Assembly (NCBI GenBank): GCA_964016885.1
Contig: OZ024750.1
Coordinates: 28,334,001-28,398,000 of the forward strand
DNA from: Eledone cirrhosa
Taxonomy: Eukaryota
DNA: 64,000 nt
Direction of reading: 5' to 3'
In this document: one piece after another, positions 1 to 64,000 of the stretch
Position numbering within the stretch: position 1 is the stretch's first letter
Layout: every line of letters begins with the position of its first letter
Position numbers and translations under genes: made by a program
The notes under the pieces: generated by a model
What the model was told of the DNA's origin: nothing
Database searches by the model: none
What the model saw: only the letters and a program-made list of their open reading frames with translations

Positions 1-526
1 TTAAGGAGGTCCTTAAATAAAATACTTTTTCCTCGCACATATCCTCCTTTCGTTGATTTTCAAAAATTTTTTTTTTTGGGGGGGTTTAACATTATCTTCC
101 AACGGTTTTCAACCTCTCTGTGTGGGACAGTATATCTCCTCTCAGTTATAAAAGCTATCTCTTTCTCTCTATCACCCATCTCTCCCTCTCATCTCCTCCC
201 CCTTTTTCACCCACCCCCCTCTCTAAATAAAATATTTTTCCCAATATCACACATCAATCTAAAACCACTTTTCATATGTAGATTTAAAACTGCACTATCC
301 ACAAGTGTTTTTTTAGCCTTCATATCATGTTCTCCTGTTTTATCTGATGAAAACACAAATATTATTGCATGATGATGTTTGTTTTTGAAATGCGCATAAT
401 AAAATACATGGAACTCCTTTAACCATCTTTTGATCTTATATTATGCATACTCCAGTCCTACAAACTGTAGAGTGCTTCTTATCCGATATCTGCATTGCTT
501 TATTGTACTACAATAAAACTCACCTC

Positions 527-562
<36 letters not shown>

Positions 563-884
563 TATTTAGAAGTGAAGCATATCAATTTGTCTCTGGATGT
601 TTACTGAGGAGAGCAGGACATGATATTCCTACACTTATTTAACTCGAAACATATTTGGATCTTAAAGTTTAAACTTATCTACGGAACAGGTTTGATTTTG
701 AAATTTAAATGTGTCTAAACATCACGGCCTCTTGGCAATACAGTTCGTCTTCGTTGATTTATTATTTTAAATCGATATGGACAAACTGTAGTATAATAAT
801 TAGTATACTTCAATCTGGGTAAATTTTTCTTTTGCAATATATATACAGATGTGTTGGTATCTGTGTTTCATCACATACATATTA

Positions 885-1343
<459 letters not shown>

Positions 1344-1629
1344 TATATATATATATATATATAATTGAAAGAAAATGTTAAAAAGGCAGGAATCGCCGTT
1401 GGGCTTCTGTCATTTAATAAACACACCCATACTTTCAATAAACACATACCACCACCGCCACCGCCATTACTAAACTCCATCACAACCCTTACTATAGTAT
1501 TGATGGCTGAACAGCAAGTGAAATTAATCTCAAACCTCTGCTCTTTAACCCCGTTTAATTAACCATTAACGGAACATATGGCCAGAAATATAGAAGCTAC
1601 AGCTGCTTCTCTGTTAATAGGAACTTCTC

Positions 1630-1980
1630 CTGTCTAGTTGCTTCACTCAACACCTTACTAGTTGCCTCTTTCTTCCTAGTTGCCTCGACTCGCTAGTTGC
1701 CTCTCCTTTCTAGTTGCTTCTACCCCCCGTAGTTGCCTCTCTGTACTTGTATCATCACCCCCCAGGTTGCTTCTCTCTCATCTCCCTTCCAAGTTGCATC
1801 TCCTTTCTAGTTGCTTCTCTTTCCCCTAGTTTCCTCTCTCATTACCTCCCTAGTTGCCCCCCACCCCCGACCCCCAGTGGCTTCTCTCATTGCCTCCCTA
1901 GTTGCCCCCCACCCCCCACCCCAGTGGCTTCTCTCATTGCCTCCCTAGTTGCCTCATTACCTCCTAGTTGCCTCACTCCT
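1630..1980. repeat. Degenerate pyrimidine-rich minisatellite (CTAGTTGCCTC motif)
   Basis: Recurrent ctagttgc(c/t)tc, including a ~51-bp duplication at about 1845-1950. Confidence 0.8.
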
Positions 1981-2044
1981 CTTGGATATTTTTATATCAT
2001 CTTTTGTTTTGTTTTGTTTTTTGTTTTTTTTGTTATTATTAGTG

Positions 2045-2300
2045 TTATTGTCTCCTTCGTGAAATTAACGTGCAAGTGACTGAGCATTCCACAGTCACGT
2101 GGCGTACCCTTAACGTAGTTCTCGGGGAGATTCAGCGTGACACAGAATGTGACAAGTCTAGCCTTTCGAGTTACAGGTACAACTCATTTTTGTCAGCTGA
2201 GTGGACTGGAGAAACGTAAAATAAAGTGTCTTGCTCAAGGACACAGTGCTTCGCCGGGAATTGATCTCACGGCCTGAGGATCATGGGCTGAATTCCATAA
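2045..2300 (-). mobile_element. SINE family 2 (tRNA-headed, CORE/V-like), partial
   Basis: Reverse complement gives GTGTCCTTGAGCAAGACACTTTATTT...CCAGTCCACTCAGCTG. Related segments at 4440-4770, 12465-12580, 49200-49350 and 56594-56860. Confidence 0.7.
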
Positions 2301-2401
2301 CCATAGAGCCACATGGATATAAAGTAGTGGCCGTACTCGAAAACGAGTTGGCAGCCACCATGTATATATGTGCGTGTGCGCGTGTGCGCGTGTGTGCGTG
2401 T

Positions 2402-2441
<40 letters not shown>

Positions 2442-2603
2442 AAGAATAGAATTACTGACTTGAATACCTTTGATGCCAGAACAATATAGGACCTAATCAC
2501 GAGTTGATAAATTAATTGCATTTATTCTTTCACGAGACTAATACAATGTATAGATTCCAATTATAGTGAGTTTCTATGGTCTCGTGACTTACAGAAATCA
2601 GGC

Positions 2604-2700
2604 GTGGTATTGTGGTATTGGGGCATTGTGGTATTGGGGTCTTGTGGTATTGGGGCATTGTGGTATTGTAGTGTTGTGGTATTGTAGTGTTGTGGTATTG
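2604..2700. repeat. 16-bp minisatellite (TGTGGTATTGGGGCAT-like)
   Basis: About 6 degenerate copies. Confidence 0.85.
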
Positions 2701-2772
2701 TACAGAGTGGTACAAAAGTCTTGTCACCCATTGTCACATATTGTTTTAATTTTCGTTATTTTTTGTTTAAAA

Positions 2773-3362
2773 AGGGCGGTGGATTGGCAATATCGGTAGA
2801 GGGTCGGACGCCATGCTTTGATGCATAGTGTTACGGCCCTTGCCATTCTGAGTTCAAATCCCGCCGAGGTTAACTTTGCCTTTCATCCTTACGGAGTCAA
2901 TAAAATAAAGTACCAGTAATGCACTGGGTAATTGCTGTCCTTGTGCTGAAAGTAGAAACAATTACTTTTTGTTTTAATAATATAATTGGCAGTATCAGTA
3001 GAGGGTCGGACGCCATGCTTTCCAGCATAGTTACGTCCCTTTACGATCTGAGTTCAAATCCCACCGAGGTTGACTTTGCCTTTCATCCTTACGGGGTCGA
3101 TAAAATAAAGTATCAGTAATGCACTGGGGTAATTGCTGGCCTTGTGCCTAAAGTAGAAACAATTAATTATAATATATAATATATAAAGGGCGGTGAATTG
3201 GCAGTATCGGTAGAGGGTCGGATGCCATGCTTGCCAGCAGAGTTACGCCCCTTTACGATCTGAGTTCAATTCCCGCCGAGGTTAACTTTGCCTTTCGATC
3301 AAAATAAAGTACCAGTAATGTACTGGGATAATTGCTGGCCTTGTGCCAAAAAGTAGAAACAA
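2773..3362 (+). mobile_element. Three head-to-tail family-1 SINE copies
   Basis: Copies at about 2773-2963, 2986-3163 and 3188-3362 (third has an internal deletion). Confidence 0.9.
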
Positions 3363-3371
3363 TTAATTATA

Positions 3372-3402
<31 letters not shown>

Positions 3403-3403
3403 C

Positions 3404-3835
3404 GATCAAGTGAAGGTGCTGTGGGATTTTAGGATACAGACGGACAAGAAACTGGAACACAATAGACCTGACCTGGTGGTTGTGGACAAAGAAAAAAGAT
3501 CGTGCCTGATTGTGGATGTGGCCTGCCCATTCGACACGAGAGTGCAAGAGAAGGAGAGGGAGAAAATTAACCGATACCAGGACTTAAAGTGGGAGGTAAA
3601 AAGGATTTGGAATTGCCATGAAGTCAAAGTGATCCCGATTGTCATAGGCGCACTAGGGACTATCTCAAAAAGTTTCCAGGGATGGTTAAAGAAAATTGGC
3701 CCCTTCACGCTTTTTGGAACGCTTCAAAAGGCATGCTTGCTGGGAACAGCAAGAATCCTCTGATACGTCCTAAATATCTGAGGCTGCAGGTAGTGGCTTG
3801 ATATTCATTTCAACAATCTTTCTGAAACTCAAAGA
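3404..3835 (+). mobile_element. 5'-truncated R4/Dong-clade non-LTR retrotransposon (restriction-like endonuclease, REL, end)
   Basis: ORF 3410-3763 reads LWDFRIQTDKKLEHNRPDLVVVD...IVDVACP...EKINRYQDL...PIVIGALG...LQKACLLGTARIL, with the PD-(D/E)xK REL motif. Flanked on both sides by (AAT)n. Confidence 0.9.
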
Positions 3836-4186
3836 ATAATAATAATAATATAATTTTCTATTTCAGAGCTTCTCCAGTTTGGAAGAGAGGCTGCTTGCAA
3901 GTGTATGTATATGTGAATACCAGTTCTATGAGAAGTTGTAGAAAATACACAGGTAAATAGAAACCAATATGGCCATGTGTGTGGTAGTAAAGACACATTT
4001 ACACATACAGATGGATACACACATTTATATATACTAATATACACACATGCACACATAAGTGTGTTTATATGTTAGTCTGTACGTACAGAGATTTACACAT
4101 ACACACACACACAAATTTATACATATTCATACAGATATATACACAGATTTATAATACTAATACAGATACATATATATATTTATATA

Positions 4187-4367
4187 TAACGAAGGGATTG
4201 TAGTAAGGAACCAGGTGGACCATAACGCACCAGACTACTCGATACTTTGGGTAGGAGAGTGTGTAATAGGAAAAGAGTCAAGACCCCGACGGCAGAGTTC
4301 AAGCCGTTTCGACGACTAATAGCCGTCGAAACGGCCTGAGCTCTGCCGTCGGGGTCTTGATTCTTTT

Positions 4368-4372
<5 letters not shown>
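4187..4372 (-). mobile_element. Fold-back mini-element family B (3' half of an HHR, palindromic head)
   Basis: Inverted arms ATAGGAAAAGAGTCAAGACCCCGACGGCAGAG...TTTCGACG and their reverse complement. Flanked by (TA)n. Five copies in window. Confidence 0.8.
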
Positions 4373-4422
<50 letters not shown>

Positions 4423-4945
4423 ATGTGTGTGTGTGTGTTTGTAGGTTGATGTTTAAGTGCGTTTAGAATGATGATGTTGGACGATGAATCTTCCAGTTGT
4501 TTGACCTCAGAACAGTCTGCTTATGAAATTTGCCTGCAAATGTCACAGCATTCCACCTGTAAAACAATTCTCAGGGAGATCCAGTGTGACACAGTGTGAG
4601 ACGAAGCTATCCTTTTCATTAAATATAGAACCCATGTTTTGCCGGTTGAGTAAACTGGAGCAAGGTGAAATAAAGTGTCATCTATTTTGCTCAGGGATAG
4701 AATCCGCTACCGGGACTTGAACTTAACAATAGTAAGCCAAACAGCTTAACCATTAAGTATTATGCCTTCATGTTTAGCAAGATATATATATACATATATA
4801 CATATACAACAGCATTCTCATAAACACATTTAGCAATCTGTAAATAAATAGTTTTTTTTCCCAGATGACTCTTTGTGTACACATATGTTCACTGGTCCTA
4901 CGGATAAATCATTTAATGAGACGACAAAAGGTCTCTCTCACTCTG

Positions 4946-5052
<107 letters not shown>

Positions 5053-5064
5053 CTCTCTCTCTAT

Positions 5065-5142
<78 letters not shown>

Positions 5143-5145
<3 letters not shown>

Positions 5146-7157
5146 TAGAAGTTAATATGTCCAGGGATACTAGGTACCCCTAGAAATACATAGGTTGTCT
5201 ATGATTCAAGGTTGTTCAATGGTGTTAATTTGATACACCAGAACTTTAATATTAAGATAAGCAGAACAAGTAAAATTCAATCAATTTTTCAAAATACATT
5301 AAAAAATATAATATAAATATTTACCTCTTCTAGTGGCCCTTACTGATCAGTTTCGCTTTGTAAAACCTCATAAATCCGATGGATTTATGATGGAAAACCA
5401 AAGCTCATCAGAGAAGCATTTTCCCTTCCTAGGGCTAAACGTCCCAGGAACGACAAAATATACAACCTCCTGCCAGCTAATAAAGGTCTGAAAGGTCGTA
5501 AAAGTGACCCGTATGTAAACTGGACCGAAGTAAAAGCGGGAAAATCAAAGACTTGCTGTCTACAATTACTACTAAAAAAATAGCAGCCAAGTAGAGCAAC
5601 AAATTTGTTCTCAACGGACGGAGAAAAAGGTAGAAGTTAATATGTCCAGGGATACTAGGTACCCCTAGAAATACATAGGTTGTCTATGATTCAAGGTTGT
5701 TCAATGGTGTTAATTTGATACACCAGAACTTTAATATTAAGATAAGCAGAACAAGTAAAATTCAATCAATTTTTCAAAATACATTAAAAAATATAATATA
5801 AATATTTGCCTCTTCTAGTGGCCCTTACTGATCAGTTTCGCTTTGTAAAACCTCATAAATCCGATGGATTTATGAAGGAAAACCAAAGCTCATCAGAGAA
5901 GCATTTTCCCTTCCTAGGGCTAAACGTCCCAGGAACGACAAAATATACAACCTCCTGCCAGCTAATAAAGGTCTGAAAGGTCGTAAAAGTGACCCGTATG
6001 TAAACTGGACCGAAGTAAAAGCGGGAAAATCAAAGACTTGCTGTCTACAATTACTACTAAAAAAATAGCAGCCAAGTAGAGCAACAGATTTGTTCTCAAC
6101 GGACGGAGAAAAAGGTAGAAGTTAATATGTCCAGGGATACTAGGTACCCCTAGAAATACATAGGTTGTCTATGATTCAAGGTTGTTCAATGGTGTTAATT
6201 TGATACACCAGAACTTTAATATTAAGATAAGCAGAACAAGTAAAATTCAATCAATTTTTCAAAATACATTAAAAAATATAATATAAATATTTACCTCTTC
6301 TAGTGGCCCTTACTGATCAGTTTCGCTTTGTAAAACCTCATAAATCCGATGGATTTATGATGGAAAACCAAAGCTCATCAGAGAAGCATTTTCCCTTCCT
6401 AGGGCTAAACGTCCCAGGAACGACAAAATATACAACCTCCTGCCAGCTAATAAAGGTCTGAAAGGTCGTAAAAGTGACCCGTATGTAAACTGGACCGAAG
6501 TAAAAGCGGGAAAATCAAAGACTTGCTGTCTACAATTACTACTAAAAAAATAGCAGCCAAGTAGAGCAACAGATTTGTTCTCAACGGACGGAGAAAAAGG
6601 TAGAAGTTAATATGTCCAGGGATACTAGGTACCCCTAGAAATACATAGGTTGTCTATGATTCAAGGTTGTTCAATGGTGTTAATTTGATACACCAGAACT
6701 TTAATATTAAGATAAGCAGAACAAGTAAAATTCAATCAATTTTTCAAAATACATTAAAAAATATAATATAAATATTTGCCTTTTCTAGTGGCCCTTACTG
6801 ATCAGTTTCGCTTTGTAAAACCTCATAAATCCGATGGATTTATGAAGGAAAACCAAAGCTCATCAGAGAAGCATTTTCCCTTCCTAGGGCTAAACGTCCC
6901 AGGAACGACAAAATATACAACCTCCTGCCAGCTAATAAAGGTCTGAAAGGTCGTAAAAGTGACCCGTATGTAAACTGGACCGAAGTAAAAGCGGGAAAAT
7001 CAAAGACTTGCTGTCTACAATTACTACTAAAAAAATAGCAGCCAAGTAGAGCAACAGATTTGTTCTCAACGGACGGAGAAAAAGGTAGAAGTTAATATGT
7101 CCAGGGATACTAGGTACCCCTAGAAATACATAGGTTGTCTATGATTCAAGGTTGTTC
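5143..7157 (-). repeat. 485-bp tandem array (4.15 units), one HHR per unit; retrozyme or PLE pseudo-LTR-like
   Basis: Unit starts AGGTAGAAGTTAATATG at 5143, 5628, 6113, 6598 and 7083. Units >99% identical, no ORF, flanked by (TA)n. Confidence 0.95.
5337..5415 (-). ncRNA. Type I hammerhead ribozyme, unit 1 (also 5822-5900, 6307-6385, 6792-6870)
   Basis: UUCU-CUGAUGA-GCUUUG...CAAAGC-GAAA-CUGAUCA-GUA-AGGG. Intact core, long stem II with UCAUAAAUCC/GGAUUUAUGA hairpin, palindromic stem III ACUGAUCAGU, GUA cleavage triplet. Confidence 0.85.
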
Positions 7158-7490
7158 TGCTATTTTTTTAGTAGTAATTGTAGACAGCAAGTCTTTGATT
7201 TTCCCGCTTTTACTTCGGTCCAGTTTACATACGGGTCACTTTTACGACCTTTCAGACCTTTATTAGCTGGCAGGAGGTTGTATATTTTGTCGTTCCTGGG
7301 ACGTTTAGCCCTAGGAAAGGAAAATGCTTCTCTGATGAGCTTTGGTTTTCCATCATAAATCCATCGGATTTATGAGGTTTTACAAAGCGAAACTGATCAG
7401 TAAGGGCCACTAGAAGAGGTAAATATTTATATTATATTTTTTAATGTATTTTGAAAAATTGATTGAATTTTACTTGTTCTGCTTATCTTA

Positions 7491-7494
<4 letters not shown>
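7157..7494 (+). repeat. Inverted partial copy (about 338 bp) of the 485-bp unit
   Basis: Reverse complement of about 5248-5586, joined directly to the array end. Confidence 0.95.
7328..7406 (+). ncRNA. Type I hammerhead ribozyme in the inverted copy
   Basis: CTGATGA at 7332-7338, GAAA at 7389-7392, GTA at 7400-7402. Confidence 0.85.
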
Positions 7495-7527
<33 letters not shown>

Positions 7528-7589
7528 AATCTCTCTCTCTCTATATATATATATATATTTATATATATATAAATCTCTCTCCCACCCTC

Positions 7590-7634
<45 letters not shown>

Positions 7635-7699
7635 ATATATAAATATATTATATATATATATATATATATATAAATATATTATATATATATAATATATAA

Positions 7700-7791
<92 letters not shown>

Positions 7792-8211
7792 CCCCTCCCT
7801 CCCCTGTCTCTCTATTCAGTTCCAGCCATCCATGTATCTAACCTTCACTGACTTCAACAATAATTACTCATGGCTGAATTTCATGGGAAACCACAAAATA
7901 GACTAATATGTTCTGTCTCCGACATTGATTCATTTCCTTTCTATAACTTATACCTAGACGTTCATTCCGCCTGTTGTAGACTGCGCATCAACATGAGATA
8001 TTCCTCTCAACAAAGTTCGATCACCCAGAGCAGAGTTTAAAGGGCAAAGGTCAAGTCCAGTACATAAGTAAACTACTATGAGGCTTTTAGATTTCTATAT
8101 ATGTCTTCTCTCTTAAATTGTCAAATTTTTTTTTTTTTCTTTAGCTTTGCCTGTAAATTGCTTACAACCATTGGTACTAAAATATCACAAGATCCACATA
8201 ACAGGTGCAAT

Positions 8212-8394
8212 GTGTCCGAACACGGAAGAGTCGAACTCCCACTGTCATCGCCTCCATCTCTCTCGCCCTTCCCATCTCTCTGTATTGTGAGCGAATGGGG
8301 TCCCACGTACTGGCCGCCGCACAGCCCCGGCGGACAGAATGGAATAGCTGGTTCTCCGGAGTATGGTAAGGGAGACGCGCTGGAAGAAACAGAC
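8212..8394 (+). mobile_element. Unclassified GC-rich interspersed repeat (family D)
   Basis: Diverged reverse-strand homologs at about 34245-34415 and 34780-34955. Confidence 0.6.
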
Positions 8395-8408
8395 ATTATC
8401 AACCAGCA

Positions 8409-8760
8409 GGTTAACTTTGACTTTCATCCTTCCGGGGTCGATAGAATAAAGTACCAGTAATGCACTGGGTAATTGCTGGCCTTGTGCCAACCGAGGTTAA
8501 CTTTGACTTTCATCCTTCCGGGGTCGATAGAATAAAGTACCAGTAATGCACTGGGTAATTGCCGGCCTTGTGCCAACCGAGGTTAACTTTGCTTTTCATC
8601 CTTCCGGGGTCGATAGAATAAAGTACCAGTAATGCACTGGGTAATTGCTGGCCTTGTGCCAACCGAGGTTAACTTTGCCTTTCATCCTTCCGGGGTCGAT
8701 AGAATAAAGTACCAGTAATGCACTGGGTAGTTGCTGGCCTTGTGCCAAAAAGTAGAAACA
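8409..8760 (+). mobile_element. Tetramer of the family-1 SINE 3' half (about 86-bp unit) within one TSD pair
   Basis: Units start at about 8409, 8491, 8577 and 8663. TSD ATTATCAACCAGCA at 8395-8408 and 8761-8774. Confidence 0.9.
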
Positions 8761-9089
8761 ATTATCAACCAGCATTTTGGCTGTCGACATTTGCTTCCCT
8801 TACCAACTAACTTTCCTTCGAAGCATAACTTACACCACCAGTTCATCTTTTGATATGACCATACAGTTTAAGTATTCTTGATTTGATAACTGGTGTGATT
8901 GGTTAAAGCTTTTCTATAAGTTGTATTACATTAGATAATAATTAACTCACGGATAGTGAAACAGATATCTCCACAATAGCATCACTTGGCTGACATGTAA
9001 ACTTTAATACCGTTTGATAGAACTTAATAGGGCATATACATGTAAAAACCTGCGTACATGCATACATACTTATATATGTAAGTATGTGT

Positions 9090-9101
9090 GTATGTATAAA
9101 T

Positions 9102-9197
<96 letters not shown>

Positions 9198-9342
9198 GTA
9201 TATATATGTATATATGTATATATGTATATATATATATATGTATATATGTATATATATATATGTATATATATGTATATATGTATATATGTATATATATGTA
9301 TATATGTATATATATATATGTATATATGTATATATATATATG

Positions 9343-9375
<33 letters not shown>

Positions 9376-9649
9376 GTATATATATGTATATATGTATATA
9401 TATGTATATATGTATATATGTATATATATATATGTATATATGTATATATATATATGTATATATGTATATATATATATGTATATATATATATGTATATATA
9501 TGTATATATGTATATATATGTATATATGTATATATGTATATATATATATGTATATATATATGTATATATATATGTATATATATATGTATATATATATGTA
9601 TATATATATATGTATATATATATGTATATATATATATATATTATATATA

Positions 9650-9720
<71 letters not shown>
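9090..9720. repeat. Interrupted (TA)n/(TATG)n microsatellite
   Basis: Direct inspection. Confidence 0.97.
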
Positions 9721-9721
9721 C

Positions 9722-10094
9722 ATATAACCGCTAACGAGCGAGAAACCGGCCTGTCGATTACTCCCCTTTGTTTTTACCGAGAATAATCAAGTAACATAGT
9801 CACTACTTTAAAATTCATAGCGTAATGTCTTCAAAATGTTTTTAATCCAACATACAGTAAATTGCCAAATATGCTATACATAGATTCATGTATACATCGC
9901 TATTTCAGAACACCAATACTAATAACTAATTTTTGCTGGACCGGCAACCGTCCTGTTTAATCAGCCCCTGATTATTAGTGGAATTCTATAAGAATCCAGC
10001 TTCTATAGTTCTCGGCAGAAGCGAAAGCGTGAGTAGTCTTGATAACCGCTAACGAGCAAGTCGATTACTCCCCTTTGCTTTTGCCGAGAGTGAG
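9722..10094 (+). mobile_element. 318-bp unit element with terminal direct repeat built from a decayed HHR
   Basis: ATAACCGCTAACGAGC...GTCGATTACTCCCCTTTG at 9724 and 10042. Stem I GAGTAGTC/GATTACTC, stem II CGCT/AGCG. Homolog at 42700-42830 (-) keeps CTGATGA. Confidence 0.7.
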
Positions 10095-10106
10095 TATATA
10101 TATATT

Positions 10107-10395
10107 TATCGTTTTCGGTGCGCCCGGCCGACTAAACTCACTCGATAAGCAAATTAGGCTGCTCAGCATATGCATAAGGAAAGTATATACTTTCAGACGT
10201 TTAACCATCTGGCAGGAAGGTATACGATGCTGACGATAGCTAATAAGCTTGAAACTAGTACATCGTTCCTGTGTCAGTGCTTAACAAAAAAGGTGACGTG
10301 GTTGCCTAAACACTGTACGGCCTAATTCGGGCTGTTTGTTTGCTTACAAACAAATCGAGCATTATAATAAATGTTCGGTAAACCGATACGTGCAT
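10107..10395 (+). mobile_element. HHR-bearing mini-element family E
   Basis: Co-linear diverged homolog at 61379-61684. Confidence 0.8.
10224..10266 (+). ncRNA. Minimal type I hammerhead ribozyme
   Basis: ACGATG-CTGACGA-T AGC taataa GCT T-GAAA-CTA-GTA-CATCGT. Six-bp stem I and palindromic ACTAGT stem III. Confidence 0.85.
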
Positions 10396-10498
10396 ATATA
10401 TATATGTGTGTGCATGTATGTATATATATACATACTACTGTACGTCTCTCTCTCTATATATATGATATATGTATGTACGTATACATACATGCATATTT

Positions 10499-10536
<38 letters not shown>

Positions 10537-10598
10537 TACTGTACGTCTCTCTCTATATATATATGATATATGTATGTACGTATACATACATGCATACT

Positions 10599-10658
<60 letters not shown>

Positions 10659-10780
10659 CTACTGTACGTCTCTCTCTATATATATATGATATATGTATGT
10701 ACGTATACATACATGCATACTTACATATATGATATATGTATGTACGTATACATACATGCATACTTACATATATATATATA

Positions 10781-11175
10781 CGTTATTCAGGGTTGAATCG
10801 GAGGTAACCACAGTAAGTAAGGTACTCAATACATAGCAGAGTATAACAGTTTTAATATAGATGAGATTCTACAGGACTAGAACTGTTTCATTCATTTGAA
10901 ATCATCAGGAATCTGGGTATCAAAAAATAAATATGGTATTTATAGGTCTCTACAAGTGGTAGGAGAGGGTGGGGAGTGGGATGGGTGCAGGTCATTGGTT
11001 GATAGAAAAGGGAATTCATTAAAAGAAATGACCTGCACCCATCCCACTCCCCACCCTCTCCTACCACTTGTAGAGACCTATAAATACCATATTTATTTTT
11101 TGATACCCAGATTCCTGATGATTTCAAATGAATGAAACAGTTCTAGTCCTGTAGAATCTCATCTATATTAAAACT
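10781..11175 (-). mobile_element. PLE-like terminal fragment with perfect 149-bp inverted repeat
   Basis: Arms 10848-10996 and 11027-11175 around a 30-bp spacer. Contains CTGATGA...GAAAC (11115-11138), with an atypical stem I/III. Confidence 0.8.
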
Positions 11176-11260
11176 ACATATATATATATATATATATATA
11201 CATACTACTGTACGTCTCTCTCTCTATATATGATATATGTATGTACGTATACATACATGC

Positions 11261-11369
<109 letters not shown>

Positions 11370-11804
11370 AAAAGCCCCATGATTGAATGTATGTTTGTGC
11401 GTATGTATGTTTGAGCAAGACACTTTATTTTATGTTTCTCTTTCTGCTTGAATTTGCGACCGGTAGATAGTATTAGTAATTGGAAAGGCTAATGGAAGCA
11501 TTGTTTCCTCTGTCCGATGTGACAAGCTCCACCCCACTCGTTAAGCGAGATCTTGTCGATATATATATATATTATGATAATAAAATTAGGAAAATTAACA
11601 ACGACATCCGACGAAACCAAGGCAGAACGAAAAAAAAATGTGTGTGTGTAGCTGGAGTGTTGGATTACTTTTGAACGTGTTATATTGAATTACAAGGACA
11701 AATGTTTCATCACGGAATCTTTGCGGTAATTCCCAGTTAAACAACAGCATAGAAGAATTATTTGGAGCTCGCATTCAAAACATTCTAAATTTGTTGAACT
11801 CGGG

Positions 11805-12215
11805 GGCTGCTTGGAGCTTTTTAGCCAATCACGAGTATCTCCGGCTGTGTGGCTACATGGAGCTCTTTAACCAACCATGAGTACCTCCGGCTGTGTGGCT
11901 ACATGAAGCTCTTTAACCAACCACCAGAACCTCCGGTTCTGTGGCTACATGGAGCCATTTAGCCAATCACGACTACGTCCGGTTCTGTGGCTACATGGAG
12001 CTCTTTAGCCAACCATGAGTACCTCCGGCTGTGTGGCTACATGAAGCTTTTTAACCAACCACCAGAACCTCCGGTTCTGTGGCTACATGGAGCCATTTAT
12101 CCAATCACGACTACGTCCGGTTCTGTGGCTACATGGAGCTCTTTAGCCAACCATGAGTACCTCCGGGTCTATGGCTACATGGAGCTCTTTAGCCAACCAC
12201 GAGTATCTCTGGTTC
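11805..12215. repeat. 46-bp minisatellite (about 9 units) with 138-bp higher-order periodicity
   Basis: GGCTACAT recurs every 46 bp from 11851; variant units recur every third copy. Confidence 0.9.
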
Positions 12216-12219
12216 CCTA

Positions 12220-12277
12220 GCTTCATGTGTGTATTCGTCTCCGTGAAACCTCACGGAGACGAATACACACATGAAGC
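12220..12277. repeat. Perfect 27-bp-arm hairpin
   Basis: GCTTCATGTGTGTATTCGTCTCCGTGA-aacc-TCACGGAGACGAATACACACATGAAGC. Confidence 0.95.
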
Positions 12278-12973
12278 GTAATAAATATTCAATGTTAAAT
12301 TATAACTTACTAAGCAAAATAGAAATTAGAAATAATAAATTCATTGATAGAGTAGGAGGGAATTTGAGAAGATGGAAGAGAGAATTGGAATTAACATGGA
12401 CCTCCGTCACTTTCAAAGATGAATGTAACAGCTGTTCGATTAACAGAACAGCCTGCTTGTTAGATTAAAGTATAAGTGGCTGAGCATTCTACAAACACGT
12501 GTACCATTAGCATAATTCGCAAGACAGGAGATTCAACATGACGCAATTTGTGTCACGTTGACCCGTTTGAATAACTGGTACAGTCTATCTGACAAGGCTT
12601 CCAAACAGCTCCCATCTACACAGTTTCACTCACAAGGCTGTGGTCATCCGAAGATATAGTAAATTATATTTACCCCAAGCTACCACGCCGTAGGATAGAA
12701 CCCGGGACCTAACGGTTCAGGGGCAATTTTTGCTCTACTATTCGGTTATGTTGTTTTCACAAAAAAAAAAAAAAAAATGTTTACTACGATACTACAGGGA
12801 GATCCGAAAGTCTTGTCACTCCCCTAACAAAAAATAATTAGAAACAGTTTATGTTCTCATTGCAGTATCGTTCTTTTTCGGATCAGCTTGTTTGCCGAAT
12901 CTTGCAGTGAAGTCATGTCGCACATCCTCCATGCTCTTGCCAGAATGCCCACGAATGTGAATACACACACATC

Positions 12974-13086
<113 letters not shown>

Positions 13087-13433
13087 TCAGATAGATTTCT
13101 ATTTAACAGTATATTATCTACAACTCATCATAGAACTGAACTGGTCTTTACATACAGACATGATCAGATAAATGCTTCCGCACATTGTTCATCAGATTTG
13201 AAACATAATTTCCCGTGAGAAACTTGTTACTGACACTTTGCAGGGATACGATTTTATTAATATCAATTATTGTATTGATTTCTATCGCTTGTTTATGAAT
13301 ATAATAGCTTCGTTTTATACTCATTTTTGGAATTTATTTTCGGGTTCAAATACCACGTCTTGATATATTTTGTACATACAAAATAAAAGTTGGCATTTCA
13401 ATGGAAAATAATCAATCCCAACGAAAGCCTTGA

Positions 13434-13483
<50 letters not shown>

Positions 13484-13700
13484 TCTTGGGATGGACACAC
13501 GCGTATAACTTGCTGAGTAAGTTCTGTTTAAATTTCTATAGAAATTCTTGTCTGATAACTTTAATTTTTGTACCATTTTGTAGAGGGACTGCCAGGTCAA
13601 ACTTTGATCTGGTCAGTCTCTCAAAATATTCTACGCCTTTAGGCGAAATAGTTAAACAAAAAAAAATGTTTTTTCTTGTTGAAAAGTCAATATTTTTTAA

Positions 13701-15494
13701 ATGGCCGAAGCTTCTTCACCAAAATTCGAAGGAGGAAAAGGGAAGATGAACTTACAGCTTCCCCCTGCCACTGTCACAGTAGCAGAGGTCAAGAAGAAAG
13801 GTCAGCCAGAGGAAGAATTCTCTCCACCTGTTAACCAACAACTTGACGTTGCCATGGCAACAACCCAAAGAACCAGCAGCAACAGCAACAACAACAACAA
13901 TGCGACGGACGAAAACAACACCAATAACAATAAAATAACAACAACAACAAGACCAATAACGGTGACAACAACAACAATGATAACAACAACACCACCAACG
14001 ACAACAACAACACAAACAAACAAAATTTCTCCTTCGCCGAGACGACAAGGAAAACCCTCGACTATCTGCCAGTAGATATAACAAAAGCGAAGGAGCTACT
14101 GGCGGATGCGAAAAAATATATAGTGTACGGAGAAAATGGTTCATTCACAATCCATTCCCCCCCCGGAACTAAAAAGCCAGAGACTCCTAAACACGGTCAT
14201 GTTTAGGACAATCTCGAACAAAAGTAAAAAACCAGCTCAACCATCACAGAGCGAGATAGAGCTGGTTTTAAAAGACGTCATGAAGGACATCACCTTCATT
14301 CAGAAGGATAGACTCTACGGGAGTCTATCCATTCTCATGAAGGACAGGGACACAGCAGTGAAACTGTCCATCAAACCAATCACATCCACCGCATACACCT
14401 TCTACCCTACGTACATGGGTAGAAGAACACAAAAAATAAAAATCCACACCATCCTGCCGATTATGGACATATGGTGGGTTTTGACAGGTTTTCTGGACCT
14501 GGAGGATGACATGCTGGTGTCCATGGGAAAGGCATCGGGTGACGCGTTCAGTGGAACGAGCCTCGAACTTGTAGTTCAAATGAGGCCCGAAAGGATCGCC
14601 CAGATCCCTGAACGCGTCATACTGGATGATCTAACCTTCATCAACATTACCGTTGAGGGTAGACGGCCCTCGTGTTACCTCTGCGGAACCAGAGGTCACC
14701 TGAGGGCTGTCTGTCCCCAACTTAATAAGAAAACCCCAATCCTGCCTACACCACCAACAACTGCACAACCAACACAATCACCACAACTACCACTACAAAA
14801 ACAACCACCACAGCTCAAACCAAAACAAAACAATGTCCAACCCATCCCCTCCACTCAAAAAACAAAAACAATTTCCAAAACACCCGTACCGCAAACACAA
14901 CCCGAAAATATACCCCTCCCCTCCAACGCGGAAGATGACCCTAGTTCGTCGTCAGACGAGGAGGAGCACTTCCACACAACCAAAAGAAAAAAAAGAAAAC
15001 ACACCTCAGACACATAAATGAAAACAACCCCTCCCCAAAACATAACACTGACACCAACACAAAAGAGCTCACAACAACAGCAAACAAAAAACACCACACA
15101 AAAACAAAAACATGCATACACATACATAAACACAAGAAACAAAAAACTGTTAAACATTGTGTACAACAACAATCTAATAAAAACACAAGGACCTAACTTC
15201 ACCCAGGCAGGGGATTTCCCCCACCTCAAAATGATTAAGGCCCCACAGGACACCTATAAAACTTTAAAAAACAATTTTAAAGAGGACGTGGGTCCCCCCT
15301 GCGTCGGGCCCATTAACCGCGTCCTCCTAAAAAACTATCCCACTCCCTCCCCAAACACCCACACAACTCCAAGCTCCCCAACCACACAACACACTGATGC
15401 CCCCACACTTCCACAAACCACCACCCCACCCAACAACCCATCCCCCACCCTAATGGAAATTGTGCAGCCCGATACCCGGGACGCAGAGAGGTAA
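13701..15494 (+). pseudogene. LINE ORF1 (gag-like, CCHC knuckle), disrupted
   Basis: VEGRRPSCYLCGTRGHLRAVCP knuckle. Broken by apparent frameshifts (ACA-rich region and C8 run at 14157-14164) and an in-frame TAA at 15015-15017. Confidence 0.8.
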
Positions 15495-15518
15495 GTGCAT
15501 TTTCTCTTCACCACCAAC

Positions 15519-18500
15519 ATGGCTATGCTAAGAGTAGGCTGTTTAAATGCGCGTGGCCTGGGCTCAACTTGGAAGCAAGCAATGCTTCTAAATGACCTCA
15601 GGTCACAACGTATAGATGTGATGGTTATTTGCGAGGCCCGGATCAGCAACGTGCGACAGCTGGCCCCCACCTTTGATGACTTTGAGATGCACGCATCTCT
15701 CTGTCAGCCCGGAGGTGGGGGTGGAGTTGTCGTTCTGCTGCAAAAACATCTGGGTCTCGCAACACAGATGGTACATTTGGACCCGGAGGGTCGACTAGTG
15801 GTTCTGGACCTTGGCAGTGGTAAAGGCGGAGCGTTTAGGTTGGTAGCCGCCTACGGCCCTTTCGGGTCAATGCGGCCGGACTTCTTCCATCGTCTGGAGA
15901 CTTTTCTAGGGACGTCCCGCTCCTTGCTATTAGTGGGGGACTGGAATGGTATCCTAGATGCACGCTGGGACTACGTAGGGGCCTGCCCCGATAGAGAGGG
16001 GTGTAATATCCTCAAAGGGTTAATCGGTCGATTTGACCTGGCCGATAGATATCGACTAGATTTTCCGACTGCGCCAACCTGGACTTGGGCAAATCGTAGC
16101 GGATCATCTAGGTCGTACCTAGATAGGTTCTTAGTTAGAATTAAGGATAAGGACTTTTTAAGTTGTCCAAAAATGCGCATGGTTGGCTATTCAGACCACA
16201 AATTAGTGACCTGCATGGTCAACCTTGACAGAACTCATAGACAGGGCCCCGGTTACTGGAAGCTCAACTTGTCCTTGCCGGCAAGTAGAGCCTACAGGAA
16301 TCGGATTAGTACGTTAGTTAAGGAACGGTTGACGGGAGCGATCGTCAACAGCAGGTGGTGGGTATCTCTAAAGAGAGAGATTAGAGTAGTCTCGATAGAA
16401 TTTAGTAAGGTTCTAGCTGCGGATAGGAATAGGAAGGAAAGGGAGCTAATAGATAGAGTAGAAGAGGCAATTAGAAGCGGCGACGTGGCCAGAGTGCTAG
16501 CGTCGAGAACGGCTTTGAGCCAGTTTTTCGACGCGAAGCACGAAGGCTGCGTTGTCCGAAGTAAAATACGTTCTCTAGGGAACGAGGGGACCAAAGCTGT
16601 TAGCTGGGCCCGCGTGACAGAGGCCAACAGTGGAACTAAATCCACCATCCGGTCTTTGCGAGACCTGGATGGACGGGCGATTCTTGAGCCTAAGCAGATG
16701 TGTGAGGCCTTTCAAAGGCACTTTGCCCGACTGTTCGGGAGGGGCGGGGAGCCGGTTGGGAATGTGGACTTCGGTCCATACCTCGACGGCCTGCCGCGCC
16801 TCTCGGACAGGGAGGCGAAGTCCTGCGAGGAGCCGATTTCGGCCGCTGAGATAGAGGACGTGCTGAGCCAATGCGGCAAACGCAAATCCCCGGGTCTCGA
16901 TGGTCTTCCTTACGAATTATATCTAGCTATGCCGGACTTGTTCCCCGATCTCCTCGAGGCGGTCTACTGCAACTGGCAACAGAACGGGAGAATTCCCTGT
17001 ACTGTGACCAAGGGCGTAGTCACGCTAGTGAGGAAGGACGAGAACAAGGGGGACGAAATAAGTAACTTCAGGCCCATAACTCTGCTAAATACAGAGTTAC
17101 AGATTTTGGCCAAGGTGCTAGCAAAGAGGTTGGCGCTTGTCGTGGGCAACCTGGTGGGAGATGCGCAGACATGCGCTATCCCGTCCAGGTCCATCCATGA
17201 CAACCTCCACCTCATGCGATACATCATAGAGAGGGTTGGGAACGAACCCGGCTTTGGTGGGGCTCTGATCAACTTGGATCAATCTAAGGCGTTCGATAGG
17301 GTCGACCATGGTTACCTGGATGCGGTGCTAGCGGCGGCAGGCTTCGGACCCGTTTTCAGGGGCTGGATCACTGCTATGCACAGCAGCCGCATCTGCTCTA
17401 GGGTCAAGGTGAACGGCTACCTCTCGGAGCCGTTCAAAATCGCGCGGTCCATCCGACAAGGGTGCCCTCTCTCCTCCCTTCTGTATGTGTTGACTCTCGA
17501 GCCACTACTGCGGAAGTTGGAGTTGTTGCAGGGCATCCCTTTGGAACCGGGATTGCGGAAAGCGGTGTCGGCCTACGCCGACGACGTGACAGTAATGGTG
17601 TCGACGGCCTCCGAAATCGAGGCGGTCGGCACCTTACTGGAGGAGTACGAAAAGTTCACAGGGGCTAAGCTGAACCGGGACAAGTCGATCGGTTTGCAAC
17701 TCGGCACGTGGAGGGGCAGACCGATGCCCTCCGATGGCGTCGTCGGACGCTGGACGGAGGGCCCGGTGAAGTTGCTCGGGGTCTGGTTCGGACCGGACCT
17801 CCAGGTGGAGAAAAACTGGGCGGAGGTTACGAACAGGGTGTTTGCACTGACCCAGAAGTGGGCCAGTTGCAAACTATCCCTGAAAGGTCGGGCGGAGGTG
17901 GCGAACACCTACATAGCGTCCGTCATCTACTACCGCCTGACCGTAGTGCCCTGCCCAAGGGAAACCCTCACCAAGATGGAGCGCGCGCTCTTCCAATTCT
18001 TTTGGAAGAGGCGGGCTCCTATGGTGAGGAGATCCATCTGCTGTCAACACCCTTCGAAAGGAGGGCTGGGGATGCCGTGGCTAATGATGCGTAAACACGC
18101 ATTAAGGCTACGGCACCTCTACGTATTCCTCACCGGACAACCGGTGTGGGCCTCGTTTGTGAGACGAACCTTTCCCAGACTCGTCTCACTCACCGAGCTG
18201 CAATCCTGGGTCAAACAAAGACCGAGAAAACTGGGCGCCTGGCGCACTGAGTGTGCCCAGGCGCTCACCGCCCTCTGGCAGGCGGATCCGGTTATCAGTG
18301 GAGACTCCACCGCAACATTCTATAGAAGGCTGGTACGCAGCAGGTGCGACGACGCCCTCGGAGAAGCCCTAGACATGGAGGAGGACGAACTGGCCAGCCT
18401 GTTCGGTAGGACATTCAGCCCGGGACCTATGAACAACTTCCAGAAGTCCCTGGCCTGGCAGTGCTACCGAGGGGCTTTACCCGTTCGAGAAAGGCTCTAC

Positions 18501-18956
18501 AGACACGGGCGCCCGGGTAGGGACCCCGCCAAAAAGATCTGTCCCAGATGCGTGTGCGACGAGGAAACCGTTGCACACGCATTGGTACACTGCTCGGGCG
18601 TAGCCGATCTGTGGGGCTATGTCGAACAACTGCTGTCAAGGGTGGGACCGATCCGGTTGACCACCGAGTCTATTGTAATGATCAAGCCGCCTCCCCCCTT
18701 CAAAGATGAAGCAGAGGCGGTGTTTCTGTGCGTAATAGCCATGGCGAAAGAGGTTGTATGGTGGACGCGTCTGAAAGGACTGAGGTCAGGCACCTTTCTC
18801 TCTGGCCAACAACTGGTCCGTTTCTTCCGATATCATTTCGGAAGAAGGATCAGGATGGAGAGAGAGGTGCTGCACCCCAGCCGTTTCTATGAAAGATGGG
18901 TGAAAGTGGCGAGAATGGCCCGTGTGAATGGGCCTTCACTCTACATCAGACTATAG
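15519..18956 (+). CDS. LINE ORF2: APE endonuclease, reverse transcriptase and C-terminal zinc-binding domain (Tx1-like)
   Basis: APE motifs LNARGL, GDWN, YLDRF, SDH. RT motifs SPGLDGLP, FRPITLLN, LDQSKAFDRV, RQGCPLS, YADD. C-terminal CPRC...ETVAHALVHC. Uninterrupted; first ATG at 15519. Confidence 0.95.
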   Translation: MAMLRVGCLNARGLGSTWKQAMLLNDLRSQRIDVMVICEARISNVRQLAPTFDDFEMHASLCQPGGGGGVVVLLQKHLGLATQMVHLDPEGRLVVLDLGSGKGGAFRLVAAYGPFGSMRPDFFHRLETFLGTSRSLLLVGDWNGILDARWDYVGACPDREGCNILKGLIGRFDLADRYRLDFPTAPTWTWANRSGSSRSYLDRFLVRIKDKDFLSCPKMRMVGYSDHKLVTCMVNLDRTHRQGPGYWKLNLSLPASRAYRNRISTLVKERLTGAIVNSRWWVSLKREIRVVSIEFSKVLAADRNRKERELIDRVEEAIRSGDVARVLASRTALSQFFDAKHEGCVVRSKIRSLGNEGTKAVSWARVTEANSGTKSTIRSLRDLDGRAILEPKQMCEAFQRHFARLFGRGGEPVGNVDFGPYLDGLPRLSDREAKSCEEPISAAEIEDVLSQCGKRKSPGLDGLPYELYLAMPDLFPDLLEAVYCNWQQNGRIPCTVTKGVVTLVRKDENKGDEISNFRPITLLNTELQILAKVLAKRLALVVGNLVGDAQTCAIPSRSIHDNLHLMRYIIERVGNEPGFGGALINLDQSKAFDRVDHGYLDAVLAAAGFGPVFRGWITAMHSSRICSRVKVNGYLSEPFKIARSIRQGCPLSSLLYVLTLEPLLRKLELLQGIPLEPGLRKAVSAYADDVTVMVSTASEIEAVGTLLEEYEKFTGAKLNRDKSIGLQLGTWRGRPMPSDGVVGRWTEGPVKLLGVWFGPDLQVEKNWAEVTNRVFALTQKWASCKLSLKGRAEVANTYIASVIYYRLTVVPCPRETLTKMERALFQFFWKRRAPMVRRSICCQHPSKGGLGMPWLMMRKHALRLRHLYVFLTGQPVWASFVRRTFPRLVSLTELQSWVKQRPRKLGAWRTECAQALTALWQADPVISGDSTATFYRRLVRSRCDDALGEALDMEEDELASLFGRTFSPGPMNNFQKSLAWQCYRGALPVRERLYRHGRPGRDPAKKICPRCVCDEETVAHALVHCSGVADLWGYVEQLLSRVGPIRLTTESIVMIKPPPPFKDEAEAVFLCVIAMAKEVVWWTRLKGLRSGTFLSGQQLVRFFRYHFGRRIRMEREVLHPSRFYERWVKVARMARVNGPSLYIRL

Positions 18957-19296
18957 GTGAGGAAGATGAAAGACCAAGGGAGCACCCCTTCTCTGTGCTC
19001 CTGAGGAGAAGGGTTGCACACTTTTTTCGGGGGTGTGTGCGACCCCCCATGGCGCCTCCTCTCTATTGAGGATTTTGTTATAAATTTTATTTTTTGTTAT
19101 ATCTTATTTTATTTTTATATTTTGTTATTGCCTCCTCCTTATTGAGGACGCCTTTTTGTGTAAACTCCCCCCTTTGTACTTGTCCCACTTTTGATGCCCT
19201 AGTGGCAAATAAAAGAAACATATCTATCTATCTATCTATCTATCTAAATCAGGGTTTTGAATCCTTGTTGTAACTATTTCACTGGGTTAGACTATA

Positions 19297-19839
19297 TACG
19301 AGGAGGCTTCAAAATGTTTGTAGAAAAAGTACATAGCTAAAAATCATATGCAGGGATTTCGATCTGAATCTCGTACTAATGTGTCATAACATGTTCTAAC
19401 ATGAACCCTTAAATGCACGTTGCAACGTGGCGCCGCCAGTCGGAAGTCAGCACCCACTCGAGCAACATGGCCTCCATCAAAACATCAAATTTATGGTGAA
19501 GCTAGTGTGGAAAAGCAGCCAAATAATTGCTGCTCTGGAGCAAGTTTATGGGGGACAATACCCCCAAAGAAATTAACAACCTACAAATGGATAAATCGTT
19601 TTAGAAGTGGAAGAGAAGAGGTTGAAGATGATCCGCAGTTGAAGATGTAAAAATAAAGTTGCTTTGATATGGTTTAAATCGCACGGCCCTCAGTTTTACA
19701 CAGATTGACTTAAATGCTGGTGTCAACGCTTGCAGAAGTGTATTAACTTAGATGGAGAATATGTTGAATAATAAACATCATAACTTAAACCGCTTTTTCC
19801 AACTATCTTTTTCCAGGAATGTTTTGAAGCCTCCTCGTA
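19297..19839 (+). mobile_element. Internally deleted mariner transposon
   Basis: Terminal inverted repeats (TIRs) TACGAGGAGGCTTCAAAA / TTTTGAAGCCTCCTCGTA. N-terminal remnant IKFMVKL...LEQVYG...YKWINRFRSGREEVEDD; C-terminal remnant QKCINLDGEYVE*. Confidence 0.88.
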
Positions 19840-19872
19840 TATGAGCTAGACATAATACCACACATTAATTAG

Positions 19873-20570
19873 GATCATTTATATGGTATATCTCTTGCTA
19901 ATAGATACATATGTCCTCGAAATATCGATACATTTATCGCAGGATATATCAATAAAGATCTTATATATGGCATATCTCTCGGTAATAGACAATTATAACC
20001 TCAAAATATCGATATATTTATCGTACGATATATCAATAATGATCTTATATATGACATATCTCTGGTTAATATATACTTATAGCTTCGAAATATCGATATA
20101 TTTATCGTAGGATATATCAATAATTGTTTCTACTTTTGGCACAAGGCCAGCAATTAACCAGTGTATTACTGGTACTTTATTTTATCGACCCCGTAAGGTT
20201 GAAAGGCAAAGTTAACCTCGGCGGGATTTGAACTCAGACCATAAAGGGCCGTAACTCTTTGCTGCAAAACATGGCATCCGACCTTCTACCGATACTTGAT
20301 CTTATATATGACATATCTCTGGTTAATAGATACTTATAGCTTCGAGATATCGATATATTTATCGTAGGATATATCAAAAATGATCTTATATATGACATAT
20401 CTCTGGTTAATAGATACTTATTGCTTCGAGATATCGAGATATTTATCGTAGGATATATCAAAAATGATCTTATATATGACATATCTCTGGTTAAGAGATA
20501 GCTTGTAGCTTGGAGATATCGAGTTATTTATCGTAGGATATAAAAATTATCTTATATATGCTAGTTATGA
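19873..20570. repeat. 84-bp minisatellite (about 6 units) interrupted by a SINE
   Basis: GATCTTATATATGACATATCTCTGG at 19957, 20041, 20298, 20382 and 20466. Confidence 0.9.
20124..20296 (-). mobile_element. Family-1 SINE
   Basis: Reverse complement matches family 1. Confidence 0.9.
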
Positions 20571-20856
20571 TCTTCAAATAAGTAACTGTTTATTCGTCTT
20601 TAAATTCATGTTCTTATATGTATGTATGGATGGATGTATGTGTGAACACACGTATGTATGTATGTGTGAATGTGTGAATGGATGTATGTGTGAATGTATG
20701 TATATATATATATATATGTACGTATGTACGCGTGAATGTATATATGGATGTATGTATGTATGTATGTATGTACGTATGCATGGCTGTATGTATGGATGTA
20801 TGTATGGATGTACGTCTGTATGTACGTGTGAATGCATGAATGTATGTATGTGTGTG

Positions 20857-20909
<53 letters not shown>

Positions 20910-21027
20910 GTATACTTGCGTATCTATGTATGCGCGTACGTAAGGATCGATTATGTATGTATGTATGTGCGTGTGTGTATATGTGTGTCTGTGCGTGTGT
21001 GTATATGTGTGTGTTTGTGTATGTATA

Positions 21028-21069
<42 letters not shown>

Positions 21070-21740
21070 ATTAATGAAATGTTTGTAGAAAGAACCCCGT
21101 AAACAACCCTTCCTCGGTGGGTTAGTCTTACGATAACACAGCAATGTAATCCATTGTTTGTAATTTTGCTCGATTTGATATGTATCTGCTTCAGTTTAGT
21201 TAGAATCCTTTGGAAACCGTCTGTCACCACAGGGTAGGGGATAGGTGTTTGTGTCTTTACGTGGACATTGATAGTCGTTTTAGATTAATACTATCCTGCC
21301 AAATAAATCCTCATAAGGTCATTTGATACATTATCTAATGGTGGACATATTTATATCAATAGAGACCCAAGCTATATATATTCTGACAATTAATACAGAT
21401 GTAATGACACAAAACATATGATATATATATTGATCAGTTTTTTTTTTCGGGGGTATTTTGGTGTTTGTTTTCTTTGTTATTTGTTTCTCAGTTCACACGC
21501 CAGGGTGCTGTAGATAAATGACGCCATAGATTACATATATAGATAAACTATTGATTATAATGCCTCCAGCAACCGACGTTGCTGCAATCTGCCACCTTTT
21601 CTCATATTTACAACACAATCGCAGGCGAGTGCACCAACAAATATCTGTGTTTATATGTATGTATTTGTTTTTGTGTGTGTGTATATATATATATACGTGT
21701 GTGTGTGTCTGTGTGTGTGATTGTATATATATATATATAT

Positions 21741-21988
21741 ATAGTGGTAGAACACTCGAAGGTAATATCCGTAGTGGTAGAGCACTCAGTCCATGGGACG
21801 AGTTATGTAGAACTGGTTACACAACAGTTAGTTCACCATATCGAGAGCAATTGTTTCACGTTAGCGGATCCTCAGCTCGTAAAGGTTACACAACAGTTAG
21901 TTCACCATACCATTACGAGCTGAGGATCCGCTAAGGTGAAACAATTGTTCTCGGTATGGTGAACTAACTGTTGTGTAACCAGTTCTAT
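21741..21988 (-). mobile_element. PLE-like fold-back mini-element with HHR
   Basis: Inverted arms 21808-21882 and 21913-21987. The spacer is a direct copy of part of the arm. Confidence 0.8.
21916..21953 (+). ncRNA. Minimal type I hammerhead ribozyme
   Basis: CGAG-CTGAGGA-T CC gctaa GG T-GAAA-CAATT-GTT-CTCG, with palindromic ACAATTGT stem III. Confidence 0.75.
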
Positions 21989-22191
21989 TTTTTTATATAT
22001 AAATATAAATTAGCGAGAATCGTATTTCGGCTATTGGAAATTAGCGAAAAACAACTTCCGAGATGTGTGGCAAGCGCTCCATAGAAGCTAGTGAACTAGA
22101 GCAACAACATAAGTTAAAAGGCCAAACACACTGAGACGATGGTTAAACCATTATCCGCACAGCCATAGAAACGACCAAGTAATTCGGGTCA

Positions 22192-22254
<63 letters not shown>

Positions 22255-22259
<5 letters not shown>

Positions 22260-22520
22260 TAAGAGGAATTCCAACTTTGTCTGATTTACTCGTTTTATTT
22301 ACAATCCTTTAAAATTTATAATGGTATTATAATGAAATAGTATGATAGAATATTAAATTCTAAGTGTTAATTGAACAAGTAGTTTCATGCTTTCGCAATC
22401 TTCAGGTTCATAATATGTGGTGACAGTCAAGTTTGCAATTTTCAACTGTCAGAGTAAATCAGACAAAGTTGGAATTCCTCTTATTAATATAATCTTCTAT
22501 ACACAATCATATACACCCGT
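22255..22520. mobile_element. PLE-like mini-element with about 37-bp inverted repeats and an internal HHR-like motif
   Basis: Arms 22255-22291 and 22452-22488. Minus strand 22372-22410 reads TGAAC-CTGAAGA-T TGC gaaa GCA T-GAAA-CTACTT-GTTCA (stem III mutated). Confidence 0.7.
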
Positions 22521-22537
22521 ATATATTTATCTATCTA

Positions 22538-22921
<384 letters not shown>

Positions 22922-22995
22922 TGTGTGTGCGCGCGTGTGTGTGTGTGCAGAAGGTAAACAGAAATAACAACACAGTCGGTACAGTATATGGAAAG

Positions 22996-23185
22996 CTCTC
23001 TTGCTCTGGAACCCTGACTCCAGCCTGGCTAGGAGTAGGAAGCTGTCATTCCCTGACGTTATCTCTAGGGATACGGGAATCAGTAGACAGGACCTGGGGG
23101 CAGCGATGGGGGACAGGGAATTCTGGGGCATGAGAGTGAGATCCATCATCTCGACAGTAGTCGACGAATGATGATGATGATGATG
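22996..23185 (+). mobile_element. 5'-truncated RTE-clade LINE with (TGA)n tail and 10-bp TSD
   Basis: LLLWNPDSSLARSRKLSFPDVISRDTGISRQDLGAAMGDREFW...*. TSD ATATGGAAAG at 22986-22995 and 23186-23195. Confidence 0.85.
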
Positions 23186-23222
23186 ATATGGAAAGGATAT
23201 ATTAGCTTGAAATAGCAGGAAA

Positions 23223-23258
23223 AGGGTTAGGGTTAGGGTCAGGGTTAGGGTTAGGGTT
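23223..23258 (+). repeat. Interstitial telomeric repeat (TTAGGG) x about 6
   Basis: agggttagggttagggtcagggttagggttagggtt. Confidence 0.9.
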
Positions 23259-23629
23259 GGGAAGAGGGTCTTAACGTTTCAGAATGTAAAGGAGGTGGAT
23301 TGGCAGAGTCGATAAAACTGTGAATAGAATGTTTTATGGTATTGGTTCAATCTTGTCGAGGTCAGTTTTGTCTTTTATCATTTTAGGGTCAATAAAAAAG
23401 GTACCAGTCAACTATTGGGGTAGATTTTTCTTCTATGTCTCTTTCTTACTTCCTATCTATCACTCTCTATCTTTGTCTGGAAGAAATCGACTGTTTTCTG
23501 ATCTGGACTATCGATTTCAATGTAAAGACACAAACACCATCCCCGTCCCTATTCACATGGGGACGTTATCAATAACAGTTAAGCATACATACATATATAT
23601 ATACATGCGAGTACATACATACACACGCA

Positions 23630-23705
<76 letters not shown>

Positions 23706-24351
23706 TGATGGCTGCAAACTCTGCTAAGAGTATTGCAATCGCTTGTCAGAATTTAGAAAATGGTGCACTTTTAGGCTACGGCCAGCCACATGAACCAGTA
23801 ACTTATCCTGAACAAGCAATGCCTGGGCTTTGAAGGTTATTTAAGTGGGGAAAGGCCTTGCACTCGACTAATCCCACTTTCTGAGCATCGAAAACACTAT
23901 CCGAAAAGCAGAACTGGTCAACATCATTGGATGCTTCCGAAGCCGCAGGGCTTATTTTCCAGAGTTTCCCTCTCTTAGAAAGGTGTTGTGACAACAACTG
24001 GGAGCCTGTCACTCCCAGGTGAAGAAAAAAATGTACTATTTGGATGGCCGTTGACACTGCTGAGTTCCTCTGCCCTTTACCGGGTTTTGTATTTCATCCC
24101 GCAGGGTGACCAACAATCACTCTTCAGGTTGTACTGGGTTACATGTTACCAGTAGCACTCCAGAGAGACCATGCCTACACATGCATGCATACATACATAT
24201 CTACCTAGTTGATGTTGTGTAAATTCCAATGAGAGAGTCTTGTAACTATGTTAGAAACAGACTCTCTCTCTCTATTGGCAAAAATTTGTGAAATCATAAA
24301 ACCAGAAGAACATACATACATACATACATACATACATACATACATACATAC

Positions 24352-24540
24352 ATGGTGGCTGCCAACTCGTTTTCGAGTACGGCCACTACTTTATATCCAT
24401 GTAGGAGAACCCCTACCGATGCGCTGAACGAGTGTGACCTTTTAGTCCAGCCAGCGACTTGAAAACTCTGGTACAAACACTACACTTGTGACAATTATTA
24501 ACACATAGTGCTTGGCCCATGGTACCATGTGACGACAAGT
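24352..24540 (-). mobile_element. 3' part of RTE-derived short element (family F)
   Basis: C2H2 remnant CSVCTRVFKSLAGLKGHTRSAHR*. Matches 32143-32545, 58464-58870 and 2312-2361. Confidence 0.8.
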
Positions 24541-24588
24541 GCATACATACATACTTACATACATACATACACATCATTATTGGACCAA

Positions 24589-24763
24589 TTGGCAGTATCG
24601 GTAGAGGGTCGGCCGCCATGCTTTCCAGCATAGTTAAGTCCCTTTACGATCTGAGTTCAAATCCCGCCGAGGTTGACTTTACCTTTTATCCTTACGGGGT
24701 CGATAGAATAAAGTACCAGTAATGCACTGGGTAATTGCTGGCCTTGTGCCTAAAGTAGAAACA
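24589..24763 (+). mobile_element. Family-1 SINE with 13-bp TSD
   Basis: TSD ATTATTGGACCAA at 24576-24588 and 24764-24776. Confidence 0.9.
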
Positions 24764-24779
24764 ATTATTGGACCAAAGT

Positions 24780-24896
24780 ATGACTGAACTTGGATTTGCG
24801 GACAAAGAGCGCAGCTCCCTAATTCATAGTCTACAAATGGCTGCGATAGCTGGCACCTTCAAAATTTGCAAAACATTCTTGCGATTCAAGGGATGA
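24780..24896 (+). mobile_element. Extreme 3' remnant of a REL-type (R4-like) LINE
   Basis: MTELGFADKERSSLIHSLQMAAIAGTFKICKTFLRFKG* resembles the LQ..A..GT..I C-terminus seen at 3720-3763. Confidence 0.55.
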
Positions 24897-25209
24897 CAAT
24901 TTCTTTTCTTTTACAACCTTGCCACCAGGCAGGTGGCTGGTCAAAAAAATATACTCGAAATTAAGAAAAAGAGATAACATACATACATAGACAGACTGTT
25001 CCGCTAAGGTATTTTCGCTCTGTTTTTGTGTTACGTATAAAACATATTTACACACAAACTTGCGTCCGAGCATGTCCACATATATAAATATATTTTATGC
25101 TTGTGTAAATACACAACCTAGTCTCAGTTTAATGACTGACCCCAGGAAAAGATTTAAACTGTAAAACACACCTCACGAACACAACCATGCACGTATTTAT
25201 ACATATAAA

Positions 25210-25213
25210 TATA

Positions 25214-25269
<56 letters not shown>

Positions 25270-25291
25270 CATGTATATATTAATGTATATA

Positions 25292-25348
<57 letters not shown>

Positions 25349-25354
25349 CACATG

Positions 25355-25386
<32 letters not shown>

Positions 25387-25423
25387 TATACATATATATA
25401 TACATGTATATATATATATATAC

Positions 25424-25498
<75 letters not shown>

Positions 25499-25518
25499 CA
25501 TGTATATATTAATGTATA

Positions 25519-25567
<49 letters not shown>

Positions 25568-25665
25568 ATATATATATATATATACATGTGTATATATATA
25601 TATATACATGTATATATATATATATATACATGTATATATATATATACATTATATATTAATGTATA

Positions 25666-25760
<95 letters not shown>

Positions 25761-25781
25761 ATATATATGTATATATATATG

Positions 25782-25812
<31 letters not shown>

Positions 25813-25867
25813 ATATATATATATACATGTATATATATATGTATATATATATATATATATACATGTG

Positions 25868-25909
<42 letters not shown>

Positions 25910-25912
25910 GTG

Positions 25913-25965
<53 letters not shown>

Positions 25966-26140
25966 TATACATATATATATATATACACACGCATGCATAC
26001 ACATATTCAAAATTTGATTCATATGATGTTTCTTTTGTGGTATATGTGTGTGTGTGTATATATATATACATACATATATATATATATTTATATATATACA
26101 TATGTATATATTTATATATATACATATGTATATGGAAAAA

Positions 26141-26200
<60 letters not shown>

Positions 26201-26240
26201 CACATACATATACATACATCATATATATATATATATACAT
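25210..26240. repeat. Compound (TA)n/(TACATG) microsatellite
   Basis: Direct inspection. Confidence 0.97.
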
Positions 26241-26724
26241 GCATACACATATTCACATTTTGATTCACATGATGTTTCTTTTGTGTATACATAGTTATAC
26301 ATCTGGTGTACTTCCTGAAAATAAAGTGAGGTAAAAAGCTTGCCTTCCTCTTGTCTATCACATGAATGCGACGACCGTTGCTCAACTAATTTCTATAGAA
26401 ACTATAGTGTTACAGTAAAGATGGAGTGTCAGGTTTTAGTTGTTGTAACAGTAAAAGAAAGAGGGTATGTTTAAGGGGCTGGAGGTGATATATAACTGTT
26501 TAACAGTAAATAATAACTTCCCTTTGCCAATACCAACAGCTGGTTGAGAACTCCCAGCTTCTGTAGAAGTTCAGAAGTTGCTTACTTGGCATGGAGAAAA
26601 CTGCTGGTAAATGTTGTATATGATTGGAAATTGTTAGTGTATATATTTCATTGAACTTTCTCTCTCTCTCTCTCTCATTTATATATGTGTGTGTGTGAGT
26701 GTGTATTTATATATATATATATAA

Positions 26725-26831
<107 letters not shown>

Positions 26832-26941
26832 TTGAAATATATACACAAACAATTTCCAATCATATACAATATTTATGATTCTAATGTGTAGCCGATCGAT
26901 TTATCGATACATTCTTATTGAGTGCTTCGTGCAATCTCTGA

Positions 26942-27063
26942 AATTTGTTCTTTCGCGGATGTTGGTCGACCGTCACAGCTTCGATTTTACTAACCTTCCA
27001 ATCGTATATATATATATACGATTGGAAGGTTAGTAGAATCGAACATCCGCGAAAGAACAAATT
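26942..27063. repeat. Inverted repeat centred on a short (TA)n
   Basis: AATTTGTTCTTTCGCGGATG...TTCGATTTTACTAACCTTCCAATCG-(TA)n-CGATTGGAAGGTTAGTAGAATCGAA-CATCCGCGAAAGAACAAATT. Confidence 0.85.
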
Positions 27064-27947
27064 ATATATATATGTATACGACAGACTTCTTCAAATTCGT
27101 TTACCAAATTCCACCCGCAAATCATTGGTCAAACTGGGGCTGTATCAAAAGACTCTGACTTTTGTGGAAGATTACGAAGACACCTCCTTCACTGGACGGC
27201 CATACATGTCTATGTTAACAATTTTAATAATGTTATAAGCTTCCCTCAACAGCAGTCATTAAAAGTGTTTGACATAGCTTCATAAGGAACTGTTCTGCCA
27301 GCATCACAAGATATCTATCTCAATAAGAAGACACATTGCTTGTAGCAGTTTATTGGTATGTAAGCCTCACGGAGGTCCCTTCTTTAATGTATTATATGTA
27401 TAGATGGATCTGTAACACATGGTGAAGTTGTTAGGAGGGGGGGTGAAATAGGGAGTTTCTAAGGAACTGCCATTGTGAAATAAGGAGTTTCTAAAGAACT
27501 TTAAACCTGGTGGTGCCCTCTTCTCTCTACGTCTGAATGGAACCAATCTATTCCACAGAACGAGAGAGAGAGAGAGAGAGGGGGGGGGAGAGAGAGAGAG
27601 TAAGAACGAGATAGGGTAGAAGAATCGACTGCAATATTGGACTAGTAATTTATGTATCGACCTCGACAGGATGAAAAGCATAGTTGACCTCAGTTTAATT
27701 TAAACTCAAAGCCCAGAGAGTTGGAAAGAAGACTGCAAAGTCTTCTACCCGACGTTCAAACGACTCCTCCAACTCGCTGCCTCTTAAATATATTATTTCT
27801 GAACAAATATTTTATAAAAAATAAAACGGTAAATCTCTGAACCTGTGCTGTGTATCTAATCTTAAGGTTTAGCTTCACTTTTTACTATCTAACTCTACAC
27901 AATGACTATTTCATTAGCAAGTAACACTAACATGTTATTAGTAGTTT

Positions 27948-28165
27948 AGGGCGGTTTGTTGGCAGAATCGGCAGAGCATCGGACAACATGCTTTATGGCA
28001 TAAAGTTACAGGTCTTTATGATCTGAGCTCAAATCCTGCCGATGTTAACTTTGCCTTTTATCCTTACGGAGTCGATGAAATAAAGTACCAGTAAGATACT
28101 GAGGTCAATTTAATCGAGTTTCCTCTTCTCCAAAATTGTTGGCCTTGTGCCTAAATGAGAAACCA
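27948..28165 (+). mobile_element. Older, longer variant of the family-1 SINE
   Basis: Diverged box A/B and central block, with an extra 3' segment as in the copies at 33479 and 44228. Confidence 0.8.
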
Positions 28166-28717
28166 GTATTTTTGGTGGATCACAGATGTAAGGTTTAAGC
28201 GGACTTCAATAGGATTTGAAATCGGAATTTAGGGAGGCGAAACCAAATACTGTAAACTAAATACTGTAAAGTTTCTTGGCACCACTATTTCTGCTAATTC
28301 TCCTCATCTCAACCTCTACGTTTGATAATACTAACAGCCATTTATATCTACATGTATGCAGATCTCTAGATGTATTTTAATCCCATGTTAATACTTTAGT
28401 TCATCCTTATATCTCATTTTAGGGGCAAATGTCGTGGGAAACTTAACATCAATAGCCAAATACTAGTTCCCTGGTTAAGGAGAAAGGCATGTAAAATTGG
28501 TAAATACATAACACACACTCATACACACACACATTTACACACATCTACAACCACACACGCATACATACATAGACACACACACTCACACACATCTACATCC
28601 TCACACACACATACATATACATACATATACATACATAATACACACATACACTCACACATCTACATCCTCACACACACATGCATATACATACATACACACA
28701 TACACTCAACATCTTCA

Positions 28718-28763
<46 letters not shown>

Positions 28764-29053
28764 CATACACGCGCACACACACACGCATATATATATGTGT
28801 ATATGTATATAAACACACACAAATACACACACTCAGACTCACACGCACACAAATATACACCCGCACAAATGCATACATACACCCATACATAGATATACAT
28901 ACACTCATATATATGCACACGTTCATACATATATGCCTACACATACATACATACATGCACACATACACACGCGTGTGTATATGTGTGCATATATATATAT
29001 ATTCTTATGTGTGTGTGTATATATTCTTATATATATACACACACACACATATA

Positions 29054-29085
<32 letters not shown>

Positions 29086-29283
29086 TACATACACGTGTGA
29101 ATGTATGTATGTGTGTATATATATTTTTATGTATACACACTTACATACACGTGTGAATGTATATATATATATGTGTGTGGGTATATATATTCTTATGTAT
29201 ACACACATACATACACGTGTGAATGTATGTTTGTGTGTATGTATATTCTTATGTATACACACATACATACACGTATGAATGTT

Positions 29284-29320
<37 letters not shown>

Positions 29321-29554
29321 GTATATATATCCTTATGTATACAGTTGACATTTGTAAAGACACATATGCACGACAGTTTAATCAATAAAGACAGCAGCGA
29401 CAGATATATTGATATCAGCTGAGAAGATAAATGGAGATTAGTTGAACAGAATTCTTCAGGAAATCCCCTGCTGAAAGGATCAACTGCCTCTCATATCGTC
29501 TTCTCTGCGACATCTTTCTCGAAAAATTAAAAATGGAAACAAAAAAATAGCAAA

Positions 29555-29800
29555 ATAAATAAATATAAAGATAACTTTAGACAAAAAAAAATAGAAAATA
29601 AATAAATATATAGATAACTTTAGACAAAAAATATAGAAAATAAATAAATATATAGATAACTTTAGACAAAAAAAAATAGAAAATAAATAAATATATAGAT
29701 AACTTTAGACAAAAAAAAATAGAAAATAAATAAATATATAGATAACTTTAGACAAAAAATATAGAAAATAAATAAATATAGATTATAATTTTAGACAAAA
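29555..29800. repeat. About 42-bp A-rich minisatellite
   Basis: ATAGATAACTTTAGACAAAAAAAAATAGAAAATAAATAAAT, about 6 copies; relatives to about 30660. Confidence 0.85.
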
Positions 29801-30053
29801 AATTACTAAATTAATATATATATTATATATATATATGTAATATACATATAAATTTAGATCAAAATAAAACAAAATAAATGCATATGTAGATTATAACGTT
29901 AGACAAAAAAAAAATGCTAAATAAATATATATATACATTGTAACTAAACCCCAAAACCTCCCCCAAAAATGAATATATATATATATATATGCATATATAT
30001 ATGTATGTATATATATATATATATATATGTGTATGTATATATATATGTGTATG

Positions 30054-30113
<60 letters not shown>

Positions 30114-30375
30114 AAAATGGAACGGCAACAAAACAGAGAGGCAGTACGAACAAAATATATATACATATGTATGTATATATATATATATATGTATGTATAT
30201 ATATATATATATGTATGTATGTATATATATATGTATGTATATATATATAAATGTATGTATATATATATATATGTATGTATATATATGTATATATATTATA
30301 ACTTTAAACCTCCACCTACCCCAAAAAACTAATATATAGATAAATTATAACTTTAGACACAAAAAAAAGTAGAAA

Positions 30376-30462
<87 letters not shown>

Positions 30463-30965
30463 CTTTAGACAAAAAAAAAATAGAAAATATAAATATATAT
30501 ATTACATAGCTTATATCTTTAGACCTCCACCTCCCCCCAAAAACACACAAAAATCAACAAAAAACTAATATATAGATACAGTTTAGACATAAAAAAACCT
30601 GCAGAAAATATATATAGATAAATCATAACTTTAGACACAAAAAAAAAAAGAAAATATATATATAACAATAACTATAGTGAAAGGTTTAATGGCGGCGAAG
30701 ACATTGAAATATAAATCCCTGATGAGTTTAATGAAAGTTCTCTCGCTCACGTTTTATCCATTTTTGCCAACACTCATCCCATCTTTTTTTCAGCTTTCTA
30801 CATTTAACCTTCAGCTCTCTTACCAGTTCATACAGACCAATATTTCTACAGAAGATGGAAAACTCTCATGATAATTCCCAGGTGTCAGGAGTTAAGTAAA
30901 GTCAGAGCCGGCCGTGAACTTATGCAGGTACACAAACATACATGCATACCCATATACACACACAC

Positions 30966-31066
<101 letters not shown>

Positions 31067-31105
31067 TATATATATATATACACACACAAATATATATATA
31101 TATAC

Positions 31106-31140
<35 letters not shown>

Positions 31141-31446
31141 CGCGCACATTCACATATATACACACACACATTATAACAAATTAATATATACACATTTATA
31201 CACATACACACACACACGTGTGTGTGTGTATGTGTATGTATATACACACACACACATGGAGAAAAAAATGGATAACAACTTAACATGTACACATGCATAC
31301 ACATTCACACACACACACACACACACTATAACAAACTAACATGTACACGTAAATATACATTCACACATATACACACTCATTATAATAAACTAACGTTTCC
31401 AGACATACTCACACTATGACAAAGAAACGTGTACCCTGACATACAC

Positions 31447-31480
<34 letters not shown>

Positions 31481-31607
31481 TATAACAAAGTAACATTTAC
31501 ACATACATGCACATATGCACGCAGTTATCTCTGTCTCTCATCCCCTCCCCTCCCATACGTGTGTGTATGTAAGCGTGAGTATGTATGTATGGATGTACGT
31601 ACACACG

Positions 31608-31637
<30 letters not shown>

Positions 31638-31641
<4 letters not shown>

Positions 31642-32060
31642 AAAAAGTATGACCCCGACGGCAGAGCTCAAGCCGTTTCGACGGCTATTTCTGGACTAAG
31701 TCCAAAAATAGCCGTCGAAGCAGCTTGAGCTCTGCCGTCGGGGTCATACTTTTTCCTATTTCCCACTCTACTACTCTAAGTATTGAGTACTCTGGTGCGT
31801 TATGGTCCATCTGGTTCCTTACCACAAATCCTTTGTTATATATATATATATATATATAGGAACGAGTAGGTCCCCGACGGCAGAGCTCAAGCCGTTTCGA
31901 CGGCTATTTCTGGACTGAAATAGTCCAGAGATAGCCGTCGAAACGGCTTGAGCTCTGCCGTCGGGTCATACATTTTCCTGTTACCCACTCTACTACCCTA
32001 AGTATTTAGTACTCAGGTGCGTTATGGTCCATCTGGTTCCTTACCACAACTCCTTCGTTA
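31638..32060 (+). mobile_element. Two adjacent fold-back family B copies (31638-31839, 31857-32060)
   Basis: Each has GACCCCGACGGC...TTTCGACGGCTA-loop-TAGCCGTCGAA... plus the common 3' tail, separated by (TA)n. Confidence 0.85.
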
Positions 32061-32142
32061 TATATATATATATACATGTGAATGATAGATGTACATATGT
32101 GTATATGTATGTAGTATGTATGCATGTATGTGCGTATATATG

Positions 32143-32545
32143 ACCCCTTAGCCTTTGTCAAGGCAGAATTCTAGGAGAAGGAAAACTCTGATATAACACC
32201 TGCAACCCTGATGGTATCCAATGATGTTGACTTGTTCTTCTTTTTGGTAAATATCATCTTGGTTAAGAGAGTGGGACTGGCTTTGTGCAGTGCCTTTGCT
32301 CACTATAAAAGCTTCACAGCACAGGCATTGCTTTGTATCTGGAGATCTCTCTGCACTTGTCGTCACATGGTACCAAGGGCCCAGCACTATGTGTCAATAA
32401 TTGTCACAAGTGTCGTGTTTGTACCAGAGTTTTCAAGTCGCTGTCTGGACTAAAAAGTCACACTTGTTCAACGCATCGGTAGGGGTTCTCCTACATGGAT
32501 ATAAAGTAGTGGCCGTACTCGAAAACGAGTTGGCAGCCACCATAT
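32143..32545 (+). mobile_element. Family F RTE-derived short element, 5'-truncated
   Basis: Near-identical to the reverse complement of 58464-58866. Confidence 0.85.
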
Positions 32546-32778
32546 ATATATATATCTGTATATGTATGTGTTCTTGTATGTACGTATAAATGTATGTGTA
32601 TGTATGTTTGTACGTAAGTCCAGGAGAAGGATGGGTTCTGCCAGACTTTAAAATGCCCAAGAAACGCCGTATGTCAATATGGCGCCCCTACGACTGTAGC
32701 AGGAGTTACGGGACCTTACATACATTCATATGCGTATATGTATGTATTATATATATGCTTATACGAGGTTTATAAGAG

Positions 32779-33333
32779 GTTTAGTGAATTGGCAGTATCG
32801 GTAGAGGGTCGGACGCCATGCTTTGACGCATAGAGTTACGGCCCTTGCCATTCTGAGTTCAAATCCCGCCGAGGTTAACTTTGCCTTTCATCCTTACGGG
32901 GTCGATAAAATAAAGTACCAGTAATACACTGGGAAATTGCTGGCCTTGTGCCAAAAGTAGAAACAATTATATATATGCTTATACAGTCATTATTCAGTTA
33001 GCCATGTAAATATTTTCTGATTTACCTACCACCCCCGTCATCACCCTCAGGTTTGTCTGGTTCAACATAATCCCAGACATTTCAAACCCTCTTTCGAGTT
33101 ACGTTGGTATATTTATTATATTTATTATTTAACCAGAAAGGCGGTGGATTGGCAATATCGGTAGAGGGTCGGACGCCATGCTTTGACGCGTTGCGGCCCT
33201 TGCCATTCTGAGTTCAAATCCCGCCGAGGTTAACTTTAACTTTAATTTAACTTTCATCCTTATGGGGTCGATAAAATAAAGTACCAGTAATACACTGTGT
33301 AATTGCTGGCCTTGTGCCAAAAGTAGAAACAAT
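32779..33333 (+). mobile_element. Two family-1 SINEs (32779-32965, 33139-33333)
   Basis: First has 19-bp TSD ATTATATATATGCTTATAC at 32746 and 32966. Confidence 0.88.
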
Positions 33334-33341
33334 TATTTAAC

Positions 33342-34072
33342 CAGAAGTTCTCAAAGTGGGCGCTACCCAAGAGGAGTGTTGAGAAGGTCCAGGAAGGCGC
33401 TGGGGCCTAAGGGGGGCACTAGATATGATATAATAGTATATTAAATATCAAATGGTACATATTATATATAAATATAGTAGGGCGGTGGATTGGCAGTATC
33501 GGTGGTGTGTCGGACGCCATGCTTTGTAGCATAGAGTTACGGCCCTTTATGATCTGAGTTCAAATACCGCCGAGGTTAACTTTGCCTTTCATCCTTACGG
33601 AGTCGATAAATAAAGTACCAGTCACGTACTGGAGTAGATTTAATCGACCTTCCCCTCCCCCCAAATTACTGGCCTTGTGCCTATATAAGAAACCATTATA
33701 TATACATATAGTAAAATAAAAAAATATATAACATTCATATTTACATAGTATATATTGTATTATTTATTATATATAAATTAATTGTTTCTACTTTAGGCAC
33801 AAGGCCAGCAATTACCCAGTACATTACTGGTACTTTACTGGATTTGAACTCAGATCGTAAAGGGACGTAACTATGCTGAAAAGCATGGGGTCCGACGCTC
33901 CACCGATACTGCCAATCCACCGCCCTATATTATATATAAATTAATGATTTTATTTATTATATATTATTTACAATTTGCATGTAGGTAGATCTTTCTGGAA
34001 ATAGGGGTGGGGTGCTGAGGGTATAACGTCGCCGTGAGGGGGGCGGTGGCCCCAAAAGTTTGAGAACCTCTG
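33342..34072. mobile_element. hAT (Charlie-like) non-autonomous element with two nested SINEs (33479-33695 +, 33779-33926 -)
   Basis: TIRs CAGAAGTTCTCAAA / TTTGAGAACCTCTG. Confidence 0.65.
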
Positions 34073-35384
34073 ATTTAATATAAACAGCGCAACTGAAAGA
34101 TAGCCAAAGTAGATGAATTCAAAATAGATTGTTTATCATTTTTTTACTGGCATTTAATAAAAGATTTGAACTCTCTACGATCTGATTTCAAACTAAACTG
34201 AGGTCAACTTTGCCTTTCATCTTTTCAGGGTTGATAAACAATATAGCAGCCAAGATGGCGGAGGACAGCACGTCTCCCTCACTATCCTCCGGGGAAACGC
34301 CTTCTCTATTCTGTTCGCCTGGGACACGGGACGGCCAGCACGTGGGTTCCCATTTGCTCATAATAGTGAGAGAGCGGAAGAGACGGAGTTTGGTTCCTTT
34401 GTGTTCGGACTTGGTTATATGTTTATATTCGTCTGTGGAAGTCATTGGCAAAATTGTTAATGAGTCTGATGAGAGACGGTTAGGGGGTGTTCTGAGTTCA
34501 AATTCTGCCTCTTTTAACCAGAAAGGCGACCAGAAACGTGGTGGTATTTCTGCCAGAAGTCGTGACCGGTAGATTATAGTATTAGTCATGGAAAATTCAA
34601 TGGAAACATATCTTCTATGGTCCAATCTGACGATCGGCTTTTTTCATATTTAATAATAAAACATAGGAAGATAAAGACGTTATTGTAAAAAATACAAAAT
34701 GGAGGAGTGACTGCAACATTTTATGCTACAAGTTACTTGCACAGTTTTTGTAGAATATTTGTTATAATAAAACCACAATTTCCAGCGCATCTCCCTTAAC
34801 ACCTTCAGGGGAAACGCCTTTTCCATTCTGTCCGCCGGGGCCGTGGAGCTGCCAGCACGTGCGACCCCATTTCTTCGTAATACAGAGAGATAGGGAGGGT
34901 GAGGGAGATGGAGGCGATGACAGTGGGAGTTTGGCTCTTCTGTGTTCGGACCTGATGTGCAGCGTCAGTTGTCCGTAGGGAAAGTAGAGGTTTGTATTTA
35001 GCGAAGGCTTTTAGAATCTTGTGTTTGCATCTTACAGTTCAATATTTGTTTAATTTTTGAAACAAATATTCTATTTTCAAGCAATTTAAATTGTCAACCG
35101 AAAATCAATCATCATTTGTGGGCCATTGGATATCGTACTAATCATTAAATAGGATAAAAAATTGTTAATATCGAAGATAGTAACTCTAATATAATCAATT
35201 AATTCGATAGATATGTTTAAAATACATCTAGAGATTAAATTCTCTTCATTGAAAAGGATAAGTCACTAACTTTAAGAAGCAAAATGTCATATCTAACAAG
35301 TATATTCTCCATACATATCGTTGGCGGGAAAGAAAATAGGAAAATAGAATATATAAGTAACTTCTCTCATTGAGGTAACGGTAA

Positions 35385-35680
35385 CTGATCCGCCTCTCCC
35401 TGGCCTTGTGGTACAGAGGTAGCTAAGCTTGTGTGTATCTAAGTATTCCTTATCCCGCGTAAGTCTAAATAGGAGTCCCAGCTCATTGGTGTCAATCCCA
35501 CGGAATTCTATATCACTCTTGCTGATCATCATCACAGCAAAGTCTACGTCAATGGATGAGTATAAGGACACCATATCCATGCTATTTATGGTACAACCTG
35601 CCAGATCCCCAGATAGGTGGCATTCGTTGATTCTGATGAGATCTTCCGTACTGGGAACATATGTCTGGGGACATTTCAAT
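35385..35680 (-). pseudogene. Penelope-like element RT fragment (Neptune/Naiad-like)
   Basis: STEDL..INEC...INSMDMVSLYSSID resembles the PLE RT motif S.DV..LYPSI. Confidence 0.7.
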
Positions 35681-35939
35681 TATGGAGCGTATGATCATGG
35701 AGATCAGACATATATAGCTGAATATATATATATATTTATATATATATATATATATTTATATATATAGGCACACATACGCGGTTACTTAAGTACATAAATA
35801 CATAAATGCACACACACATACATACATATATACATATACACATAAACACACATACACACACACACTCATGCACATATATTCCTTTGTGTGTTAAAATAAA
35901 CTGACAAATTTCTAGGTCTAATGATACATGGAGAAAAGA

Positions 35940-35988
<49 letters not shown>

Positions 35989-36164
35989 GTGTGTGTGTGT
36001 ATATATATATATATACACGAGCGTCCGCGTACACACATACACAAACTTATACACACACTCACAAATTTCTTCTTTACAATCTCCCAGTATCATTAGAACT
36101 AGAAATTTGTCAGTTTATTTTAACACAAAGGAATATAATATATATATGCATGAGTATGTATGTG

Positions 36165-36227
<63 letters not shown>

Positions 36228-36284
36228 ATATACTCTTTTACCTGTCCCAGCCATCCGGCTGAGGCCATGCTAGGGCATCGCCCT

Positions 36285-36317
<33 letters not shown>

Positions 36318-37197
36318 ATCTGTGTCTGTTTGTATGTATATATATAGAGATATACATAGGTATATATATATATATGTGTGTGTGTGTGTATGTCTATATA
36401 TATATGTGTGTGTGTGCGTATGTCTACATATATATGTGTGTATATGTATTTGTGTACTTAATTACGTATGTATGTAAGTACGTAAGTATGGATGTATGTG
36501 AGTTCGTACTTAAGTACATGTATATGTCTGTATGTTTTTATGTATGTACGTATGTATGTCTGACTATCTAAGTATATATATATACATATGTATGTATGTA
36601 CGTATGTATATACGTATGTATATACGTATGTATATACGTATGTATGTATACATGCATATGTACTTACGTACGTATGTATATGTGAAGTGTGTGCAACGTG
36701 TGTGTATATGTATATGTGTAATATTTGAATGTAAAACTATATTAAATGTTGATTAATTTAAATCAGTTTATCTTAGCTCATTAATCTAAATATCTCCAGT
36801 TAATATAGCAACAAGATATAATCTTGATTGTAAGTAATTACCGTGGGAAAGTCATACATAGAAATATATCAAGCACTTTAGAAACAAACTTAGATTCAGT
36901 TTTAAGTTTTAATATTGAAAACTGATGTAAAAGAAAGTTATCAAACGAGAATCATTCACAGAAGGAGAAATGGCGGGAAAATAGAGTTGGCGAATACTTC
37001 TAGGGGGTCTTTCATTAGAAGGAGAATTACTCCGTCTCTAGCGATAAGGTTGACAGTTTTTTTTCAAAAGTTCTTCCTTCCCCCTCCCCCCTCTCTCTCT
37101 CCCTCACTTTCAAACATTTGTATGCACATGCATGTGTTCCTGGACGCGCGTATATATGTGTGCGCGTCTGCTATATATATATATATATATATATATA

Positions 37198-37484
37198 AAT
37201 ATAAGTATTGAAGTTTCCGTTGAAAATTGAAAAAGTCATAGGAGTGAAGAGTGCTCTATGTAAGTACCAGAGCAAAATTTAATGTATAATAAACAATACA
37301 ATATAATTACCTCATTACCAGAGGTTTCCCGAATAAGACGAATACGAATAAAACGTCCTCATTCGTTCGTCGGACAAGGTAATACCTTGTCCGACGAACG
37401 AATGAGGACGTTTTTTTCGTATTCGTCTTATTCGGGAAACCTCTGGTAATGAGGTAATTATATTGTATTGTTTATTATACATTA
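37198..37484 (-). mobile_element. PLE-like fold-back element with about 100-bp arms
   Basis: Near-perfect palindrome 37280-37484 centred on ACAAGGTA-A-TACCTTGT. Confidence 0.85.
37383..37456 (+). ncRNA. Type I hammerhead-like motif with variant core CCGACGA
   Basis: TACCTTGT-CCGACGA-a CGAATGAGgACG...CGTCTTATTCG g-GAAA-CC tct G-GTA-ATGAGGTA. Eight-bp stem I with two G-U pairs. Confidence 0.7.
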
Positions 37485-37496
37485 TATTATATATAA

Positions 37497-37684
37497 AGGG
37501 CAGTGGATTGGCAGTATCAGTAGAGGGTCGGACGCCATACTTTCCAGCATAGTTACGTCCCTTTACGATCTGAGTTCAAATCCCGCCGAGGTTGACTTTG
37601 CCTTTCATCCTTACGGGGTCGATAAAATAAAGTACCAGTAATGCACTGGGTAATTGCTGGCCTTGTGCCTAAAGTAGAAACAAT
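37497..37684 (+). mobile_element. Family-1 SINE
   Basis: Full-length match; ATTATATTATATATA flanks both ends. Confidence 0.9.
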
Positions 37685-37724
<40 letters not shown>

Positions 37725-37788
37725 ACACAATCGGTACAGTATATGGAATGAATATGTTAGGTTAACGCTTGAAATAGCAGGAAGAGTG

Positions 37789-37824
37789 TCTTAACGTTTC
37801 GGACGCTAGTCCTTCATCAGAAGA
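37789..37824 (-). ncRNA. Minimal type I hammerhead ribozyme (family G)
   Basis: TCTT-CTGATGA-A-GGAC tagc GTCC-GAAA-C-GTT-AAGA with palindromic AACGTT. Homologous element at 22965-23285 and 45446-45540. Confidence 0.8.
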
Positions 37825-39114
37825 AAGAATGAGAAATTAGAAAGGTTGAAGGGACGGGCGGGGTGGAATTGGAAAAAATGTCCATTCATGTTGCCATATC
37901 TTGGAAAACAGTTGAGACAGTAAACAAAAAACAAAAAAAAAGCGTGGAAAAGAAGAGGCAGTATAAGTGTTAATATTGGTTTCATATATATATATTCTGT
38001 CATTACTACAAAGATATCCACACAGAGAGAGAATGAATATACGTATTTGTAAGTAAGAGACATGCTGTGATCATCGGTAAAACATTAAACTATCTGAAGT
38101 TAGATGAATCTGTATCACGAATACGCGCGGTTTAGTTGTTGGGCGTGCTGAGCACAAGATCGGGAGTTAGGGTCCAAGGTAGGGCGTAGTATTTTTGCGT
38201 AAGACCGTTTATATTACGTTCTCCAGTCCACGCAGATGTAAAAAAATTGAGTTGCGACATTTGTGCCAGGCTGTATCAACTTGTAGCTTTTCCCTTCATC
38301 AAAACCAGTGACCTGAAGAAGGAAGAGGAAGGACGTACGGATGACCTCGGGTTTTCTACAAAGAAACCTTCTCAGGCTTGTGCCTCGGAAAAGCAAACTC
38401 ATTGTCAGATAGTCTTTGAAGCAGAATTTTTCCTTTCTATAAAAGCAAACACTTTATAAATGACAAGCATTTCTTTAGATTTCATATCAGTCAAAATGTT
38501 GTTGCTTTGCCTCAACTTGTCACAACTAAGCAACTTATGTAACCTATTATCACAACAATATATTTGAATACAATATTTAATCCATGTTCATATGTTTACA
38601 TAATGAAGTATCTGCCTTGAGCGTCTGTGCATGTATGTGGATCTCTGTGTGTGTGTATTTGAAAGTATAACCTTATCAGAATTGTTTCATATAGATAATT
38701 TTGTAAATTTCATTATATACAGGTAAATATCCAAGTAACCATCGCATTTACTTTGAGCAGGGTACAGGTGAAATGTGATAAGTAAAGATGATACCCGTAA
38801 ACAAAGGTCAAGTGTTATAGAACATTGATTTACCTTCCACTGTATTTCTTTTTTTTTCGTGTGTTCTTTTGTTTTTTATTGGGGCTCGGGGGTGGGGGCT
38901 TGAAACTGACAATGGAGTAGCATACTTAGCATAAAATATAAGACCTACACACTTAGAAAAGGCCAAAGTCAACTGAATATCTTACGAATCAAGTGTGATT
39001 TGATTCTAGAAGAATGTAATGACATTTTACTTTCTGATAAGTACATAACAATACTTATATTCGTCTCTCTGTGTCTTCTGTCTTACCTTATTTTTCACCG
39101 TTCCCTTATTAATT

Positions 39115-39850
39115 AATTGTTTCTACTTTAGGCACAAGGCCAGCAATTATTCAGTGTATTACTGGTACTTTATTTTATCGACCCCGTAAGGATGAAAGGC
39201 AAAGTTAACCTCGGCGGGGTTTGAACTCAGAATGGCAAGGGCCGTAACTCTATGCGCCAAATTAATTAATTGTACATATTTATTGACACTATTCAGGTCA
39301 GTCTTCTGCTTGCTACTGGTACCATATAACCCTGTACAATCTGCTTCATGGTTGAGTGGTCAGCGACTAAACTGACTCCCCTACCAGACCCTGATCTGGG
39401 GAGGGGAGTGGAACCCCAGCAGCATTTAAAACTGTTGACGAAGATAAAGGTGATTATCTCTTATTAACAAAGTTAACCTCGACGGTATTACGGTCTGAGT
39501 TCAAATCCCGTCGAGGTTAACTTTGCCTTTCATCCTTACGGGGTCGATAAAATAAAGTACCAGTAATGTACTGGGTAATTGCTGGCCTTGTGCCAAAAGT
39601 AGAAACAATTATCTAAGTATGTGATAAAATTACTGGTACTTTATTTTATAGAGCCCGTAATGATGAAAGGCAAAGTTAACCTCGGCAAGATTTGAACTCA
39701 GATCAGTTACAGCCCTTTATGATCTGAGTTCAAATCCCGTCGAGGTTAACCTTGCCTTTCATCCTTACGGGGTCGATAAAATAAAGTACCAGTAATACAC
39801 TGTGGTAATTGCTTGCCTTGTGCCAAAAGTAGAAACAATTATCTAAGTAT
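39115..39850. mobile_element. Rearranged cluster of family-1 SINE pieces in both orientations
   Basis: Minus copy 39115-39258; plus copies at about 39490-39610 and 39715-39845 with inverted pieces at 39469-39485 and 39629-39705. ATTATCTAAGTATGTGATA is repeated after both plus copies. Confidence 0.8.
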
Positions 39851-40852
39851 GTGATATGTTCCTAAAACGAATGAGAACTTCGATTTTAAACTGATATTTG
39901 ATTACTTGTAAAGGTACATTAGTATATTAATGGAGTCACGATCAGAAGGTGCTAGGTTCAATTCCTGAACGGGGCAACATGTTGTGTTCTTTAGTAAAAT
40001 ATTTCACTTCATGTTGACCCTGTGTTTATGTCCCGCAACCTAGCCGGCTCCTTTTTTTTTTTTTTGTTATTAAACGTGACGGTGCTTGAATTTGCTCCAG
40101 TTTGGCCATCATTCCACATTCTATTGCAGTACATTCAGGATTTATCGTTGTATACGATGCTTAATATCTAGTCCGCACAAAACCTGCTTTTAAGGTGCAT
40201 CTAGCTGAACACTTTATATTGAATACTTCAGTTTTGTCAGCGTGTTATTGTATTAATAACCGATAGCTATTGACAGAAACGGGGAACAAAGATCAATATT
40301 CATTTTATCAGTAATACACTGGAATAATTGCTGGCCTTGTGCCAAAAGTAGAAACTAATATTCATTTTATCAATCGATGGCGGTGAACTGAGAAGAAATC
40401 AAGGACCGTCTGTTTAAATGATTATCAACATTTAGTATCCACATGAGAACACAACTAGTTCAATTTTTGCCTTCACCATCTGGTGTCCATAAAGTAAATA
40501 CCAGCAATATATTGGGGTGGAATCGATCGATTAACCATTCCCCACCAAAACGCTGAATTGTTCTAATATTAAAATTTTCCAAATATATATTTTCTTTTTA
40601 ATGACAATATATCATATTCTCAACGAGACGAAAAATGGATCAGTGTAACATTCAGAATTAGACATCTATCGTTAATTTATTTAATATTTAAAATTACTTT
40701 TTCATATTGCTTTCAATTAATTAGAAATTAATTAATAACTAATACTATTTATTAACTTACTGGTTAAAAAATAAAATTAAAGTTTATAAATAGAAAACAC
40801 AGATGATCTTGTAATTCAGTTCATATCATTGTAAATATAAAAAGTAGAAAAT

Positions 40853-41090
40853 TCTTCTTCTACTTATTCCTGAGAGGGTTGTTGAGTCAGAGTCCTCAAA
40901 CACCCCTTCCAGCAGGTCCTGTTAGAAGCAACTCTCTCCAGCTGATCCGGCTGGTTTCCCAAGTGAGACCAGCCGAGTTCATATATATTATCCAACCATC
41001 ATGCTCAGGGTCGACCCCTGCGTCTCCTGCCGGTTGGTTTTAACCGTAAAATCTGTCCAGTAATTATTTCCTGAGACATTCTAATCACAT
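40853..41090 (-). mobile_element. RTE-clade 3' fragment with (GAA)n tail
   Basis: Homologous to 54790-55058, 55490-55820 and 57930-58262. Confidence 0.65.
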
Positions 41091-41738
41091 ACTTAGAGAT
41101 AGAGAAGGAATGGGGCGGTTACTCAGCAGTGATTCATTTATCAAATGTTAACTTTGAAAATATTATTTTGTCTTAACTTGAAGTATAAGAACGGGTTGCG
41201 ATGTTTATTCATGTGCCGACTTTGACACAGCTCAATGTCTAGAAAAAAAATATATCATACCCTCAGGTGATTCAGTACACATAACACCCCCTCCCCTACA
41301 GAATTCGTGTCTGGTAATTGGTGTCAATCTCTTTTGAAAGAAAGTTGTTGACATTTTGACAACAAGTAAGATTTTACTTGTTTCATAAACATCCTTCCCC
41401 ACCTCACTCTATTTCTTTAGTTTTACTTATGTAAACTATAATGTATTATTAATCTCGAAACAATGGTGTGAAACCGCTTCTACCTGTCATGTTTATATGT
41501 GTGTGTATTTATACCCTTGTATGTGTGTATGTGTGTGTGTGTATTCATACACTTATGTGTGTGTGTTCAAACATATGTGTGTGTGTTTTTATACACTTAT
41601 ATGTGTGTGTGTATTTATATATTTAGATGAATGATTGTCTTCTTGTTAGACAGTTAAGAAGTTTTGAGAAAACGTTAGCATTAAATTTATGTCTTCACAC
41701 ATTTTCTACCAAGCTCTCTCTCTTTCTAGTTACACACG

Positions 41739-41825
<87 letters not shown>

Positions 41826-42207
41826 TCAAACATGCACCAAACATTAAACACACACGCAAATGCATGCCCAAACAGAGACAGAGGCAAGAAAAAAAAAAAA
41901 ATAAATGAATAAAATAAAAACGGCGTAGGCATTACAATACAATGGGAGGAAACATAATAGTACCACTGATGATGTCACAGATGTGTGACGGAAGAACTTT
42001 GATAGACTATATATTTATATATATTTATATATATTTATATCTGTATTTTTAACCGTTGGTCAATCAATGATAAACATTGACTGCCAGATAAATTAAATAT
42101 GGAGATATAAAAGATACAGAAGCGAAAAGCAACCCAGACCAAACAGTGAGTGTGTGTTTTGTTATTATTTCTGGCAATATTATAACAATATGACCCTCCC
42201 CAAGTAT

Positions 42208-42253
<46 letters not shown>

Positions 42254-42396
42254 ATTGGCAATTGAGGTCATTCACGTGGAAAGCGAAGAAACAATCGAAA
42301 AACGCTTGAAAACGATTTAGAAAAAATTTTAATACAAATCAAAACTTTATCCCAAAGAGAGGAAGTTGGAATGTTATCCACTGAAGGTTTCTTAAA

Positions 42397-42433
42397 CTCT
42401 GATGAAGGGACTTTTAGGTCCCGAAATATTGGA
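42397..42433 (+). ncRNA. Minimal hammerhead-like motif
   Basis: CTGATGA-A-GGGAC ttttag GTCCC-GAAA-TATT with palindromic AATATT; stem I is weak. Confidence 0.6.
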
Positions 42434-42784
42434 CAGGTAAAAGAACAACAACAACAACAACAAAACAAAGATTACCAGGTAACTTTTACTTTTCGTTACC
42501 TCATCTTACAGACCACTTTGCATTCTTTGGCCTTCTATCTTTTCAAACGTTAACTTTGCCTTTCATCCTTACGGGATCGATAAAATAAAGTACCAGTAAT
42601 TTACTGGGTTATTGCTGGCCTTGTGCCAAAAGTAGAAACAGTTATATATATATATATGAATGTATGTATAGTATATTTGGCAATATACCGTATTTTTAAT
42701 TAAAAAGATTTAGAAGACCATATGCTATCAGTTTTAAAGTAGTGACTATGTCACTCACTTCTTTTCGGCGAAAGAAGGGAGAGA

Positions 42785-42826
42785 AGCTGATAGTCTGTTT
42801 CACGCTGGTTGGCGTTCATCAGAGCC
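42785..42826 (-). ncRNA. Minimal hammerhead-like motif (homolog of the 9722-10094 element)
   Basis: GGCT-CTGATGA-ACGC caacca GCGT-GAAA-CAGACT-ATC-AGCT, followed by GACATAGTCACTACTTTAAAA shared with about 9795-9812. Confidence 0.7.
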
Positions 42827-42828
42827 AC

Positions 42829-42882
<54 letters not shown>

Positions 42883-43031
42883 AATTAGTATATTTACTAA
42901 CATATATATACAGATGCATACCTATGCCAGCAAATATATAGGTTTTGTCTTAGTAACTTTGTGGTTCAATGCATGGGGATGCAGAACAATAATATGAGAG
43001 ACGTAAAATAAGAAAATTATAAAAATTAACT

Positions 43032-43069
<38 letters not shown>

Positions 43070-43252
43070 TATAACTTTAATAATAATAACAGTGTTGCTA
43101 TTATTGGGTATATACTTAATAACTCTATATTCTTAAGAAAATTCTAAGATTTCTGATCTTATAGTCTCATAACCACGGGATAAATCTCTATCGATCCGTT
43201 GAAAGATGTGTTAGTTTGACAACATATCGACTCTTAGGTGTTCATTATTCTT

Positions 43253-43440
43253 GGTGGATTGGCAGTATCAGTAGAGGGTCGGACGCCATGCTTTGCAGCA
43301 TATAGTTACGTCCCTTTACGTTCTGAGTTCAAATCATGCCGAGGTTAACTAAGCCTTTCATCCTTACGGGGTCGATAAAATAAAGTACCAGTAATGCACT
43401 GGGATAATTGGTGGTCTTTTGCCAAAAATAGAAACAATTA
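43253..43440 (+). mobile_element. Family-1 SINE
   Basis: Sequence match. Confidence 0.88.
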
Positions 43441-43468
43441 TTCTTTATATATATATATTTACCCGTCC

Positions 43469-43529
<61 letters not shown>

Positions 43530-44227
43530 ATACTTTGGGAGGGTCATGTTGCCAATAAAAAACACACGCACCAGTTGCTTTCACTCCAATTTATTATAAA
43601 TTAAATTTATAAATTTAAGAAATTTGTAAATTTCCGGTTGGTTGATTGGTTGGTTCCACAACCGGATGGTTGTTCATATATTGTCAAAGTTCTTTCGTCA
43701 CACATTCTGTGACCTATTCAGTGACTCGGGATTCTTTTCTTTATTTTGTGCCTCTCCTTTATTCTGTCCTACGCCATTTTGTTTATATATATATATATAA
43801 ACTCTCTGTGTTTATTGTTGTTGTGGTATATGTATAGCCTCTGCCTTCGGTTGTGTTTCCTGGTGTCACACTTTTTAACTTTTGTGTTTACTCTGGACAA
43901 TAAGGTATTAACTTCTCGCTTGAGTACTTTATGGTTGCCTCAAACAACTCGAATAGTATCAGCTATATGGCAGCTACAACTTCAATTTATACCCAACTTC
44001 ACGATTGTAATCCCACTAAGACATGTGCTTTCATGTAATACATTAACATGTATCTTACTTCAGCTTTGTAGAGGATCGATAATTGATGAGGTCTAAAGTA
44101 TTATCTGGCCTTGGAGAGGAAGCATGGTTTTAAAGATGCGATCTTTTGCAATATTGTATATGACAGATCGGCATAAGACATGATCCGAGATGGTGTGGTC
44201 GATTAAGCAAGGTAATGTTGATGAAGA

Positions 44228-44427
44228 ATAATTGTTTCTTATATAGGCACAATGCCAGCAATTTGGGGGGAGGGGGGGGGGAGAGTCGAGGAAATAGACC
44301 CCAGTGCGGTACTTTATTTTATCGACCTCGTAAGGATGAAAGGCAAAGTTAACCTCGCCGGGATTTGAACTCAGATCATAAAGGGACGTAGCTCTGTGAT
44401 CTAACGATACTGCCAATCCACCGCCCT
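44228..44427 (-). mobile_element. Family-1 SINE (long variant) with TSD
   Basis: TTGATGAAGAATAAT on both flanks. Confidence 0.88.
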
Positions 44428-44785
44428 TTGATGAAGAATAATGAAGAGGTGACAGTGCTAGATTTATGATATAATATGTGCATCACGTGTATGTTTAAGT
44501 TACAAGATTGTCTTGTTATCATTGGTATATGTTTTTGAGGTCACAGTCCACGAAATAACGTGTGTAGTTTGTGAAGTTTCTAGCTTGCGTGTGTACGACG
44601 TTTGTGTTTGAAGGTTATGGCTGAGTGAAACCTGTTATCTGTGTAAGAATGTTTGTTCTTAAATTTGACAGCAGAAAATGTTATTAATGTATTAGAAAAA
44701 AGAAAACAGTGAGGCAACCGAGCACATCTTAGTTACCTCCTCTATAATATATCAAATCACACGCACGCACACACACACATACACA

Positions 44786-44824
<39 letters not shown>

Positions 44825-45118
44825 CCGCCGCCGTCGTCGACATCGTCGTCATCGTCATCATCATCATCATCATTAGATGGTTTTGTTCCATTTGATGCGG
44901 AAATGGTCGGGAGACCGTGTCTCGCTCGCACAGAAGTGTCTCCGGCACGTTTTTTTTTTACAGCTGAATGCCCTTCCTAACACCAACCACATTTACGGTG
45001 TAGACTGGGAGCCTTTTTACCGTGTCTCCTACACAACCACCTTACAGTGTGGACTGTTGTGTTTTATATATATATATATATAAAACTCTTTTGATGTTGT
45101 AGACGCTCTTGTGTTCTT

Positions 45119-45168
<50 letters not shown>

Positions 45169-45445
45169 CTCGAGAATGTGTTGGTTAATCACCGACACTT
45201 CAGTATGCAGTGTAAAGCACTCGACGAAGTGCGCGGGGGGATCTGTTTACTCTGGAGTATATTTATAAATAAGAAGTGTAAGTCAACAGGTTAAAATTAA
45301 CTTCGTTTATTCACATGTATATATATTTATGTAATTCTCCCAAATGGGTGTTTGACTACACGCGTGCTTTTTATCTAAAAAAAAAATCCGTTCTTTCCTC
45401 TTCTCAATCTCTTTCTATATCATCTTTTATTTCTCATTCTATTTC

Positions 45446-45478
45446 CTGATGAAGGCCCAGAGTCCGAAACGTTAAGAA
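45446..45478 (+). ncRNA. Degenerate minimal hammerhead (family G)
   Basis: CTGATGA-A-GGCC caga GTCC-GAAACGTTAAGA, with one stem II mismatch. Confidence 0.55.
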
Positions 45479-45599
45479 TCATTTCCTACTACATCAAGCA
45501 TTAAATATATTTTTTATTGCACTGTCTCGTTTGCTTTTTTTTATTTCTGTTTACTTTTTGTATACATATGTATGTATATATATATGTATGCATAGACAT

Positions 45600-45677
<78 letters not shown>

Positions 45678-46091
45678 GTGTAGAGAGAGAGAGATGAGAG
45701 AGGGGAGAGAGAGGGAGAGAGAGGGGGAGAGAGAGAGGGGGAGAGAGAGAGTGAATAAGTGATAGCAAACGTCAGATAGTTGTGATTGGATGGATCAGGT
45801 GTGTATAACAGCCCTGATTGGCTTACAAGGGAGAGATAAATGTGATGTTACTTTGAGGCGTTTTACGATTTAGTTACGTCTGAGAGTAACTGATAGTTAA
45901 AAGTACACGTGTCTGTGAAATGTTCAGCTAGTTGCATGTTAATGTTAGTGGCAGGTGGTTCCGTTGATCCAATAAAAACTGGATCAATCATCGCCGAACC
46001 GACGAAGATCCATTCCATTCCACCTACATAGACTTCACACAATCTCAACAATCAAACGACTTTAGAAAAAAATACCATTTCAAACGTAATT

Positions 46092-46880
46092 ATCATCATC
46101 ATCATCATCATCATTATTTTACGTCCACGTAGGGCGGTAGATTGGCAGTATCGGTAGAGGGTCGGACGCCATGCTTTCCAGCATAGTTACGTCCCTTTAC
46201 GATCTGAGTTCAAATCCCGCCGAGGTTGACTTTGCCTTTCATCCTTACAGGGTCGATAAAATAAAGTACCAGTAATGCACTGGGTCATTTGCTGGCCTTG
46301 TGCCTAACGTAGAAACAATTATTTTACGTCCACTTTTCCCTGCTTGCTAGTGTGGGACAGGTCCTATTTAGCACAGCATCTCTGCATTCGTCACGGTTTT
46401 CGTCTTCTCCTTCGTGAGTTTCAGCGATCTGAGGTCAGCTCTCACCACCTCCGCTCATGATTCTCATGGTCCTCCTTCTACTGCCATTTCTTGGCACTTC
46501 TTTACCCAGTGTTAATCATCCATGCTTATCACATGTCCACACCAACGCAGTCTTCTCCTCCGCACGCTACAGCTTATCCCTTTTGTACACTGTTTTTCTC
46601 ACAACTCGTCTATGCTTGGCCGTTCACACACATTGACATTGCACATCCATCGGAGCATGCTTGCTTCATTTCACTCAGGCCCTCGCATATCTTCCACAGT
46701 TGCTGCCCATGTCTCACTACCATGCAGCATCGCACATCTCACACAGGCATCATATAACCGGTATTTCGTTCGTAGGGTGAAACCCTTCTTTGTCAACAGA
46801 GGAGGCAGCTCCCTAAACTTCTGCCAACCCGTCCTTATTCTAGATACTATGGCCTCGGAGCATCCTCCTCCCTTGCTTAC
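46092..46880 (-). mobile_element. RTE-clade LINE 3' fragment with (GAT)n tail and nested SINE (46131-46317, 16-bp TSD)
   Basis: SRIRTGWQKFREL...LYDACVRCAMLHGSETW; TSD ATTATTTTACGTCCAC at 46113 and 46318. Confidence 0.85.
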
Positions 46881-47114
46881 GTATATCATTATTCTCTATA
46901 AACTTACACTCATGAGGTTGTCTCTCAGGACTGATCACATACTTTCGGGTCTCGCTTATTAATTCTTCAGATTGTTTCCACCCCAACCCCTCTCTTATTC
47001 CATCCCCACCCTCACCACTTAATAAATTATGATAATCTATCTGCGGCGAAATTTTATTTTAAGTGGTAGCATTCCTGCGACAATTAATTTTCTTTAGAAA
47101 TTAAAAACCATTAT

Positions 47115-47250
47115 ACATGACAAAAAGAAATCTTATGACCTCATAAGAAATCTCATACATGACAAAAAGAAATCTTATGACCTCATAAGAAATCTCATAC
47201 ATGACAAAAAGAAATCTTATGACATCATAAGAAATCTCATACATTACAAA
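47115..47250. repeat. 42-bp tandem repeat x 3 with internal hairpin
   Basis: CATACATGACAAAAAGAAATCTTATGACCTCATAAGAAATCT. Confidence 0.9.
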
Positions 47251-48279
47251 AATAAATAGGGTGGGTTTGGGGGGGGGGTCTTAAGTAAACTAAACGACTA
47301 ATTCTGTTTTTTTTTAAATCAATGGAGACAACGTAGAAAAATTATTGATTACCTCACCCACCCCTTATTCTTTGAGACCCTAGAGTAGCCAAAATGCATA
47401 TTTTCAATAAAAAAAAGACAAAATATTCCCTAATATTTTATTTAATTGCAATATTAATAAATAACATCTTCAATGTGATTTCCAATATTTGTGATGCAAA
47501 TGTCGATGTGCTTCGCGAGATTCACGTGAACCCGATGTATTTTCTTTACATTTCCGTCCTGAGTTTAGGGACACCCTGTACAGTTCTCAAAATAGATGGA
47601 ATTTCCAGGAGTACTACTTGTCTATATAACAAGTTTCTAATTAACGCACAAAGCCAGTTGTTTATTGGGAGAAGAATTCTGTTTTATTGACCCTAATATA
47701 TTACTGATACTTTATTTCACTGACCCCGCCCCCCCCCCCCCCCCCCCCAGGAAGACTAGTCTCTATAATAAATCTATAATAAACAACCGGCAACGCCACA
47801 AATCAAGTACTTGTTAAAAGAAATGATTTTAAAAAACCGTTGCATTTTACATCTTTCAAATTTTCAAATTGTTTTAAACTTCTCAATCTTTCTTCTTTTC
47901 AATCCATCTCTCAAACCGTCCGTCTTTCATTCAATTTCACGCAACAAACAACTGTCAAATGTTTAATACTAGCATCACTTCGTCTTGTAAACGTATATAA
48001 CTATTTACAAGCTTTCAAATAGACTGACATGTGTCAAAAAATAATAAAACAGGCAGCATTATTTTGCTTAGTATTTTTCTTAAGTAACGCCGCCATTCGA
48101 AAATTCTAAACAATCCACTGCTGACATTTTTTCTTTTGTCAACATGTAGTTTTATTTTGATAACGTATTGCCAATCAAAAGCTTCATATGCTTAATTATT
48201 TTGATAGATTTGATGGGTGACACACGAGATGACACACAGAGTGGAAATTACATATTGTAGTAGTTGTTTTATGGATTTT

Positions 48280-48980
48280 TCTAGATCTATTGTATGTATG
48301 GGCTAGATCTATTGTATCTATGGGCCTGTAACTCCTAACAGAGTCGTAGGGAGCTCTGTATTGACATACGGCGCTTCTTGGACCTTTATAAACATGGTGG
48401 GGCCCATCATCTCTCCGGGCCTCCCGACGTATTGTATGTATGGGCTTGTAATTCCTGATGGAGTAGTAGGAAGCTATGTATTGACATACGGCGCTTCTTA
48501 TGCCTTTATAAACCCGGTGGGGCCCATCTCCTCTTCAAGCCTCTAGATAGATCAGGGGTGTGCAACATATTCCATTTTGAACATTGGAACACTATTAGGG
48601 CCAGTCACAGTCAAAAATATGTAATCTAATGAAACCCACAACCTCTTTCCATAACATGGAACAGGGAAATTATGACACACATGACCCTATCAGTGAAGCC
48701 CTTTAGTATAGGTCAACCAACTGAAAATTGTATTACGGTTATGAAAAAAATTCTAAATAAGCCTACAAGGTAAAAATTAAAAACAATCATCGCGGGCCAC
48801 TCTGACTGGTCTGGCGGCCGGATTGTGGCCCGCGGGCCGCCTGTTGCACGCTCCTACTCTAGATATATCGACGCGTAATCTTTGATATAGTGAGATGCGG
48901 CTCTTCTTAGGCATTTATAGACCTGGTGGGGCCTATATTCTCTCCAGGCCGCTAAATGAATTGTATGTATAGGCCCGTAA
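48280..48980. repeat. Degenerate 120-bp tandem repeat (about 3 units) interrupted by a hAT element
   Basis: TTGACATACGGCGCTTCTT at 48361 and 48481; third unit at about 48890-48980. Confidence 0.75.
48553..48856. mobile_element. hAT/Charlie-type non-autonomous element
   Basis: TIRs CAGGGGTGTGCAAC / GTTGCACGCTCCTA, subterminal GGCCCGCGGGCC, and CTCTAGAT at 48541 and 48857. Confidence 0.75.
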
Positions 48981-49786
48981 CTGTGTTTCCATTGGACTTT
49001 TCTTTTGCTGATACTATCAATCGGTTGCAAATCTTGTCAGAAGTGTTAATGCCTTTATAGTGACAGGAGGAGTGATTTGAACCTAGAACAGACAGAACTG
49101 AGACAGATACTCGCTCAGTTTGATCGACAAGATCCCAGACCTCATTCGCTAGCCGAGTGGGGTGGACCTCGTCAAATCAGACCAAGGAAACAATGTTTCC
49201 ATTTGTCTTTCCATTGCTGACACTATATACCGGTCACAACTCCTGACATAAGGAGCATCGGGAAGTAAAGTGTCTTGCTCAACGTATCAGCCGGTCCGAG
49301 AATTGAACTCGCAATCTCACGATTGCTTATCTAAGCACTAAGCCACTCACTCTCACTACTACATAGTATCAATCCCGTCTGACTCTTTAACGACTGCACC
49401 AATTCACCGACTTCGGATTGGTTCTTTATTTATCGACGCCGAGAAGGTGGACGGCAATGCTAGACTCTGTGGGATTTGAACTCGGAGTAAAGAAAAGCCG
49501 AAAAAATACCGGTGAATTAACCTGATGTTCTAATGAGTCTGCTAATTCGTCGCATGATATAAATGATTATTATGACAAAAAGAATAGCGTGCTAAAGAAA
49601 ATCTTAGAATAGATGGTATTTGTATGTTTTGTGGTGACAATTGCTATGACATATATGTCAGGTGGTTTCTTGACAAGATATGGAGTCAAAGTCTGTAGGA
49701 GTAAGAATATATAATTGATTGACTCAATCTCGGTGGTATTGCTGACGTTTGTTTTATCGATAGCGATGACATCATCATTATTATTA

Positions 49787-49985
49787 AGCCCGCCGAGGTT
49801 AACTTTGCCTTTCATCCTTACGGGGTCGATAAAATAAAGTACCAGTAATACACTGTTAATTGCTGGCCTTGTGCTAAAAGTAGAAACAATTATTATTAAG
49901 CACTTACGGGGTCGCGGGGTCGATAAAATAAAGTACCAGTAATGCACTGGGTAATTGCTGGCCTTGTGCCTAAAGTAGAAACAAT
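49787..49985 (+). mobile_element. Two truncated family-1 SINE 3' ends with repeated flank
   Basis: ATTATTATTAAGC(ACTTA) occurs before, between and after the two pieces. Confidence 0.8.
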
Positions 49986-50107
49986 TATTATTAAGCACTT
50001 AAAACCTAATGGAATTTTAGGACGCCAGCTTTAGAAACACATCAATTCTTAGTCGTTTGAATATTGTTTCATCACAGCCGACTTTTTCCAGGAGAGAGAG
50101 AACGAAA

Positions 50108-51086
<979 letters not shown>

Positions 51087-51089
<3 letters not shown>

Positions 51090-51740
51090 GATAGTTTAAA
51101 GACCAGGTATTCCCATAAAAACCCTAATTAGTAAAACATACCCATTTCAAAGATCCCCCTGTGCTGATAGGAAATGCATAGTTTGCAAGCTAAGCCCGCA
51201 AACTAACTGTAAATCTAGGAACGTAGTATATAGCATAAGATGTACTGAGAGACAATGTAGGAATAATAATTGTTTCTACTTTTGGCACAAGGCCAGCAAT
51301 TACCCAGTACATTACTGGTACTTTATTTTACCGACCCCCATAAGGATGAAAGGCAAAGTTAAACTCGGCGAGGTTTGAACTCAGAATGGAAAGGGCCGTA
51401 ACTCTATGCGTCAAAGCATGGAGTCTTGACCCTCTACCGATACTGCCAATCCACCGCCCTTTATTATTCCTACAGTGTAGGAATAATAATATTACATACA
51501 TAGGTGAAACAGCCGGTAGCATAGGAGAAAGGATAAGTGAATACTAGCGAGAACTCCAGGATGGGAAAAACTCATCAGTATTCCACCAACGTGCTAAAAT
51601 AGAACATAGGGGTACATTAGGGAACATAGAGATAAAAATTATATTCCACACACAGAAACGTTCAGGCAAATCACAGAGGCAACAAATATAAATGAACTCC
51701 AACCAAAATTAAACAGAAAACACGAGTGGAATAGCAACAT
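51087..51740 (+). pseudogene. PLE zinc-finger plus GIY-YIG endonuclease fragment split by a SINE (51271-51460, minus)
   Basis: PCADRKCIVCKLSPQTNCKSRNVVYSIRCTERQCRNNN|ITYIGETAGSIGERISEY*. TSD TGTAGGAATAATAAT at 51256 and 51476. Confidence 0.85.
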
Positions 51741-52279
51741 CCCAACTAGTAATTAAGGACAAAATGAAGACATACAGACACACACAAAAACCAAACTAAC
51801 AAAACAAATCAGACCCACAGATAGAACAAACAACCAACTAGTGACAAATAAATAAACACATATATAAATAAATAAGAACACACACATATACACACACCCG
51901 GATGTGGCGCATGCGCGCGCTGAGTACAGTTTGTTCTGTGGAACAGAGAACTGGAGCGCACATCGTTGGAAACGACGGAGCCAGTTCATACACAACTCCT
52001 TCAATATATCTTTCTTTCTTTCTTTCTATATCTCTATAACTATCCTTCTCCTTTTCCCACTCTCCCACTATCTTTCTTTCTATATCTCTATATCTATCCT
52101 TCTTCCTCTCCCATTCTTCCTTTCTCTATCTTTCTATCTACCTATCTATTCTATTTTCCCACTCACCTAGATGTATATACAAAGCCAACGCAGTTATAAA
52201 TTCTCTTCAACACAAACAAATACTCAGTCATAATGAGTCACAGGCATTACTTCACAGAAACGTCAGTATTATTATTATC

Positions 52280-52617
52280 TTGGCAAAGTTAACCTCGACG
52301 GGGTCTGAGTTCAAATCCCGCCGAGGTTAATTTGCCTTTCATCCTTACGGGGTCGATAAAATAAAGTACCAGTAATGTACTGTGTAATTTGCTGGCCTTG
52401 TGCGAAAAATAGAAACAATTATTAAAGGGCGGTGGATTGGCAGAATCGGTAGAGCGTCGGACACCATGAGATGCGACATAGAGTTATGGCCCTTTACGTT
52501 CTGAGTTCAAATCCCGCCGTGGTTAATTTGCCTTTCATCCTTACGGGGTCGATAAAATAAAGTACCAGTAATACACTGAGGTAATTGCTGGCCTTGTGCC
52601 AAAAAGTAGAAACAATT
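52280..52617 (+). mobile_element. Two tandem family-1 SINEs, the first with an inverted 5' piece
   Basis: GGCAAAGTTAACCTCGACGG precedes the truncated copy; full copy at 52427-52617. Confidence 0.85.
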
Positions 52618-52697
52618 ATTATTATCTATCGACTGAGTGCTATTGTCTCTTTCGTCGCACCCTGGTGCACGTATATATTAACAATGAGTGTACAACA

Positions 52698-52756
<59 letters not shown>

Positions 52757-53136
52757 CCTTCACATGTATGGACATGTTTTTGGTTCTGTGTCTTGTGTAA
52801 CTACAACACAACACTTGTCACTCAGTCGCTAGTGACAAAACTAAAGAGTCAAGTTGGTACCACCCACGTACGAAAAAGGTCAAAAAGGCGTGGCAATTCT
52901 CGAAACGGAGATCCAGTCATTACGTATGTATGTATATATGTATATATATATATATATGAATGCATGTATGTGTATGCGTATTTATATATCTATGTATATA
53001 CGTATGCAAGTATATATGCATGTGTATATGTATGTATATATGTATGTATACGTGTATGTGTATGCGTATCTATATATTTATGTATGCAAGTATATATGTA
53101 TGTGTATATGTATCTATGTATGTATGTATATATATA

Positions 53137-53169
<33 letters not shown>

Positions 53170-53179
<10 letters not shown>

Positions 53180-53250
53180 ATTGTATAGATTGTCTGTTGA
53201 ACAAATAGATAAAGAAATAGAAATATAGAGAGAAGAATAGTTATATATAT

Positions 53251-53287
<37 letters not shown>

Positions 53288-64000: not shown

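Follow-up and report, generated by a model that had tools for sequence, protein, structure and literature searches.

A dispersed non-coding hammerhead repeat in (TA)n microsatellites of Eledone cirrhosa with an insertion pattern resembling that of Penelope-like elements

The insertion described here lies on contig OZ024750.1 of Eledone cirrhosa (assembly GCA_964016885.1), within a stretch of 64,000 nucleotides (positions 28,334,001 to 28,398,000, forward strand) that we call the window. A 485-bp unit is present in 4.15–4.2 tandem copies (window positions 5143–7157, 99% matches), which differ from one another at one to four bases, and is followed by an inverted partial unit (7157–7494, unit positions 444 to 107) that is 99.7% identical. 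The outer ends of the insertion abut (TA)n on both sides. Two private variants are common to units 2 and 4, giving a period-2 pattern. The longest stop-free frame in the tandem is 83 codons, and the longest ATG frame encodes 34 aa. An earlier sequence-only reading had described 4.15 near-identical, non-coding units within (TA)n, which our analysis bore out, and had taken all of 5143–7494 as a tandem array, a description that holds as far as 7157 and fails beyond it, where the inverted piece of the unit carries a fifth hammerhead. An MIR9563-like Rfam match at 6996–7202 was rejected, as it represents the hairpin of the inversion junction and falls below the gathering score. RAD-seq pile-ups at 5227, 5277, 5564, and 5715 resemble restriction-library ends and were disregarded.

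Table. Features of the insertion and its flanks, in window coordinates.
Feature	Position	Strand	Comment
(TA)n-rich target microsatellite, left flank	4976..5142	.	
Fixed end B, unit positions 1-6	5143..5148	-	putative reverse-transcription start; ~195 nt 3' of ribozyme cut on RNA
485-bp unit 1	5143..5627	-	RNA sense = minus strand
Tail hairpin 2	5155..5189	-	just 5' of site B on RNA; positions transferred from unit 3
Tail hairpin 1	5214..5244	-	just 3' of site A on RNA; positions transferred from unit 3
Type I hammerhead 1	5336..5417	-	predicted cut 5341/5340
485-bp unit 2	5628..6112	-	
Type I hammerhead 2	5821..5902	-	predicted cut 5826/5825
485-bp unit 3	6113..6597	-	
Type I hammerhead 3	6306..6387	-	predicted cut 6311/6310
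485-bp unit 4	6598..7082	-	
Type I hammerhead 4	6791..6872	-	predicted cut 6796/6795
Partial fifth unit, positions 1-75	7083..7157	-	variable 5' end of long arm; 1 base shared at junction with inverted arm
Inverted arm, unit positions 444 to 107	7157..7494	+	RNA sense = plus strand
Type I hammerhead 5, inverted arm	7326..7407	+	predicted cut 7402/7403
Fixed end A, unit positions 107-110	7491..7494	+	putative main reverse-transcription start; 92 nt 3' of cut; 4 bases shared with TA run
(TA)n-rich target microsatellite, right flank	7495..7788	.	

Elsewhere in the window, an intact-looking LINE ORF2 of 1153 aa (AP endonuclease, RT, and zf-RVT) occupies 15495–18956 on the plus strand, preceded at 14124–15494 by frames without Pfam matches, and a fragment of an endonuclease/RT frame (Exo_endo_phos_2) lies at 60309–61022 on the minus strand. 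Tandem copies of repeat pieces, whose source we take to be SINE-like, occur at 8408–8748 (86 bp), 2779–3385 (200 bp), 54370–54748 (193 bp), and 49821–50001 (95 bp). At 240–760, and also at loci L094, L107, and L199, two repeats flank a TA run and each contains a CUGANGA...GAAA motif. A hammerhead-like core (CUGAUGA, 4-bp stem, GAAA) adjoins a TA run at 42760–42830 on the minus strand; its stems I and III fail the descriptor used below.

The 485-bp unit is not confined to this locus. A search of the same genome gave 1,987 first-look candidates, among which 39 loci on many contigs were scored, with full units 98–100% identical across loci, and an exact ribozyme-core pattern matched 552 times genome-wide (reversed-pattern control, 0). 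We read both ends of the 39 scored loci and of the first 30 pattern matches, all 30 of which are on one contig; removal of seven overlapping or already counted loci and four segmental duplicates (L044, L054, L049, and L116) left 58 distinct loci. The single-locus alternative raised in the sequence-only reading is thereby excluded, and the young, dispersed, non-coding, hammerhead-bearing tandem family that it proposed is supported. At neither end of these 58 loci did the units continue into coding sequence; they abut microsatellite or unrelated flank, with no LTR. Arrays reach about 16 copies, with the unit closing on itself, and a simple consensus found no Pol III A or B boxes in the unit. Some insertions are duplicated together with their flanks 3–200 kb apart (L043, L044, and L054; L048 and L049; L115 and L116), as segmental or assembly duplicates.

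At least three sister families retain homology over the whole unit, each with its own period. One, of 467 bp, is ~70% identical to the 485-bp family over the region from the ribozyme to end B, and another, of 525 bp, is 74% identical over the whole unit and is represented by 487 cores; the lead to the latter came from short pieces in Logan contigs of four runs under other labels. A looser long-stem ribozyme pattern matched 3,304 times (control, 25), and the 20 variants sampled from it were mostly homologous non-coding units, with a few unrelated or chance matches.

Every ribozyme copy in the window is intact (five of five type I motifs), four on the minus strand and one, with H17 at 7402, on the plus strand. 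In the minus-strand copies H17 fell at 5341, 5826, 6311, and 6796, in exact agreement with the cut sites claimed before. CUGANGA and GAAA cores, a UH site, and three helices with stem I open identify the motif as a type I hammerhead. A generic type I descriptor found no match in 20,000 dinucleotide shuffles of the 485-bp unit, both strands searched; the hammerhead is not a chance occurrence. Stem II is 50 nt long, as estimated earlier, and comprises a conserved pyrimidine internal loop and an inner hairpin. This inner hairpin, previously described as a perfect 10-bp helix, is perfect in units 1 and 3 and carries in units 2 and 4 a wobble/mismatch variant of one A-U pair. The remaining geometry required amendment: a perfect palindrome of 10 nt forms stem III and closes on a loop of 2 nt, and one reading of stem I gives 5 bp and a single bulge. 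A type III reading from an upstream hairpin was dropped by eye, as that hairpin has no stem III partner. The Rfam scan suggested as a check failed to recover the motif: the 35 matches obtained for window positions 3000–10000 (E≤1) include no hammerhead family, probably because stem II is so long.

Several comparisons suggest that the ribozyme is under selection: the core is intact across families only 70–74% identical, the stem III palindromes are maintained, and paired positions covary. First, in an alignment of 16 copies from two families, 93.9% of cells were paired and the covariation score was 0.157, compared with 0.075 for shuffled and at most 0.059 for slid alignments, although relatedness of the aligned copies inflates these figures. 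Only five pairs changed on both sides, a number reached by 114 of 500 shuffles. Because alignment A1 placed the sister family off by one column at stem III, pair counts were taken on alignment A2 with the sister family excluded. Second, 174 of 183 motif copies have a perfectly palindromic stem III, in four 10-nt and two odd, 9-nt versions. In one version the central two bases are swapped, such that pairing is possible only between two ribozymes, which fits the dimeric hammerhead described in PMC4209133. Members of the 525-bp family often show a mismatched first pair in stem II together with a GUU site.

The predicted active fold of the monomer lies ~10 kcal/mol above the MFE and the stem III duplex is worth –13.6; with its palindromic stem III, a lone ribozyme copy would thus probably cleave poorly. 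We consider it likely that the ribozyme is active at least as a dimer. In the experiments reported in 10.64898/2026.07.22.740005, eight of nine Xenopus retrozyme dimers did not cleave.

The ends of the insertions follow a strict grammar. Each arm has one end at a fixed phase beside (TA)n and one free end. Among 82 arm heads in the 58 loci, 53 are at end A (unit positions 105–108), 27 at end B (positions 1–6), and 2 elsewhere. Single-arm loci (n=34) mostly begin at A (29, with 4 at B and 1 other), and inverted loci pair an A arm with a B arm in 23 of 24 cases, with no A+A and no B+B combination (binomial p=1.5e-6 against free choice). The exception to A+B pairing is L040 (A plus an unclassed end). 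Both ends are downstream of the cut when read on the ribozyme strand, A at a distance of 92 nt and B at about 195 nt, and the tail between them measures 101–106 nt. Of the earlier expectation that copies would be dispersed with differing start phases, dispersal held; the start phases are fixed. In independent runs that bear the same species label, loose ends in TA occur at the A phase (two runs) and at the B phase (one run), so the fixed ends are not an assembly artefact. Target-site duplications are indiscernible within (TA)n.

The same organization recurs in the sister families, with A+B pairing in 10 of 11 inverted loci and a 100-nt tail in the 467-bp family, and pairing in 7 of 8 inverted loci and a tail of about 100–110 nt in the 525-bp family; the exceptions are L163 and L215. 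In the 485-bp family the 100-nt A–B stretch folds into two hairpins. Both are conserved across 14 copies representing several subfamilies, and of their 23 pairs, 5 show changes on both sides, including 4 of the 13 in hairpin 2.

Two further groups of repeats also have fixed ends. In a more distant long-stem hammerhead family (L229–L233 and L254), with a different stem III palindrome and a ~520-bp period in L233, the distance from the cut to a fixed end is only about 55 nt. A separate family inserted in (TA)n, its copies 77–92% identical, is found in the window at 4186–4372, 22575–22810, 31637–32061, and 53641–53822; it has two fixed heads 80 nt apart, head-to-head inverted copies, and the same tail grammar, and the type I descriptor found no canonical hammerhead in it.

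Penelope-like elements (PLEs) provide a precedent for such ends. As described in PMC8557442 and PMC3846280, PLE insertions are tandem and inverted and carry a 30–40-bp tail at one end only. In vitro, AT-rich DNA is cut by purified Anolis PLE protein on both strands, which are then extended; reverse transcription begins at two sites within the RNA, both downstream of its hammerhead, and the gap between these sites corresponds to the tail (PMC11167929). According to the same account, uncut RNA is the main substrate, the ribozyme is dispensable for insertion and requires the protein, and the start sites are the same on both strands. The two fixed ends of the 485-bp family match the PLE tail signature and likely mark copying by a PLE enzyme, and PLE-type mobilisation of the family is, in our assessment, very probable. 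The sequence-only reading had proposed mobilisation in trans by a PLE, which the lack of an attached PLE ORF at the 58 loci and the presence of a PLE insertion footprint support well, if indirectly.

The genome is rich in PLEs (10,597 first-look GIY-YIG candidates), and one coding family provides an internal comparison. Its member at L090 (2276–5778) encodes RT followed by GIY-YIG and has a minimal hammerhead (UUGAAAA where CUGANGA would be expected), (TA)n ends, and a 65-nt tail; its CX4CxxC linker suggests the Neptune type. Among 30 loci fetched with a query that favoured those bearing the outer end, 14 of 14 inverted loci pair both ends. Short copies of this family, which is represented at L090 and L169–L198, mostly stop 200–219 nt from the outer end. 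They are often near-perfect palindromes with both arms ending at one place, a pattern that points to copying, from both start sites, of a short linear RNA whose 5' end is fixed.

What form of RNA was copied in the 485-bp family? Three observations favour a circular monomer. First, the units of an array agree in their subfamily variant in 69 of 70 array-by-site cases (15 diagnostic sites, selected after inspection of the data), with the one exception beside an indel; the two arms agree in all nine informative inverted loci (18 tested), and in L053, L037, and L048 private variants recur in every unit and on both arms. Mixing within arrays is seen for six other shared variants, most of them at CpG or homopolymer sites. 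Second, 82 free ends fit a uniform spread over the unit (KS p=0.26, with one value corrected by hand where a neighbouring sister-family match had been merged), and only 2 of the 82 fall within 2 nt of the cut; in the coding PLE sample, 30 of 44 arm ends pile up at 200–219, a figure possibly biased by selection with a 219-nt query. Third, 160 segments crossing the cut site contain two substitutions and no indels, which counts against jumping between cut monomers. With few ends at the cut and no junction indels, neither a linear monomer template nor jumping between cut monomers is supported. The circular fold of the unit is also unusually stable (z=–6.2 versus 60 shuffles). Taken from the genomic copies, the uniform arrays and scar-free cut site favour a circular monomer, and we think this was probably the usual template.

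The principal competitor is an uncut, linear read-through multimer, used as the template of a non-autonomous PLE parasite in which the ribozyme is weak or merely trims, local duplication restores array length, and no circle is needed. This account draws on the Anolis results, in which the PLE mainly used uncut RNA and ribozyme mutants inserted normally (PMC11167929), and on the weak ribozyme fold of the monomer. It also draws on array growth at the DNA level: L033 and L042 contain period-3 and period-4 variant blocks, and their arrays grew by later local block duplication, whereas the period-2 pattern in the window could reflect either a dimer template or a 970-bp duplication. Array length alone is therefore no proof of rolling-circle copying. 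A linear multimer would, however, transmit mixed, unit-specific variants, contrary to the uniformity of the diagnostic variants and to the private variants that run through every unit and both arms of the three loci named above, and compensating changes preserve the palindromic stem III. We regard this alternative as possible without being probable.

A second alternative concerns the inverted form only and is compatible with either template. Here a single cDNA would fold back or prime itself to make the inverted arm, and an endonuclease cut at a fixed site would create the second end. There are published proposals of both kinds, with inverted PLE junctions attributed to self-priming (PMC3846280) and the tail to endonuclease resolution (PMC8557442), and a single haplotype common to both arms is what fold-back predicts. 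In L115, L123, and L132, however, neither arm contains the other, an arrangement that fold-back cannot yield unless the centre of the palindrome was later deleted, and with purified PLE protein both strands of the target are extended, starting from two sites on the RNA (PMC11167929). Fold-back thus appears unlikely, and we have fair confidence that inverted insertions reflect two primings on one RNA lineage.

A third alternative is that the unit is a pseudo-LTR or truncated end of an unsampled autonomous PLE and that the arrays are by-products of its transposition. The insertion grammar does match that of coding PLEs, PLE terminal repeats bear type I hammerheads (PMC4209133), and only 60 of the 10,597 GIY-YIG candidates were examined; within those 60, drawn from 150 listed loci, blastn found no match of the unit to PLE sequence. 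Against this origin, none of the 58 family loci and none of 20 loci with related ribozyme variants runs into a PLE ORF, the unit closes on itself in the longest arrays, the sister families keep whole-unit homology and periods of their own, and the coding PLEs encountered have minimal ribozymes and 3' ends unrelated to the 485-bp unit. Where retrozyme copies lie near PLE ORFs (L090 and L256, the latter in opposite sense), they are separate insertions across a microsatellite. We consider a pseudo-LTR origin quite improbable. Finally, RNA-free spread as a satellite or DNA-based element (MITE or Helitron-like) with a passenger ribozyme could draw on the local duplications and on the terminal inverted repeats created by inverted copies, and is largely refuted, and scarcely credible, given the one-sided polarity of the ends (fixed downstream of the ribozyme, free upstream), inverted arms unequal in start and length, and RNA covariation in both ribozyme and tail.

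We lean slightly toward the following overall model: a dispersed non-coding hammerhead repeat whose RNA is cut, circularised, and copied into TA microsatellites by a borrowed PLE enzyme with RT and GIY-YIG activities. Its starting point is the observed set of tandem and inverted copies in (TA)n at many loci, with ends A and B fixed and the others free. Minus-strand read-through transcription of such arrays would generate multimers, in which pairing between the palindromic stems III of adjacent ribozymes may form a double hammerhead that cuts the RNA; by analogy with other animal retrozymes, a host ligase might then close the 485-nt monomers. A PLE protein would bind the structured 100-nt tail and cut both strands of (TA)n. 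Priming of one end would usually occur at A, the start seen in 29 of 33 classed single-arm insertions; roughly four insertions in ten would have a second priming, at B, on the other end. Each reverse transcriptase could circuit the template for a variable length, and in most cases the two cDNAs would join over 0–8 shared bases to give the head-to-head form. At some loci, arrays were later lengthened by local block duplication.

More speculatively, a PLE dimer might sit asymmetrically on one RNA circle, its subunits starting at A and B across the two-hairpin 100-nt tail and each rolling round, in a radiation of circular-RNA parasites that would take in the more than 3,000 long-stem hammerheads of this genome. 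If so, the genome would preserve a footprint, the first direct one, of a retrozyme being copied by rolling-circle, target-primed reverse transcription, and the conserved internal loop of stem II would be a protein- or dimer-dependent ribozyme switch. With 98–100% identity across loci, the 485-bp family could serve directly as a substrate in the in vitro PLE assay already available.

Judged by genomic criteria, the 485-bp family is an animal non-LTR retrozyme that appears to behave like a non-autonomous PLE. Like the animal non-LTR retrozymes described in PMC7229834 and 10.64898/2026.07.22.740005, it consists of tandem, non-coding units that each bear a single type I hammerhead, has low GC, a predicted structured circular fold, and dispersed monomers to multimers, and co-occurs with PLEs; the comparison is one of genomic sequence. 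The element class itself is known, and the unit length, which the sequence-only reading had considered long for such elements, is ordinary, as the animal units reported in 10.64898/2026.07.22.740005 span 51–972 bp. In contrast to those retrozymes as described, the 485-bp family has a stem II of 50 nt rather than the canonical 4 bp or so and is missed by Rfam; it also targets (TA)n, has two fixed ends, and forms inverted insertions that pair A with B. No pLTR homologue of the unit turned up among the 60 GIY-YIG loci examined. With EN+ PLEs (PMC8557442, PMC3846280) it shares tandem and head-to-head inverted copies, a tail at one end, microsatellite targeting, and a hammerhead upstream of the fixed end; unlike them as described, it has no ORF, no fixed 5' end, a tail of 101–106 rather than 30–40 nt, and whole-unit arrays of up to about 16 copies.

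Among individual PLEs, Anolis Poseidon PAc (PMC11167929) resembles the 485-bp family in having two start sites downstream of the hammerhead, an AT-rich target, and cuts in both strands. The distance from the cut to the first start is 85–92 nt for Poseidon PAc, by subtraction from the figures given there, and 92 nt here. Poseidon PAc has a coding RNA and is reported to show no strand difference in start, whereas copies of the 485-bp family almost always pair A with B. Palindromic helix III pairing between tandem copies and a short helix I are shared with the dimeric hammerheads of newt and axolotl satellites and the minimal hammerheads of PLEs (PMC4209133), although helix II is far longer than the 7–8 bp of the minimal PLE motifs and the core is fully canonical. 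Chlamys MRC1-type elements (PMC8557442) are likewise non-coding PLE derivatives with multicopy head-to-tail insertions. Their 3' end resembles that of an autonomous partner and their clade was reported without canonical hammerheads, whereas the 485-bp family has a canonical core and no partner among the 60 GIY-YIG loci examined.

Searches of open-access main texts found no description of the 485-bp family or of a retrozyme tail. Relative to that literature as available, the new elements are the long stem II class, a large group of hammerheads undetected by Rfam; the structured 100-nt tail; and a footprint tying a retrozyme to two-site initiation by PLEs. Both PLE mobilisation of animal retrozymes and circular templates are published hypotheses, based on co-occurrence and pLTR similarity, to which the 485-bp family adds a footprint at the level of individual insertions: fixed A and B starts, A+B pairing, a (TA)n target, and one haplotype per insertion.
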